Assembly: GCA_047967505.1 (NCBI GenBank) | Contig: CM106538.1 | Origin: Dipteris shenzhenensis | Lineage: Eukaryota | Strand: one strand, 5' to 3' | Length of the DNA stretch: 64,000 nt | Position numbers and translations under genes: made by a program | The notes under the pieces: generated by a model | Seen by the model: the letters and a program-made list of their open reading frames with translations, nothing else | Databases searched by the model: none | Told to the model about the DNA's origin: nothing | In this document: positions 1 to 64,000 of the stretch, piece by piece | Layout of the letters: the number at the start of each line of letters is the position of its first letter | Numbering within the stretch: the first letter of the stretch is position 1

Positions 1-59
1 ATATTACTATTGGTATTAGCAATATTACCACCAATAGTATGTAGTTGCTAAAAAATTCT

Positions 60-640
60 ATGATTTATGTGCTCTTTCTCTTCTATAGATGCCTTGTCTA
101 ACAATGGCATACACAATGTGTGCTATGAAGGCAACTTGAAGCCTGGTCCATAGTTAGCAATGCAATTCCATGCAGCTCTCATATCATCGTTATTGACCAT
201 ACTTAGTGGATATTTTGACTGCAGGATTGATCTACCAAGTACATACTAGGCATTCTCCAAATCTTGAATCCAGATGCTCTCAACTATTGTGCGTTGCCTG
301 AAGTTAGGAGTCATAGTTGTTGATCTAGCTTCACAAACCATAGGTGGAGATTTATCTTGCATTCTAGTGTCCACATAAGGAGTTCTGGCATGGGAGGCTA
401 CAACACCTGTACTTCCGTCACTGTGTATGCTTATAAACTCTACTCCAATTACACCTTGACTTTCCCTTGGATTTTCCCATAAGATTACAACTTCTCGAAC
501 ACAATGCTGAATGCTCTTTCTTGAGTCACCGAGCAAGGACCCCGTATTTGATGTGCTCCCCCAAATTTTTGTATTCCACAATACTTGCATTTCCACTCAG
601 TGTAGTCACGAACATTAATGACAAAGTCCCATTCTGGAGA
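60..640 (-). mobile_element. hAT-superfamily transposase remnant (BED zinc finger plus region preceding DUF659), frameshifted
   Basis: Minus-strand frames give WDFVINVRDYTEWKCKYCGIQKFGG (BED-finger-like), then LLGDSRKSIQHC, then MVNNDDMRAAWNCIANYGPGFKLPS*HTLCMPLLDKA. The last matches the GPGFKPPSYHxLRxPLL motif of plant hAT transposases. Confidence 0.65.
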
Positions 641-1221
641 GGATTACCAAAAAGTGAACGAACCAAAAAAAGCGAGCAAGAAAAAGTGAGCAAGCCAAAA
701 AAGACAATCAAAACAAAACAATAATAGATCGACAAATCCTTATTTTAGCAATTGTTTAAGTTCTTCAAAAGTCCATGAGAGAGTTGGACCTATTTCATTG
801 CCAAGGCATCATTAGTAAAGACACATCCCTATCTTCGCTCACTTTTAGTTTTTTAATTATTTGTAATCCTCCATACTCAAGTTCTCTATCTCCATCAACA
901 TAAGTGAGATCACCGATGAAATCTTCCACACAAGTCAAAAGTCTCATAGGACATCTTGAATGGAATAGTCTACATTACATGCATGTGCAAATGCTTGGTT
1001 TTTGAAACTCTATTCACTCTTGGAACAAAACCCATGTTTTTTTGTTTGCGAAAAAACCCTCCCTAATGAATCACTCTTACATCCCACCAATCCAACAAAA
1101 TCTGAAGAGTAATTACATGCCTTTCTTTAAAATGAATTAAATTCCAAAACAAATCAATCTTTGCTTATAGAAATCAATGGTAGAAGCCAAAATAGATAAC
1201 ATATTGACATGGTCCCAATTA

Positions 1222-1803
1222 GGTAAACTTTCCTCTGGATTTGATGCAAGAAATTGGCTAATTGTTTATTTAAATCACATTTTGATGCATGAAGTTTTAT
1301 TAAATGGTGCAAAAGGTCATGATAATCATTTAAATCATGCCTTGCCATTTGTTTTGATATGTAACATGACCCCATTTGGATTTGTAAATCAAAAGATATA
1401 GGACGTCGAAACTTTCATCTTTTGGACCAAAAGAGGGAGCGCGTTAACGCGCTACCTATTTTGGCCCAAAAGATGAGAATTTAGGCATCCTAAATTCTCA
1501 TCTTTTGGGCCAAAACAGGCGGTGCCTAAATTCGTATCCTAAATTCTCATCTCAAAGGGCCAAAATAGGTGATGCGCATTAACGCACCCCTCTTTTGGCC
1601 CAAAAAATGAGAATTTTGATGTCCTATATCTTTTGATTTACAAATCCAAATGGGGTCATGTTACATATAAAAGCGAATGGGAAGGCATGATTTAGATGAT
1701 TATCATGACCTTTTGCACCATTTAGTAAAACTTCATGCATCAAAATCTAAATTTAATGGAATTTTGGCTAGTTTCTTGCACTAGATTTAGAGCAAGGCCA
1801 CTC
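1222..1803. mobile_element. Foldback MITE (Tourist/PIF-Harbinger-like) with long terminal inverted repeats and TTA target-site duplication
   Basis: 1281-1404 is the near-perfect reverse complement of 1621-1744, and gap-free but weaker complementarity extends to both ends. TTA flanks both sides (1219-1221 and 1804-1806). No coding capacity. Confidence 0.75.
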
Positions 1804-1859
1804 TTATTAAGAGCATGTTAGATCTCTATCTATATATTGGGAAAAAAACAATCAAATGT

Positions 1860-2380
1860 TTTCTATGCAAGTTCTTCTGATGAAAATGTAAAGAACACTT
1901 TTACCAAGGTAGACTTTTAATAACATGTTATGATCATGTTTGATGTTGAAGTTTTTATTGAATGATGCACTTCAACTAGACACAACTTGTTGGTAGCCAA
2001 AGCATTTCTATACAAGCTCATCTCGTGAGAACAAATAACACTATCACTAAGGTAGACTTACAAGCTTATGTTATAATCATCTTCAAAATTATGGTGATAT
2101 TATAAATCTTTATTGACGATCAGTACATTCATATAGTGAGGTTATGTTTTTCTCAAGTGATGCACTTCAACTATATACTTCAACTATATAGTACCTGTTG
2201 TTGATAGCCAAAGTATTTCTATTTAAGCTCATCTCATAGAATATAGAACACTATTACTAATGTGCACTTGCAATATTATGCTATAATCATGTTCAATGTT
2301 GAGGAAGCACTATAAATCTTTATTAATGATGAGTACATACATATAATGAGATTATGTGTTGGTATCCCAACCATTTCTAC
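1860..2380. repeat. Degenerate tandem repeat, about 200-bp unit, about 2.5 copies
   Basis: Recurring blocks tgatgcacttcaacta, tagccaaag(c/t)atttcta, aagctcatctc and tataaatctttatt. Confidence 0.6.
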
Positions 2381-2399
2381 TTTGATCGCCTTTTCTCCC

Positions 2400-5248
2400 T
2401 TGCTTATTTGGTCCTGCTCACTCGACATCGCTCGCTTGATCGACTACCTCCATTCTAGACCATGTGACTTATGTTTTTCCCCCTATGCAAGTGGAATACG
2501 TCTTTGAGAGGATTGTGACACCTACATAAATCCTCTCCTTGTATCTTGGTTAACAACTTCATAGGGTGGATCAAGCATTGGAGTAGTGCCTATTTTGGCA
2601 ATGAGATCCTCTCTTGCAAGTCCTTGTTCAACCCTGAGAACATTTTCAGGCATATGAATACTAGCATGGGCATGACTTGATGCATCCACAGTTTGCCTAG
2701 TCACAACTCGTGTACATGGGAAACTGTGAATCTGTAGCTCACAGTACCACCAGTACTTAAGATAAACCCCAGATCCACCATCGACTAGTACCTGTGAAAA
2801 GCTTTGTCCATTTATGCTCACGGAGATAATTGGTATCCGAATGTCAGTGAGAGGTATAGTCGCAATTGGCACTGATGCGGCATGAAAGGCATCCACCTCC
2901 GGTACCGGTGACACTTCGGTGAGCGTCTGCGAGTCTCTTAGAATTTGTAGCACCAATTGCAACAATAGTCCCAAGGAGATCTGAATGGGTACCTCCAGAA
3001 GGTCTTCCACACCGTCATCATTTATCTAGGCCAAAACCCAATCTGGCTGCGTGTCTGCCCTTGTCATTCCTCCGAAGCTTGGTTTTGGGATCCCCTTGAA
3101 ACTCTTGGTATGACCTCCTAAGTGGCCTAGTTCTTGCATGGCTGCAGGATACGGTACCTCCTCGAACTAGACTTTGTGGGCTTTTCTTGCTCTTGAAGTA
3201 GCCGTTAGTTATCTTTTGTTGGGACCGCTTCCTACACCCAATTGAGCACTTGCCCCACCATCGCACCGCCTCTTACATAGGCCAATGAAGTAATGCGGGT
3301 TTTCTCCCTACTTTGGTCCACATCGCTTAGCCTGATCGAGCTACCACAGTCAATTCTGTTGCAAAGGCTGGGTTGTCCTCCACGATTTATACCACATATA
3401 TGCTAGGCATCTTCCCTGCCATCTTTTGATGCTCTTGCTTCTAGTGATCCCATTCTTGAGCCTATGGCACTCATTCTACCAGTGACCTTCACCCAGGTAG
3501 AAGAAGCACGCCTTTGCTACAGACCACCTCCTCCTCTACCACCTCGTCCATGACCACAATCCCCTCCACTGCCACCTCTAGCTAGAGGTTGTTCCTGAAC
3601 TTTCGTGGTACCAACTTGCTGCACATATGCCGCATCCGTTGTAGTTGCAGTGCTCCGTTGTGTGTGTATTGGTCTGGCAAATCACACACCACCGTTAATT
3701 CATCGTGCACTCTATTGCAAAATGCCTTGGAAACCTGCAGTGCACACACCAACGATCTGCATTTGGACTTCTTGCAGAGTGACTTGCAGACGCTGTCGAG
3801 TTTCCCTTCCCTCCTTTTGAGGTCTTTTTAGGCTTCTTTACCTCCTAAGAATGCCTCCAATTCATCACTGCTTTCTTTCGATGAGCTTTCTACAAACTAT
3901 CCTCATTCGACTCTTCATCGTATCCCTTCATTTTTCCCTTGAAGATTGCTTTTTGGCTTTGCCCTTACTCTTGAATGATCGTCTGTGCTTCGCCATTCCC
4001 CCTTGTAGAGCTTCACCTGCCGGATTTCCTGATTGATCAGATTGTTCAAGGGTAAAGTGGCCATTGTCGCCACTGCAGCCTGTACGTCCTTGGCTAGGCT
4101 ACTGATAAAATAATTGTTCAACACTCCATTGCTGGTCATTGAATGATTGGGACCCTTTGCAAAAGTTGGCGGTATTGAGCTGCGTAGTCCATGTTCGGAT
4201 AACCTTGTCTCAAGACTCTCAGCCCCTCCAATGTTTGTGGAATCGTTTTCTCCTTACTATGAAACCACCGTAGAAAAGCGACCTTGATTTCATCATAATT
4301 CTAGAAGTGGTCCAAGGCATACTTTACCAACCAACGTGATGCTTTAGCCTCCAACATGGACTCAAAGACTACCCCCTTTTGCATTGGATCCACCACACCA
4401 GGCACATTGAGAGCATAAATTTTTATCAAACTGGCAAATGTGGGCATCCGGATCATCACGAGTCTTCCCCTAGAATTTTGTATACTTCACATGAGCTGCC
4501 ACCATTACAATTGGATTGGCCAGAATGATCGAGGCAATCGGTGCCTTTGGCATTGGCCCCCCAGCTACTGTCATCGCTTGTAGGGTGAAGAACAAACTAT
4601 GAGCCCCAATAAGATGCCGCCCGCTGACTATCGATGAAGATGGCTCACTTACATGTTGATCTCGTGGAAAAAGATGCACCACATCGTCTACATTTAGATT
4701 ATGGTTGTAGGGCTCACGTGCATTCATCTGCGAGTTGTGGCTCGAACTAGGCTCCACCATGTCCTAGTATGCCACCACCAGCATCTAGTGGGGTCCGCTG
4801 AATATCTCGGTCCACATGCAAGTCTCTGTTTGTAGAGAGAGAATATCTAGGCTAATAGGGCAGCCTTGTTGTCGGTACTAGTGGATCCGGAGGTCCTTGC
4901 GACCTCGTCTACATTCATGCCATGGGTTAGGATTGCAATTCTATGAGTGAGACGATCAATGCCTGCATGAAGCAATCAAACTTGATAAACCAATTTGCTT
5001 GCGAAGTGATGATGACCAAAACGAGCGTGCTAGGATCGTGTATTCACCACAAAAAGGTCCTCGAGCACAGTATTGAGTTGTTGTCATCTGTGGCCAATGA
5101 GACCTTCCAAGTTAGCCACCCACTGAACCCTCTGATCATGGGTGCATCACATGTCATCCCTCCTGGCAATGTTGACATGAACGATGCGCCGTAGGGCTCG
5201 ATGCACACCCTACATGCACAAAACTTCTAAGTGAATTGTGGTCACCAA
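2400..5248 (-). mobile_element. Ty3/gypsy-type retrotransposon internal region (gag, zinc knuckle, aspartic protease), degenerate
   Basis: Protease motif VLVDGGSGV near 2764-2792. Gag-like KYTKF*GKTRDDPDAHICQF near 4430-4490. Cys/His knuckle remnant near 3600-3640. Many stop codons. Confidence 0.75.
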
Positions 5249-5495
5249 TGTGTAACGCACTAAGCCATAGGGTGCTACAAAAAGAAAACATGCATACTCA
5301 CACACACACAACATAGAGTATACGGAAAAGAATCAAGACACAGTGTATCTGAATCTCTGAATATGCATAATGATCACGAGACACTTGATCCTGTGGATAT
5401 ACAATGTATGCGGTTGCAACCGTTGGCTAAAGGGTTGTGGCCACTTGTGCCCCTTGCAATCTGTGCTAACCCCGTAGGTTGTTAATGCCTTAACA
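5249..5495 (-). mobile_element. 5' LTR of the gypsy element at 2400-5248
   Basis: On the minus strand it starts TGTTAAGG and ends GTTACACA, followed by a PBS-like TTGGTGACCA. Confidence 0.55.
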
Positions 5496-5600
5496 TTCTC
5501 TATCACTATCTATGTGGGGCAAGAGCCAGAACAAGTAACCCAAAACCACTGATCTTGGAAACCGGGAAAACCAGTGTTTTGGAACCCAGAAATCAAGTTC

Positions 5601-7319
5601 TTAATGGTATGAAAAAAGATGAGTGACAAAAGATCCCAACATTGCCAGAGGGGAAATGGTGAGAACTGATGAGTGCTGAGTGGTGTCTAGCAGTATCTGT
5701 TGGTAGTCGTCCCTGATATGTGTATATCTACGGCATTGTAGCACTAAATGTGCCTCTGTCTCGACTGTCTGTGAATCATAGAATTTGCAAACTCTGGCAT
5801 GTTGTGGCAAATTCAGCCAAGCTCCTTTCCCTATTGCCAAGGTGTGTGATCGTATGCGGAATTTGGCAATATTCTTGCGATAGAGAAGAGGGATGGGAGT
5901 GTTGATGTATGGTTGAGCAGAGGCATCTGATGTCATGAATGATGACCAGCATAGGGGGTTTATTTGATCTTGGTAGTATTCTAACTTTGTCATTTTTTCT
6001 GCTGTCAACCATTGAGCCTGTAGGGTGCATAGTAAGGACAACTAGAATTCTTGTAGATTGACCTTTTCAGGTGGCATAGTCAAGTATGATTCCACTTTCC
6101 ATCTGCTAACCATTTCCTTATGTCTGTCTCCCATCCTATACAGATGATCTTGCTTTTATGGTTTTTTTAAAGTTTCATACTTTCTGTCCATGCTCTGTGT
6201 GGTAATCTATTTGTTGGCATTTGTTGCACATCCACTAGATACTGCATCACTTTGATCAGTGCATGAAACTCAATTGGCCTCCTGCCCATTTCCAAAAGGA
6301 GCATTGAGTAAGGGGTAGTAGCCTTGACTCCTAGATGTCATTGTAGGAATGCGTTCTGCATTTTTTCAATCTCATTCCATGTGGATGGAGAGATGCTACC
6401 TCCCCATACTTCTACTCCATATAGCACTGTTTGAACTACATATATATCAAACAACATATTCTGGATCTTCCAATTCTGGGTGTTAGTGTGCCTACAGTCA
6501 TTTTCAAATTGATAGTTTTTTCCCCAACCTGTATCCAACCTTGTTTGTTCATATTGCCACCATCTGTGGTCGGCTGGTATGTTGATTCCCAAGTATTTAA
6601 AGGTATTGACATATTCAATGGGTTGCCCCTCAAAGCCAATAATAGGAGGATGTTTAGGTTGGGTGGTGCATACTACCATCATTTTGGTTTTGGTGATGTT
6701 AACTTGCAGCCCGATTTCATTGCAAAAGACCTGAAGTGTCTGTAGTAGGTGATGCATGGAATCGGGGTCATAGGAAAAAGAACCACGTCATCTAAATATA
6801 GAAGCAACAGTATTGTCCATAGCCCAAGCTTGGGTCCTTGTATCCCTTCTCTTGCAGCAAATTCAGTTATGAGTTCTTCTAGCTTGTGAATGCAGATTCC
6901 TAACAGTGTACATGAGAGAGGACAGCCTTGTTTTACCCCCATATTACTTTGAAATGTAGCTAACAGTCCATGCTCTTGTTTTAGTCAGCGTAATACTTTC
7001 TTGTAAATTCAGGAGATGCCTATCCTTAATGCCAAGGGGACTCTGAGGTCTTGCATTCTTTTCCATAGGCCCCCTCTCAGGACTGTATCAAATGCCTTCT
7101 CAAAATCTATAAAACAGCACAAAAGAGTTTTTCCTTTTAGTTAGCTTTCATCCATGAGTACTCTTAATGTGACCAGATGATCTGCAGTTTTATGCTCTTT
7201 ATGGAAGCCTGCTTGTCCAGTGGCCCTCTTCTTGGTCTCTTCGGCCCAAGTGCTAATTTTTTCTTCAAGCACTGTGCTAAAAAGTTTAGCTAGTGTGGAG
7301 TTGACCATTATAGTTCTGT

Positions 7320-7321
<2 letters not shown>
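5601..7321 (-). mobile_element. Non-LTR retrotransposon (LINE, RTE/RTEX-like) ORF2 3' part: reverse transcriptase plus C-terminal Cys/His motif; 5' truncated at a (GA)n run
   Basis: RT motifs CFIDFEKAFDTV, GVKQGCPLS, LLYLDDVVL and FKYLGI. C-terminal RSHTLAIGKGAW...VCKFYDSQTVETEAHLVLQC. Frameshifts and stops present. Confidence 0.85.
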
Positions 7322-7374
<53 letters not shown>

Positions 7375-8750
7375 TAGGTATACAAAATAAGTTTCCCAAG
7401 GAAGGCATGCCTAGGAGTTCATTGGGATTTGATTATAAAATTTACAAAAAATCATACAAATGCTATGTCCTCAAAATTCAAATCAATTAGTCTCTTTGAC
7501 CATTAATGATTTTGATTAATGTGCATTAGTATTTCTTCCCCCCTCCCCCCCCTTGCCTATCTATATCTGCTTCAATCTTAGATGAATTCACTGTGGAACC
7601 CATGAGGATCCTCTAGTGACAAAAAGAGACACCCCTGTAGGAAGGTAGGAAGAGGGGGGAAGAGAGAGCTCGGGATCCTTGGTTGAGGGAATTGGAGTGT
7701 TGCCTTTTGATAAGAAAGAAGAAGAGAAGAAGAAGGCAGCTCAATGGAGGGTGGTAGAGAACAAACATACATGCTTTTTAATGTGTCATTTCTCTATCCT
7801 TGAAATTGTTAAATACACCATTTTTTATATGTGGCTGCCATTTGTATAAAGGAGTTGTGTGTGCGCACACATACACTCACTATTTATCCTTTATAGACAT
7901 GTATATTCTCCTTCCTCCCCTAGTTACACCTCTCATTGCCCCTCTACCTCTGTCCCTCTAGCTTACCCCTTTTCTCTTGCCCTCCTGTTTAGCTCTTGCC
8001 AACCTTGGCCCATCCTCCCTATCCCTTTGCCCCTTCCCCTCACCCTATGTTGGCCCATCCTCCCTATCCCTTTGCATGTCTCTCCCTATTGCCACAATAT
8101 GTATGCCTTGCCTCCCCACCCCCCTCCCTTGCATGGTCTTCCTTTCCCCTCACCACCCTCCCTTCCCCTCGCCCCTCTCCCTTCCCTCCCCTAGTCCCTG
8201 TCCATTTTTCCTAGGGATGATTCATTTTATGCATCATCATTGATGTGTGTGTGTATGTGTGCACACGCATGGTAAGTGTCCTATGTTTATGCTTTATTTT
8301 GCTTTATGGCAAGAACTAGGGGGGCTATATTTGTATGGTTTAAGACAAGCTTGGATTTGGGAATCTTTTGGTCCTTGAAAAGTCTTCTATGCTAACATTC
8401 TAGTTAGATAAATATGTCTAAGCTGAAATTTGCATTATGGTCAATGGAATATGTTCCATGGACAATAGGAGCTAGGTCCCCTATGGTGAATGAGTCATCA
8501 ATGCACATATTTTGGGATTGTATTATTTTATGAGGATGTGAAGTTATATCTATGGGCTTGACTTTGCGAGACTTTTGTGGGAGGTCTCCAAGTCTTCTTG
8601 CAAGGTAGGAATATAAGATTCAAAAGTTGTGTTTGCCAATGTCTGATTTGGAAATTTAAGGCTCCTATGGTTAATGAATTATGTGGGATGTAGATCTGAG
8701 TGGGAGGGGTCTTTGATTGCTACTAGTTAATACAACCTTCAAGAACAAGG

Positions 8751-8795
<45 letters not shown>

Positions 8796-8830
8796 GTATG
8801 TATAATTTGTTGAGACTCTGTATGTGTGTT

Positions 8831-8925
<95 letters not shown>

Positions 8926-9582
8926 TTATGGAATGATGGGCCTTGATGTTATGCTTGGAGTCCAAAGAATTCATACATGCATTTGCATGCCCCACCCCCT
9001 CCTCCTATGAAAAGTTGATCTGAGATTGAAATAATTAGTCATCTATTCCGTGGTCATTTGTCTTCTCCTTCCTTCCCCCCTTACATCTCTCATTGCCCCT
9101 CTACCTCTGTCCCTCTCGCTTACCCCTTTGCTCTTGCCCTCCTGTTCAGATCTCGCCAGCCCCTCCCCATGTTGGCCCATCGCCCCTTCCCCTCGCCCTA
9201 TATTGGCCCATCCTACCTATCCCTTTGCATGTCTCTCCCCTTGCTACAATATGTATGTTTTGCCTTCCCACCCACCCTCCCTTGCGTGGTCCTCCTTTCC
9301 CCTCACCCCTCTAAGTGCCCTCCCTTCCCCTCGTCCCTCTCCCTTCGCTCCCCTCGCCCTTGTCCATTATCCATCTCAGCACTCCCTTCACTCCCTCAAC
9401 TTTCCTCTCTCCTTGCCTTTATCCCTTACCCATGTCCCTGCCCAACCCTCTCCCTCTTATTCTCACTATTTGTCATTTATAGATACGTATATATGTACAT
9501 ATAGAGTTATATATTTATATATACACATATTCATTATATATTTTTTCATATATGTATGTGTGTGTGTGTGTGTGTGAATGTG

Positions 9583-9632
<50 letters not shown>

Positions 9633-10657
9633 TAGATATAAAATAAATTTTCTTGAGGAAGGCACGCCTAGGTATTCATTGGGATTTGATTAGAAAATTC
9701 ACTTAAAATTCTTACAATTTCAAATTAATTAGTCTCTTCATATTATCATATCATGGTGGATTATTTTGCAAGGCCTGACTAGCCTTATAGTCACACACAT
9801 GCACAAACAGAGACACACAGACACATGCAGACACAATTTTTTGGCAAGGGTTGACCACCCTTATAATACATTCAACAGGTATTTGTTTTAAGAAAAAAAT
9901 ATTTAATGCATTGCTTCTTCACTTTTTATGCATGGTGTTCTGTATTCCAATGTTGTCATTGGCCAAGACAATCACAAAGTCAATAAATTCTATTCTATTT
10001 TTTTTGGAGATGATTCGTTTTATGCATAATCATTGATGTGTGTGTGTGTGCGCGTGCGCTCGCGTGCGTGTGTGTGTGTGTGGTAGGTGTCCTATGTTTA
10101 AGCAAGATCTATGCTTTATTTTGCTTTATGGCAAGAACTAAGGGGGCTATATTTGTATGGTTTAAGACAAGCTTGGATTTGGGAATCTTTTGGTGCTTGA
10201 AAAGTCTTCTATGGTAACATTTCAGCTAGATAAAGATGTCTAAGCTGAAAATTGCACCGCATTTTGTTCAATGGAATATGTTCCATGGTTAGTAGGAGCT
10301 AGGTCCCCTATGGTGAATTAGTCATTAGTGCAATTTATTTTAGGAGGACGTGAAGGTATATCTATAGGCTTGACTTGCAAGACTTTCACAAAAAGTCTCC
10401 AAGTCTTCTTGCAAGGTAGGAATGGTAGATTCAAAAGTTATGTTTCCCAAAGTCTGATTTGGAAATTTAAGGCTCCTATGGTGAATGAACAATGTGGGAT
10501 GTAGATCTGAGTGGGAGGGGTCTTTGATTGCTACAAGTTTATGTGACCTTCAAGAGCAAGAAGTGTATATATATATATATATATATACTTCTTGCTACAA
10601 GTTTATGTGACCTTCAAGAGCAAGAAGTGTGTGTGTGTGTGTGTGTATATATATATT

Positions 10658-10744
<87 letters not shown>

Positions 10745-10810
10745 ATAGTGATAGAGTAGTGATGGACCTTGATGCTATGCTTGGATTTTAAAGAATTCAT
10801 ACATGTAAGA
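7322..10810. repeat. Patchwork of duplicated modules separated by (GA)n, (TA)n and (TG)n microsatellites
   Basis: 7370-7495 resembles 9628-9737; 7905-8205 resembles 9062-9368; 8215-8980 resembles 10005-10805. Long (GA)n runs at about 7323-7370, 8847-8922, 9585-9628 and 10661-10741. Confidence 0.85.
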
Positions 10811-12503
10811 ATTCTATGAATTCGAGTAGCATGACCCATCTATGATGGGTTAGAGACCCACTCGAGTCTCAAGGTGGGATCTTTAAATCTCTTTTGGTCT
10901 CTGTGTTGGGTCTCAAGGTGTAGTGATCCCTGATGTTGAGCAGCATTCACATTCTTTAATTTCACACATATCTACAACATCTTACATTATGTTTAGGCAC
11001 AATCATGATGGGGGAAACAGAATCAATGTGCTCTATTTCATAAATGAAACTTGCATTTAAGAGCTTCTCTATTCATCATGCACCATGGACGATATTTGGG
11101 ATTTTTTTGATATGGTCCACATACCTTAGATTGGGCACCTTTCGTAATAGGTTTGGTGTGCACCACCACTTCTGGTCAAATTCCTTTCATCTCTTTGTAA
11201 GACCATGCTAGCTAGTCACGGTATTCTATTACAAGTGCCTTAAGTTTTGTTTCTTCTTCTTGGTGAGGTGTTTTCCAATTAATACTAATTGTCTTCATCC
11301 CCTTCAAGGGTGAGGTGGATTGCTTTGGTTTTTTCTGATCCCTCATATATTGGAGTCTCAGCAAGGCTAATAGTTTCTTGTACTTCTGAATCTTGTAGTG
11401 ATCTTGGCAATTCTATAGGGGCACTACAATTTGTATAGTTCTTGAAGCAATCTGGTACTTCATGGATATCCACATCTAATTATTTTGAATTTGTTGAATA
11501 GGTGATAACTCATTGGGGGACTTATTATCAACATCACTCCCTTTAGTATGTTGGGGAATTTCTTTTGTTGTCAGGATCACTCTTCATTCTCACATGCAGT
11601 TTGAATTTTTTGAAACTTTTTACATTGGGAATTGTGGGGTAACTGTTCCACTAGCAAAGTATTTCCAAGTAATGGTTCATCTATTTTGCATGCTCCTTCA
11701 AGACCTTTTGGGTACCATTCATGTTTAGGAGGCTCAGTTGCTAGTGGTACTAGCTTGGTGAGGTACAACTCCACAATCCTTTGTTGCACTCTTTCAAACT
11801 CTTGTAGTGCTCAACCTTGGCTTTGTATCAATTTCCAGCTTCATCTTTCTTTCGAGATCTACTACTATTATGTAACTTTGGATGTTTGACTTTGTGCAAC
11901 TCAATAGCCATGAGGGCATGCAAAATGGCTAAATCATTATTGAAGACATGATCTTTCCATTGAGCATTTTTAGCCTCTCTCTCTAGGTGTCATAGTCCAT
12001 AAGAGTCATCATTGTTAATGATAGTCTCTTTTGGATCACTATCCCATTCAAGGTTGGCCATAAACATTGGAAATGTAGGATCAATTGAACTTTCAGACAT
12101 GATGGGAGATCCTACTTTGCATGACTTTTGCATTAATTTATGGGAGGACTAGATCTAGTGCATGGCAATTGTTGATTGTTGGCGCCAATGCTTGGATCCA
12201 ATTGTTGATATTACTTTGTGTGTCACCTACCAAGGCATTTTGTTGTGGGAGGGATGATTTGCTAGATTCTATGGTAGAGGCGGTATCGTCCAATGGTCTC
12301 GGCACAATGGGTTTGATTGCTCCTATCCCCACATTGATTCTCACCCACGATGTCAGGATTTTTTATTGTGAGTTAATCCATACCCCAATCATGGATCGTT
12401 GATGCTTCTCGTACCCAAGGGCTGTTGAGATATCAAGCTCCACTCATGATATGCCAGGGTGACTATTGTGTATTTATGTCACCGACTTGTTAGCTGCAGA
12501 TGC

Positions 12504-13097
12504 ACCCCCATTTCTCTGCTCTTCAGAAATTAGAAGGGCAAACAACTCTTCAAAATCAGGAAATTTTTCATGGACGGCAATGGATGTCCGAAACTGTGCA
12601 TAATCCTTTCCTAGACCATTCACGGTCACAGAAACTAGATCATCATCTTCCACTGGCGACCCAATGGAAGCAAGTGCATCTGAAATTTTCTTCACCTTCA
12701 TGTGGTAGTCATTTATGCTCAAATTTTCTCTCTACACATTGTGCAACTCCTGTTTGAGCTACATTTTCCTGGCTTGCGTATTTGTGCTATACATTTTTGC
12801 CAAAGTATCCCATGCCTCCTTTGGCATACTTGCATCTTGAATATGCACAATCATAGAATCCGAAATACTGATAGACAGCCAGTACATAACTTTGCTGGCT
12901 CTCTCATGCCATCCTTTAAATGCTTGCATTTCCTGTTGATTGGGAACATTAGGAAGAACTGGTTCTTCTTCATTTCCTGTAATGAACTCCCAATAGCCTT
13001 TTCCCATAAGGAAATTCGTCATTCTAAACTTCCATGCCTGGAAGTTGTTCTTGTCAAGCTTTTCTGTGACAATCTGTGAAAGAGAATCAGACGCCAT
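12504..13097 (-). pseudogene. Copia gag N-terminal half (Retrotran_gag_2/UBN2-like), inverted relative to its own element
   Basis: MASDSLSQIVTEKLDKNNFQAWKFRMTNFLMGKGYW...EAWDTLAKMY...SINDYHMKVKKISDALASIG...LLISEEQR lies on the minus strand, while the rest of the polyprotein is on plus. Confidence 0.88.
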
Positions 13098-15463
13098 TAC
13101 AGAACACTGCAAAATATTCTGTCACTACAAAAAACACAGCTTTTGCCTCACACGGGCAGATCTGCAAAACTGACGAAAGTGGTATTTGACCACACAGTCA
13201 CTTCCTAGTGACGATTTTGCATCAACAGGCAACAAGCATGATTTTGCAACTCCCAATATCTCTGCACACAGGCATACGATGCAATTTCTGCGGCAACTTT
13301 TCACTGACGTGCATTTTCTTCAGGAGGAACTTCAAAAGAAACTGTCTTCTACTCAAATGCTGGAAGAGGTAGAGGCAGAGGTAGAGGAGGCTGATTTGCA
13401 GGCCATGGTAGAAATCAGAATATGCAGCAAACTCAAGAAAACCAGTCCTATGGAGGAGGACGTGGTAACTCTAGAGGCAGGGGGAGCCAAAGAGGCCGCG
13501 GTGGATGGCAGAGAGGCCAAAATGCAAACAACAATGTTGAATGCTACTACTGTGGTAAAATGGGTCATATGGCTAAGGACTGCTACAAAAAGCAAAATTA
13601 CATTATGAATGGAAAATTGAAGCAAGGCAATTATGCATCTTCCAGTAGACAGGGCGATGACATAAATGAGCATCTATTTATGGTGCAGCACATGACCAAT
13701 TCTGTGACAAGTGTAGAAGAACGAAATGATGTGTGGTATGTTGACACTGGTGATGATACTGCACATCTTATTGTGCAGATTGGTAAAATTCCTTTGTCTA
13801 TGCAGGATGGGAAAAAGAAATACTTGTCTGATGTATTTCATGTCCCAAACATCACCAAGAACCTGGTTTCTATTGGTCAAATGGTTGAGCAGGGCTTGTA
13901 GGTCAGATTTAATCCTCATGGATGCTTTGTTGAGGATATGAAAAATAACGGTCGCTTGATAGCAAAAGGAAAGAAGAAGGGCAGGATGTTTACGTTGGAT
14001 GCGGACATGCCTGAATTGAGTGCAGCAATGTTTGCACATCGGACCGGTGTAGTTGCAGATATTGATATCTAGCATAAACGCATTGGTCATGTTAATATAC
14101 AATGACTTAGATCAATGCAAGCCCCAAATATTATTGCAGGATTGCCTAAATTCAAGGTTGCAGAAATGCATAAGGTTTGTGAAGCCTGTCAATTTGGAAA
14201 ACAGGTAAGGAAACCATTTCCTAGGCATGTTCAAGAGAGTAAAAAGCCATTGGAATTAATCCATTCTGATGTGTGGACTACTAAAGCTGCATCTATTGGA
14301 GGCTGTCACTATTTTGTCACTTTTATTGATGACTTCAGCAGAAAAGTTTGGGTGTATTTTATGAAAAAGAAAAGTGAAGTGTTTGGGCACTTCAAAGCTT
14401 TTAAAGCTATGGTTGAAAAAGAAATAGGCCTGCAAATAAAATGCCTAAGGTCAGATGGAGGGGGAGAGTACCTCTCAAATGAGTTTGCAAGGTTCCTACA
14501 GGAGCATGGCATAAAGCAGCAATATTCATGCAGTCATACCCCACAGCAAAATGGACTTGCAGAAAGGAAAAACAAGCATATTGGAGAGGTATCTCGGGCC
14601 ATGCTAAATGAGAAAGATCTACCAGATTATTATTGGGCTGAAGCAGTTGCTACAGCAGTTTACATAATGAACATGATTCCCACTCCAAATATGGGATGAC
14701 AGGCTATAAGCCTATTTTAGTTCCTTTGGAGCAGAATGTGAAGCTGAGCACAGATGCAGGTGAGCTTCTGGAAGACCCTACTATGTACAGATGCATAGTA
14801 GGAAGTTTGATTTATATGACTATTACCAGGCCAGATTTAAGCTATGTTGTTGGATTGGTAAGTCAGTTTATGTAGGCTCCAAGGAAACTGCATTTGGATG
14901 CGGCTAGATGCATACTCACGTATGTGAAGTCCACATTGTAGTATGGACTATTTTATGAGGCTGGGGTTCAGATACAGTTGCATGGATACACTGATGCTGA
15001 TTGGGCTGGTAGTACTTCTGATAGACGATCTACCAGTGGATATGTGTTCTCTTTTGGGAGTGCTACAGTCACTTGGAGCAGTAAGAAATAGCCTACAGTT
15101 GCCTTGTCGGAGCACAGAGGCTGAGTACAGGGGTGCAGCAATGGCTACATGCGAGGTAGCTTGGTTGCATAAGCTACTCTATGATATGCATCAGTCTACA
15201 GATGGGCCATTTGTCATTTATTGTGACAACATGAGCAGTATACACTTAGCAAATAACCTAGTCTATCATGCTAGGACAAAGCAGATTGAGGTGCATTATC
15301 ACTATGTGCGGGAGAAGGTTTTACTAGGTCTTATTGATCTAGTTTATGTCAGCACAGAGGATCAGGTCGCTGACATATTCACGAAGACATTGGGCGCAGA
15401 GAAGCTGCGCAAGTTCAGAGACCTGCTTGGTGTGCAAGAATTGGGATTGAGCTCAAGGGGGAG

Positions 15464-15812
15464 TGTTGAGATATCGAGCTCCACTCGTGATATGCCAGGG
15501 TGACTATTGTGTATTTATGTCACCGACTTGTTAGCTGCAGATGCGGTTGGTACACCGCCCACGAATAATAGCTGGATGACAGCTATCCTTATCTATTCTA
15601 GTTCGTGGCTCAGTTAGTATGCCACCTTAGTTGAGTTTGGTTTGAGACCCACATATAGGGTTCTTCTATTTCTTTGTACTTGAGTTCTTTTGGCTTTTCA
15701 CAACTAAGAAGAGGAAAACTATTTTCAGCCTCCACTTGTGTGTGTATTCCCCCATTGTGTATGTGAGAAAGCCACAAGTGAGACTCCTTCCCTCTCTCCC
15801 ACTATCTTCACA
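15464..15812 (+). mobile_element. 3' LTR of the copia element (349 bp)
   Basis: TG...CA termini, preceded by a PPT and followed by the TSD AGGGC. Its first ~80 bp match 12423-12503. Confidence 0.85.
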
Positions 15813-18800
15813 AGGGCATTTGAGAACACTTGATAGGTTGCCTTGGGGAGATCCAAGACTCTGAACTAGAGGGAAAAGCATAGCCCTACTACCTTTGTGG
15901 ATACCCAATCCACTGTGCCCAAGGGTTTTGTGCATGAATCATTTGCAAGGCAAATGTTAAAATGAGATTTCTTCATTGGTGGGAGACACGATGTATCATA
16001 GATATACTTTGATAGAACATTCACCTCCATCTACAATGGCTTGGACCTTATCATGTGCTTTATGGATCAAAGGCATGGTGATATTGCTTATGTCATGTCT
16101 TTCACCCAATCGGACTAGGATGTCTTCTGTTTATTCCACATGTGGAGGGAGATTTGATGATTCAACCCAATTCTTGAAACTCACCCAAAGGTTGGGACAG
16201 TGCTATAAGAAGATTTCAATGGGATGGAGACATGACAACTCAAGATGCTTGAGAGCGCTTCACCTTCCAGTTGGCATTGTGGAGCATTGTGCTATGGCCC
16301 TAGTGGATGAACATAGGCACAATCATGGTGTCGAGACTTGTGGATCCAAGTCAAGGATTTGATCTTGTGCTTGGTTATCGACTTCAAATTGGGCTTGTTC
16401 CTTCTCCAGCCATTGTCAAACTGCTTGAAATCAAGCCGTCTCTAATTTAGCACCGGGGTATGAAGCATTCTTGATAAGTGGATCTGAATTGGAGGTTGCA
16501 GTACATCGTGCTTCTTTGCTTGGCAAAGGAATTGGCGCTTGTGCTTTCTTTTGGAGAATATTTTTTGCATGGATAGGAGCTAAATCCTTGGCTGCCTCTT
16601 TTTGTTGCCATGTGATGACATTTATTGGTGTTGATAGAGTGCTTCTGGGCCCTACACTTTGTTTGATCAATGCCAATGATGTGCATTGGAACATTAAGCT
16701 TAGCCTCATTATGTTGCGGGGGTCTAGACTTGAGGGGAAAATCCATGCAAGAATGGACAATGCCACAATGGGTTGAAAAGTAGTGGGGCTACCATGATGG
16801 GTTCTCTCCACAACTGTAGCCCTTGATTGGTGCTAGAAATGTGTTTGGTCAGACTTGATTTGCATAGATTGGTATCAATCCTTTTGCTCCTTCCACATAA
16901 TACATTGGGTACTCATCCTCGTATTCAATTGTGGATCCACATCTTCGGCTTGAAGTTGTTGTAGTGGAAGTGCTGGAGGAGGGGACTTGGCGCTCTTGCA
17001 TATTGTTGTGGGTTTCTGAGTAGCTATGGAGCTATTTGGATTGGAATAGGATTCAATCTTGGAGCTGATGGTGCTTGCACAAATTTTAGTTGCCTATATG
17101 TTAGAATGGGTGGTGGTTGATATAATTGAGGTCGAGGTGGGTTGTTGTGCATGTTGAACATGCAATTTCTCTCATCGTGCCCACTGACTACACAAATATG
17201 ACATCATAGCCTTGGAGGTTAATTTGATTGTTTATTGATCCTAGACCTCAAGACGATGCATTCATTTTTTTGTATGGTTTTCCATGTAATGTGTACACCA
17301 GAAATTTTTGCACCTTGGATGTGTTGGAGGTTGTGCTTGAGATACGTGAAGCTTTTGCTCCATTGCTTGCATCATTTTGTGTTTTAGTTTCATGGTCATG
17401 GCTAACAAGTGACCTTCATCAGATATTTTTGTAGTTGATTTAGATTTGACTTTTTGGAGCATTTGTCCTTGTTGTCACCACTATTAGAGTTAGAATCCAT
17501 CATGCCAACTTCAATGTCCACAGTTGTCACATGAGCAGCACTGAAAGTCTTGTAAGTGCTTATCTTTTTCATTTATTTGTGAATCTTCTTGTAAGTGCTT
17601 ATCTTTTTCATTTATTTGTGAATCTTCTTTTTCAAACAAAAAATAAACCAAACCATCGGGTATTTGTCATTTGGGTGTGGCTTGCATTTGGCAATTAGGC
17701 ACTTCATTTGGCCCAGATACATGCAGACTTCTTCTCGACGGCCTTGTTTGATGTTGCCTAGTTGGAGAGCAGGGTCATCTTGAAGGCATTCCGTTTAGAA
17801 TCGCCACTTGAACTGGCTTAAAAGGAGGCCCATGTGGCATGTTCCTCAACCGTAAGGTCTAAGTACCATTTGGAGACTTCGTCAACCAATGCCATAGGGA
17901 GCCAAGTAGCTTTGGTCTTGTTAGATTGCTCTACAAACAGCATCAAAGAGTTAAAGGAACATCTCTCAATCACTTGGCCATTGTACTTAGAAAGTTCAAG
18001 CTTTCCTAGGGTCTTATTCCATGCTTGTTGAAGTTTGGGTGGTTGAAGAAGTTGTTGCCCTCATTGTCCAAGTCAAGATCATCATCACCATGATGACAAT
18101 TTGCCATGTTGCGAATTTGATGAGGATGAGGGTTTTGATTAAGTGGAGGAGGAGGATTCAGTGAGAGGAAGGTTGTCATAGATTTTGACTGGATCATAAT
18201 TGCATGATCATAATTGCATGCACGCTTGTTGAGTGTTTGATTGAGTGCATCCTCCTTTGGTCATACAAACTACAATCCAATCTTGTTGCCTTGTTCATGG
18301 ACACCATCCATCAGAGAAATGCCTCCTGATTTTTACCATGCTTAACGAAACTCATCCCAACTCTAGGGATAGAGAGTGTCTTGTTGATCCTATTTTTATC
18401 AACAAGGAATACCAACCCTTGGGATAAAGACTTTCTCAGTACTTTCGGGTTCCCACCACCACGGGGTAGGTATCATTGCATTAGGAAATGCCCATGGTGG
18501 TTCAAATGTTTTAGAAAAACTACAATCCAATCTTGTTTCCTTTTTGATGGACACCATCCATGAAAGAAACTTGTCTCGATTCTTACCATGCTTGACATGC
18601 TTAGAGTAAAAGTGATTATGATTTCAGAGAACCCCTACAGGAGTAAAAGTGATTAACTATGCAATGTCTTAGTAGTTTTATCTTAATTTATAAATCTAAA
18701 ATCAAGTTTTTAGAAATGGCTTTTTATTGTTTTTATTCTTTAATTAAGGAGGGTGCCTTATGTAAGATGTTTTATAGTTTTAGGAATTTGCAATGTTCGT

Positions 18801-20290
18801 GCCTGTTCATGAGAAACTCATTGATCGTGCTTGGTTTATGATGGAGAAGCCAAAGAGCTGCCACCTTGTTATCACTTTAGCAAAAGTTTGAATGCTAATA
18901 CACACTCTGATGATGATGAAGGGTATATATGGGGATTCTCATAGTATTAAGTGCAGACAATACACATCAATCGAGCTACTTTATTTACCAATCAAAGAAA
19001 GCTAGATGATAAGTTTGCAAGAAAGTTATATGAGGATGCAAGGCAGGCCAAAACACGAGCTTTGAGTAATATCATGCTATGTTCAACGTCATTCAAGAAG
19101 CTTGCAAGTGATGATCCAGTGTTATATGATATGTCTTTCTAAAATCAGGCAGACTTCTTTACAACATTTGAGGGATTCATATAGTCTGACATTGTTTGTG
19201 AAGCGGCACTTTATGAGAGCAAATACAAGGATGATGATGAAAAGTATATGCTATCTAGAAACAAATTCCTTGAAAGGTGCAGGTTTGGGGCGATTGATGG
19301 GCAACACTTTTGTGAGGCATGTAGAATTGCGTTCGAGGAGAGTAGAAGAGGAAACATATCATCCAATAAGTACATGCAAAAGTTTGCAAGAGTCATCTCT
19401 TATATTTGTCTATTCATAGATGACTCGAAGTATATATTGGAATCCCTCAGGATCAATGATGAATCTTTTCAAAAGAAGAAGAAGTCAACTCATTGGGAGG
19501 TTCTTCTTAAAGCAAGAGAGTTATGGATTGGGTGCAAGAAGCCACTATCCTCAAAGGGTAAGAGACCCACTTTGGAGGACTTAGTAAAGCGGGCACAATT
19601 TTATAGGTGCTTGACAGATGTTGTAAATTATGTTCAGCCAAGTCTTCTAGATATCACAAGAGCCGTCAATAAATACAAGGATTACACGTGTATCATATTT
19701 TGTCTTGCAAAATCTGTCAATGTATTGTGGATGTAAGCATTGCATTCGAATCTAGTATTATATTATTTGAGTCACCTGAACATGAGGTAAACAAGAAGTA
19801 GAAAGCTATAAAGATTATGTCAATTCTTTGGTGGAGGCCATTAAGATACAGGACTGGCAAGATAGTAAGTTGGTTTGCCAGAAGTTTTGAATGGAGAATG
19901 CTTTTTGGTAAGAAGAACAAGCATGGAAGCCTTGAAGAAATAGTCAACCAAGAAGTAAAGGTTGAAGCTGCATATGGAGCATTAAAGTTTTTGCTTCGTT
20001 CAAATGAAGAGTTGGTGGATCAAGAGTATCAGGAGGACAAGAAAAAATCATGTGGACTAGGACAAATGGTTGGCAAGAACTAGGCCTCGCAATGGATAAA
20101 ATCATGGGATAAAGATGCAGCACCAACAAAGGAACTTTGAGCTAAGATGCCTATTTGTATAGAGATGATGTATACACATATAAAGTAAAATGCCATGAAA
20201 AACAAGATGCAACTTCAAGTCCTTAATGAGTCTTTCATGTTCTCCTATGACATTGGTTTGTCAAAGGATAATTCAAATTATGTTATTATC

Positions 20291-21068
20291 AAGGGAGTTG
20301 ATACTGAAAGATTTATGGTCGCAATGGGTAGTGAACCTTGGGAGAACCCATATGCATTTTTCTTTCATGAACTATAGGATTTGTTAGTGTCAGGGATTGT
20401 TCAGCTTATGCAGACTGTGATACAAGGTCCTATGGCAAGACAACCAAGAGCAACATTTGTCATGTTTATCACACGTGCACAACGGGATGCATTGTTTGCC
20501 AGTTTGAAATTTGCATTTAGGGGTGTGATTGGAAAGGTGTTGCATGGTATGGTATTGCAGCATGAGCATAGTTATCATAGTGACACTGGCATCCAAATCT
20601 TGCAACCCATGATGGCTACATTTATGCATAGGGGTGATGGTCCATTATTTGAAGTTCCCCAAAAGAGTCTTCAGTTCTTTTTCCAAGGGAGTCGATACTG
20701 AAAGATTTATGGCCGCAATGGGTAGTGAACCTTGGGAGAACCCATATGCATTTGTCTTTAATGAACTACAGGATCTATCAGTGTCAGGGATTGTTCAGCT
20801 TATATGAACTGTGATATAGGGTCCTATGGCAAGACAACCAAGAGCAACATTTGTCATGTTTATCACAGGTGCACAACGGGATGCATTGTTTGCTAGTTTG
20901 AAATTTGCATTCAAGGGTGTGATTGGAGAGGTGTTGCATGGTATGGTATTGCAACATGAGCATGGTTATCATAGTGACACTGGCATCCAAACCTTGCAAC
21001 CCATGATGGTTGCATTTATGCATAGGGGTGATGGTCCACAATTTGAAGTTCTTCAGCTCTTTTCCCAA
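20291..21068 (+). repeat. Tandem duplication of about 394 bp inside the DGQH ORF
   Basis: aagggag(t/c)(t/c)gatactgaaagatttatgg at 20291 and 20685. Both copies encode GPMARQPRATFVMFIT...HRGDGP. Confidence 0.9.
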
Positions 21069-21391
21069 GAGAGAGAAACACTAAAAATAATCTCCTCTTA
21101 TCTTGATTATCGACATCCAAATCATCCTTCCTTGATAGAAGAGATGGTAGAAGCATATTGGATAAAAGGTTGGAATGTGGCATTGTATGGAATGGGGTTA
21201 GTTGTAGAGACTATATTACAAAAAGAGTCGATGTGGTTGTCATTGATGCCCTCCATTGGATTGAGTATTCTTCAACTAGTAAGACTGTTGCAATGGCAAT
21301 ACGCTTGAGAAGTTCACTTGGGAAGCCATTTCACACCTGGTCTACACAAATGAGGTATCTCTCGATGCATTAGAAGCTTTGGAAGACTATA

Positions 21392-22010
21392 AAAGAGGAC
21401 ATACCCACTGCACAAAATGAAGCCTGGAAGGAAAAAGACGAAGCAGCACTATCACTCATTGGCTTGCACTTGGGTCCAAACATAATTTATCATATAGACT
21501 CTATGGATCATGCCAAAGATGCATGGGATGAGTTGAACACAGTTCTGGTGCAAAAGCCAAAAACCAAGAAATTCATCTTAAGATTGAATTCTATGGTTTG
21601 CACATGAGCTTCAATGAATCCATGGCACAATTTGTCAACAAGATCAAAAGCATTATGACCCAACTAGAAGGCATAAATGCAAAAGTAGGAGAAAAGGATG
21701 CACTTGCAATCCTCTTGAAAAGCATGCCTAAAGAGTACAGTGCACTGACAACCACTTTGAAGAATTTTCCAGATCCAAAGTTTGAGGAATGTGTATCATC
21801 TCTTCTTGAGAAAGAATGAGAGTTGAAGGCATCAACATCGACATCTACATCAACATGTAGCAACAATAATGATAAGCAAGCATTGTTCAGTAAAACATCA
21901 ACAAAGTGTTACCATTGCAAAAGGATGGGTCACTATCAAAGAGACTGCAGACCAAAGAACAAACCAAAGTGTCACCAATGCAAGAAGTTGGGAGACACAA
22001 GGAAGAAGAT
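21392..22010 (+). pseudogene. Copia-type gag with two zinc knuckles (gag-only non-autonomous element), lying in an inverted segment
   Basis: EAWKEKDEAALSLIGLHL...AKDAWDEL; ESMAQFVNKIKSIMTQLEGI...LLKSMPKEY; CYHCKRMGHYQRDC; CHQCKKLG. No pol sequence follows before the PPT and LTR. Confidence 0.85.
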
Positions 22011-22304
22011 TGCAGATTGAAGAACCAATAGGTCAACTACATGGAGTCATCATCAAGCCATAAGCAGAATGACAACAACAACATGTATTGAGAAGCAAAA
22101 GCCTTTCCACCTTTAGCCTATGTTCTTGTAATCAAACCTGACCACCTGCAAGTAGCCATGCAAGCACTCAGGGGAGGTATTAACATGTAAAAACCACACT
22201 AGACCACCTCAAGTAGCAATGTATGCACTAAGGGGAGGTGATAGATTTGTAACTCACATCTGACCACCTTGTGGTAGCCAATGGATCATGGCACCAAGGG
22301 GAGG

Positions 22305-22651
22305 TGTTGAGGAATATGGTGCCATGAGCACATAATTAGAGGCTAAGATATGGTATAGGAATGTATTAAAGTAGCCACCCTAGGATGAGGACTACATGAT
22401 GTGAGCATGTGGATCGAGGCTAGATCGAGGACATTCACAAGGAGAGATGTGGATCAGAGGATCCCACATGTGTTGACTAGTCTAAGGGCCTATAAGAGAA
22501 GCCTATCATGTATTGTTGATTACACACATTGCAATAGATTGAGTATTGCCTACCATATGTCTTTCTCATGGAGTTTCTTCTACGGTTTGATCCCCCTTGA
22601 TCTTTTGCTAATTCCATGTTGCATTAGGAGAGCATGATCCACATTTTCTCA
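22305..22651 (+). mobile_element. 3' LTR of the gag-only copia-type element
   Basis: TG...CA termini, preceded by the PPT aaggggagg and followed by TTCCC. Reverse-complement copy at 23940-24279. Confidence 0.88.
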
Positions 22652-23939
22652 TTCCCTTCCACTGCAACAATTTGTCTTTCTTCTTCCTTGTTGCCTTCTA
22701 TTATGACCAATGGAACCTCAATAACCCTTTGCAACCTCTCATCCATTTTCTTCTTTGTGCATAGTTTTGAATGTGAGCTCTCTGATTTAGAGCTACTAGT
22801 TTTAGATTCCCTAGATGCAAAGCTACTATCCTCAGTAGTAGAGCCTAGGTTTTCTATGACTTTCTCACTTGAGTCGTCTTGCACTTTTTTGCTCAATTCC
22901 ACATTTGAGCTTCCTTCATCTTTACTATAAAATGTGGGCGTGCAACTGAAGTAAGTATGAATCTGGTAATGTCTACTTGCGTACAACAAAATTGACTTGA
23001 AAGGCACGTAGAGCTCAAAAAGGTGATCACTTTTCCTTTTTGGAGTGCATGCAAATTCTTTTTGGATTGAAAGTTATGGCTTGTCGAAGTTTTTGTGAAG
23101 AGAGAGTGGGCATGATGATGTGGCACAAGGATTCATATGCAGCATTCAAAACAGTGCTAAGATGCCAGCATGACACGTGTCATGATAAGCATGTGTGCCA
23201 TGTGGCACTCTACTGACCATTGATAAAATGGAAGCTAACCACAGTTAACATGACCATCTCTATCTACCATGTGGCATTTCCACATGGCCTAAGGTTATGA
23301 AACCTTTGGCTTGTGGAAATCTACGATGCAACGGCAACAGGGATGGTTGAGGAGAAAGAGACGATGATGATGAGGATGGCTGAAAAGAGATGTAAAGCTG
23401 AACGTGAAGGGGTTGCTAGTGTTGAAGTTGTAGAAGCTTGTTGTTGAAGAGGCTATGGTGGAGAGGCATGCATGCTATCGGCTAGGTGGTTGGCAACCCC
23501 GGTTGGTTGGAGGTTTGTCGTAGTAGCTTAACGCAATTGCCATGAGGTGCAACGGTGGCTGTTGGTAGGCGCTGCTATGGAATAGAGACCAATGGAAACA
23601 TACATCATTCAGAGACAAGGTTGGGGCACTGTGAGGCGGCCAGGATGACATGATGGAGCTGCCCAGCAAGGCTGACTATTGCAACATTGGTGTCGCGGGA
23701 GAGTCGTTAGTGCAGATGGGTGGTTGTGGCATGCAGGTCGATGATGCTTGGTACTTGTATCTCTTGTGTCCATTGCTGTAGGAGCTGCTATTGTCGAGCA
23801 GTACCTTTGGTCATGGCTGAAGCTCCTTGGTTCATGCTTTGTTCCTGTGATGAATTGGCCATCGCTATCTTTGATTGTTGAGGATTTCTCTCTATCTAAT
23901 CAATGGAGACATACCCCAAACATACTAGCTCTGATACCA

Positions 23940-24279
23940 TGAGAAATGTGGATCGTGCTCTCCTAGTGCAACATGGAATTCGCAAAAGATCAAGGGGGAT
24001 CAAACCGTACAAGAAACTACATGAGAGAGATATATGGTAGGCAATACTCAATCTATTGCAATGTGTGTAATCAACAATACATGATAGGCTTCTTATATAA
24101 AGAGAGCTCGTAGAATAGTCGACACTTGTGGGATCCTCTGGTCCACATCTCTCCTTATAAATGTTCTTGATCCACATCCTCACATCATGTAGTCCACATC
24201 TTAGGGTGGCTACTTTAATACATTCCTATACCATACCTTAGCCTCTAATTATGTCCTCATGGCACCATATTGCTCAACA
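23940..24279 (-). mobile_element. 5' LTR of the same gag-only element, with tRNA-iMet PBS
   Basis: The minus strand reads TGTTGAGCAATATGG...TTTCTCA and then TGGTATCAGAGC (23928-23939). Flanked by GGGAA at 24280-24284. Confidence 0.88.
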
Positions 24280-25297
24280 GGGAAAGGGAAAGTAGTGGAG
24301 GTCCAAATGCAGAGCATGAAACCTGAAAAAGAGGTCATTTTAAAGGGAGAGGGACGTGGACTAAAGGATGCAATACTAGTAAATAAAGTAGATGTACTAC
24401 TAGCGAGTAAACGAAATGTACTACCAAGTAATGAGGAGCTTGTAGTTGACACCTTGCAGACTCATCCATGCTGTGATGCACTACTAGGAAGTGATGAGCC
24501 TATATTTGAAAGCTCTGAGACCGCCGGTCTAGAGCAGATGGAGCTTATACTTGGAAGCACCCAGACTGGTCTAGAGTAGCTTGTTAGTCAAGATCTTGGT
24601 AGTGAACCTTTTGAGATGGCTACCTCGATCACTACTGCACGATCTCAAGAACTGAAACTTGACAAAATATATCAGGCCTTGTTGGATGTAGGCTATAGTG
24701 CTATAGGATCAAAAGAGAAAATTGAACGTCTAAGGAAAGAGGAGCTTGAGAAATGTGAAGAAGGAAAGAATGTAAACTAGAGTGTCTTTCCTATATGTAA
24801 ATCCTATTTTGAAATAAAGAAGTCTTTTTTGCTTTCTCAATTATGTGTATGAATATTTTTTTAATAGTTTGTTTTAATGGTGTATGAATTTTTTTAAATC
24901 ATTTATTTTAACACTTTAATAATGAACATCAAGACCAATATGGTGTCCGTGTTTAAAAATTTGTTTTGGTGTTTTTCAACATATTTTTGAATAATTTATT
25001 TTTGTAATGACCAAATGGTGGCAATGTAATTTTATTTTAATATTTCAATGGTGAATATTTTAGCTTAAATATTTAAATTGAGTATTTTTTTTAAAGTAAA
25101 ATAAAATGCCGATTGTTTTATTTTATATTTCAATGGGGAATATTTTAGCTTAATTATTTTAGTTTAATAATGTAATTCTCATGTGTCTAAGGATCAAAAT
25201 TATTCTATGCAAGTGGGTGTGTAAAGTGTTGGCTTAATTGTTTTGTTTTAATATTTTAATGGTGAATATCACTAGCAAGAACATGTATATGTACACC

Positions 25298-28198
25298 ATG
25301 GATGGAACCTATGTGGAAACATGATGAAGAGAATGCTCATGACATGTACCTCAAGTCAATTAGGTTCCAAGGTAGATTGGCTTGGACTCATAGATAGAAT
25401 CTTGAGTGAGTGTGCATTTCTCTCTCGTACTCAACAATACATGATAGGCCTCTTATATAGAGAGTGCCCTTGGAATAGTCAACACTTGTGGGATCCTTTG
25501 GTCCACATCTCTCCTTGTGGATATCCTTGATCCACATCTCCACTTCATGTAGTCCACATCCTAGGGTGGCTACTTTAATTCTTTCCTATACCATACCTTT
25601 GCCTCTAATTCATGTGCTCATGGCACCATATCTCAACACCTCCCGTTGGTGCCATGATCCATTGGCTACCGCAAGGTGGTCAAATGTGAGTTTACATTCC
25701 ATCACCTCCCCTTAGTGCATGCATTGCTACTTAAGGTGGTCAAGTGTGGCTTTTACAAGATCAAATCCTCCCCTAGGTGCTTACATGACTTTCAGGTGGT
25801 CAGGTTTGATTTACAAACATGTGGGCTAAAGGTGGCAAGGATGTTGCTTCTCAATACATGTTGTCGATGGTGTTTTCTTCTTTGCTTGATGTAGCTCGAT
25901 GCATGATGCTTTGTTCTTCCATGTGCCTTAATACTTTATGTGTGGACACCATGTTCTATGCTATGGCCATCTCATACACTTATGCTTTTGGCATGCTTAT
26001 GACAATGATGTGTGCATTCATGCTTTGATTGGTCATTTGTTGCAAAGGTCTTACCAATTGATTTCTTTCAATATTGGTAGTGTCTAATTACTAACAATGA
26101 TTTTGACTTGACAAGCGCGTAGAGCTAAACAAGAGGATCACTTTTTTTTTTGGGAGCATGTGCAAATTCCTCTTGGATTGTAAGTTACGCCTTGTCGAAG
26201 TTTTTCTAAAGAAGAGGGCTTTTGATGATGTGGCATAGGGGGCATTCACATGCTGCAATTCCAAACTGTGCTTATGAAGGGACTGTGTGCTTAGGTGGCA
26301 CGGAGTTGACTGAACCCTTGACCTAACCCAGCTGATTGGTGATTTTAACTTAACCATACTCTTAACTAACGTTTAAGATATTCAACCATGGTAAATCTCT
26401 GTCAACTGGCAGACCACTCCTCGGGTGAGTGGTGACCCTAGGGTAAGGTTACTGGAGTGCCACGTGACATCTCCTAAGGTTGTGAACCTTGGAGATGCAG
26501 AGATGGCACGGTGGCGTCGACTGCTGAGTGGCCATGGACGGAGGTCGAATGGACCTTGACGGTCAAGTTGTTGGTGCTTGGAGACCGGTTAACATTGGTC
26601 GTTGTTGGATGAGTCCAACCAAGTCGAGGACGGTGGGCTGGCCGCTACTCGTCTGGCATTGCTGCGAGGTTATCCCTCAAGGTAGAGAATTGCTTAGCTG
26701 GTAGAGGCCGTGAGCAAGGAACATCGTGAGTAGGTCGTTGCTTCTACATTGGAGTCTCCGTCTAGCCAGGGGTTGTTTGATCACAAGGAGGATCATGGGA
26801 GTAGAGGATCGGGTGCCAGTTTGGAGCTTGCAGGTCCTTGAAGGAGGTTTTGGCCATTGAGTTGGCATCGCTGCTCGTGGGTTGGCTACTGTTGTAGGTG
26901 ATATGCTGGTAGTTTGTAGAGGCTTGGAGCCCAGAGACCATAGCTAGCTTGGAGTCATTGCAGTTGCATGGTTGTTGGTGGTGCTGCAAGGCAAAAGGTC
27001 ATCTTTGCTGCTCGAAGCCTTAGGTCGTTGATGCGGTTGAGTTTGGAGCACTAGTCAACTAGACCGTTGGCTGTTGGGAGCCGAGAGTCATGGCATTGGT
27101 TGTTGATGCAGTTGAGTTTGGAGCACTACTCAACTGGAGCGTTGGCTTTTGGGAGCCGAGAGTCATGGCATTGGAGTCGCTGATTGCTATTGTGCTTGCT
27201 TCTTTGTTGAAGGCCCGCTTGTGTCATTTAGGAGGGCACTAGTTTGAACTAGCCAACTGAGTCATTGTAAGCCACCATGACCTTTGGAGCTGCTATGCAA
27301 GGTATATCTTTGAAGGGTCCCTCTCTCCAGCTAGAATAGGAAGGTCTCACTCTTATCAGAACACTAGACATTTTCTCTCTTGCAAAAGAGTAAGGAGAAT
27401 AGAGTATCTTGTACTCTCAAGGATCTAAATTCCTAGATCTCTCCCTCATGAAAAATCTCAGAGGAAATCTCCCAACAGAAATCTCTCAAAGAAATGTACG
27501 GACGGAAATCTCTCAAGAAAAACTCTCACTCTCAATGAAAATCTCTTGCAAATATCTCTCTTGCTCTCAGGGAAGGCTAAGAAATGCTCTCTATCTCTTT
27601 CTCTCAAATGGAATCGAAGAACAATACAAGGAATCACTCAATCTCACATAGACGAAAATCTCTCATGATGAACGGAAATTTCTCTATCACTCAACAGAAA
27701 TTTTCTCTCATGGAAGAGAAAACTCGATCTCTCAATCTCTCAAACTGTCACACTCTCTCATACTCTCGCATACAGATTGTAGGGCCTCAGTGGAAGGCAA
27801 AGGAGTTGTGATACCATGACAAAGCATGCATACCTCAAGATCTATGGAGCGCTCTAAGGTGGATGGAACCTGTGTAGAAACATGATGAAGAGAATGCTCA
27901 TAACATGTACCTCAAGTCAATTAGGTTCCAAGAAAGATTAGCTTGGACTCATAGACAGAATCTTGAGTGAGTGTGCATTTCTCTCTTGTACTCAACAATA
28001 CATGATAGGCCTCTTATATAGAGAGTGCCCTTGGAATAGTCAACACTTGTGGATCCTCTGGTCCACATCTCTCCTTGTAGATATCCTTAATCCACATCTC
28101 CACATCATGTAGTCCACATCCTAGGGTGGCTACTTTAATTCTTTCCTATACCATACCTTTGCCTCTAATTCGTGTGCTCATGGCACCATATCTCAACA
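25298..28198 (-). mobile_element. Non-autonomous LTR retroelement related to the 22305/23940 LTR family; no recognisable pol
   Basis: Near-identical LTRs at about 25298-25638 (left end truncated) and 27817-28198. PBS TGGTATCACAAC at 27805-27816, with a PPT next to 25639. Internal 26100-26260 resembles 22990-23150. Confidence 0.82.
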
Positions 28199-28319
28199 AA
28201 GAGTCCTATTTTAAAATGATAATTGTCATATATGAAACAAACTATAGTTTTTCAAAGTTGAAACTATGATTTCTTTCCTAATTGGACAAATCCAACAATA
28301 TTAACTAACATTGAAATTC

Positions 28320-29015
28320 TCAAACTATATTGTCTAACATGATAAACACATAAGGAAAGTTCTAAGTGTAGTCCAATGGTGTATGCAATAATGTACCCAT
28401 TAGACTAATAACATGAGACATAGCTCGGCCCTTAACTCATAGTCATCCAACAATATTTCTTTAAAATGAAATTTCCAAGCTTGCTAATAAACACATAATG
28501 AACGGTCTAAGTGTAGTCCAATGGTGTATGCATTTCAATAATGTATCCATTAGAACAATAAGGTGAGACATAGCTCAGCCCTTAACTCATAGTCATGCTC
28601 CTTTTCTTATCTAGTAAAACAAGATCTTTAGTGTACCAACAAATCTATAAAATCTACATTAGATTCCTATTTCAATGCAGTAAGCCTAATATCAAGTCTA
28701 TCAAAGATTTAAATAGCTAGAGATCACCATATGATGCAAACGTTGCTTCAAGTTCATAAGTACTTTGAGGGGAAGTATGTTCATCGCTCATCAAGCCAAA
28801 CGATGAAGATTTCAACTCATATGTCAATTGAAATGGGGGTCCAACAAACCCTGAAAAGTCCATTATGTTATAAAAGTCCATTATGTTATATATAGCAGTT
28901 GATTAATAGTATAACGATGAAGATTTCCACTCATATGTCAATTGAAACGGGGGTCCAACAAACCTTGAAAAGTTCATTTTGTTATATATAGCGGGTGATT
29001 AAGAGTATAACATAA
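28320..29015. repeat. Two local tandem duplications (about 145 bp and about 115 bp units)
   Basis: ctaagtgtagtccaatggtgtatgca...cccttaactcatagtcat occurs twice, and acgatgaagatttc(a/c)actcatatgtcaattgaaa occurs twice. Confidence 0.75.
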
Positions 29016-29249
29016 AACTAGTTCCGGGCAGGTAGCTATATTGAGCTAGAATATATATAAATGAATTTAGTGCTATTTCATAAAAATTGTTAAATAATTT
29101 TTCCATCTTGAAGTGATTGTTAAAGTGAATTTAGAACTTAGATTTTATTATAGTAGTATTTTTTGAAATACACTATAATATTATTATAAGGGTAACAATG
29201 GATGAAAATTTATCTAATATACCTAGAAGTGGTTATTATTGGAATTGTT

Positions 29250-30160
29250 ATAAATGGAGTTATATATCACTATAAACATGACGTTTTAATAAGCATTTTT
29301 TAATAACAGTTCATACATAAATGATTTTATGTGTATTGAAAAAAAGTAGTTATGCTTTGAAAACGAAAAAAATTGAGTAATATATGTTATGAATTAAGAG
29401 TCCTTCAAGAGTATGATTTAACTATAGTTTGAAATAGGAAGTCCTTTACATGTATTGAAAATGTGCTTCTACCTAAATATACTAGATTATGTCTCTATTT
29501 TTTAGAAAGTAAATTTTTTTTATAGATGCTGGATTTCCATTGAGGTTATTGTAGCCATATTTCGAGTCCATTGTGTTGAGTTCTCTTATGTATTTCTCTT
29601 CGAGTGTATCTGCTTTGCTTTTAAAGTTTTGGATGCGGTCGTTTATACATTGTTAAGTATTTTTTAAATATGTGGTTTGTTCTAGAGTTAAACGCTAGAA
29701 CGTGTTTTGTTGTTGATAGTAAGTTTGTTGAGTTACTACAAAATCTTTGTTGGCGATTCCAACATATTAGTGGATTATCCAACATCGATCTCCTTTGTAG
29801 TATACCTGTTGCTAAAGATGTAATACCTTTAGAAATGTTTAGGGATATATCGATTATAGAAAGCATTTGCATTTGAAATATGTCTGCACCTGATACATTC
29901 TGTAAATAGTCTGGATCATAGGGAACCGAGTACAACTTTTTGAATGGACTATCTATGCATGCTTTACAAGCCATTTTTGATCTATGTCCTAGGCCATTTT
30001 CTACATGCAAACTTATGAACGTATTGGATAAGTCATATGGTGTTATACTTGATTCTAGTAGTGATATCACTGATTTTAACTTTGTAAAAGAACCTGTGTT
30101 AAATTCTATTCTACCACAATATACACAATATTGCATCTTTGAAATATATTGAGAAGTGAT
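29250..30160 (-). mobile_element. Possible Helitron-type Rep-helicase N-terminal remnant (DUF6570-like)
   Basis: ORF 29621-30136 has CVYC and CKAC pairs and ends VLAFNSRTNHIFKKY, which resembles ALxWLxxxNxxY. An LEGLL remnant lies downstream. Recognition is by eye only. Confidence 0.4.
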
Positions 30161-30469
30161 TTGGTTCCATTCTTTTAGAAATCTATTGATGAATAGCCAT
30201 GAGGAGAAATCTCGATTGTAAGTGTCTTTTCTTGTTTTTTATGCTAATGCAGGAAGCACATTCTCTCCTTTCAATAAGAGACCTTTTCATTTTTGTAAAG
30301 TAAATTATATGTTGAAGTAGAAGCACCTACTTTATTTTCTCATTGTGGATGAGAGCATTAAAAATGACTTGAAATTCACCAATTCGAATAATATGCAAAG
30401 AAAATATCAAGGTTTTTAACACTTTATATTTTTCAATCAAAATTTATAACGTCTCTAGTTTATGTTGAT

Positions 30470-31040
30470 ACTAATTTGAATATAGCATATAGGAATTTGA
30501 ATGTAGCATATAGCATTTTGAATATAGAACATGGTAAATAGATCTTTCTTTTTGCACATAGGAGTTTGTGTTTAGCATATTTTTTTTTGCATATATTTGT
30601 AGCTATTTGAATTTGGGATATAGCAGTTTTCATTTATCACTTTGTATATATTTGGTAGCAATTTGAGTTTGAGATATAGCACTCTAAATTTCGTACATAT
30701 CATTTTGAATTTAGAATTAGCACTTAGCATTGATCAACTAGCATTTTTGCATTTAGCAAATAGCACTTTGTATCCAACACATAAACAAATACGCTTAACC
30801 ACACATTCGTGTGGGGGGAGAGTCGGCACATTTCCTCTCCAAATATTATAAGACCAAGGAACGTGCCCTTCCTTAGGTTCATATGATTTTGCATTTTGCA
30901 CATAGCATTTTGCATATAGTATGTAGCAATTTGAGTTTGGGATATAGAACATAGCACTTTGGATTTTGCACATGGTACTTTGTTTTTAGAAATGTATGAT
31001 TTTGTATTTCGTACATAGTATTTTGTATTTTTGAAAATTT
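30470..31040. repeat. Array of short degenerate tttgcatatagca-like repeats (possible subterminal repeats of a DNA element)
   Basis: Many copies of ttt(g/t)(c/a)atatagca(t/c) variants. Confidence 0.6.
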
Positions 31041-31797
31041 AATGGTTCAATTTTGTATTACAAAAAACTTCGAGGTTGTTGGCAATTTCCCATGCGTAGC
31101 AGCTCAAATTGCAAGCATCAATAGCATGGCCATCGAAGCAAAAAGGACGAGCTACAAGAACGTCAAGCTAATGCCAATCGAAAACTCTGAATCATCAAGC
31201 TGCCTCTATAAGGTTTTCAAGAGCAAGTACCTTTAGGAGCAACTTGGCGCACAAGAGTTGCTTGACTACTTGAAGCTACATAAGCTTGAAGAGATCAAGA
31301 ACACTCAATGCATAAATTGGAGCTCTCCCACTGTGCAGAATGAAACTGATGGAGGACTACTGTTAGTGAAAGAAGTTGAGCTTGCTAAAAGGTGTGGACA
31401 AGACTGGCTACTGAACGTTCTATCACTGGATCTCTTCACCCAAGAAAGTGATAGTGATTATAACTCAAAGGATGGGGAACTTGAGCCAAACAATGCAGTG
31501 GACATACAAAAAAGAACAATTGTACTAATCATCACGCTGCCTCTTGAATACTGTGAATCTTCACATTGCCTTTCGAATACTATGAACCTCACACAGCTTC
31601 TAGAATAGTGTGCATCTCATTACAAGTTGATAGCCGGGTCTAGTCAAAACTACTAGCCACATATTGCCTTTATACAACCCTTCATAATGGCTATGTCGTA
31701 GCCAAAATGCTTTTGATACAAGACCTTTAGCCCTCTCATACCTACACCAATCACCATGAACATATATGACATTGCCATTCCATGCTAATCCTAATTT

Positions 31798-34005
31798 TGT
31801 TAGAAATGACCCAACAGAGAGTACACACAGCGGAAGATTGATAGTAATGCCCAAGAGCTCACACAGTGTGCATGTGGGATGTGGAATCACAAACTTCTTT
31901 ACTTATATGCATAAAATATATATGCAGACTCATCAATAGACAATGAACCAGCCAGATAGAGAAACGACCAAAATAATATATTTCTGTCCAAAATTATGGA
32001 CACAATACAAAAGAGATAGATTCAGAGTCCCACCAATGGTGTGGTCCTTTGATCTTACCACAAGGTGCTTCTGTTATTTGCTAGCTATCTCTAGACTCAA
32101 GCCGCCCACGTGCTCTACCTCGAGCTTCTATAGACTTTTTGTCCAGAACGTTCCTCTCCACTTTGCTATCTAGAAACCAGACTAGGTGGGCTGCCACTCA
32201 AGCTCAGTCAGCAACTCCTTTAGGGTCACCTTCACCTCTTGTGGATAGGCCCAAGACTTGCCTTCTTGCTGCTCTTGTCTACTGTCAGAGGGCTCTGTCA
32301 GAGGGCTACTCCAGAGAATATGATGATCACAACACCTTGCTGCCCTAGAAGACAACTGAGTAGCCTCTAGGGAACTTAGTCTACAGCACACCTTCCACTC
32401 TCCTTTACCCCTTGTGTGAGGCCCAAGGGAGTGGCTTTTGGCTGATCCTGTGTGCTCCTGAACTTGCTGGATAGTTGGATGTTGAATGAGGGTTGGAGGA
32501 CCTCCTTTTATAGGGCACAAGGCCTACCCCAAAAAATCAACCAACAGCCTGGACCCAAATAGGCCAACCAGGCTGCTATAAAACTACCCTAAAAGGGCTC
32601 ACTTAACCAAGGCCATTGGCCCACAAAACTAGGGCTTTGGCCCTCACTTCAAGGCCTGATGCCCTCCTATATATGCAAGTTCCAGCCCCCTTTTGCCCTG
32701 CCATTTCTAGGCATGGTAGGCTGGCTGGAATTAGCCCTACACCTGTTTGACCAAGCTACTAGTAACCACTACCATATTGCGCTTCTGCCAGACCCTTCTT
32801 CAGTGTCGTACAGCCCCGTACATCCTGTTGAGTCATCGCGCTTTTCATGGGGATCCGTTGCAGGCCGTACGCCTGCCATGAAGCACCCCAATTTTCTGAG
32901 GCCTAAATACTTCAAATCTTAACTTTCTAGATCTAATAAATTTGGTAAGGTAGTTTCTAATAAATAAAGTACAATAGTATCCATTTCTACTGATGTAAGC
33001 ATAGAATTCTATATCGAGTATTGTTTGTCTATTTTGAGAATCCTCATCCTCAGTGTCCAATGTAGTAGTTTGAAAATGTCCAAGCCAGGGTCTTTATTCA
33101 GCCCTCAACCTGAGACTACCTTACATTTGGCAGTCCATTGGAGCAGTAGGAAGGTGTGATTGCGGGGAAGGTGTGTTTGTGGGGAACCACTACGAAGGCT
33201 ATAGAAAGTCTAGTAGATCAACACAGGCTGAAGTGTTTTGAAGTTCCCACTAGGAGGTAGGAGAACATACTCAAAAATCTCTTACAAAATGCCTTCACAG
33301 CCTAGCTAGTAGGTACTTCTGTAATTCACTGGCTGTCTCTAGACTCAAGCCGCCCGCGTGCTCCACCTCGAGCTTCTATAGAATTTTCGTCCATAATGAT
33401 CCTCTCCACCTTGCTGTTTGGAAACTAGCCTAGGTGGGCTACCACTCAAGCTCAGTCAGCAACTCCTTCAGGGTCACCTTCACCTCCTATGGATAGGCCC
33501 AAGACTTGCCTTCTTGCTGCTCCTGTCTATTGTTAGAGGGCTACTCCAGAGAATATGATGATCACAACACCTTTCTACCCTACAAGACAGCCGACCAGCC
33601 TCTAAGGAACTTAGTTTGCAACACACCTTCCACTCTCCTTCACCCCCAGTGTGAGGCCCAAGGGAGTGGCTTCTGGCTGCTCCTGTCTGCTCTTGAACTT
33701 GCTGGATAGTTGGATGTTGAATGAGGGCTAGAGGACCTCCTTTTATAGGGCACAATTCCTACCCCAAAAAACCGACCAACAACTGGTCGAGCAGGCTACT
33801 ATAGAACTACCCTAAAAGGGCTCACTTAACTAGGGCCACTAGCCCACAAAACTAGGGCTTTGGCCCTCACTTCAAGGCCTGATGCCCTCTTATATATGCA
33901 AGGTCCAGCCCCCTTTTGCCCTGCCATTTCTGGGCATGGTAGGCTAGCTGGAATCAGCCCTACCAGCCCTACACCTGGCCGACCAAGTTGCTAGTAACCC
34001 TTGCC
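31798..34005 (-). mobile_element. LTR-derived sequence of the same family as the 35751 solo LTR, with an internal duplication of about 680 bp
   Basis: 31798-32035 is the reverse complement of 36490-36730. 32088-32768 resembles 33338-33998. Confidence 0.7.
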
Positions 34006-34272
34006 ACAGCAGGCAGTAAATAATGATCTGCCTAGAGATTTCTTTAGAGGGGAGAGTGTTGAAGCAGAGGAGCAGCAAGGTAGTGAACTGGAAGGGTAGG
34101 AGAGAAGGGTTGTTCCAAACTCAGAAGTGCGAGATAGCAACCTGAGCTAACAGGTGGTACTAGTGAGGGCGGGTGGAGGGTTGGCTATGTGCACTCATGA
34201 ATTGCGAAGTAGAGCATGCGAGATGGCTGCCTGAGCAAAGAGTGCCTCACTGCAGGCTTATAGTAGCCTGCA

Positions 34273-34601
34273 GGCCAAAAATAAAACAGACCTCTACTTT
34301 TGGTAGGGCTTTTGCTTTTTTAAGCTGTCCAAGCCTAATTTGGACGCAGCTCTGGCACGCCAAAAAAAAACAGTCCCCTACTTTTGGTAGGGCTTTTGCT
34401 TTTTTAAGCTGTCCAAGCCTAATTTAAATGCAGCTCTGGCATGCCAAAAAAAACAGTCCCCTACTTTTGGTAGGGCTTTTGCTTTTTTTAGCTGTCCAAG
34501 CCTAATTTGGATGCAGTTCTAGCATGCCAAAAAAAAAAGTCCCCTACTTTTGGTAGGGCTTTTGCTTTTTTTAGCTGTCCAAGCCTAATTTGGACGCAGC
34601 T
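34273..34601. repeat. Tandem array of four ~84-bp units in the internal leader region of an LTR element
   Basis: ctacttttggtagggcttttgctttttt(a/t)agctgtccaagcctaattt occurs four times with no unique spacers. Confidence 0.9.
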
Positions 34602-35041
34602 TTCCCCTGCCTGATTCGCAACCCAACTAGTCCCTCGAGACTGTCATCACTGCGCACCTCCATCCTCACTCCAGCCATCAATACCCACTCCCTAACTCTC
34701 ATCTTGAAAGTTGCCCGTGGCCTTTCATCACGTCCTTGCTCTCTGCTTTTATTCTGAAACACGATGCTACAACTAACGAACTGCTCCTAAGCTCTTCCCC
34801 TTACAGACTACCCTTCTCATGGCCTCTCTTCCACTCCACCTTGCTTCTTGTGAATTCACCTTTTCTCTCTGTCTCTCCTTCCTTCTTTCCACCATCTATC
34901 TACCACCCTTAACCTTGAACCAATAAAACACGTGTAGGGTAATAAACATGAATTTGGAAATTAGGGCATACCTGGAGGAACAAATCATCCAAAATTCTTG
35001 GAACAGAAGTTCCCACCTCAAGAGTTGGCTCTGATACCAAT

Positions 35042-36752
35042 TGACATGTCCCAGCACTCCTGAAACCTCTGATCTGCAAGCAAACACAAGAACACACACA
35101 ACATGAGAAAACTGAGCAAGCTGCTCACCACCCAACCATGACATCTATGGGATGTGATCCCAAATCAGGAGATGTCCCCTCCGAGCCACGAGCTAAGCTA
35201 CTGGCATGAACTCCCAACCAGATCCTAACCATCCTGGTGACCCATACCATCAGGTGGCACTGTGAAGCATGGGATCTGCTGCTGGGCCTTAGGCTATGCT
35301 AAGATGCAGGTGCACATCCGTAATCCAGGATCAGACCTAGCACTTGGGAATGAAACTTGCTCCCGTCAGCTCTCTGAGAACTAAACCTTTGGGCCCCTTA
35401 TATAGACTCGGGTCCCAAGCGCCAAAAATAGCGAAGACCTCTAACTGGTTTGTACCCTTGCCACTCAACCCGAGAATCAAGCTTGCCTAACTCTAAGCCT
35501 GCCTAGGCTACCTGAGCTAGTCTCGTGTACCCAGTACATGTCAGATACCAATCCGTGCACATGACACATAGCAGGGTGATCTTGTGTTTTGAGGTTTAGT
35601 TCTTGTGTTGGCTCTAGAACCCCAATTGTTCAGCACCGAGTCGAGTCATAGTCACTGGTATTTCAGCAATTTCTCGTTCCCCTTAAAGATCCTTAGTAAA
35701 GTTACTCAGGAAGAGATCTTTATGCTTGGCAATCTGCTCATCCCTCAACTTGTTGGAAAGATCACATCCCCATCTGTAAGTCCCCATATGAGAAGAGCAT
35801 GGGGGGTGGGTGGACCTGGGTCCTAAGTGATGGCCACATGGGCAGCAAGATGGTTGCCATGGGGGTAGGAATCAGAGAGACATACCTGGAATGGTGGCAT
35901 CATCATATGCGCTGGATATGGCATGTAAGGGCAGGATCAATGCTTGGAATATGAGCCAAGAGGTGCCACATGGTGGGTGTTTGTGGATAGGCAAGTGGCT
36001 TGCATCAAGCCTAGAAACAGACACAACAATGGGGCTAGAAGAAGCACATGGCAGAGATATGGCACAATAGGGTCGGCCATAGACTAGCCTAGTTAGGGCT
36101 AGTTGGAGCCAACCAACCACGGCAAGCTATGGGCAAACAAAGGGGCTGTGCCCCTACAAAGTTATGGGCAAATTGGCCCTGGTTTTATACCCTGGGAGAG
36201 GCCAGAACAAGTCGGCCAGGAAGGGGAAAACTGACCGACCAAGTCAGCCAGTCCGTGGCACCTGGGTTGGCTGGTATTCCCAGCCCTTGGGCCTATAAAC
36301 AGAGGGCATTTCTTCCCTCATAACTCATATTTGGAGCAACCTTTTGAGGAGCAAAAAGCAGTAGGACCACGAGCCATAGTCGGGCCTTAACCTGAAGGTG
36401 AACTAAGGCAGAAGGGCTGCAGACTTAGTACACTCATTGGCAGCCCACCTAGGCTGGTTTGCAGACAACAAGGTGGAGATATCTTTTCTCTGGTGGGACT
36501 TTGGATCTATCTCTCTTTTGTATTGTGTCCATAGCTTTAGATGGAAATATATATTCTTTTGGTAGCTTCTATATCTAGCTGGATCATTGTCTATTGATGA
36601 GTCTGCACATCTATTTGATGCACATTAAGTAAAAAGTTTGTGATTCCACTCCCCCTACACACTGTGTGAGCTCTTGGGCTATTCTATTAGTCTTCCGCTG
36701 TGTGTACCCTCTGTTGGTCAATTTCTAACACAACTTCTGTTTGATGTCTACA
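35042..36752 (-). mobile_element. LTR with tRNA-iMet PBS, host of the nested solo LTR
   Basis: The minus strand reads TGTAGACATC...CATGTCA, then ATTGGTATCAGAGCCA (PBS at about 35026-35039). Confidence 0.55.
35751..36730 (+). mobile_element. Solo LTR (980 bp) with CAACT target-site duplication
   Basis: tgttggaaa...tttctaaca termini. CAACT at 35746-35750 and 36731-36735. TATA-like cctataaa near 36292. Confidence 0.85.
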
Positions 36753-36810
36753 ACCAAGTGAAAAATGTATCTCACCTATAGGTAGGATCTGTAGCTCCAT
36801 CAATCATGAC

Positions 36811-37000
36811 TCAACATCTTGAGGAAATGGATCTATGACCTCCAAATTCTTTGGTCGGCAACAACTCGAAACCTTCCGAGGGTTGGTCGGTATGACTCTT
36901 TCTTTTGATAATCATCTCTTCTGAACCCCAATCATGGAGTACTTTTGCACTCTTCAGCCAAGGTCGTCCCAATAGCATAGTACTGACGCATTTTTTGCAT
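36811..37000 (-). mobile_element. Gypsy protease C-terminal fragment
   Basis: MLLGRPWLKSAKVLHDWGSEEMII. Confidence 0.65.
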
Positions 37001-38449
37001 TTGCATTGGTGTGGATGCTCATTTAGTAGCTCCACCACCACAGCTCGTTTGTACCAGGTTTTTCATAGTCTCATAGACCCATCAGTCTTCCGAAGACTTT
37101 AATAAACTTTTTTTCTTTCTTTCTTTTTGTTGAAGGCAGTTATGCAGCAGCAGCACATGGGATGTAGATTGTGGCGATGAAATGCTTTGAAATAGGCTTG
37201 AAGGTCCACACGTGCAGGTGCAATGATCCAACCAACAAGGAAGGATGCAATTTTGTCAAGCAAATGTGTTGGCATAAACAAAATATGGAAATTGCTTGGG
37301 TCAAAGGAACTTTCCAATGTGGAAGTGCCTAGAGCCGAGCCATAAGGCCCTGATCTACAATGATCCCAAGTTTGGATTCTCCCACCTCCTTGGGAGAGGA
37401 TCACAGTATGCCACACCACCCTGACTTGAGTACATCAAGGCATAGGGTTTGCTACTTGCTCAAATCAATTTACAAGAAATTTTGCAAATTTTGTTTCCAA
37501 AGCCTAGGAATGTGCTTTGAGGTAAAGAGTTAACATACTTGAGCCAAAGCTAATTGAGTAGGCAGCACAAAATGGACATAGTAAGAAGCAATGGATTTAG
37601 CGTAAATCCACCTTTAGAAAAGTCTTGTGACTTTTGTCACAGAACAAATGTTGTGGGTATTGAAGGGATCTAAGTGGTTAAATAGAAATTAGACCAGACA
37701 CCAGATAAATTACAAGGCCAGACTTGGCAAAGGATATTCACAAATGACAATACCTTTGACCCGGCTGCTGTTTTGACTGCATTGGGCTTGTCATCTTTGG
37801 ACATGGATGTAAAGTCCACCCTCCTTAATAGATATCTAGAGGGGGAGGGGAGGGAAAGTGAGGAGGGGCGGGGTGAGGTGGGGTGGGGTAGGGAAAGAAT
37901 ATTACTAAATATTGTTATTTAGATGGGATAACTATGGACCACCATGACAAGACACTCGATACAGCCAAGTCGATAATTTTGGATGACAAACCACTACCAA
38001 ATGTTTGTCAAAGACAAGACAGCATCCCACATCCGAGAAGTATGCTCAGGAGGTCGTCAAGAGTCACATAGGGGACAGTACGCTAGTGCATATGCCATGA
38101 AGGCCAACTTGAAGGTGTTTGCTCAAGACATCTCAAACCTCATTCATCCCACACTCTGCAAGAGGAACTTGGTTCAAATCTGTATAGCTTCATGATGGGA
38201 CATGTGAGCCCATTCTAAACAGAACCTAGAGAGGCAAAATAGACCGCTCCTAAGAGGATATTGTATTATGTTTATAGCCCAAAGGATCATGAAGTAACTT
38301 GCTTGACTTTAAGAGCTATTGGGTTGGACTTAAGATCAAGTATCCTAAATCTTAGTGATTTCTTTCGTGATGGAGCACATCAACATAGCCTTCTATCAAC
38401 AAATATGCAGAAATATACCTCATAAGAGGAGAGTCAGTTCCACTCGTCC

Positions 38450-39340
38450 CGCCCAAATTGGTTTTTTCCCTGGCACTTTGAACTTCCTTGTTTATGACAC
38501 AAATAGCCCAAAACGTAATTGCTGCTGAGTATTACCTTCAAGATCTAATACACATTGCCAAAGGCATACACATCTCGAGATGAAAGCTCACTACATTTGT
38601 TATTTCGGTGGAAGCATTCGAGGATTACCTGATGATTTTCACTAGACGTTTGAATTGGGGCCATACGGTTATCATTCTGCTTTTCCACAAGCTGTTGCAA
38701 AAACACTTATTGTTGAGAAAACTAAGCACAATACTTCTGATCCCTCTGAGCCTCCACTTCCATAATCTACAAGCAAAATCAAGAAAGAAAGATTGACCAG
38801 TATCACCTCCTCCATTACTCGGCGTTCAATCTCTACTCTGAGTGCAACAAGTGCAGATGAATCCTATTAAAGATTCGACTTCTTAGACTTTGAAGACAAT
38901 TCCGCTCAGGCAAACACACATGTTTGGTACGAGGAGACTACCTCACTTGCTAGAATTTTCATGCATATTTTGGTACGGAAGCAACGTCTACAATACTCTC
39001 GCACTTCAATACAGGAACCCGTGTTAGTAGTGGGACAATTACCTTCGCCTCCGAGACCATTTTTTCCATATATTATATTCTCCCTGAGATGCATGGCATT
39101 AAATGCGCAAGCTCAAAACAAGTGCTTACTTTGAAGGTCGCAATAAGGTGGGCGGTCACGCACCCACCGCTCCTAACGGCTCTCTCAGTGCTTTGTTTGA
39201 GCAGACTCACTCGATCATACAATCTGTCCACTCGATCCCTCATGTTGGGACCAATGCCCCGGTTAGAGAAATTGATTGAATCTTTGAGCTGTAGAGAATT
39301 GCTCACAAGCACTAAAATGTCCTTCATGATCATGATGAGG
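38450..39340 (-). pseudogene. Possible F-box protein pseudogene
   Basis: MKDILVLVSNSLQLKDSINF resembles an F-box motif. Downstream frames give FFLILLVDYG...VLCLVFST, similar to F-box-associated propeller strands. Many stop codons. Confidence 0.25.
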
Positions 39341-40226
39341 AAAAGAAGGAACGAACACACTCCTCTTGAACGATGATCACGATGAGGAAAAGAAGGAATG
39401 AACAGTTACATTGAAGGTGGGAGATTTTCTTGTCCTTTAGAAAACAAAGATAAAATTTCAAAAATAAGTGTAAAATAATAACACGTGGCTTCATGAGAGG
39501 CCAGATTTCTCTTTTATGTCACAATGCTACCTGCCTAAAGAAAAAGGTTCTGCAAAACTTTAAGGCTCATCTATTAGTCCTTTTGCTAAGAGTTGCTCGT
39601 CAAACCGAAGTATTCTTTGATCTCAAAAAATTAAACGTAGGACTTAAACAATCAAAGTCCATGGGCCAAAAAAATCATAGGGTAGAGCCTGCAAATGTGT
39701 TGATCAAACATGCATTAGCCCATTGCAAATGTTCGTTATGTATTACCTGTTCCAAATCATGCTATATTTCCACCCATTATAATACAGAGACACATAAAGG
39801 TGGACACTCCAAATTTAGTTAGAACATAAGTCCCTGACTCCCTTGTTTGAAGCTAGAGTTTACTTTACACCAAGCTTTTTCATGGTGAGCTTATGAGTAT
39901 TTCTAGAGTATCATGGAAAGTAGGCCTCTCTACATCCTCTCTATGCCTCAAGTGCATCTCTTCCTCATTTTTGAAATATGGCCTAGCTCATAATCCCTAG
40001 ATGAACAAACATTTCATGTCATGCCCATATTTTGCATAGATAAAGAAATTCACTAACTATCCAACTCGGTGGCTATGATGAAAAGAAGCCTTCTTGGAGA
40101 AAGGGATTTTGGATCTATCAACCTTCCTTGTTGAAATACAAACACAATGCAATGTTAAAACAATGGATGCATGAATAGGTAACCATGGCTCTATGTCATC
40201 ACATAGCTTGCTGACATAATATAAAA

Positions 40227-40937
40227 TATCTTTTAATGTGGCTTTGTCAAACCCAACATCATCCAACTTGCATATCCACACAAATTCCGATTATGAATTC
40301 AACCCTTCCAATCAAAATAATATGGTAGGTCATCATGTATTTACAAAGAAGCATGGGTATATTACATACTCATTGATCCAATTCATAGCTCTAGTTAGGG
40401 AAACCTCATCATCTGTAGTAGGTGCAATGAAGGAAGTTCTCACCAATATATGCATGTTGCCACCTTTCATTCCGCAAGGGGCACATCATTTCTTGAATAA
40501 TTTTCTTGCTTGCTCATGGATATCCCACATAATTATTTAAAAGAAAAGAATTCAAAGGGTAGTGTTGGGGTCGTCAAAGCCACATTAACATATCTTTTAA
40601 TGTGGCTTTGACAACCCCAACATCATCCAACTTGCACATCCACACAAATTTCGATTATGTATTCAACCCTTCCAATCAAAATAATATGGTACGTCATCAT
40701 GTATTTACAAAGAAGCATGGGTATATTTAAGAACATACTCATTGATCCAATTCATAGCTCCAGTTAGGGAAACCTCATCATCTGTAGTAGGTGCAATGAA
40801 GGAAGTTCTCACCAACATATGCATGTTGCCACCTTTCCTTCCACAAGGGGCACATCATTTCTTGAATAATTTTCTTGCTTGCTCATGGATATCCCACATA
40901 ATTATTTAAAAGAAAAGAATTCAAAGAGTAGTGTTGA
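40227..40937. repeat. Tandem duplication of about 340 bp with a hairpin at the junction
   Basis: 40227-40567 resembles 40590-40937. The inverted repeat 40563-40588 / 40597-40622 sits at the junction. Confidence 0.9.
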
Positions 40938-43389
40938 CTCATGACCCATAAATTGTGATGTTGGAGAAGACTTGTCAAACTTGGTAAAAACCATTCCCTT
41001 CAACTTGGGGTTCACACAAAGTTCCTCCTTATGATGTATTTCCCCTTCCATTTGAGAGCTATATGAACTATCATGTGGGTTGGTACAAATGTGTAAGTTG
41101 TAATCAACATAGCAATTGACATGCTTTGGCTTTTTAAGTCATGTAATTGAGCAAACTGAGATAGATATGATTTTGCTTTGGGTTTGGATTTCTCACCCTC
41201 CTTTGCACATCTTATATGTAAGATCATTTGGGCTAGATTTTATGTATTTATTTGATAAGGTTCTTACATAGTTGTTTGATCGGTTGTGGGGGCAATGTGC
41301 TTGAATTGGACTTCACCTACATCATGTAGATTAGAGATCGACTTAATCAAAGAAGTGTGAGGTTGAACATGACAAAATATACCTATATGGGGGTTTCTTT
41401 TCAAACAATTCCTTTCAATAAATCTTAGGCGATGGATCAAAGCATGCACTTGATAATTGGAAGATGGGTCCATCATCAATATTCTAAGCGAGAATCAGTG
41501 GTGGGTTTATTAGACTTAGAGGTTGTAATAGTTCAAATGTGCCCTTCTTGTAGAACATAAGTTTATTCTCTTGAAGAGCATAGAAGCTCCCAAGGCTTCC
41601 AAATTGGATTGGATCACCTTAATCCACAAAATGAGAGAATGAAGGAGCAAGGTTCCTTATATGCAAAGGTAGGGGAGGATTTCCCAAGGACTATTGAACT
41701 CATCTTTATCTTAATCACCCTTTTACTATTTGCAGCACCATACATAATTGAATGAGCAATGTTCTACACAAGGTTGAATGGGTATACTGATAGCTCAGAT
41801 GGAGTTTGAAGATCTCAATGGTGTTCACTAAATAACTATTTCCAAAGGCTCTAGCCCCTCTTAAAGCAAGACAATGTGTAGAAAGAGCCACTTGCAAAGA
41901 CGGGTCTGTGTGCATGGTTGCAATGGGTTGAGGAGGAGGAAGCCCATCAACTACTAATAGAGAAGATGATTAAATATAGGGTACCTAGCTCACCCCATCA
42001 ACTAACTAGATATAGTAAAGTCTTCACTATGAGGCTGCTAGCTCCATACGCATCCATGGGGTTGTTAGCTCCCTATTAAAATGTGATACCCCACACATAG
42101 CCTTTTCATGTTTCAATAGAGGTATTTAACACCGCTACAACCCCACTTGTATCAACCAACGAGGTGAGCAAGACCGAGTGGATTGAGTGCACAGAGGGTG
42201 AAGGTGCGAGTGATGAGTTTGATGGGAGGGCTCTCAAGGGAGGAGGGGTAAATTATGAGGACTAAAACTGTGTGCAACGCCGCACACAATTGAAAGGGAT
42301 TGAGGGAGTATCGCTTCTTGGATTCCACTTTCTTAGTGATTCTTGCTCTCGATGCTATCTTTGGTAGCTTTTGCTTCTTAATCCCTTTGTGTGGAACATT
42401 GTCAGCCTTCTATGCTCTCTTCTAGGCTCCTCCTCCTCCATTTAATGCCTTCCCTAAGTTGCCTCTACATCGTAGACTCTTTGCTACCGTTCATGGCAGA
42501 TTCTTTGCATCTTACTAATTGTCCATTGAGCTCAATGGAACTAATCTAAGTAATTTGGACCTCCTCTTAATGCCATCCACACCCAAGCCTTCACCCCAAG
42601 GGCTCAATCGTTTGAATATTTGTGTTGAGGTGATTGCTTACTGGATGTTTGTGGTCGACAGATGCATTTCTTTCTCTCCAACCGTTGTTGATTGTTGATG
42701 ATGTACACTCAAAAGAAGCATTAAATGTGATCAGTTAGATGGCCCTGCTCATGCAATCCAAGTTCCAAGTTCCAACTAAACAAGTAAGCAATTGATGACA
42801 ACACAAAGCTATCAACACATGACCTTAACTATTAAGCTGTGTGCGGCACCACACGTAGTTTTCTCTTCAAGCTTTTTTGGCTCTTGCAAGCTTTTTGCTT
42901 GTCTAGCTTCTTCTTTTACTTGCTATGTGAGGTGTGAAAAAATTCATGTTCTTTAGGTTGCTACCCACCGCACATAGTTGACAGGGGTTAAAAGATATGG
43001 AGCGGAGGAGATTTAACAAGAAACTTGAAAGATTAAAAAATCGGTGCACATGGAATGGGAGCCAAACTACCTTCATCTTTGGTTACAACTTGCTTATTGG
43101 TAGCAAAAACGTAATGGGATTGACGCCTTGAGAAAAACTATGTTTGTCAAAGACAAAACAGACAGCTTCTTACAATCAAATCCTTGTAGCAAGATCAAGA
43201 ATTAGGGGTACAAAAATAAGAGCATGGTGGCCGCAGCAAGTGACATTCCATGCTTGGACCAATGGACATCTTAGTGGGAGGACATGATCGTTGGGGTAGC
43301 TTCATGGTTAAAGAAAGTAACATCAATTTAAGTGTGAGTTCTATCTTCCTAAAGATCGCAATGCAATTTGAGTTGGGTTATTTGTAGGT

Positions 43390-44560
43390 GATGGACTATG
43401 AGGAACTTGTCAACACTTCAAAGATAACCTCGTTAGAATCCAAACATGGAAGTTGCTCAACGTTGAAGGGTTACATAAGACAAACATCATTATATGATAC
43501 TTGTGTTAGGGACTTGACTACTACATTGTTGTAAATTGCACAGTATGAGCAAGATGAAAGAGGATTGCTTTTTGGGTCAGTAGGTATCTCTTAAGAAAAC
43601 ATTTTGCATTGCATTGGTTAGACCAGATCACGTGTAAGCCCACATCAGGAAGTCAAATTTGCAAATTCTATAGTAGCTATTGCAGGTGTTAGCAATGACC
43701 GTACATATCTTCCTAGTGATTGTGAAAGTCTAGGAAGCAAATAAGAGGATCGAGGATTCATGATAGTCACATTGACATGGCTTTGAGTAGGTGGTGCATC
43801 CCTCAAGAGTACCCACAACATCTGTAGAATTCTTTGATAGTTGAAAGAGGACTTGACCTCCCTCCAGCACATGAGGTGAGTGGAGCATGAACAAGATATA
43901 GTTGATGTCTTTTGAGCCATACACAGAGTTGAGAGGACAAGTAAGGTGTGTTATCAATCATGCCTCGTGCATATTAGTCATGTGGAAAACTAATTAATGC
44001 GAAGATCAAAATGTGAAAAGTTTGACATCATGCTTTAATTGGGGCATAAGCAAGGTCAAAAGGTGAAATTCTTCTAGCTCTATGGAGGTGATGTCTCCCA
44101 TGCATGGTTACCAAGCGAAAGAATCATTAGTATGCCACCTAGAGTTGTGATCTAGCCTAAGTAAAAGAGAGTAAATTTGACATCCCGTAAAGCAAAAAAA
44201 TTGCATGCATCAGGCTTCATTCATCATATCCATGCTCCTTTCTAACATTAATGAAGGTATTGAATCCATAAGAAATAGGGCAAGTACAAAAAATATATCT
44301 AAAACAATTGCACCTCTTCCACTTGTCACAAAATGACGTGATGCTCTTCCATTTCAAAGGCTTTCATAGAGCTTATCGATCACTCATTTATGTTGCCAAC
44401 TTTAGTTACATCAGTTAGATGTTGATGAAGAGTTCTTGGTTGTGAAGATTAAATCCACATGTAGTTGTGAGGACTTCATACAACATATTTCACAAGCTTC
44501 ATTTGTTTCTTTGTACCTCATTCACATTTATTGTTGGGAACTAGTTACATGATGATAAAT
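43390..44560 (+). mobile_element. Possible SWIM-zinc-finger (MULE-like) transposase remnant
   Basis: TSLESKHGS...SLYDTCVRD near 43415-43515, and KSTCSCEDFIQ...HIY near 44450-44535 (SWIM-like CxC...H). Confidence 0.35.
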
Positions 44561-47500
44561 CAAGAGCACCTCACATCAATAGTCTTTCAAGTATTCACCT
44601 CTGGAAAGCTTATATGTGACAACCACAACAACCTAGCTTGATATCATGGATTTTTTCTGGTTATGCTTACTATACCTTTGAAGTGACAATTCATAATTTT
44701 GGGATGTTTTAAACCTTTGATAGGAAATGCTATGTAGCTTTAATCTTTGTATTATATCTATCGAATCCTTCTAGTTCTCAAAATCATGATGCTTATGAAT
44801 CAAAGAAATTGATAGTAGGATATGAAAGAGCATGGACTTAATTTGAGCATTGCATTGCAACCATGCTCAAGAGAGGACCATTGCAACTTTGTTTGAACAT
44901 TTCATTGCAATAGTCTGCATGGATTGTAATTTTATGGTTGAAATGAATGTGACCTATAATGTATGACTTTGAAAAAGGCAAAAAAACTCTCAAACTCACT
45001 GTAAAAAAACTCGCAAAAAAACCACCCCCTTTGAAGCTTTGCAATTTGGGCATTGTGTCCTTGTGGTCTACCTTGTCTCTACTGCCTTCCAAGATCCAAG
45101 GTGCTTTTAAGTGCAATTAAATGAAGCATAAGTCAAAACATTTGGCAAAATAAACAAATGTAATGTTCACTTCCTGTATTCAACCTAAGGATCATCGTGC
45201 ATTTGATGTACACTTTGCCAGCATTGAGGCTTGCAAGTCAGTAGCCTCTCGCAGGAAGAAAGCCAAGCAAAAAACAAGAGTAGACGAAGGCAAGGTATTC
45301 ATATTGCCTGAAGTGTTTACACATCCCCCACGATCCACAAAAGTTCATGAATGTTGAATATTACGTTGAACTATGTGTGTGAGTCATGCGAAACGAAGGA
45401 AAGGCTTCAAGCAAGACATTTCCTCAAGTATAACCATCACTCAAAACAAAGTAAGGATTCAGATAACGAAGGAAAGATTTTGACCCAAGGGCGACTCGTT
45501 GAGCATGAAGCTTTTTTAGCTAAGACAAGCAGAAGTTTAAGTCTCCACTCCTTTGCCTCGGTCTCTCACAAATGGTTGTATGCCTATGGGCTACAAATAT
45601 TTTAATTAGCAAAGGGCTGAGACTATCTATGTTATTAGGTGAAGTGCGAAATGAAGTTGACGAAAACAAACAGATTCTGCTCAAAGCATTGTGCATAATT
45701 GAATAGAGAGGCCTTGATTACATTCTTGACAAAGTGGGGCTTGGGATTCCAACTATCCATCCACTAGCAACAATGTTCAATGAAGTTCTGAATCCTGATC
45801 CGCCGTTTTGAGACCCGCCGGGCTCAATTCTTTGAGCAGTGTGTTAGAAGATTTGGCTCTTAGACAAAAGGTCTCCGTGCTCCTCGAGCAATGCACAAGG
45901 TTTTCCAAACCAAAAGCTCATAGCATTAAGTTCTAGGCTTCTCCCCCATTTTTCTCATGAATGATTTGGAAGGGCATTGGGGGGCAGGACTATGAATTTC
46001 CTCTGTCTCCCTTGCTTATGAATCCCACCATTGACACAACACGCCAAAGGAACCATTACGGTAAGTCATTACTAACATCTGGTCCAAATACTCACTCTAA
46101 AGTACACCACTCACAATCAAACCATGGTGCAAAGTTATCCTTAAATTTACATTTTACACCTAAAGTTGTGTCGCAAAACCTTGTATAGAAGGGCCTAGTA
46201 GTTATATAGTGGTATAGGCTTATCTACAATAAGTTGTCCTTAACAATTTCTACATTATAAGAGCCATGCCATATAAAAGAATGGCACTAATGAAATCAAA
46301 GAATCTAGGCTGAAAGTTGTCAAATTATCATCCACTCAATGAATTGTGACTAATATGAAAGGGATGAATTTTATAAAATGTAATCCTTATTTATAACATG
46401 AATCATCCCTTGCAAACTCACCTCTCTTGCATATAATGCTTGGAGACAATTGAACTTTTCCTACCACCCCCCAGGAGATTGTGCATGTGCTCATTTGTGG
46501 CATTCATGCTATTCTCAATCTGGGTAATCCTCAAATCGATAGTTTTCACGGTTGTGCCCATTCCCTCTCACATTGCTCCACATTATCTGAATGGATTTAG
46601 CCCCATAAGGAGTGTAGATATGTTGTGTTAATTGAATTCACTGCTCAGTATGCTCACACATATCCTAAATGGACTTTAATTGTTTTGCAACAATGATAGC
46701 AAGTTGCCCCGACTATGAATGACACCTAGTGGTGTGTTTGGTTGTACAGGCGGATGACCATGCCCTTTGAAGAAATCTCATTGTACGGAGACATCGGCAT
46801 TCACTTATGGACTTTAGATGTTGTGCAATAGCAATGGTGTTTTGTCTAAGAGATGACAGGCACTTAAATGTCTGTTTGGTTGCATAGGTAGAAGATCCTC
46901 CCCTTGCGAGTCGTTTCATTGTTAGAAGACATTGTCACTCATGGATGGTTGACATCTTGATATGGTAATTTTTCGCTACTATTAAACTAAGCATTTTTGT
47001 ACCTCAATAGTCGAGGCTATATTTGGGATCGCTTGTATTGCCAATTCTGCCAGCATTAGTCTTACCATCAGTGGTCATCTTGGTCGAATGTATGATCGAG
47101 TTGCTTAAAGTAGGGATATGCAAGTCTAATAGGAGGCACATTAGGAACTCGATAAAACCAAAGATTCAAGGGTTGTCTTGGAAGTAGCATCATTCTCATG
47201 TAGTGGCATAATGGGCATGTTTTTGAATTGTTCATGTAGATTTTCCTTCAAGAGAAAAGAATGCTTGGCCTTGACACTTTGGTTTTGTATATCAAAGAAG
47301 ATTTAGGTAGACTGTTGTGTACTTATGTTAAAGTTTTGGGCACTCAAGCGGAAACGCGACACCTTAAGCATAGGAGAAATAGAAAGAGATTACACAAGCT
47401 TGGCCTACCTTGAATCTGTTGGATACACGATCCACCTGGAATTTGTTGTAGCTTGCTAAACATAGGCTCTTGAGGTTTGCACCGAAATATATGTTTGCAT

Positions 47501-50500
47501 TACTCAAATGTGCAGGAAGGATTGTAGACAATGTCAATGGATTACGAAAAGTAGAATGCCTGACTCTACCGCTCTAAGTCCCCAAACACATCCTCCTCGT
47601 GACGGATTGTTGAAAGTCAAATGATTGAACGTGGTGGGATCTACTAGCAATAGTGAGAAGCTACATAACCTTGTTACAAATGCACATTTCAAACATGGTG
47701 ACACACTCCATATATGTCTACCCTCAATTCCGTAGATTGGGTAGAGAGGAGCTCTGCAAGAAGTAAGGAAGGATCAATGCTTCGTGACGAAAAAAAGGCT
47801 GAAGGAGGAGACAGAGAATCAACTCCGTGGCTGTTGTGGACGTGAAAAGGCCCAACGCTCATGTCCCTCATCCACAGCCTTGACCATCCCTTCCCACTTT
47901 GTCCCTTCCAACCACCCCATCTTCCCCTCCCCTCAGCTCCCTCCCCACCTCGCTCCATCATCCTGTAGTTCATCCTTTTCGAGTTCCAAAGAACACTCAC
48001 TGATGGATGTGTCACTATGTATTGAATTTGATGCATCATTAATTTTTGTCTGGCCTTTTAACAGCAAAGAGCATTGTTCGTCTGTGATTAAGAAAAGCTT
48101 TTGCTAGCCCCCTCTTGCCATCCTCTTGCATGCTTGGAGAATTGATGACGATGCCATAGGAAGGCGAAGGATTTAACGCAATGTTCTATATCTAGTGCAT
48201 CGTTAATTTTCATTTGGCCTTTTGACAGCAAAAGAGCATTGTCCGTTTGTAATTAAGAAAAGCCCCTCTTCCATGCTTGGAAAGTTGATGATGAGCCATA
48301 AGAAGGCAAAGGGTTAATTCGGGTAAACACTACTTTATGCGCACAAAAGAATTTGAGAGATACGATATGATACAATATTAATTTGAAATCTTGCCCTTAC
48401 TGCATCCAAGGGCAGAAGATGATGAAAAAATCGTAAGTAGCAATGTTAGTGAGAACGACTGATGATCCAATACAAATGTTTTGAAACATTACCAGTAGGT
48501 TATCACCATTGAGACAACGTAGCATACTATCGTCATATTGAACTCAAGCTGTGAATGCTCAAAAAATGGAAGATCCAGAGCAAGTAATGATTCATAGCAA
48601 CAATAAGCCACCTTCAAAACACAGCAAGTAGTGATTCACAGCAACAATAAGCCACCTTCAAAACACAATCTGCAGGCCTTCGTTCAAGGAAAATAGAGCC
48701 AATAAGCTCACCCAAAATTGTGCTCATGAGGGGTCTTAACTTTGCCTTCTTCAATGCAACGTTCTATAGAAAAAATAACGACAAAGCTTCTGGATCATTA
48801 CTTTTCACAGCTGATTTCATAGGCAACTACGACGCCGCGATACGACTGTTTTATAATCCTATGTGCTAAAAGCTCTACTTTTCACATGACTTAGACCACA
48901 ATAAAGAGCTCAATGATAAGCATATCAGTGAACACAGGTCTGTGGCTCACGAACGAAGGTCTGTAGAAGTCTCTTGCAATGATAGCCCCTCCTGCACTCC
49001 CTCAGCATAAGTTAGCTATACCACGGTTGATGTTACTGATCATAATAGAGCGCCCAAGTCGTTTCTCGATTGACCCCAACCCCTTCCTTTTGTACAACAC
49101 AATCATTCCATTTCCCATCTACCCTTCTATAACACTTATTTGTATTCATACAGGAAAGAGATGATCTGGAAAAACCTTAGTGAATCTCCAATCGTCTGTA
49201 AGCTTTAGATAAATCAACCGAATGCTTGTCAATGCACCCAAAGGAGATATCGAAATGCTTGAGTGAGCATGTGAAGCCAACACGTACAACGACGGTAGAA
49301 AGTTGTTGATGCACTTTGAAAAGCAAAAAAAAAACAAAACTTCACAAGAGCGTCCGAAACGAAGAGTAAGCAATCTGATTTGCTTGCATCATTGTGCGGG
49401 TTGTGGTCATGGAGCTGACTCCTCATTGTGCGTGACTATGGGAAGGCGTATGGAAAGGATGTTGGCTGAGCTTGTGAGGAGCCATATACATGACACGTGG
49501 CAAAGTGTATGAGTGCCACATGGATCTTTCAAAATAAGGTAGTCTAGAATTTCAAAATAAGGTAGCAAAGAAAGCCATACTCTCGCTTGGATTTGTAGCT
49601 AACGAGCACTCATTGCAAGCATCCATCCCTGTTTTCTGGCAAGGGCAGCGGAAGCGTAGTATCTTTAGTAGGTATTTGCTTAAAGGCAAATCAAGCCTGC
49701 CACCTAAGTTAAATTTCCATAACAAGTGAATGATAAAAAAAATAATCGCATTGCTTAGACACATGCGGTTTTTTTATCTCATGTGCTTCGTACCGCACAT
49801 ACAACTCTATTGCGGCTTGCAAATCTTTTGAGCTAACGTTCCTGCTCATAATCTTTTAGGCAGTAACCCAGCATCCCATGATAAGTATGCATATTCCGCT
49901 GCTTGAGAGCCCGACACATGACTAAGCCACCTTTTGGCGTCAACCAAGATATTTTTGAATCATCTTATTTACACTCTGTATACTTCGAGTAGAAACATGG
50001 ATTACCATTTGTAGATGCAAATGAGACATTTGCATGTCGAGATTCTACTCCCTTAACTCAAAATCATCGCCTCCTACTCCCTTAACTCAAAAACATTTGC
50101 CCTCGACCTTGTAGACCTTCCGGTCGTCCTTCTCGTCCTGCAACGCCGAAAAACCGTCAATAGAAACTACACACATACAACCCATTCCACTTACTCCTGC
50201 ATCGCAATTACATCACCCACAACTCGTGCTTCCATCTTCTTCAAAGGTGATAGCGGAAGTGAGCGAGAGAGGAGGGCACACGATCTAGCTACCTGTATTG
50301 CGATCCTCTTCCGTCTCAACAAAAGGCCGCTCTCCATCGCCATCCTCATTCGTCTCTAGCACACCGCGACGCCTAGCAATACTCTGCACCCTCATCCTCG
50401 CACCTTTAATGCATCTGCACCTCGAGCTCCATCTATGCAACGACACCTTTATGCCCACAAGACCAAACTGATGAAACTCTCGCCAAGCAGTAGAGACACT

Positions 50501-51029
50501 TCCCACGTGGCCCACCATGCAACCTCTCCCCGCGGCCAAAAAACACCAACTAATGAATTAATTAATAGGTGCCAATTGCTTTTAAGCAAGACTGAAACAT
50601 ATGGGAGCTTTTAGACGAACGGCCATACACGTGGCTATGATTTTGGATTTACTTCCAAGTTCCCGGGCGGCTATAAAAACTACAAAGAAGATGACGTTCG
50701 AGGGCGGTCGGCGAAGATGAAGAAGATGAAGAAGGTCGCGAAGTTCTCGACTTGTTCTTCCTGTCGGGGGATGTTGTGGGCGCTGGGTGGAAAAGAAATC
50801 CCGAAATCGGTAGCTCTCCTTTCCAAGGTTGCTCCCTACAAACGTCACCGATCGGCTGAGCAGTATCACGAGTGGCGGCGACTGGAGAAGGAGGAGCTGG
50901 AGAGGGAGAGGGTGGAGCAAAAGGAGCTGGAGACGGAGAGGGAGGAACATTAGGCGGCTGCGGAAAGCGTAGTTGCCAAAAGATCGGCATGGCTTCCCTC
51001 TTGTCAAGAAGAAGAAGAAGAAGAAGAAG

Positions 51030-51690
51030 AAGAGTCTAAAGGAGGCGGCAGCAGCAACAGCCACGATTTGTTGCCTTTTGGCGAAGCACCTTCAGCAATG
51101 GTACATTTTACGCTATCGATAATGATGTGCGTTTCTTTCTCTCTTACAATGTGGAGACGGATTCTTGGACGGAGAGAAGAGTGAAGCGGCCTCAAGAGTT
51201 AGACTGGATGGATTATGTGGAGAATGTGGGCCGCCTCCTGGTTGTCGTGGAATGCCAAGGTCGGCCCTTCTTGGTTGCCAGACTCCAGCGAGGGTGCGGT
51301 CTGGGAACGCTCAAGCCACGGTTTTCAGTGGGAAGCGCGCCCATGACTCTTCATAATATCTTAGGGCTTTGGGAGCTCCGGAGTCCGCACCTATAGAGGT
51401 GACCGCTACAGATCGAAACTCGTGACGACCACGCCGCAGAATTGGATGGAGGGCCTGGTCGTAGCCTCCGACGGCAATGACTTTCTGCCTGCAAGCGACG
51501 GCGACTCTTGCATCTGGCTGGTTTTGTCAGGGAGTCATAGCGTGCTCACCTATAATATCAACTCTGGAAAGTGGTGCCTGCATCTGAGGACATCCTAGAT
51601 CCACTGCAAAGAAAGGCCTTTTTTACCCCCTTAATCTGGACATCGTCAGTCTGAATCCATCCCCACGTTTTGCGAGCCCTGCCTCTATCA
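51030..51690 (+). pseudogene. F-box/kelch-like beta-propeller C-terminal region (plant F-box family), frameshifted
   Basis: FSNGTFYAID...FLSYNVETDSW...VVECQGRPFLVAR...LGLWEL, then after a frameshift LVTTTPQNW...IWLVLSGSHSVLTYNINSGKW...FCEPCL. The region is GC- and CpG-rich. Confidence 0.6.
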
Positions 51691-54081
51691 GAAGGAATGC
51701 CCCATGGCCCCGGGGCTCGCATGCTCTGTGATGGATGGCTCTTCCTCTCGTTGATGCTGGTCAGGTCTCACTATCGCACATTTAATCACTCTCGTTAATT
51801 AGCCATGTTGATAGTTTTATCGCAATGAATGTCGTAGAGATCCAAAGTCTTTCACTTCTGTGGTTCATGTGTGTTTATATTCCATCATTACGATGCCCAT
51901 TTTCATTTCTGCTGCATTCAGCAAGTGAGGTGGACCTTACATGAATTGGTGCTTGTCAAGCATACTGTACGCGGTCTGTGGCTCTTGTGCACTATTGCGC
52001 ATTGGATACTAGATTTTTTCTTACCAATGATCAGTTGTTCAAGCATCACGGTGGAGACTTCAAAATAGAGGTCAGTCTTGACAGGATAGTGGATATCGAA
52101 GAAACTGCATGGGACACCGTCCTTCAGCATAAACAAAATCCTATTCACCTCCTCTCCTGAAAGCATGCAGACAAAAACTTTTCTACCTCGTGCCAAGTCT
52201 GGACTCTTGTAATGAGAGGGTGTATAGGCCCCTCAGGGGTTTTGCTCCATGGATAACTGTTGTTATGGTCAAACAAAAGTACCTCAATTCCATGCTTTGC
52301 ACTCCACTGCATATCGTGGATTGTCATCAATCAATAATTGGGCTCCTATGGACCTGCACATTGCAGTTATCTTTAAAATGAGCAGTAGCTGTAAAGTAGT
52401 TTACATGCATGGAAATGCAAACGTACTCTTCTTTCCAACGTTTCAATTACTGCAAACCAAATAATGAAAAGCTGAAATTTCTACAATTTGAACATTACAG
52501 CACAGATCAACTACCAAGAATTGAAATGATGAGAGAGCTAAATTGAGAAATAAAAGCATTCCCTCTTGTACAAAGATGAAAGCAACTGGTTAAATTCAGA
52601 ATCATGAGAAATGTTTGTCAACGTAAGACATTATTTCATATTCAAAGCAGCAAATTCAGATCAATGTTGTGCAATCATAGATATTGTGTTGAAGTCAATG
52701 TTCAACCCTCAGGGTCCATTTTGGGGAACATGGAGTCGTCGTTTAGACTGAGTGCAAGGTTGAATTGATCAACAAGAAAGGCCAAGGTGGGGTGAACCAT
52801 AAATATAGTAATGCCCAAGTACAAACTATAGCCTAAAAATGTTGAAAACATCTTCAGCAAACAAGCTCTGAGGTGAGCCACCAAAATAGGCTTTGTTTGC
52901 TGATCCTTTACTGTACACCTCTCCTAGATTACCACTTGTCCTCAATGGACTTCACTGGCTGCTCAAAGTGAGTCTGCTACTGCTCTTCCTGTGCACCATG
53001 ATCCAGCTCTTCTACAGTGGGTAGATTTGCCCTTTTGTGTGCTCCTGGACTGTCCAAAGGCTCCTTAACTGTTCGCACTACCGATAGGATAGTGGCTTTC
53101 GTCCAACTTCCCTGACTCTCCGAAGTTTGGATGAGTGGGTAGGATCCCATATCTTGGTGAGAAGTCAGTTGACCTATCCTGCACTAGCTACAAGCCACAC
53201 AAGCACTTCTGAATGTGAGAGCTCCTTCCACTTCAGCAAGGACTCCACCCTTTAGTGTGAAGATGGCTCCCATCTTTGATCTTAGGCTTCGTGTCACAAG
53301 AAAGGCTACAGCATTGTAGTTAAGAGTCAAGACTCAAGACTCAAGACTCAAGAGTTAAGAGCTTGCAAGTCACAACTTTAAAGTTTAAAGTTTAAACTGA
53401 CAATTGGTATTCAAAAATCCAAATAACAAATTCACAAGAGTCTAGAGGGGTACATAGATGGCAGATCTATAATCATAGACTAGTACGATAGATGCTAATA
53501 GCCAATCCCAAAATTCAGGACAGAGGAAGAAGACTACACGGCTGTATAGACTATATGGTAAATTATAACTTCTGCAGAATGGTCCAGATTTGCTATTTAG
53601 CAGCCAGCGTGGTGTTGGCTTTGGAGCAGACTGGCAATACGACGCATTGCGTGTCTAATTTCATCGTGTGTAAAGAAAGTTGCGGCATCGGGTCAAAGTA
53701 AAAAATATAAGGCTTTTTAGTATTTCATTGCAAGCATGTCTATATGTCTTATAGAAAAGCATGTGGCTTAACGTTAGACACACGAATCTTATTTCATTGC
53801 AAGCATGTCTATATGTCTTATAGAAAAGTATGTGTCTTAACGTTAGACTCCTCCACCTCCAAAGACATAATTGTGGATTATTTTTAGACCCTTAGTAGCA
53901 TGACTAGAAGGTTTTCAAGGTTAACAACCAATCACAAGTTGCTTTGCTATCTTCAAATGAACTATAAGTATTTGTAGTTCTTTGTTCTAAAGCAAGTTTT
54001 TGAACTAATCATTGCTTGGAATGACTGCCCAATACTTGTAACTATCTTTTCTATCAAAGGTTTAGCACACAATTGGAGCCT

Positions 54082-54975
54082 TCACAAGTTGTAAATCAAT
54101 CTCTTCATCACTATTGGCATCCTCAACACTGTCTTCCAATTCAACCTTTTGCTTGCCTTTATCCACATATTGCTCCTCCTCAATCTACCACTCCATGGAC
54201 TCATACTATCAACACTTTCCTCATGTTGTGATGGTCTTGACATCACTTTACTTGAGGGTCTAGCTTGCTGTAATTTCATATTTTCAACCTTTGGCATGTA
54301 CTCATCTTCTACAACAATTGGTTTGGGCTCATAATATGCTTAAACTTCACATCCTGACTTTCATATACTTGTCTAGTGATGGGATCATAGCATTTATATC
54401 CCTTTCTCTCAACCGGATATCCCAAAAATACACATTTGATAGCTCGTCTCCAATTTCTTCCTTAACTCACTTGGAACATGCACATAAGAAACACAACCAA
54501 ACACTTTCAAATAAGCCAAGGTTGGGTTGTACCCATAAAGCTTTTCAAAAGGTGTCAACCCATGTATGGCATCTATGGGTGTTCTATTCATGATCGTATG
54601 CACCACTTTAGCCCAAAAACTTAAAGGCATATTCATCTCATCCATCATAGCTTTAGCCATGTCACCAATCACCCTATTCTTCCTTTCGCAATGGGGTTTT
54701 GTTGAGGAGTGTATCTACAAGTGACCCATGTCTTAATGCCTTGAGCATCTAGAAACTCATCAATTTCATAGGACATATAGTCACCACCATTGTCCGAATG
54801 AAAACACTTGATATAACACCCAAGCTCCTTCTCTATCATTCTTTTGGATTGGCAAAACACTTGAAAGGCGTCACTTTTAGCTTTCAAAAAATACACCCAT
54901 GTCATCCGGTCGTAATCACCTATAAAAGTGATGTAATACCTTGCTCCCTCGGGTGCTGTATGATTCATTGGTCCC
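54082..54975 (-). mobile_element. Ty1/copia integrase fragment
   Basis: GARYYITFIGDYDRMTWVYFLKAKSDAF...FHSDNGGDY...YTPQQNPIA; FWAKVVHT...NRTP...LKVFGCVSYVHVP. Confidence 0.85.
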
Positions 54976-55599
54976 TATAACACAAGAGGGGAGAGAGATG
55001 ATCATAAACTCTCTTCTATTCTAGGATGCTCAACCTTCTTCTACATTCCTTCAAGATGCCAACTCTCACTTTTCTCTATACAAGAGAGTCCCAAAGACTC
55101 TTCACATCATTGCTTTAAAGAAGTCCAGTCATCCCCTTATCCACATCCATCTATTCATATACACACATAGCTATGCATCTACAGGCTAGTCCCTGGAAAG
55201 AGGGTTTGATCTCTTTGACTTTTTGTTCATCTGAGGAGTGATGGTATCCTACTAGGTTGGAGAAGTGGTCAAGCCACAAATAGATATCATCTTTAGGTGC
55301 TCTTAAAAAGGGCTTAGAATGAAATCTTGAGGTTTCTACTAGGTTAGGGATGTGGTCAAGTCACAAATTGATATCTTCTTTAGTGCTCCTAAAAAGGGCT
55401 TAAGATGAACTCTTGAGTCATGGCCGATACGTGAGACTTGGGATGGAATGTGAGGTTAGCAACATGCATGTTTGGTTGCATAAGTTCTAATAAAAGAGTT
55501 GTGAGAACTTTGAATGTCACATGACAAGAAGGGGACCCTTGCTCATTGTTCTCAAATTTTGCAAACGGATGACACCATCCTCCCGGCGTCTCAACCACT

Positions 55600-55858
55600 T
55601 GTGTAACAATTAATTGAGTTGTGACTAGCTGGGCAAAGGTAGACTAACTACAGAGAATCACAAGGGTGAGAGAGAGAAATTAACGTCAAGAAAGGCTAGA
55701 GAGACCAAAGAGGAGACAAGTGGCCAACACCTAAAGACTTTCTTAGTTCATGGAGTCTCCTTATACAGGCTCAATAACTGGGCATGTCAAGAGTGGGTGA
55801 TGCCATGCATGGGCGATACATGGTACACGTACGCTAGAGTTCACTAGTGTGCATTACA
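55600..55858 (-). mobile_element. LTR (259 bp) with adjacent PBS-like sequence
   Basis: The minus strand reads TGTAATGCAC...GTTACACA, then AGTGGTTGAGACGCCGGGA, which resembles the complement of a tRNA-Ala 3' end. Confidence 0.55.
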
Positions 55859-57470
55859 TGGGTGACATGTAGCTAGATAGGGACAAGGTCATCACAATGC
55901 ATATAGAGTAAAGGGGCCACCAGAGTTTGCAAAAATTGGTGTTATGGAGCGTGGAGATATTGAGTCGAAGAAACACCAGAATTCTATTGATGATATTTTC
56001 TTTTTCATTTGACGTGGTTGTTGCCGCTCTGTGTTTTTTCTCGTCCTTCCTTCTTTTGAATGCATTTTCGATTCTTCTTGCATGCACTTTGATCTCTAAA
56101 GTTTTTGTTGTTGTGCAACATTAGCAAAAGAGTGCCCTCAGATTTTGAACTCCCCTGAGTCACCAGAATTTGGAAAAAGTTTCGTTAATGGGCGTGGAGA
56201 CACTGACTCGAAGGAAAGGATAAAATTGATCGATGGTATTCCGTCTCTATTCTTGGTGTGCTTGTGCTCATGTGTGTTTCAAATCTGAGAAAACTTCACT
56301 GATGGCGTAGCGTAGCGTTGGTACAGTTGTTCATGCACTACCTCCCTCTACGAAAGCCTTCTCGCCTCCTCCTCTTTTACAACCTCCCTTCCTCTTCATC
56401 CTATCTATTTGCCTTCTTATTTTTGTCCCTCTTTATTCCGCTCCCTCTCATCCTTTTGACGGAAAACAGGACCCTGGTTCCTTCCAACTTTCGTTCGATC
56501 ATCGTCGCCTCTTCATCCCTTGTTTCTGCCCCTTCGGTGCCCTCCCCATATAGAACACTAGTACTTCTTCATCCCCACCAGCATCTTCTTCGGCCCTCGT
56601 GCGCTCACCACCTCTCGGTGCTTTCTCGTTACCTTCCAGTACCCCGCCCCCGTCGCTCAATTCATGGTGTGCCTGTTGGATACTTCTAATCCCGTAAGCT
56701 ATAGAAAATACCATTCTTTCTCTCCCATCCCCGCCTTGCCTGCTCATGAAACACAAAAACCACCCAACCAACCTTACGGTAAGTTCGACTAAAGCAACAG
56801 CTTAGCTTGCTGGTCTCCTTCCTGCATGAGTATATACTACGCAAATAATTATATATTCTCATAAAGTTTCCCTCAAAATCTGAAATTCCATTTTCGATTC
56901 TTTTCTTTCGCTCGGTTCGTACTGCATATTTGTTACTGTGTGTTACTTCTTTCATTCACATCTTTCACAGTTTGTTGCTTCTTTAAATTCTGCCGTTTGA
57001 AATTTTTGCACTATCGACTTGTCTAATCTGCATTGAGGTAACTTAACGTTTGGCTATGGAGTTCATATTGTCCTTCATTTTTTGTGGGTGTCCTCTAGAC
57101 ATGCATCTACTAATTTTTCTAGTAACTGTTTTTTAGAATTTAGAGTTAATTTCTACATTCATCTTTTGAGGGAGCTTACAAAGAGTTAGTTTGTGCAATG
57201 TTCAGATAACAGAGAACGTTTTTCAATTACACTATTCTAAAAAAAAAAATTCCAGTTGTGCCAGCTATTTCAGCTTGCTCTTACATGGGAAAGAGCGCAT
57301 CCCCACACACTCCAAAGTCTATGCCTATTGTTTTGGCTTCCTTGAGCAAACCCCCGAAAGAGAACTTTGAGGGTTTCATAGGAGGTTTGGCAGTCCTTTG
57401 TTCAGCAGAAAATAATTAACAACTTATACAAAAGGCGAGCAATCTCGGCATAGTTGTTTGCATCTGTGTG

Positions 57471-57502
<32 letters not shown>

Positions 57503-57729
57503 TTTAATATCTTTTAAAGATAATATATGTTTAAGATTTAATTTAATAATACTAATCCATCTAACATTCCAAAGGTAGGGCCTTAGTGAAGTATGGGAAA
57601 CCCACAAACATGAAAATAATAAAGAAAGGGCCTTTAAGGAAGAGTGGGGGAGCGATGGAGCATGTTGTAACATAGGAGTTATGTGTGCATTCACATGCAC
57701 TCACTATTAGTATACACATATTCAATATA

Positions 57730-57754
57730 CACATGTGTGTGTGTGTGTGTGGGG

Positions 57755-57799
<45 letters not shown>

Positions 57800-57812
57800 A
57801 GAAGTAGAAGTA
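57730..57812. repeat. Compound (TG)n(GA)n(AGAAGT)n microsatellite
   Basis: Directly visible in the sequence. Confidence 0.95.
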
Positions 57813-58979
57813 GAATTTATTATCATCCTCAGGGGGCCAAAAATGACCCATGGGACCTAATCATCAGTACAAAAATCTCCTCTGATGTGGAGGGGTCAAT
57901 CTCCACTTATGTCGCTAATAACCCAGGGTCAGCATATGTTAGGATAATTCTGTCCCGTGGCACAAGGCAGTTACTAAGTCTATAGTGGATACCACTTTCT
58001 ATAACTAATAAGTAGTGGGCTAATGCAATAGTATGATGTTTTGTAACAAGGGTTGTTACTAAAAGATATAACTGATTGCAGACTTATAACAGTCAGAATG
58101 GATTTGGACAGCTATAAAAGTCCTGTAACCACCCATTTTGAGGTTGAGTTGTTGTTTATCTCTGCTGAAGCATAATACAATATATCCGTTTTGCAAATTC
58201 ACAAGTCCTTTGCTGTTCTTTCATTGTTTAGTTCAGTTTACATGCAATCCGACTCCTGTTAGTCTCTTGTCCAACTCCTTGCACCTATTGCATCTGAGTT
58301 GACGTCGTGTGATCTGTGTTTTCATTTATTGAATGCACTCTGAACAAGTAGTGTATAGGAGTGTGTGGAGGTGGATGCCAAGTGTGAAGTAGTATAGGAA
58401 TATGCATAATATATGAAAAGTGTGAAGATAGTATAGGTGTCTACATGAGAGGAAAATGAAGCAAGGGGTGTCAAACATGGAGGGTGTGTCGATTGTTGAT
58501 GTGCCTACTTGTACTTTAGTACACAGAGGATAAATCAAAGAATTAATTCTCTTCCTTCTCGAATTTGCTCCAAATTAAATTGTCCATCTCTGCAATGTGT
58601 TCACAAATGATTTCACATTCATATTTTTCTATCTTGTGTGAAAATTGCAATTTTGGAGGGATTTCGTGTGGTAGAATCCATCCTTCCATGAGCAACAACT
58701 TTGATTTGTCAATTTAGTAATGGGTATATTTCCTTCATAGGGTTGGGGAATGTATAGCTTGCATGAGAGGTGAGGAGATGCATTAGGCATCATCCAAGTG
58801 GAGCAAAGCATAGGCACTCTAGCTATAACTTAAACATACACAATCAAGAAAATTCCAAAGATGTAAGGTTTGGTTCTTGTGCTAAGGTATTGGTTTTGTA
58901 TTCCAAAGTGCCAAAGTGATCTACCATGTTTTGGAGCATATTGTGCATAAAATTTCAAGATCATGGTTTGACATTTACA

Positions 58980-60550
58980 ATGATCAAGCATAGAGGATAG
59001 GACAAACTACAACCTCATTATGGGAAAATGGAAGGGTTGCATGGACTTTGAGAAGCAAATGTTTTGGATGGATGCGATGTAGTGAAGAAAGTCCTAAAAG
59101 AAATGGCTTTCCAAGAGAAACTAGGCCCGAACAAAAAAAGGAACAACAAGTGTTCTTGAAAAGGACACACAAAAATGAATGCAGAACAAATATTGTGATG
59201 GATGTACTAATTTTGGTCATGATGATTCCGACTACTGGTATGCAAAGAAGAGGACTACAAATGTGAATCAAGTGGTATCTGATACTAAGGTGAAAGATAG
59301 ATTCCTACCGCGTCCAAGCAAGGCAAGGGTAAAGGTAGAAACAATAAGGGGAAGAATCAAGGCCCATACAAGATTCAGTTCTATTTTTTGTGGAGAGAAC
59401 CATACCAATGCCGAGTGTCCACTATGGAAAAAGCAATAGAGCTATACTGGAAAAAACCCTAGACCTTTTCCCCCTCTTTTCTCATAAATTTTTGTAATCT
59501 AATCTTCACTTTTGGTCTTGCCATTCCTGAATGGTTTGCTAGCGGAATTGTTGGTGAAGTTCCTATCGGATCTTCATCCTTGTGGAGAGCTCTATTGAGC
59601 TCAAATCAGTCCTTTTCCCTGATGGATCTTGAGCTTAGATCCATTCTTGGTGGGGTACTACTTCCTAGTCCATTATGTAGCGGCATGCTTTAGACGTAGG
59701 ACCTTGACTCGGCATTCTTTTACTCCATGCTCTTTGCTATCTTTTGCATCATATCCAATTTTGAAATGCTGAAATTCTCTCATTTTTCCTTGTCTTGGAT
59801 TCTTTTCTCATCCAGTGACAAGATTATATGAGTTTTCTCATCCACTCTTTTTTTTTTCCTAATATCATCTGGAATGCTTTACATTATTTTGTGCAAGTTC
59901 ACACTACTCCTCTGACCTTCTTTGGTCCTCACCCTTAGTATAACTAGTATTAAGGCATCCTCTTCGTCTATTCGACAAAAAAAGCATTCCTTGGCAATTA
60001 CATTAGTGCCGAATTGATGAATTTATTGGGATGCAAATAAGTTCCTCTCCATACCTTAATGCATGTCATGAACTCATCTTCTTAGGGTAGGACTTTGTAG
60101 GGAACCTTTTGCTCATGATGCTTCAACATTGGCTTTGTTGTGTCTTGTATCTTGCCACTTTCAAGTCTTCTAGGAGTCATTGGTATCTTCATCTTACTTC
60201 CTCGTATTGTGATCCTTTGTTAGTTTTGGGGGTTCTTTGCCATCCTCCCATCTTGCTCCTTCATCAATTTCGGGGTCCCATTTCCATTCTTGCAAACTCC
60301 ATCCTATCATCTTCCTTCAATAAGGCCTTCCTTAGCACGGTCAACAAAGGTGGTGTGCCAGAAGTGCCATAGGTTTTATTTCACTTAGGCAATTCCTAGT
60401 GCATCTCCTTGCCATTGCACATGCATGCAAGCTACCGATGCTCCAACCATCTTTGAAAATGTGAATATACCTATTATAGATGTCCTAATGAAAGTGGTTT
60501 CTCATTGAAGGATGGACTTGTAGTGCCCAAAACCTCTTTAAAGGTCGCAC
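58980..60550. mobile_element. Degenerate retrotransposon gag fragments
   Basis: Plus-strand knuckle remnants CDGCTNFGHDDSDYW and IFCGENHTNAECPLW, with an adjacent minus-strand gag-like charged region. Confidence 0.45.
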
Positions 60551-61441
60551 TTCTCACATAAGATGGATGTGAATCCATTTGCAAGACATACGGTGCATAG
60601 ATTGCCACATTGATTGAGACCAAAATTTGGAAGTCAACAGTATACTAATATAAAAAAAAGGTGAAGAACCTGCCAATGAAAAACTACCAAGACTCACTTG
60701 GGAGATTGATTCCATGCTATAGAAGACTATTAAGAGTAAGATACTCTTAAGAGGATGGGATCTTGACATGCAAGCATGGTTCTAGAGGTGGAACATTGAA
60801 TGGATGTTGGGTCCATTCTACAGAAGACTATTAAGAGTAAGGTACTCTTAAGGGTCCATGCTACAAAAGACTATCTAGGGTGGGATACTCTTAAGAGGTT
60901 GGGTTCTTTGCGTGCAAGCATGGTTCGAAGGGTGGAACATGGACGTTGGACTATCTAGGGTGGGATACTCTTAAGAGGTTGGGTTCTTTGTGTGCAAGCA
61001 TGGTTCGAAAGGTGGAACATCGAATGGACGTTGGATCTTCCATCTGTGACAATGCACAAGGAATGCAAGTTGTAGGATGCTCTACATCGATAGTGGAACA
61101 AAGCACACACATCTTCAAATACCACTACATGCAATGAACCACAAGTGTTGGGGACTTACACATGAGCTGAGGAGAAGGTTATGAAAATCACCTATCCCAT
61201 GGGATGGATGTTCCACGCACTGATGCACAATAGATCCAAACATTTGGGAGTGGAATTGGGATCCTCCATGGAGAAGATACACTAATTGCAAAATTGTGTA
61301 CCATCTACAACATGGGAATTGAACAACACACCAGTTTCATCTTCCCACTTCTAAACACCAACAAAAAGTTTCCAAAATTTGTAGAAGGGTCCATTAGTCT
61401 CATACACATATTCTAGAATACATGGCATTTGGTGTGCATGG

Positions 61442-61443
<2 letters not shown>

Positions 61444-61486
<43 letters not shown>
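61444..61486. repeat. (CT)n microsatellite
   Basis: Directly visible in the sequence. Confidence 0.95.
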
Positions 61487-61492
<6 letters not shown>

Positions 61493-62529
61493 TTTTTGTA
61501 GAGTGTCTTATTATGATGCCTTTGCAATTATATATGGTTTTTGAATTGGGATATCTTCTTGCAATTCAAAACCTTGTACGAATTTTGATTCAAGTATGAT
61601 GTTTGGATTTTGTTGAGAGATTTGGAAAAGGGTTGTGAAGATTGTGTGTTGTGTTTGTTATGTGTAGGCAATGGGCTTTAGGTGCTATGTAGATTGTGCC
61701 TCTTTTGTCATACCTTAGAGCAATATATTACTTGGTATTTTTGCTATCAATATTACTGTACATACCTCTATTTTGTGTGGATTTTCTTGTACACATGTCA
61801 TCTGATTGTGTTCTTGAGCATTGTAAAAAGCAGCCAAAATAGCCTTGCTGCTATGGGCTGAAGGAACCAAAAAATAGAGATAGTAAAAGAGGGGATTTCT
61901 GCGAGAATAACTAGTTATATCAAATGGTAGAAAGAGGAACCATTAAGGTAGATAGTGACTTCATCATCTAAGGGCTAGTGCAATGTCATGCTTATGCAAT
62001 GGGGGAATGGCACTAGTGACATTCTCCACAATCTTACAATTGTGACATTAAGATGGGGGAAATTTTGAAGAATGGAAATAGTGCCATTTTCTGGAGACGG
62101 TGGATAGATACATCCAAACCTTAGATTTGGTATTCTAGTATTTTGATGCTATATGTTTCTTATCCAAGTTACAAGTTCTAGTGTCCTCGATCTAAGTTTT
62201 AGATTCCACATTCCAAGCTTCATATTCTACAATCTTTGGGTTCAATTTTTGGGATCTGGATCCAATGTTTAGGTCTAGGCTAGGTTTATGAGCTTTGGGT
62301 TTTAGTGTTCTAAATTGTGATCTCAAATATCAGATTTTGGGTTACATTTTGTCTTGAATATTGGGATACCAGGTCCTATGTTCAAGTTTTGAAGTTGCCA
62401 GCTTTGGTATGGGTCTAAGGTTTCACGATTTGGATCCTAGCTATATGCTTCCAACAGGTCCAGGTTTAGCATCTTAGACCCTAGGGGTTCTAGCTCAAGG
62501 TGACAATGCAATAGTATTTGTTCAATTTA

Positions 62530-63050
62530 CTTTTTATCCCTTCCCCCTATATTATTTCCATGTTTAATTTCCCCTCCCCTCTTCCTTTTTCCCTTCCTTC
62601 CCCCCACCCCCTCTCTAATTTTTCCCTAGCTTTCTCCTTTATTTCCCCCTAATTCTGCTTAAATTTCCCTTGAATTTTTCTTAAATATTTTTTCTAATTT
62701 TCCTACCCCCCCTCTTTGCCCCCTCAATTTTCACCTAGTTCTTCTCCCGATTTCCCCCTATTTTTGCCCCCCTAAATTCCCCCTAAAATTTCCCAATTTC
62801 TTCCTTAACTAAACTTATAACCCCCTCTCCCCCTAACCTCCCCTCCCTAATTAAACCTCTATCCAACCGCCTAGTTTACTCCCTCCAAAAGAAACCCCTT
62901 ATCTTCCTCGACCCTTCTTTTCCCTGCCTGATAGTCGCTTCCAACTACCGACTAGCCTCACAAGCTACTTAACCCCCTCCACTCTCAGCAATTCTCCTAC
63001 GCTCTAAATTCCCCCCTCTCTAAAACTCTTAACCCTCCCTCTGCCCGACT
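62530..63050. repeat. C/T-rich low-complexity tract of tttccccct(aa) units
   Basis: The plus strand is nearly devoid of G, with repeated ttt(c)4-6taa motifs. Confidence 0.75.
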
Positions 63051-63086
63051 GATTGATTTTTCGTAAACGACGTGCCTTCGTCCCAT

Positions 63087-64000
63087 CGATTGCGTCCTCC
63101 AACTTTTTTTGTTACACTTTCTGCAGGAGAAAAACTATGGAAGCCTCTAATTGAAGCAATACAAAAACTAAACACAAATACCACACCCAACGTGGACATA
63201 AATCAACAAGCTCGAATAAGACATCTATTTCGCTCTGATCCCGTCACTACAGCCCAATAGTATGTGCACAAATTCCAAGCCCTTAAAAACGTTATAAAAA
63301 AAGACCACAACATTCTGGGAAAATTGAATGACTTCTTCTTCATTATGGAATTCCAAAATAGAGGTAGTCAACACGATCACGGACTATTGTGGGTCAAAAA
63401 TGCACCCATCTTTGGAATTTCTTCAAACACTGAAATTGAGCAATTTGCAGAAAGATACATATCAACAAACAGTTTGAAACTTCCAATTGAACTACAACAA
63501 ATTCAAACACATAGGCATCGTAAGACATGCTTCAAGAGAAAACAAAAATGTTGTTTTGGATTTCCACGCGCTCCCATGTCCTCCACAAAAGTCTTGCTTC
63601 CATTAAAATTTGAAGATCGTAACGACATTTTAAAAAAACTAGCTCTCATTAACTCTACATTGTCACAAGATACAACATTAACTTTAGACTATCATGGATT
63701 CTTGCAAACTATCAACCTAACATAGGATGAATACATAAACAGTCTACGAGCATCTATTTCACAACCTACTCTTTTCTTGAGAAGAGAACCAAAAGATATA
63801 TACACACAAACAACTTCAACCCTCATTTATTAAAATTATGGGGAGCAAATATAGATGTTCAATTTATAGTGAATCCACATGGAGTAGCAGCTTATTGTAC
63901 ATCTTACATGACTAAAATTGACAAAGAAACCACATTAGCAGTTAAGGAAGCTTTGTCCCAAAGCATTAACACAAATGCTGCCCCTAATGAATGCATACGA
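63087..64000 (+). mobile_element. Helitron-superfamily Rep (HUH endonuclease) domain, Helentron/Helitron2-like; disrupted and running off the window end
   Basis: Motif I PTFFVTLSA, then DPVT. Motif II EFQNRGSQHDHGLLW (about 63348-63392). Also QTHRHRKTC and CCFGFP. Motif III ANIDVQFIVNPHGVAAYCTSYMTK. Two in-frame stops and one frameshift. Confidence 0.92.

Follow-up and report, generated by a model that had tools for sequence, protein, structure and literature searches.

A rearranged pseudogene in Dipteris shenzhenensis from an uncharacterised eukaryotic protein family with a candidate DGQHR/DndB-like N-terminal domain

A 64,000-nt stretch of Dipteris shenzhenensis contig CM106538.1 (here the window) carries a dead, rearranged member of an uncharacterised eukaryotic protein family, with its gene body at 18894-21268 on the plus strand and its tail at 22956-22696 on the minus strand. 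We favor, at a probability of roughly 0.6, the reading that places the N-terminal domain of intact members on a divergent, DGQHR/DndB-like branch of the ParB/Sulfiredoxin (ParB/Srx) fold. The locus is certainly a pseudogene, as the initial annotation had concluded: it has 10 internal stops, at least three frame changes, a 394-bp tandem duplication and a rearrangement that inverts the tail, and it cannot make a protein. Being dead, this copy has no function of its own; it is also the sole family copy in the window by tblastn of its relatives (denoted below by P numbers). The features of the locus are as follows.

18894-19691, plus strand: N-terminal domain, a DGQHR-like candidate ParB/Srx domain (tblastn of 13 relatives, translations, family alignment, hhalign); a single frame with four internal stops at 18942, 18948, 19140 and 19182
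19802-20146, plus strand: linker in a second frame, interrupted by stops at 20081 and 20138
20147-20683, plus strand: first part of the C-terminal domain, second frame (tblastn matches of P0015, P0014, P0004, P0003 and others); includes duplication copy 1 (20290-20683), stops at 20186 and 20375
20684-21268, plus strand: duplication copy 2 (20684-21077) and the remaining C-terminal domain (repeat comparison, translations, tblastn); first frame to about 21200 with stops at 20805 and 20817, then another frame, with RVDVVVIDALHWIEY at 21194-21268
21374-22020, plus strand: Ty1/copia gag fragment and CCHC zinc knuckle, foreign to the gene (Pfam)
22051-22646, minus strand: copy of a dispersed repeat of a 0.3-0.6 kb family (inverted/direct repeat comparison)
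22696-22956, minus strand: Ser/Glu-rich tail, from TYFSCTPTFYSKDE... to ...RVIEVPLVIIE (BLASTP of P0004 residues 189-265)
24285-24780, plus strand: third piece of the earlier reconstruction, a candidate only (no Pfam match)

The motifs on which the initial annotation was built all lie where it had placed them, in the one frame of window positions divisible by 3: NQRKLD (within TNQRKLD, 18987-19007), NIMLC (19068-19082), AIDGQHF (19290-19310) and SLRIN (within ESLRIN, 19440-19457). The same frame carries RHPNHPSLIEEMVEAYWIKGWNVALYGMG (RHPNHPS...YGMG) at 21111-21197, and KRVDVVVID at 21221-21247 falls in another. The claimed duplication is likewise present; positions 20290-20589 and 20684-20983 are 93% identical at a spacing of 394 bp, and the full 394 bp align gap-free at 88% identity. 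The three-piece reconstruction stands in part. Its first piece (18786-21391) contains the gene body, but its last stretch is Ty1/copia gag, whose pattern sets in near 21310 by eye. The placement of the second on the minus strand was borne out by P0004, residues 189-265 of which align at 22956-22696 within the minus-strand frame 22627-23073 (E 4e-5), with 34% identity across 88 columns of compositionally biased sequence. P0004 is the sole relative to reach the tail, and ends short of the third piece. The linker has no Pfam match over 19802-20083, and has no relative because the exhaustive search described below took in only the other frame. The N- and C-terminal parts are proposed to have belonged to one protein.

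The copia gag fragment sits between the gene body and the inverted tail. Retrotran_gag_2 is matched in the ORFs at 21374-21607 (E 1e-9, 38.6 bits) and 21532-21819 (E 6e-13, 49.0 bits; cut-off 27), and zf-CCHC in 21820-22020 (E 9.7e-5, 22.7 bits against a cut-off of 20.8). Between this fragment and the tail lies the dispersed repeat, inverted relative to its copies at 23944-24279, 25299-25891 and 27860-28170. The window also carries Helitron fragments, which together with the copia pieces point to a plant genome. The gag fragment starts about 40-100 bp past the C-terminal domain on the same strand, in a window rich in copia pieces, which might suggest that the gene is an extra ORF of an adjacent Ty1/copia element, upstream of gag and perhaps fused to it. 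We consider this highly improbable. P0004 and P0012 continue from ...IDxPHxIxFF into the acidic tail and not into gag, and in the window that tail is found at a distance of 1.7 kb on the other strand; because it lies inverted at this distance, the adjacency of gag and gene is best read as a product of the rearrangement. Moreover, the gag fragment ends after the zinc knuckle with no pol behind it. The proposal that the gene was transposon-borne also found no backing in the window, where neither an LTR nor a TIR pair brackets it, and no convincing inverted repeat was found at the two rearrangement breakpoints.

Exhaustive searching with phmmer, covering 1.84 billion representative proteins, identified 22 relatives with E <= 0.001, of which 14 have E <= 1e-10. 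Half (11/22) match the N-terminal part and the other 11 the C-terminal part, and no Pfam family is matched among them. All are fragments of 59-269 aa except P0020, a protein of 1097 aa, which resembles the window copy over the N-terminal domain only (32% identity); the plant C-terminal domain profile scores P 0.48 against P0020, so homology of its C-terminal half is not supported. The QR, DGQH and N sites singled out by the initial annotation are conserved in the family alignment. TNQRxL is kept in 7/7 members spanning the site and DGQH in seven of eight, the remaining member reading DSQH, while the N of ESxRxN, some 50 residues past DGQH, is kept in 10/10. The residue after DGQH is Ile or Phe in all eight members, and Arg in none. 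Wider searches added little to this catalogue. A word-index search with P0020 residues 1-300 found only P0024 and P0025, and one with the 183-aa frame of the window against longer proteins found none at E <= 0.001; that intact frame also had no usable match in the ESM atlas. P0020 had no tblastn match at E <= 10 in a phage collection, and no relative was confirmed in metagenome scans (P0020 group; P0003) or in a viral scan. The family profile had no match at E <= 10 in five bacterial genomes, a result that carries no weight.

An intact member would begin with an N-terminal domain some 230 residues long, predicted to be a divergent DGQHR/DndB-like branch of the ParB/Srx fold. This domain would open with a QRxLN turn, a helix and a hydrophobic strand, followed by a helical insert of about 40 residues and then a strand that runs into (V/I)DGQH, where the next helix begins. 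Beyond it, a linker, a C-terminal α/β domain and a Ser/Glu-rich tail would follow.

Profile comparisons with hhalign lend modest support to a likeness of this domain to DGQHR/DndB proteins. The family N-terminal domain aligns with 19 PF14072 proteins at P 0.0034 (score 28.1) and with 11 TIGR03187 proteins at P 0.0023 (score 29.3). The aligned block sets the family NQRxLN...TL against the bacterial QRxLN...strand, and greedy and global alignments also match the family DGQH to DGQHR. When the profile was split, columns 1-60 found DndB positions 51-95 (P 0.0047) and TIGR03187 positions 50-80 (P 0.013), and columns 61-200 found DndB 110-124 (P 0.0054) and TIGR03187 108-122 (P 0.0074), as well as the DGQQR block of PF03235 (P 0.033); the QR and DGQH blocks are colinear across these tests. 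Column shuffling never produced scores as high as the real ones, in either local (0/122; highest 18.6) or global mode (0/119). As controls, the family scored P 0.27-0.84 against methyltransferases and DndB scored P 0.36, while accepted superfamily pairs did no better than the family (DndB/ParB_N P 0.009, PF03235/ParB_N P 0.018). The DGQHR hypothesis was set before testing, and no library-wide multiple-testing correction therefore applies.

In its definition, the DGQHR domain combines a QR pair, DGQHR and FxxxN (PMC4619093). The family shares with it the QR pair, then L-N and a helix, the hydrophobic strand and (V/I)DGQH in the same order, along with a small residue seven positions past (V/I)DGQH. 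In contrast, D, G, Q and R are all invariant in the 19-sequence bacterial DndB set, whereas every family member spanning the site replaces the Arg, and the family has about 40 extra residues between strand and DGQH. For FxxxN, the F is left unaligned: in the global alignment the N of ESxRxN lies four columns away from the template N, and no aromatic residue stands opposite the F. The family is also eukaryotic and is not part of a prokaryotic modification or defence locus. Since the Arg is missing throughout, we describe the family as DGQHR-like and not as a member of the DGQHR family. GmrS/DUF262 proteins (PF03235, GmrSD_N) offer a narrower likeness, their DGQQR block aligning with the family DGQH block (P 0.033-0.053); the QR block, however, fails to align (P 0.54), and the family lacks an HNH/DUF1524 partner domain.

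Other approaches were blank for this domain. The window copy had no DGQHR/DndB match at E <= 10 in Pfam, NCBIfam or PADLOC, nor did ten relatives in Pfam; purpose-built unfiltered HMMs gave at most 4.5 bits, inside the decoy range, and no match was found among PDB sequences. The AlphaFold2 model is mostly helical with a mean pLDDT of 55.1, its sole well-scored part being DGQH, at a strand-to-helix junction (pLDDT 80-87). Neither Foldseek nor VIA-align listed a ParB/Srx chain for this low-confidence model, which is not evidence for a different fold. Together with the absent Arg, the out-of-register FxxxN and hhalign's own probability of 8-13% for the match, these results would suit a protein specific to one lineage, with a different and possibly new fold, unrelated to ParB/Srx and bearing QR, DGQH and N by chance. 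We regard this as rather unlikely: when the profile is cut into two halves that do not overlap, either half recovers its expected DGQHR block with the order preserved (P 0.005-0.013), controls in the same tests gave P 0.27-0.93, and the shuffles fell short throughout. The ParB/DGQHR reading of the initial annotation has modest profile support in the expected register (hhalign P 0.002-0.005), but the Arg that completes the motif is absent and the library and fold searches did not recover the match. Tests on ParB-type proteins in PMC12704722 found this Arg necessary for nucleotide binding. As it is always Ile or Phe here, the DGQHR-like domain may act by binding DNA or protein, and not as a nuclease or a switch driven by NTP.

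The C-terminal domain had been read as a decayed amino-methyltransferase, and a beta-class assignment is unsupported. Against two PF01555 sets it scored P 0.056-0.7 in hhalign, it has no N6_N4_Mtase match in Pfam, and by eye none of 15 aligned C-terminal domain sequences carries a [DNS]PP[YFW] motif, the candidate motif-IV strand reading FFFDELQDL. By comparison, a regular expression finds (D/S/N)PP(Y/F/W) in 23 of 25 bacterial ORFs selected as PF01555 matches. Confidence in the AlphaFold2 model is limited to residues 8-96, and the model has no clear methyltransferase neighbor, and the profile retrieved only eS10 (E 1.2) from PDB sequences. A protein descended from a phage-type ParB-methyltransferase fusion, with a catalytically dead beta-class N6/N4 DNA methyltransferase at its C-terminus, is improbable. 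Phage and bacterial ParB_N + N6_N4_Mtase fusions (PF02195 + PF01555) resemble the family at most in domain order, with a possible ParB-fold front and an α/β back; they differ in the DPPY motif, which the window family lacks, and show no profile likeness to it at either the front (P 0.43-0.93) or the back (P 0.54-0.7).

A further lead comes from fungi. In a language-model feature search, P0020 residues 1-250 gave 30 matches, 12 of which fall in DUF3723 clusters (Ascomycota) and 18 in clusters without a name, among which Basidiomycota are commonest; the best score was 0.95, with 180/256 features shared, although such scores are uncalibrated for protein parts and the matches are leads only. DUF3723 is listed in PMC9156397 as a conserved Starship accessory gene of unknown function. 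The N-terminal domain family could on this basis be a distant branch of DUF3723 (PF12520), and the window copy what remains of a mobile element that carried cargo, or of a gene passed on by such an element. Most relatives of the window copy are short, broken frames, and one of them, P0011, has a frameshift in common with it, a pattern expected for passively copied DNA. We nevertheless think this origin quite unlikely. P0020, P0024, P0025, P0019, P0023 and the window copy have no PF12520 match in Pfam even at E <= 10, and the link comes from a single search with a distant relative that resembles the window copy over one domain, the 183-aa frame of the window itself having no usable language-model match. 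No Starship hallmark, such as the DUF3435 tyrosine recombinase, was found in the 125 window frames scanned. The two families are alike in having no assigned function, and the window family may have some connection to mobile DNA. Slimmer still is the chance of the broader scenario, in which the window holds a relic of a eukaryote-wide, mobile-element-associated family with an Arg-less DGQHR-like ParB fold and DUF3723 as its fungal wing.

ParB/Srx-fold proteins in eukaryotes are known mainly as sulfiredoxin, and the DGQHR/DndB branch is regarded as prokaryotic. A text search, mostly at the level of titles, found no description of a eukaryotic DGQHR family, and a text search likewise found no literature joining DUF3723 with ParB. 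The main text of a 2025 ParB-fold survey contains none of the terms 'plant', 'fungi' or 'transpos', though its supplements may list such proteins (PMC12704722). If the DGQHR-like reading is correct, the pseudogene in Dipteris would represent a multi-copy eukaryotic family with a DGQHR-like domain that lacks the nucleotide-binding Arg, and thus a new use of the fold. Should the doubtful DUF3723 lead hold as well, this conserved Starship gene would gain a testable function, and its family a first fold and mechanism as a ParB-type DNA-handling module; plants would then once have hosted comparable cargo-carrying elements, or received genes from them.

The locus at 18894-21268, with its tail, is a pseudogene. 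A single gene copy was found when all relatives were searched against the window by tblastn (18894-21266), and it is interrupted by ten internal stops (18942, 18948, 19140, 19182, 20081, 20138, 20186, 20375, 20805 and 20817) and by frame shifts at three places: near 19736/19802, at a duplication junction, and near 21200. These stops and frame changes, together with a displaced minus-strand tail, bear out the initial annotation's view of a dead copy; every motif string it quoted was found in the window sequence, and its 394-bp tandem duplication was confirmed. The locus is laid out as follows:

18987-19007, plus strand: TNQRKLD
19068-19082, plus strand: NIMLC, same frame as TNQRKLD
19290-19310, plus strand: AIDGQHF, same frame as TNQRKLD
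19440-19457, plus strand: ESLRIN, same frame as TNQRKLD
20290-20683 and 20684-21077, plus strand: the two copies of the 394-bp tandem duplication
21111-21197, plus strand: RHPNHPSLIEEMVEAYWIKGWNVALYGMG, in the C-terminal part of the locus
21221-21247, plus strand: KRVDVVVID, in a frame other than that of RHPNHPSLIEEMVEAYWIKGWNVALYGMG
21374-22020, plus strand: Ty1/copia gag fragment (Retrotran_gag_2) and CCHC knuckle, with no pol behind (Pfam matches)

Immediately 5' of the gene is an 80-nt direct repeat (18267-18346 / 18517-18596) whose copies are 84% identical, with a spacing of 250 bp.

The region 18951-21308 was translated in a single frame, its stops masked as X, and compared exhaustively with 1.84 billion representative proteins by phmmer. 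This recovered 22 relatives at E <= 0.001, divided equally between matches to the N-terminal part (11) and to the C-terminal part (11); 21 are of 59-269 aa, and the remaining one, P0020 (1097 aa), matches the N-domain only, at 32% identity. Two relatives of P0020 were added by a word-index search, and none of the three proteins that it listed carries a name or Pfam domain in any source. Ten relatives gave no relevant Pfam match, even at E <= 10. Judged by these matches the family is real and, as far as the searches reach, undescribed. None of the 22 relatives reaches from one part into the other, and the query frame does not read the linker at 19802-20146; the putative two-domain protein is therefore drawn from the window copy alone.

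The N-domain is probably of ParB/Srx type, to which we assign a probability of roughly 0.6-0.7 from sequence comparison. PMC4619093 defines the DGQHR domain by a QR pair, DGQHR and FxxxN, and the family alignment keeps these defining positions as TNQRxL (7/7 members), DGQH (7/8) and a downstream N (10/10). However, the fifth residue is Ile or Phe, not Arg, in all eight members, and by its definition the DGQHR family does not include this one. The F of FxxxN also does not line up. Profiles were compared by hhalign, from a shallow family alignment, with 19 PF14072 (DndB) proteins, 11 TIGR03187 proteins, 20 PF03235 (DUF262) domains and 24 PF01555 (N6_N4_Mtase) proteins, 12 of the last being ParB-type fusions. 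The N-domain scored 28.1 against the DndB set (P 0.0034) and 29.3 against TIGR03187 (P 0.0023), two sets that represent one family and are therefore not independent tests; hhalign's own probability for the N-domain comparisons was 8-13%. Control comparisons with methyltransferases gave P 0.47 for the family and 0.36 for DndB, and the accepted superfamily pairs DndB–ParB_N and DUF262–ParB_N gave P 0.009 and 0.018. No column shuffle attained the real local score (0/122, highest 18.6) or the real global score (0/119). The QR block of the family pairs with that of the DGQHR sets; in greedy and global alignments DGQH is matched to DGQHR as well. When the domain was split, either half located its expected block and both blocks were colinear (QR half, P 0.0047 against DndB and 0.013 against TIGR03187; DGQH half, P 0.0054, 0.0074 and, against DUF262, 0.033).

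For the N-domain, nothing relevant came from Pfam, NCBIfam, PADLOC or PDB sequences, and our own HMMs (bacterial DndB, TIGR03187, DUF262) placed no family member above shuffled decoys. The AlphaFold2 model of the N-domain, from a 14-sequence alignment, reached a pLDDT of only 55.1, and fold searches gave no informative match. The initial DGQHR/ParB assignment is partly supported, with QR, DGQH and N kept and hhalign in its favor, against a missing Arg, a displaced F and blank libraries; a DGQHR-like reading has modest support.

The C-domain had also been proposed to echo a methyltransferase, now dead, which our data do not support. When the two PF01555 sets were compared with a 15-sequence C-domain profile, hhalign returned P 0.056-0.7 and its register differed from the one drawn by eye; no DPPY-type motif was seen in the aligned sequences, and Pfam and PDB sequences gave no match. 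The AlphaFold2 model of P0004, a relative of the C-domain, has a pLDDT of 54.6 and is confident for residues 8-96 only, modeled as a strand-helix-strand-helix-hairpin unit. The C-terminal half of P0020 does not resemble the plant C-domain (P 0.48). The most fitting description of the C-domain is an alpha/beta domain of unassigned affinity.

Plus-strand homology ends after ...VVVIDALHWIEY (to 21268) and picks up again on the opposite strand: P0004 residues 189-265 match 22956-22696, minus strand (E 4e-5). The second piece of the earlier three-piece reconstruction was thus correctly placed, and the end of its first piece is copia gag rather than gene. P0004 stops short of the proposed third piece (24285-24780). 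This gag fragment, its pattern beginning by eye near 21310, separates the gene body from the inverted tail, as does one short dispersed-repeat copy (22051-22646). The repeat (0.3-0.6 kb) has four copies within 6 kb (22051-22646, 23944-24279, 25299-25891 and 27860-28170), the first inverted relative to the other three, with arms up to 94% complementary; its frames gave no Pfam match. Within 20994-21268 (plus strand), an 18-residue stretch of the relative P0011 tracks the window's shifted frame (ESMWLSLMPSIGLS), whereas P0004 and a further relative, P0012, follow the other frame (RVDVVVIDALHWIEY). One frameshift seems common to P0011 and the window copy, suggesting propagation of an already broken copy.

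The window is repeat-rich and resembles plant genomic DNA, with no frame longer than 205 aa. Scanning 125 long frames with Pfam revealed five fragments of transposable elements, all away from the locus:

6341-6984, minus strand: reverse-transcriptase fragments
12477-13121, minus strand: copia gag
13395-14696, plus strand: CCHC/Pol_BBD/integrase
54412-54974, minus strand: integrase and retroviral SH3-like domain
63261-63722, plus strand: Helitron helicase-like N-terminal piece, below cut-off

The copia gag abuts the CCHC/Pol_BBD/integrase segment as head-to-head copia fragments, and the other three are additional decayed mobile elements. Long tandem repeats occupy 32063-33963 (periods ~1235-1248 bp, 88-92% identity) and 40364-40936 (369 bp, 98%). 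No repeats bracketing the gene were found in the window, and its carriage by a transposon is unproven.

In a language-model search, the nearest neighbors of P0020 residues 1-250 were Ascomycota clusters of DUF3723 and unnamed clusters of Basidiomycota (best score 0.95, 180/256 features). PMC9156397 describes DUF3723 as a conserved accessory gene of Starship elements, its function unknown; the literature searched did not yield DUF3723 together with ParB. Pfam detects no PF12520 (DUF3723) in P0020 and the relatives tested, so a possible relationship of the P0020 N-domain to DUF3723 stays a lead. In the ParB-fold proteins tested in PMC12704722, nucleotide binding was lost when the conserved P-motif Arg was mutated. 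Since the Arg of DGQHR is absent from the family, we infer that its N-domain is a binding module without NTP switching.
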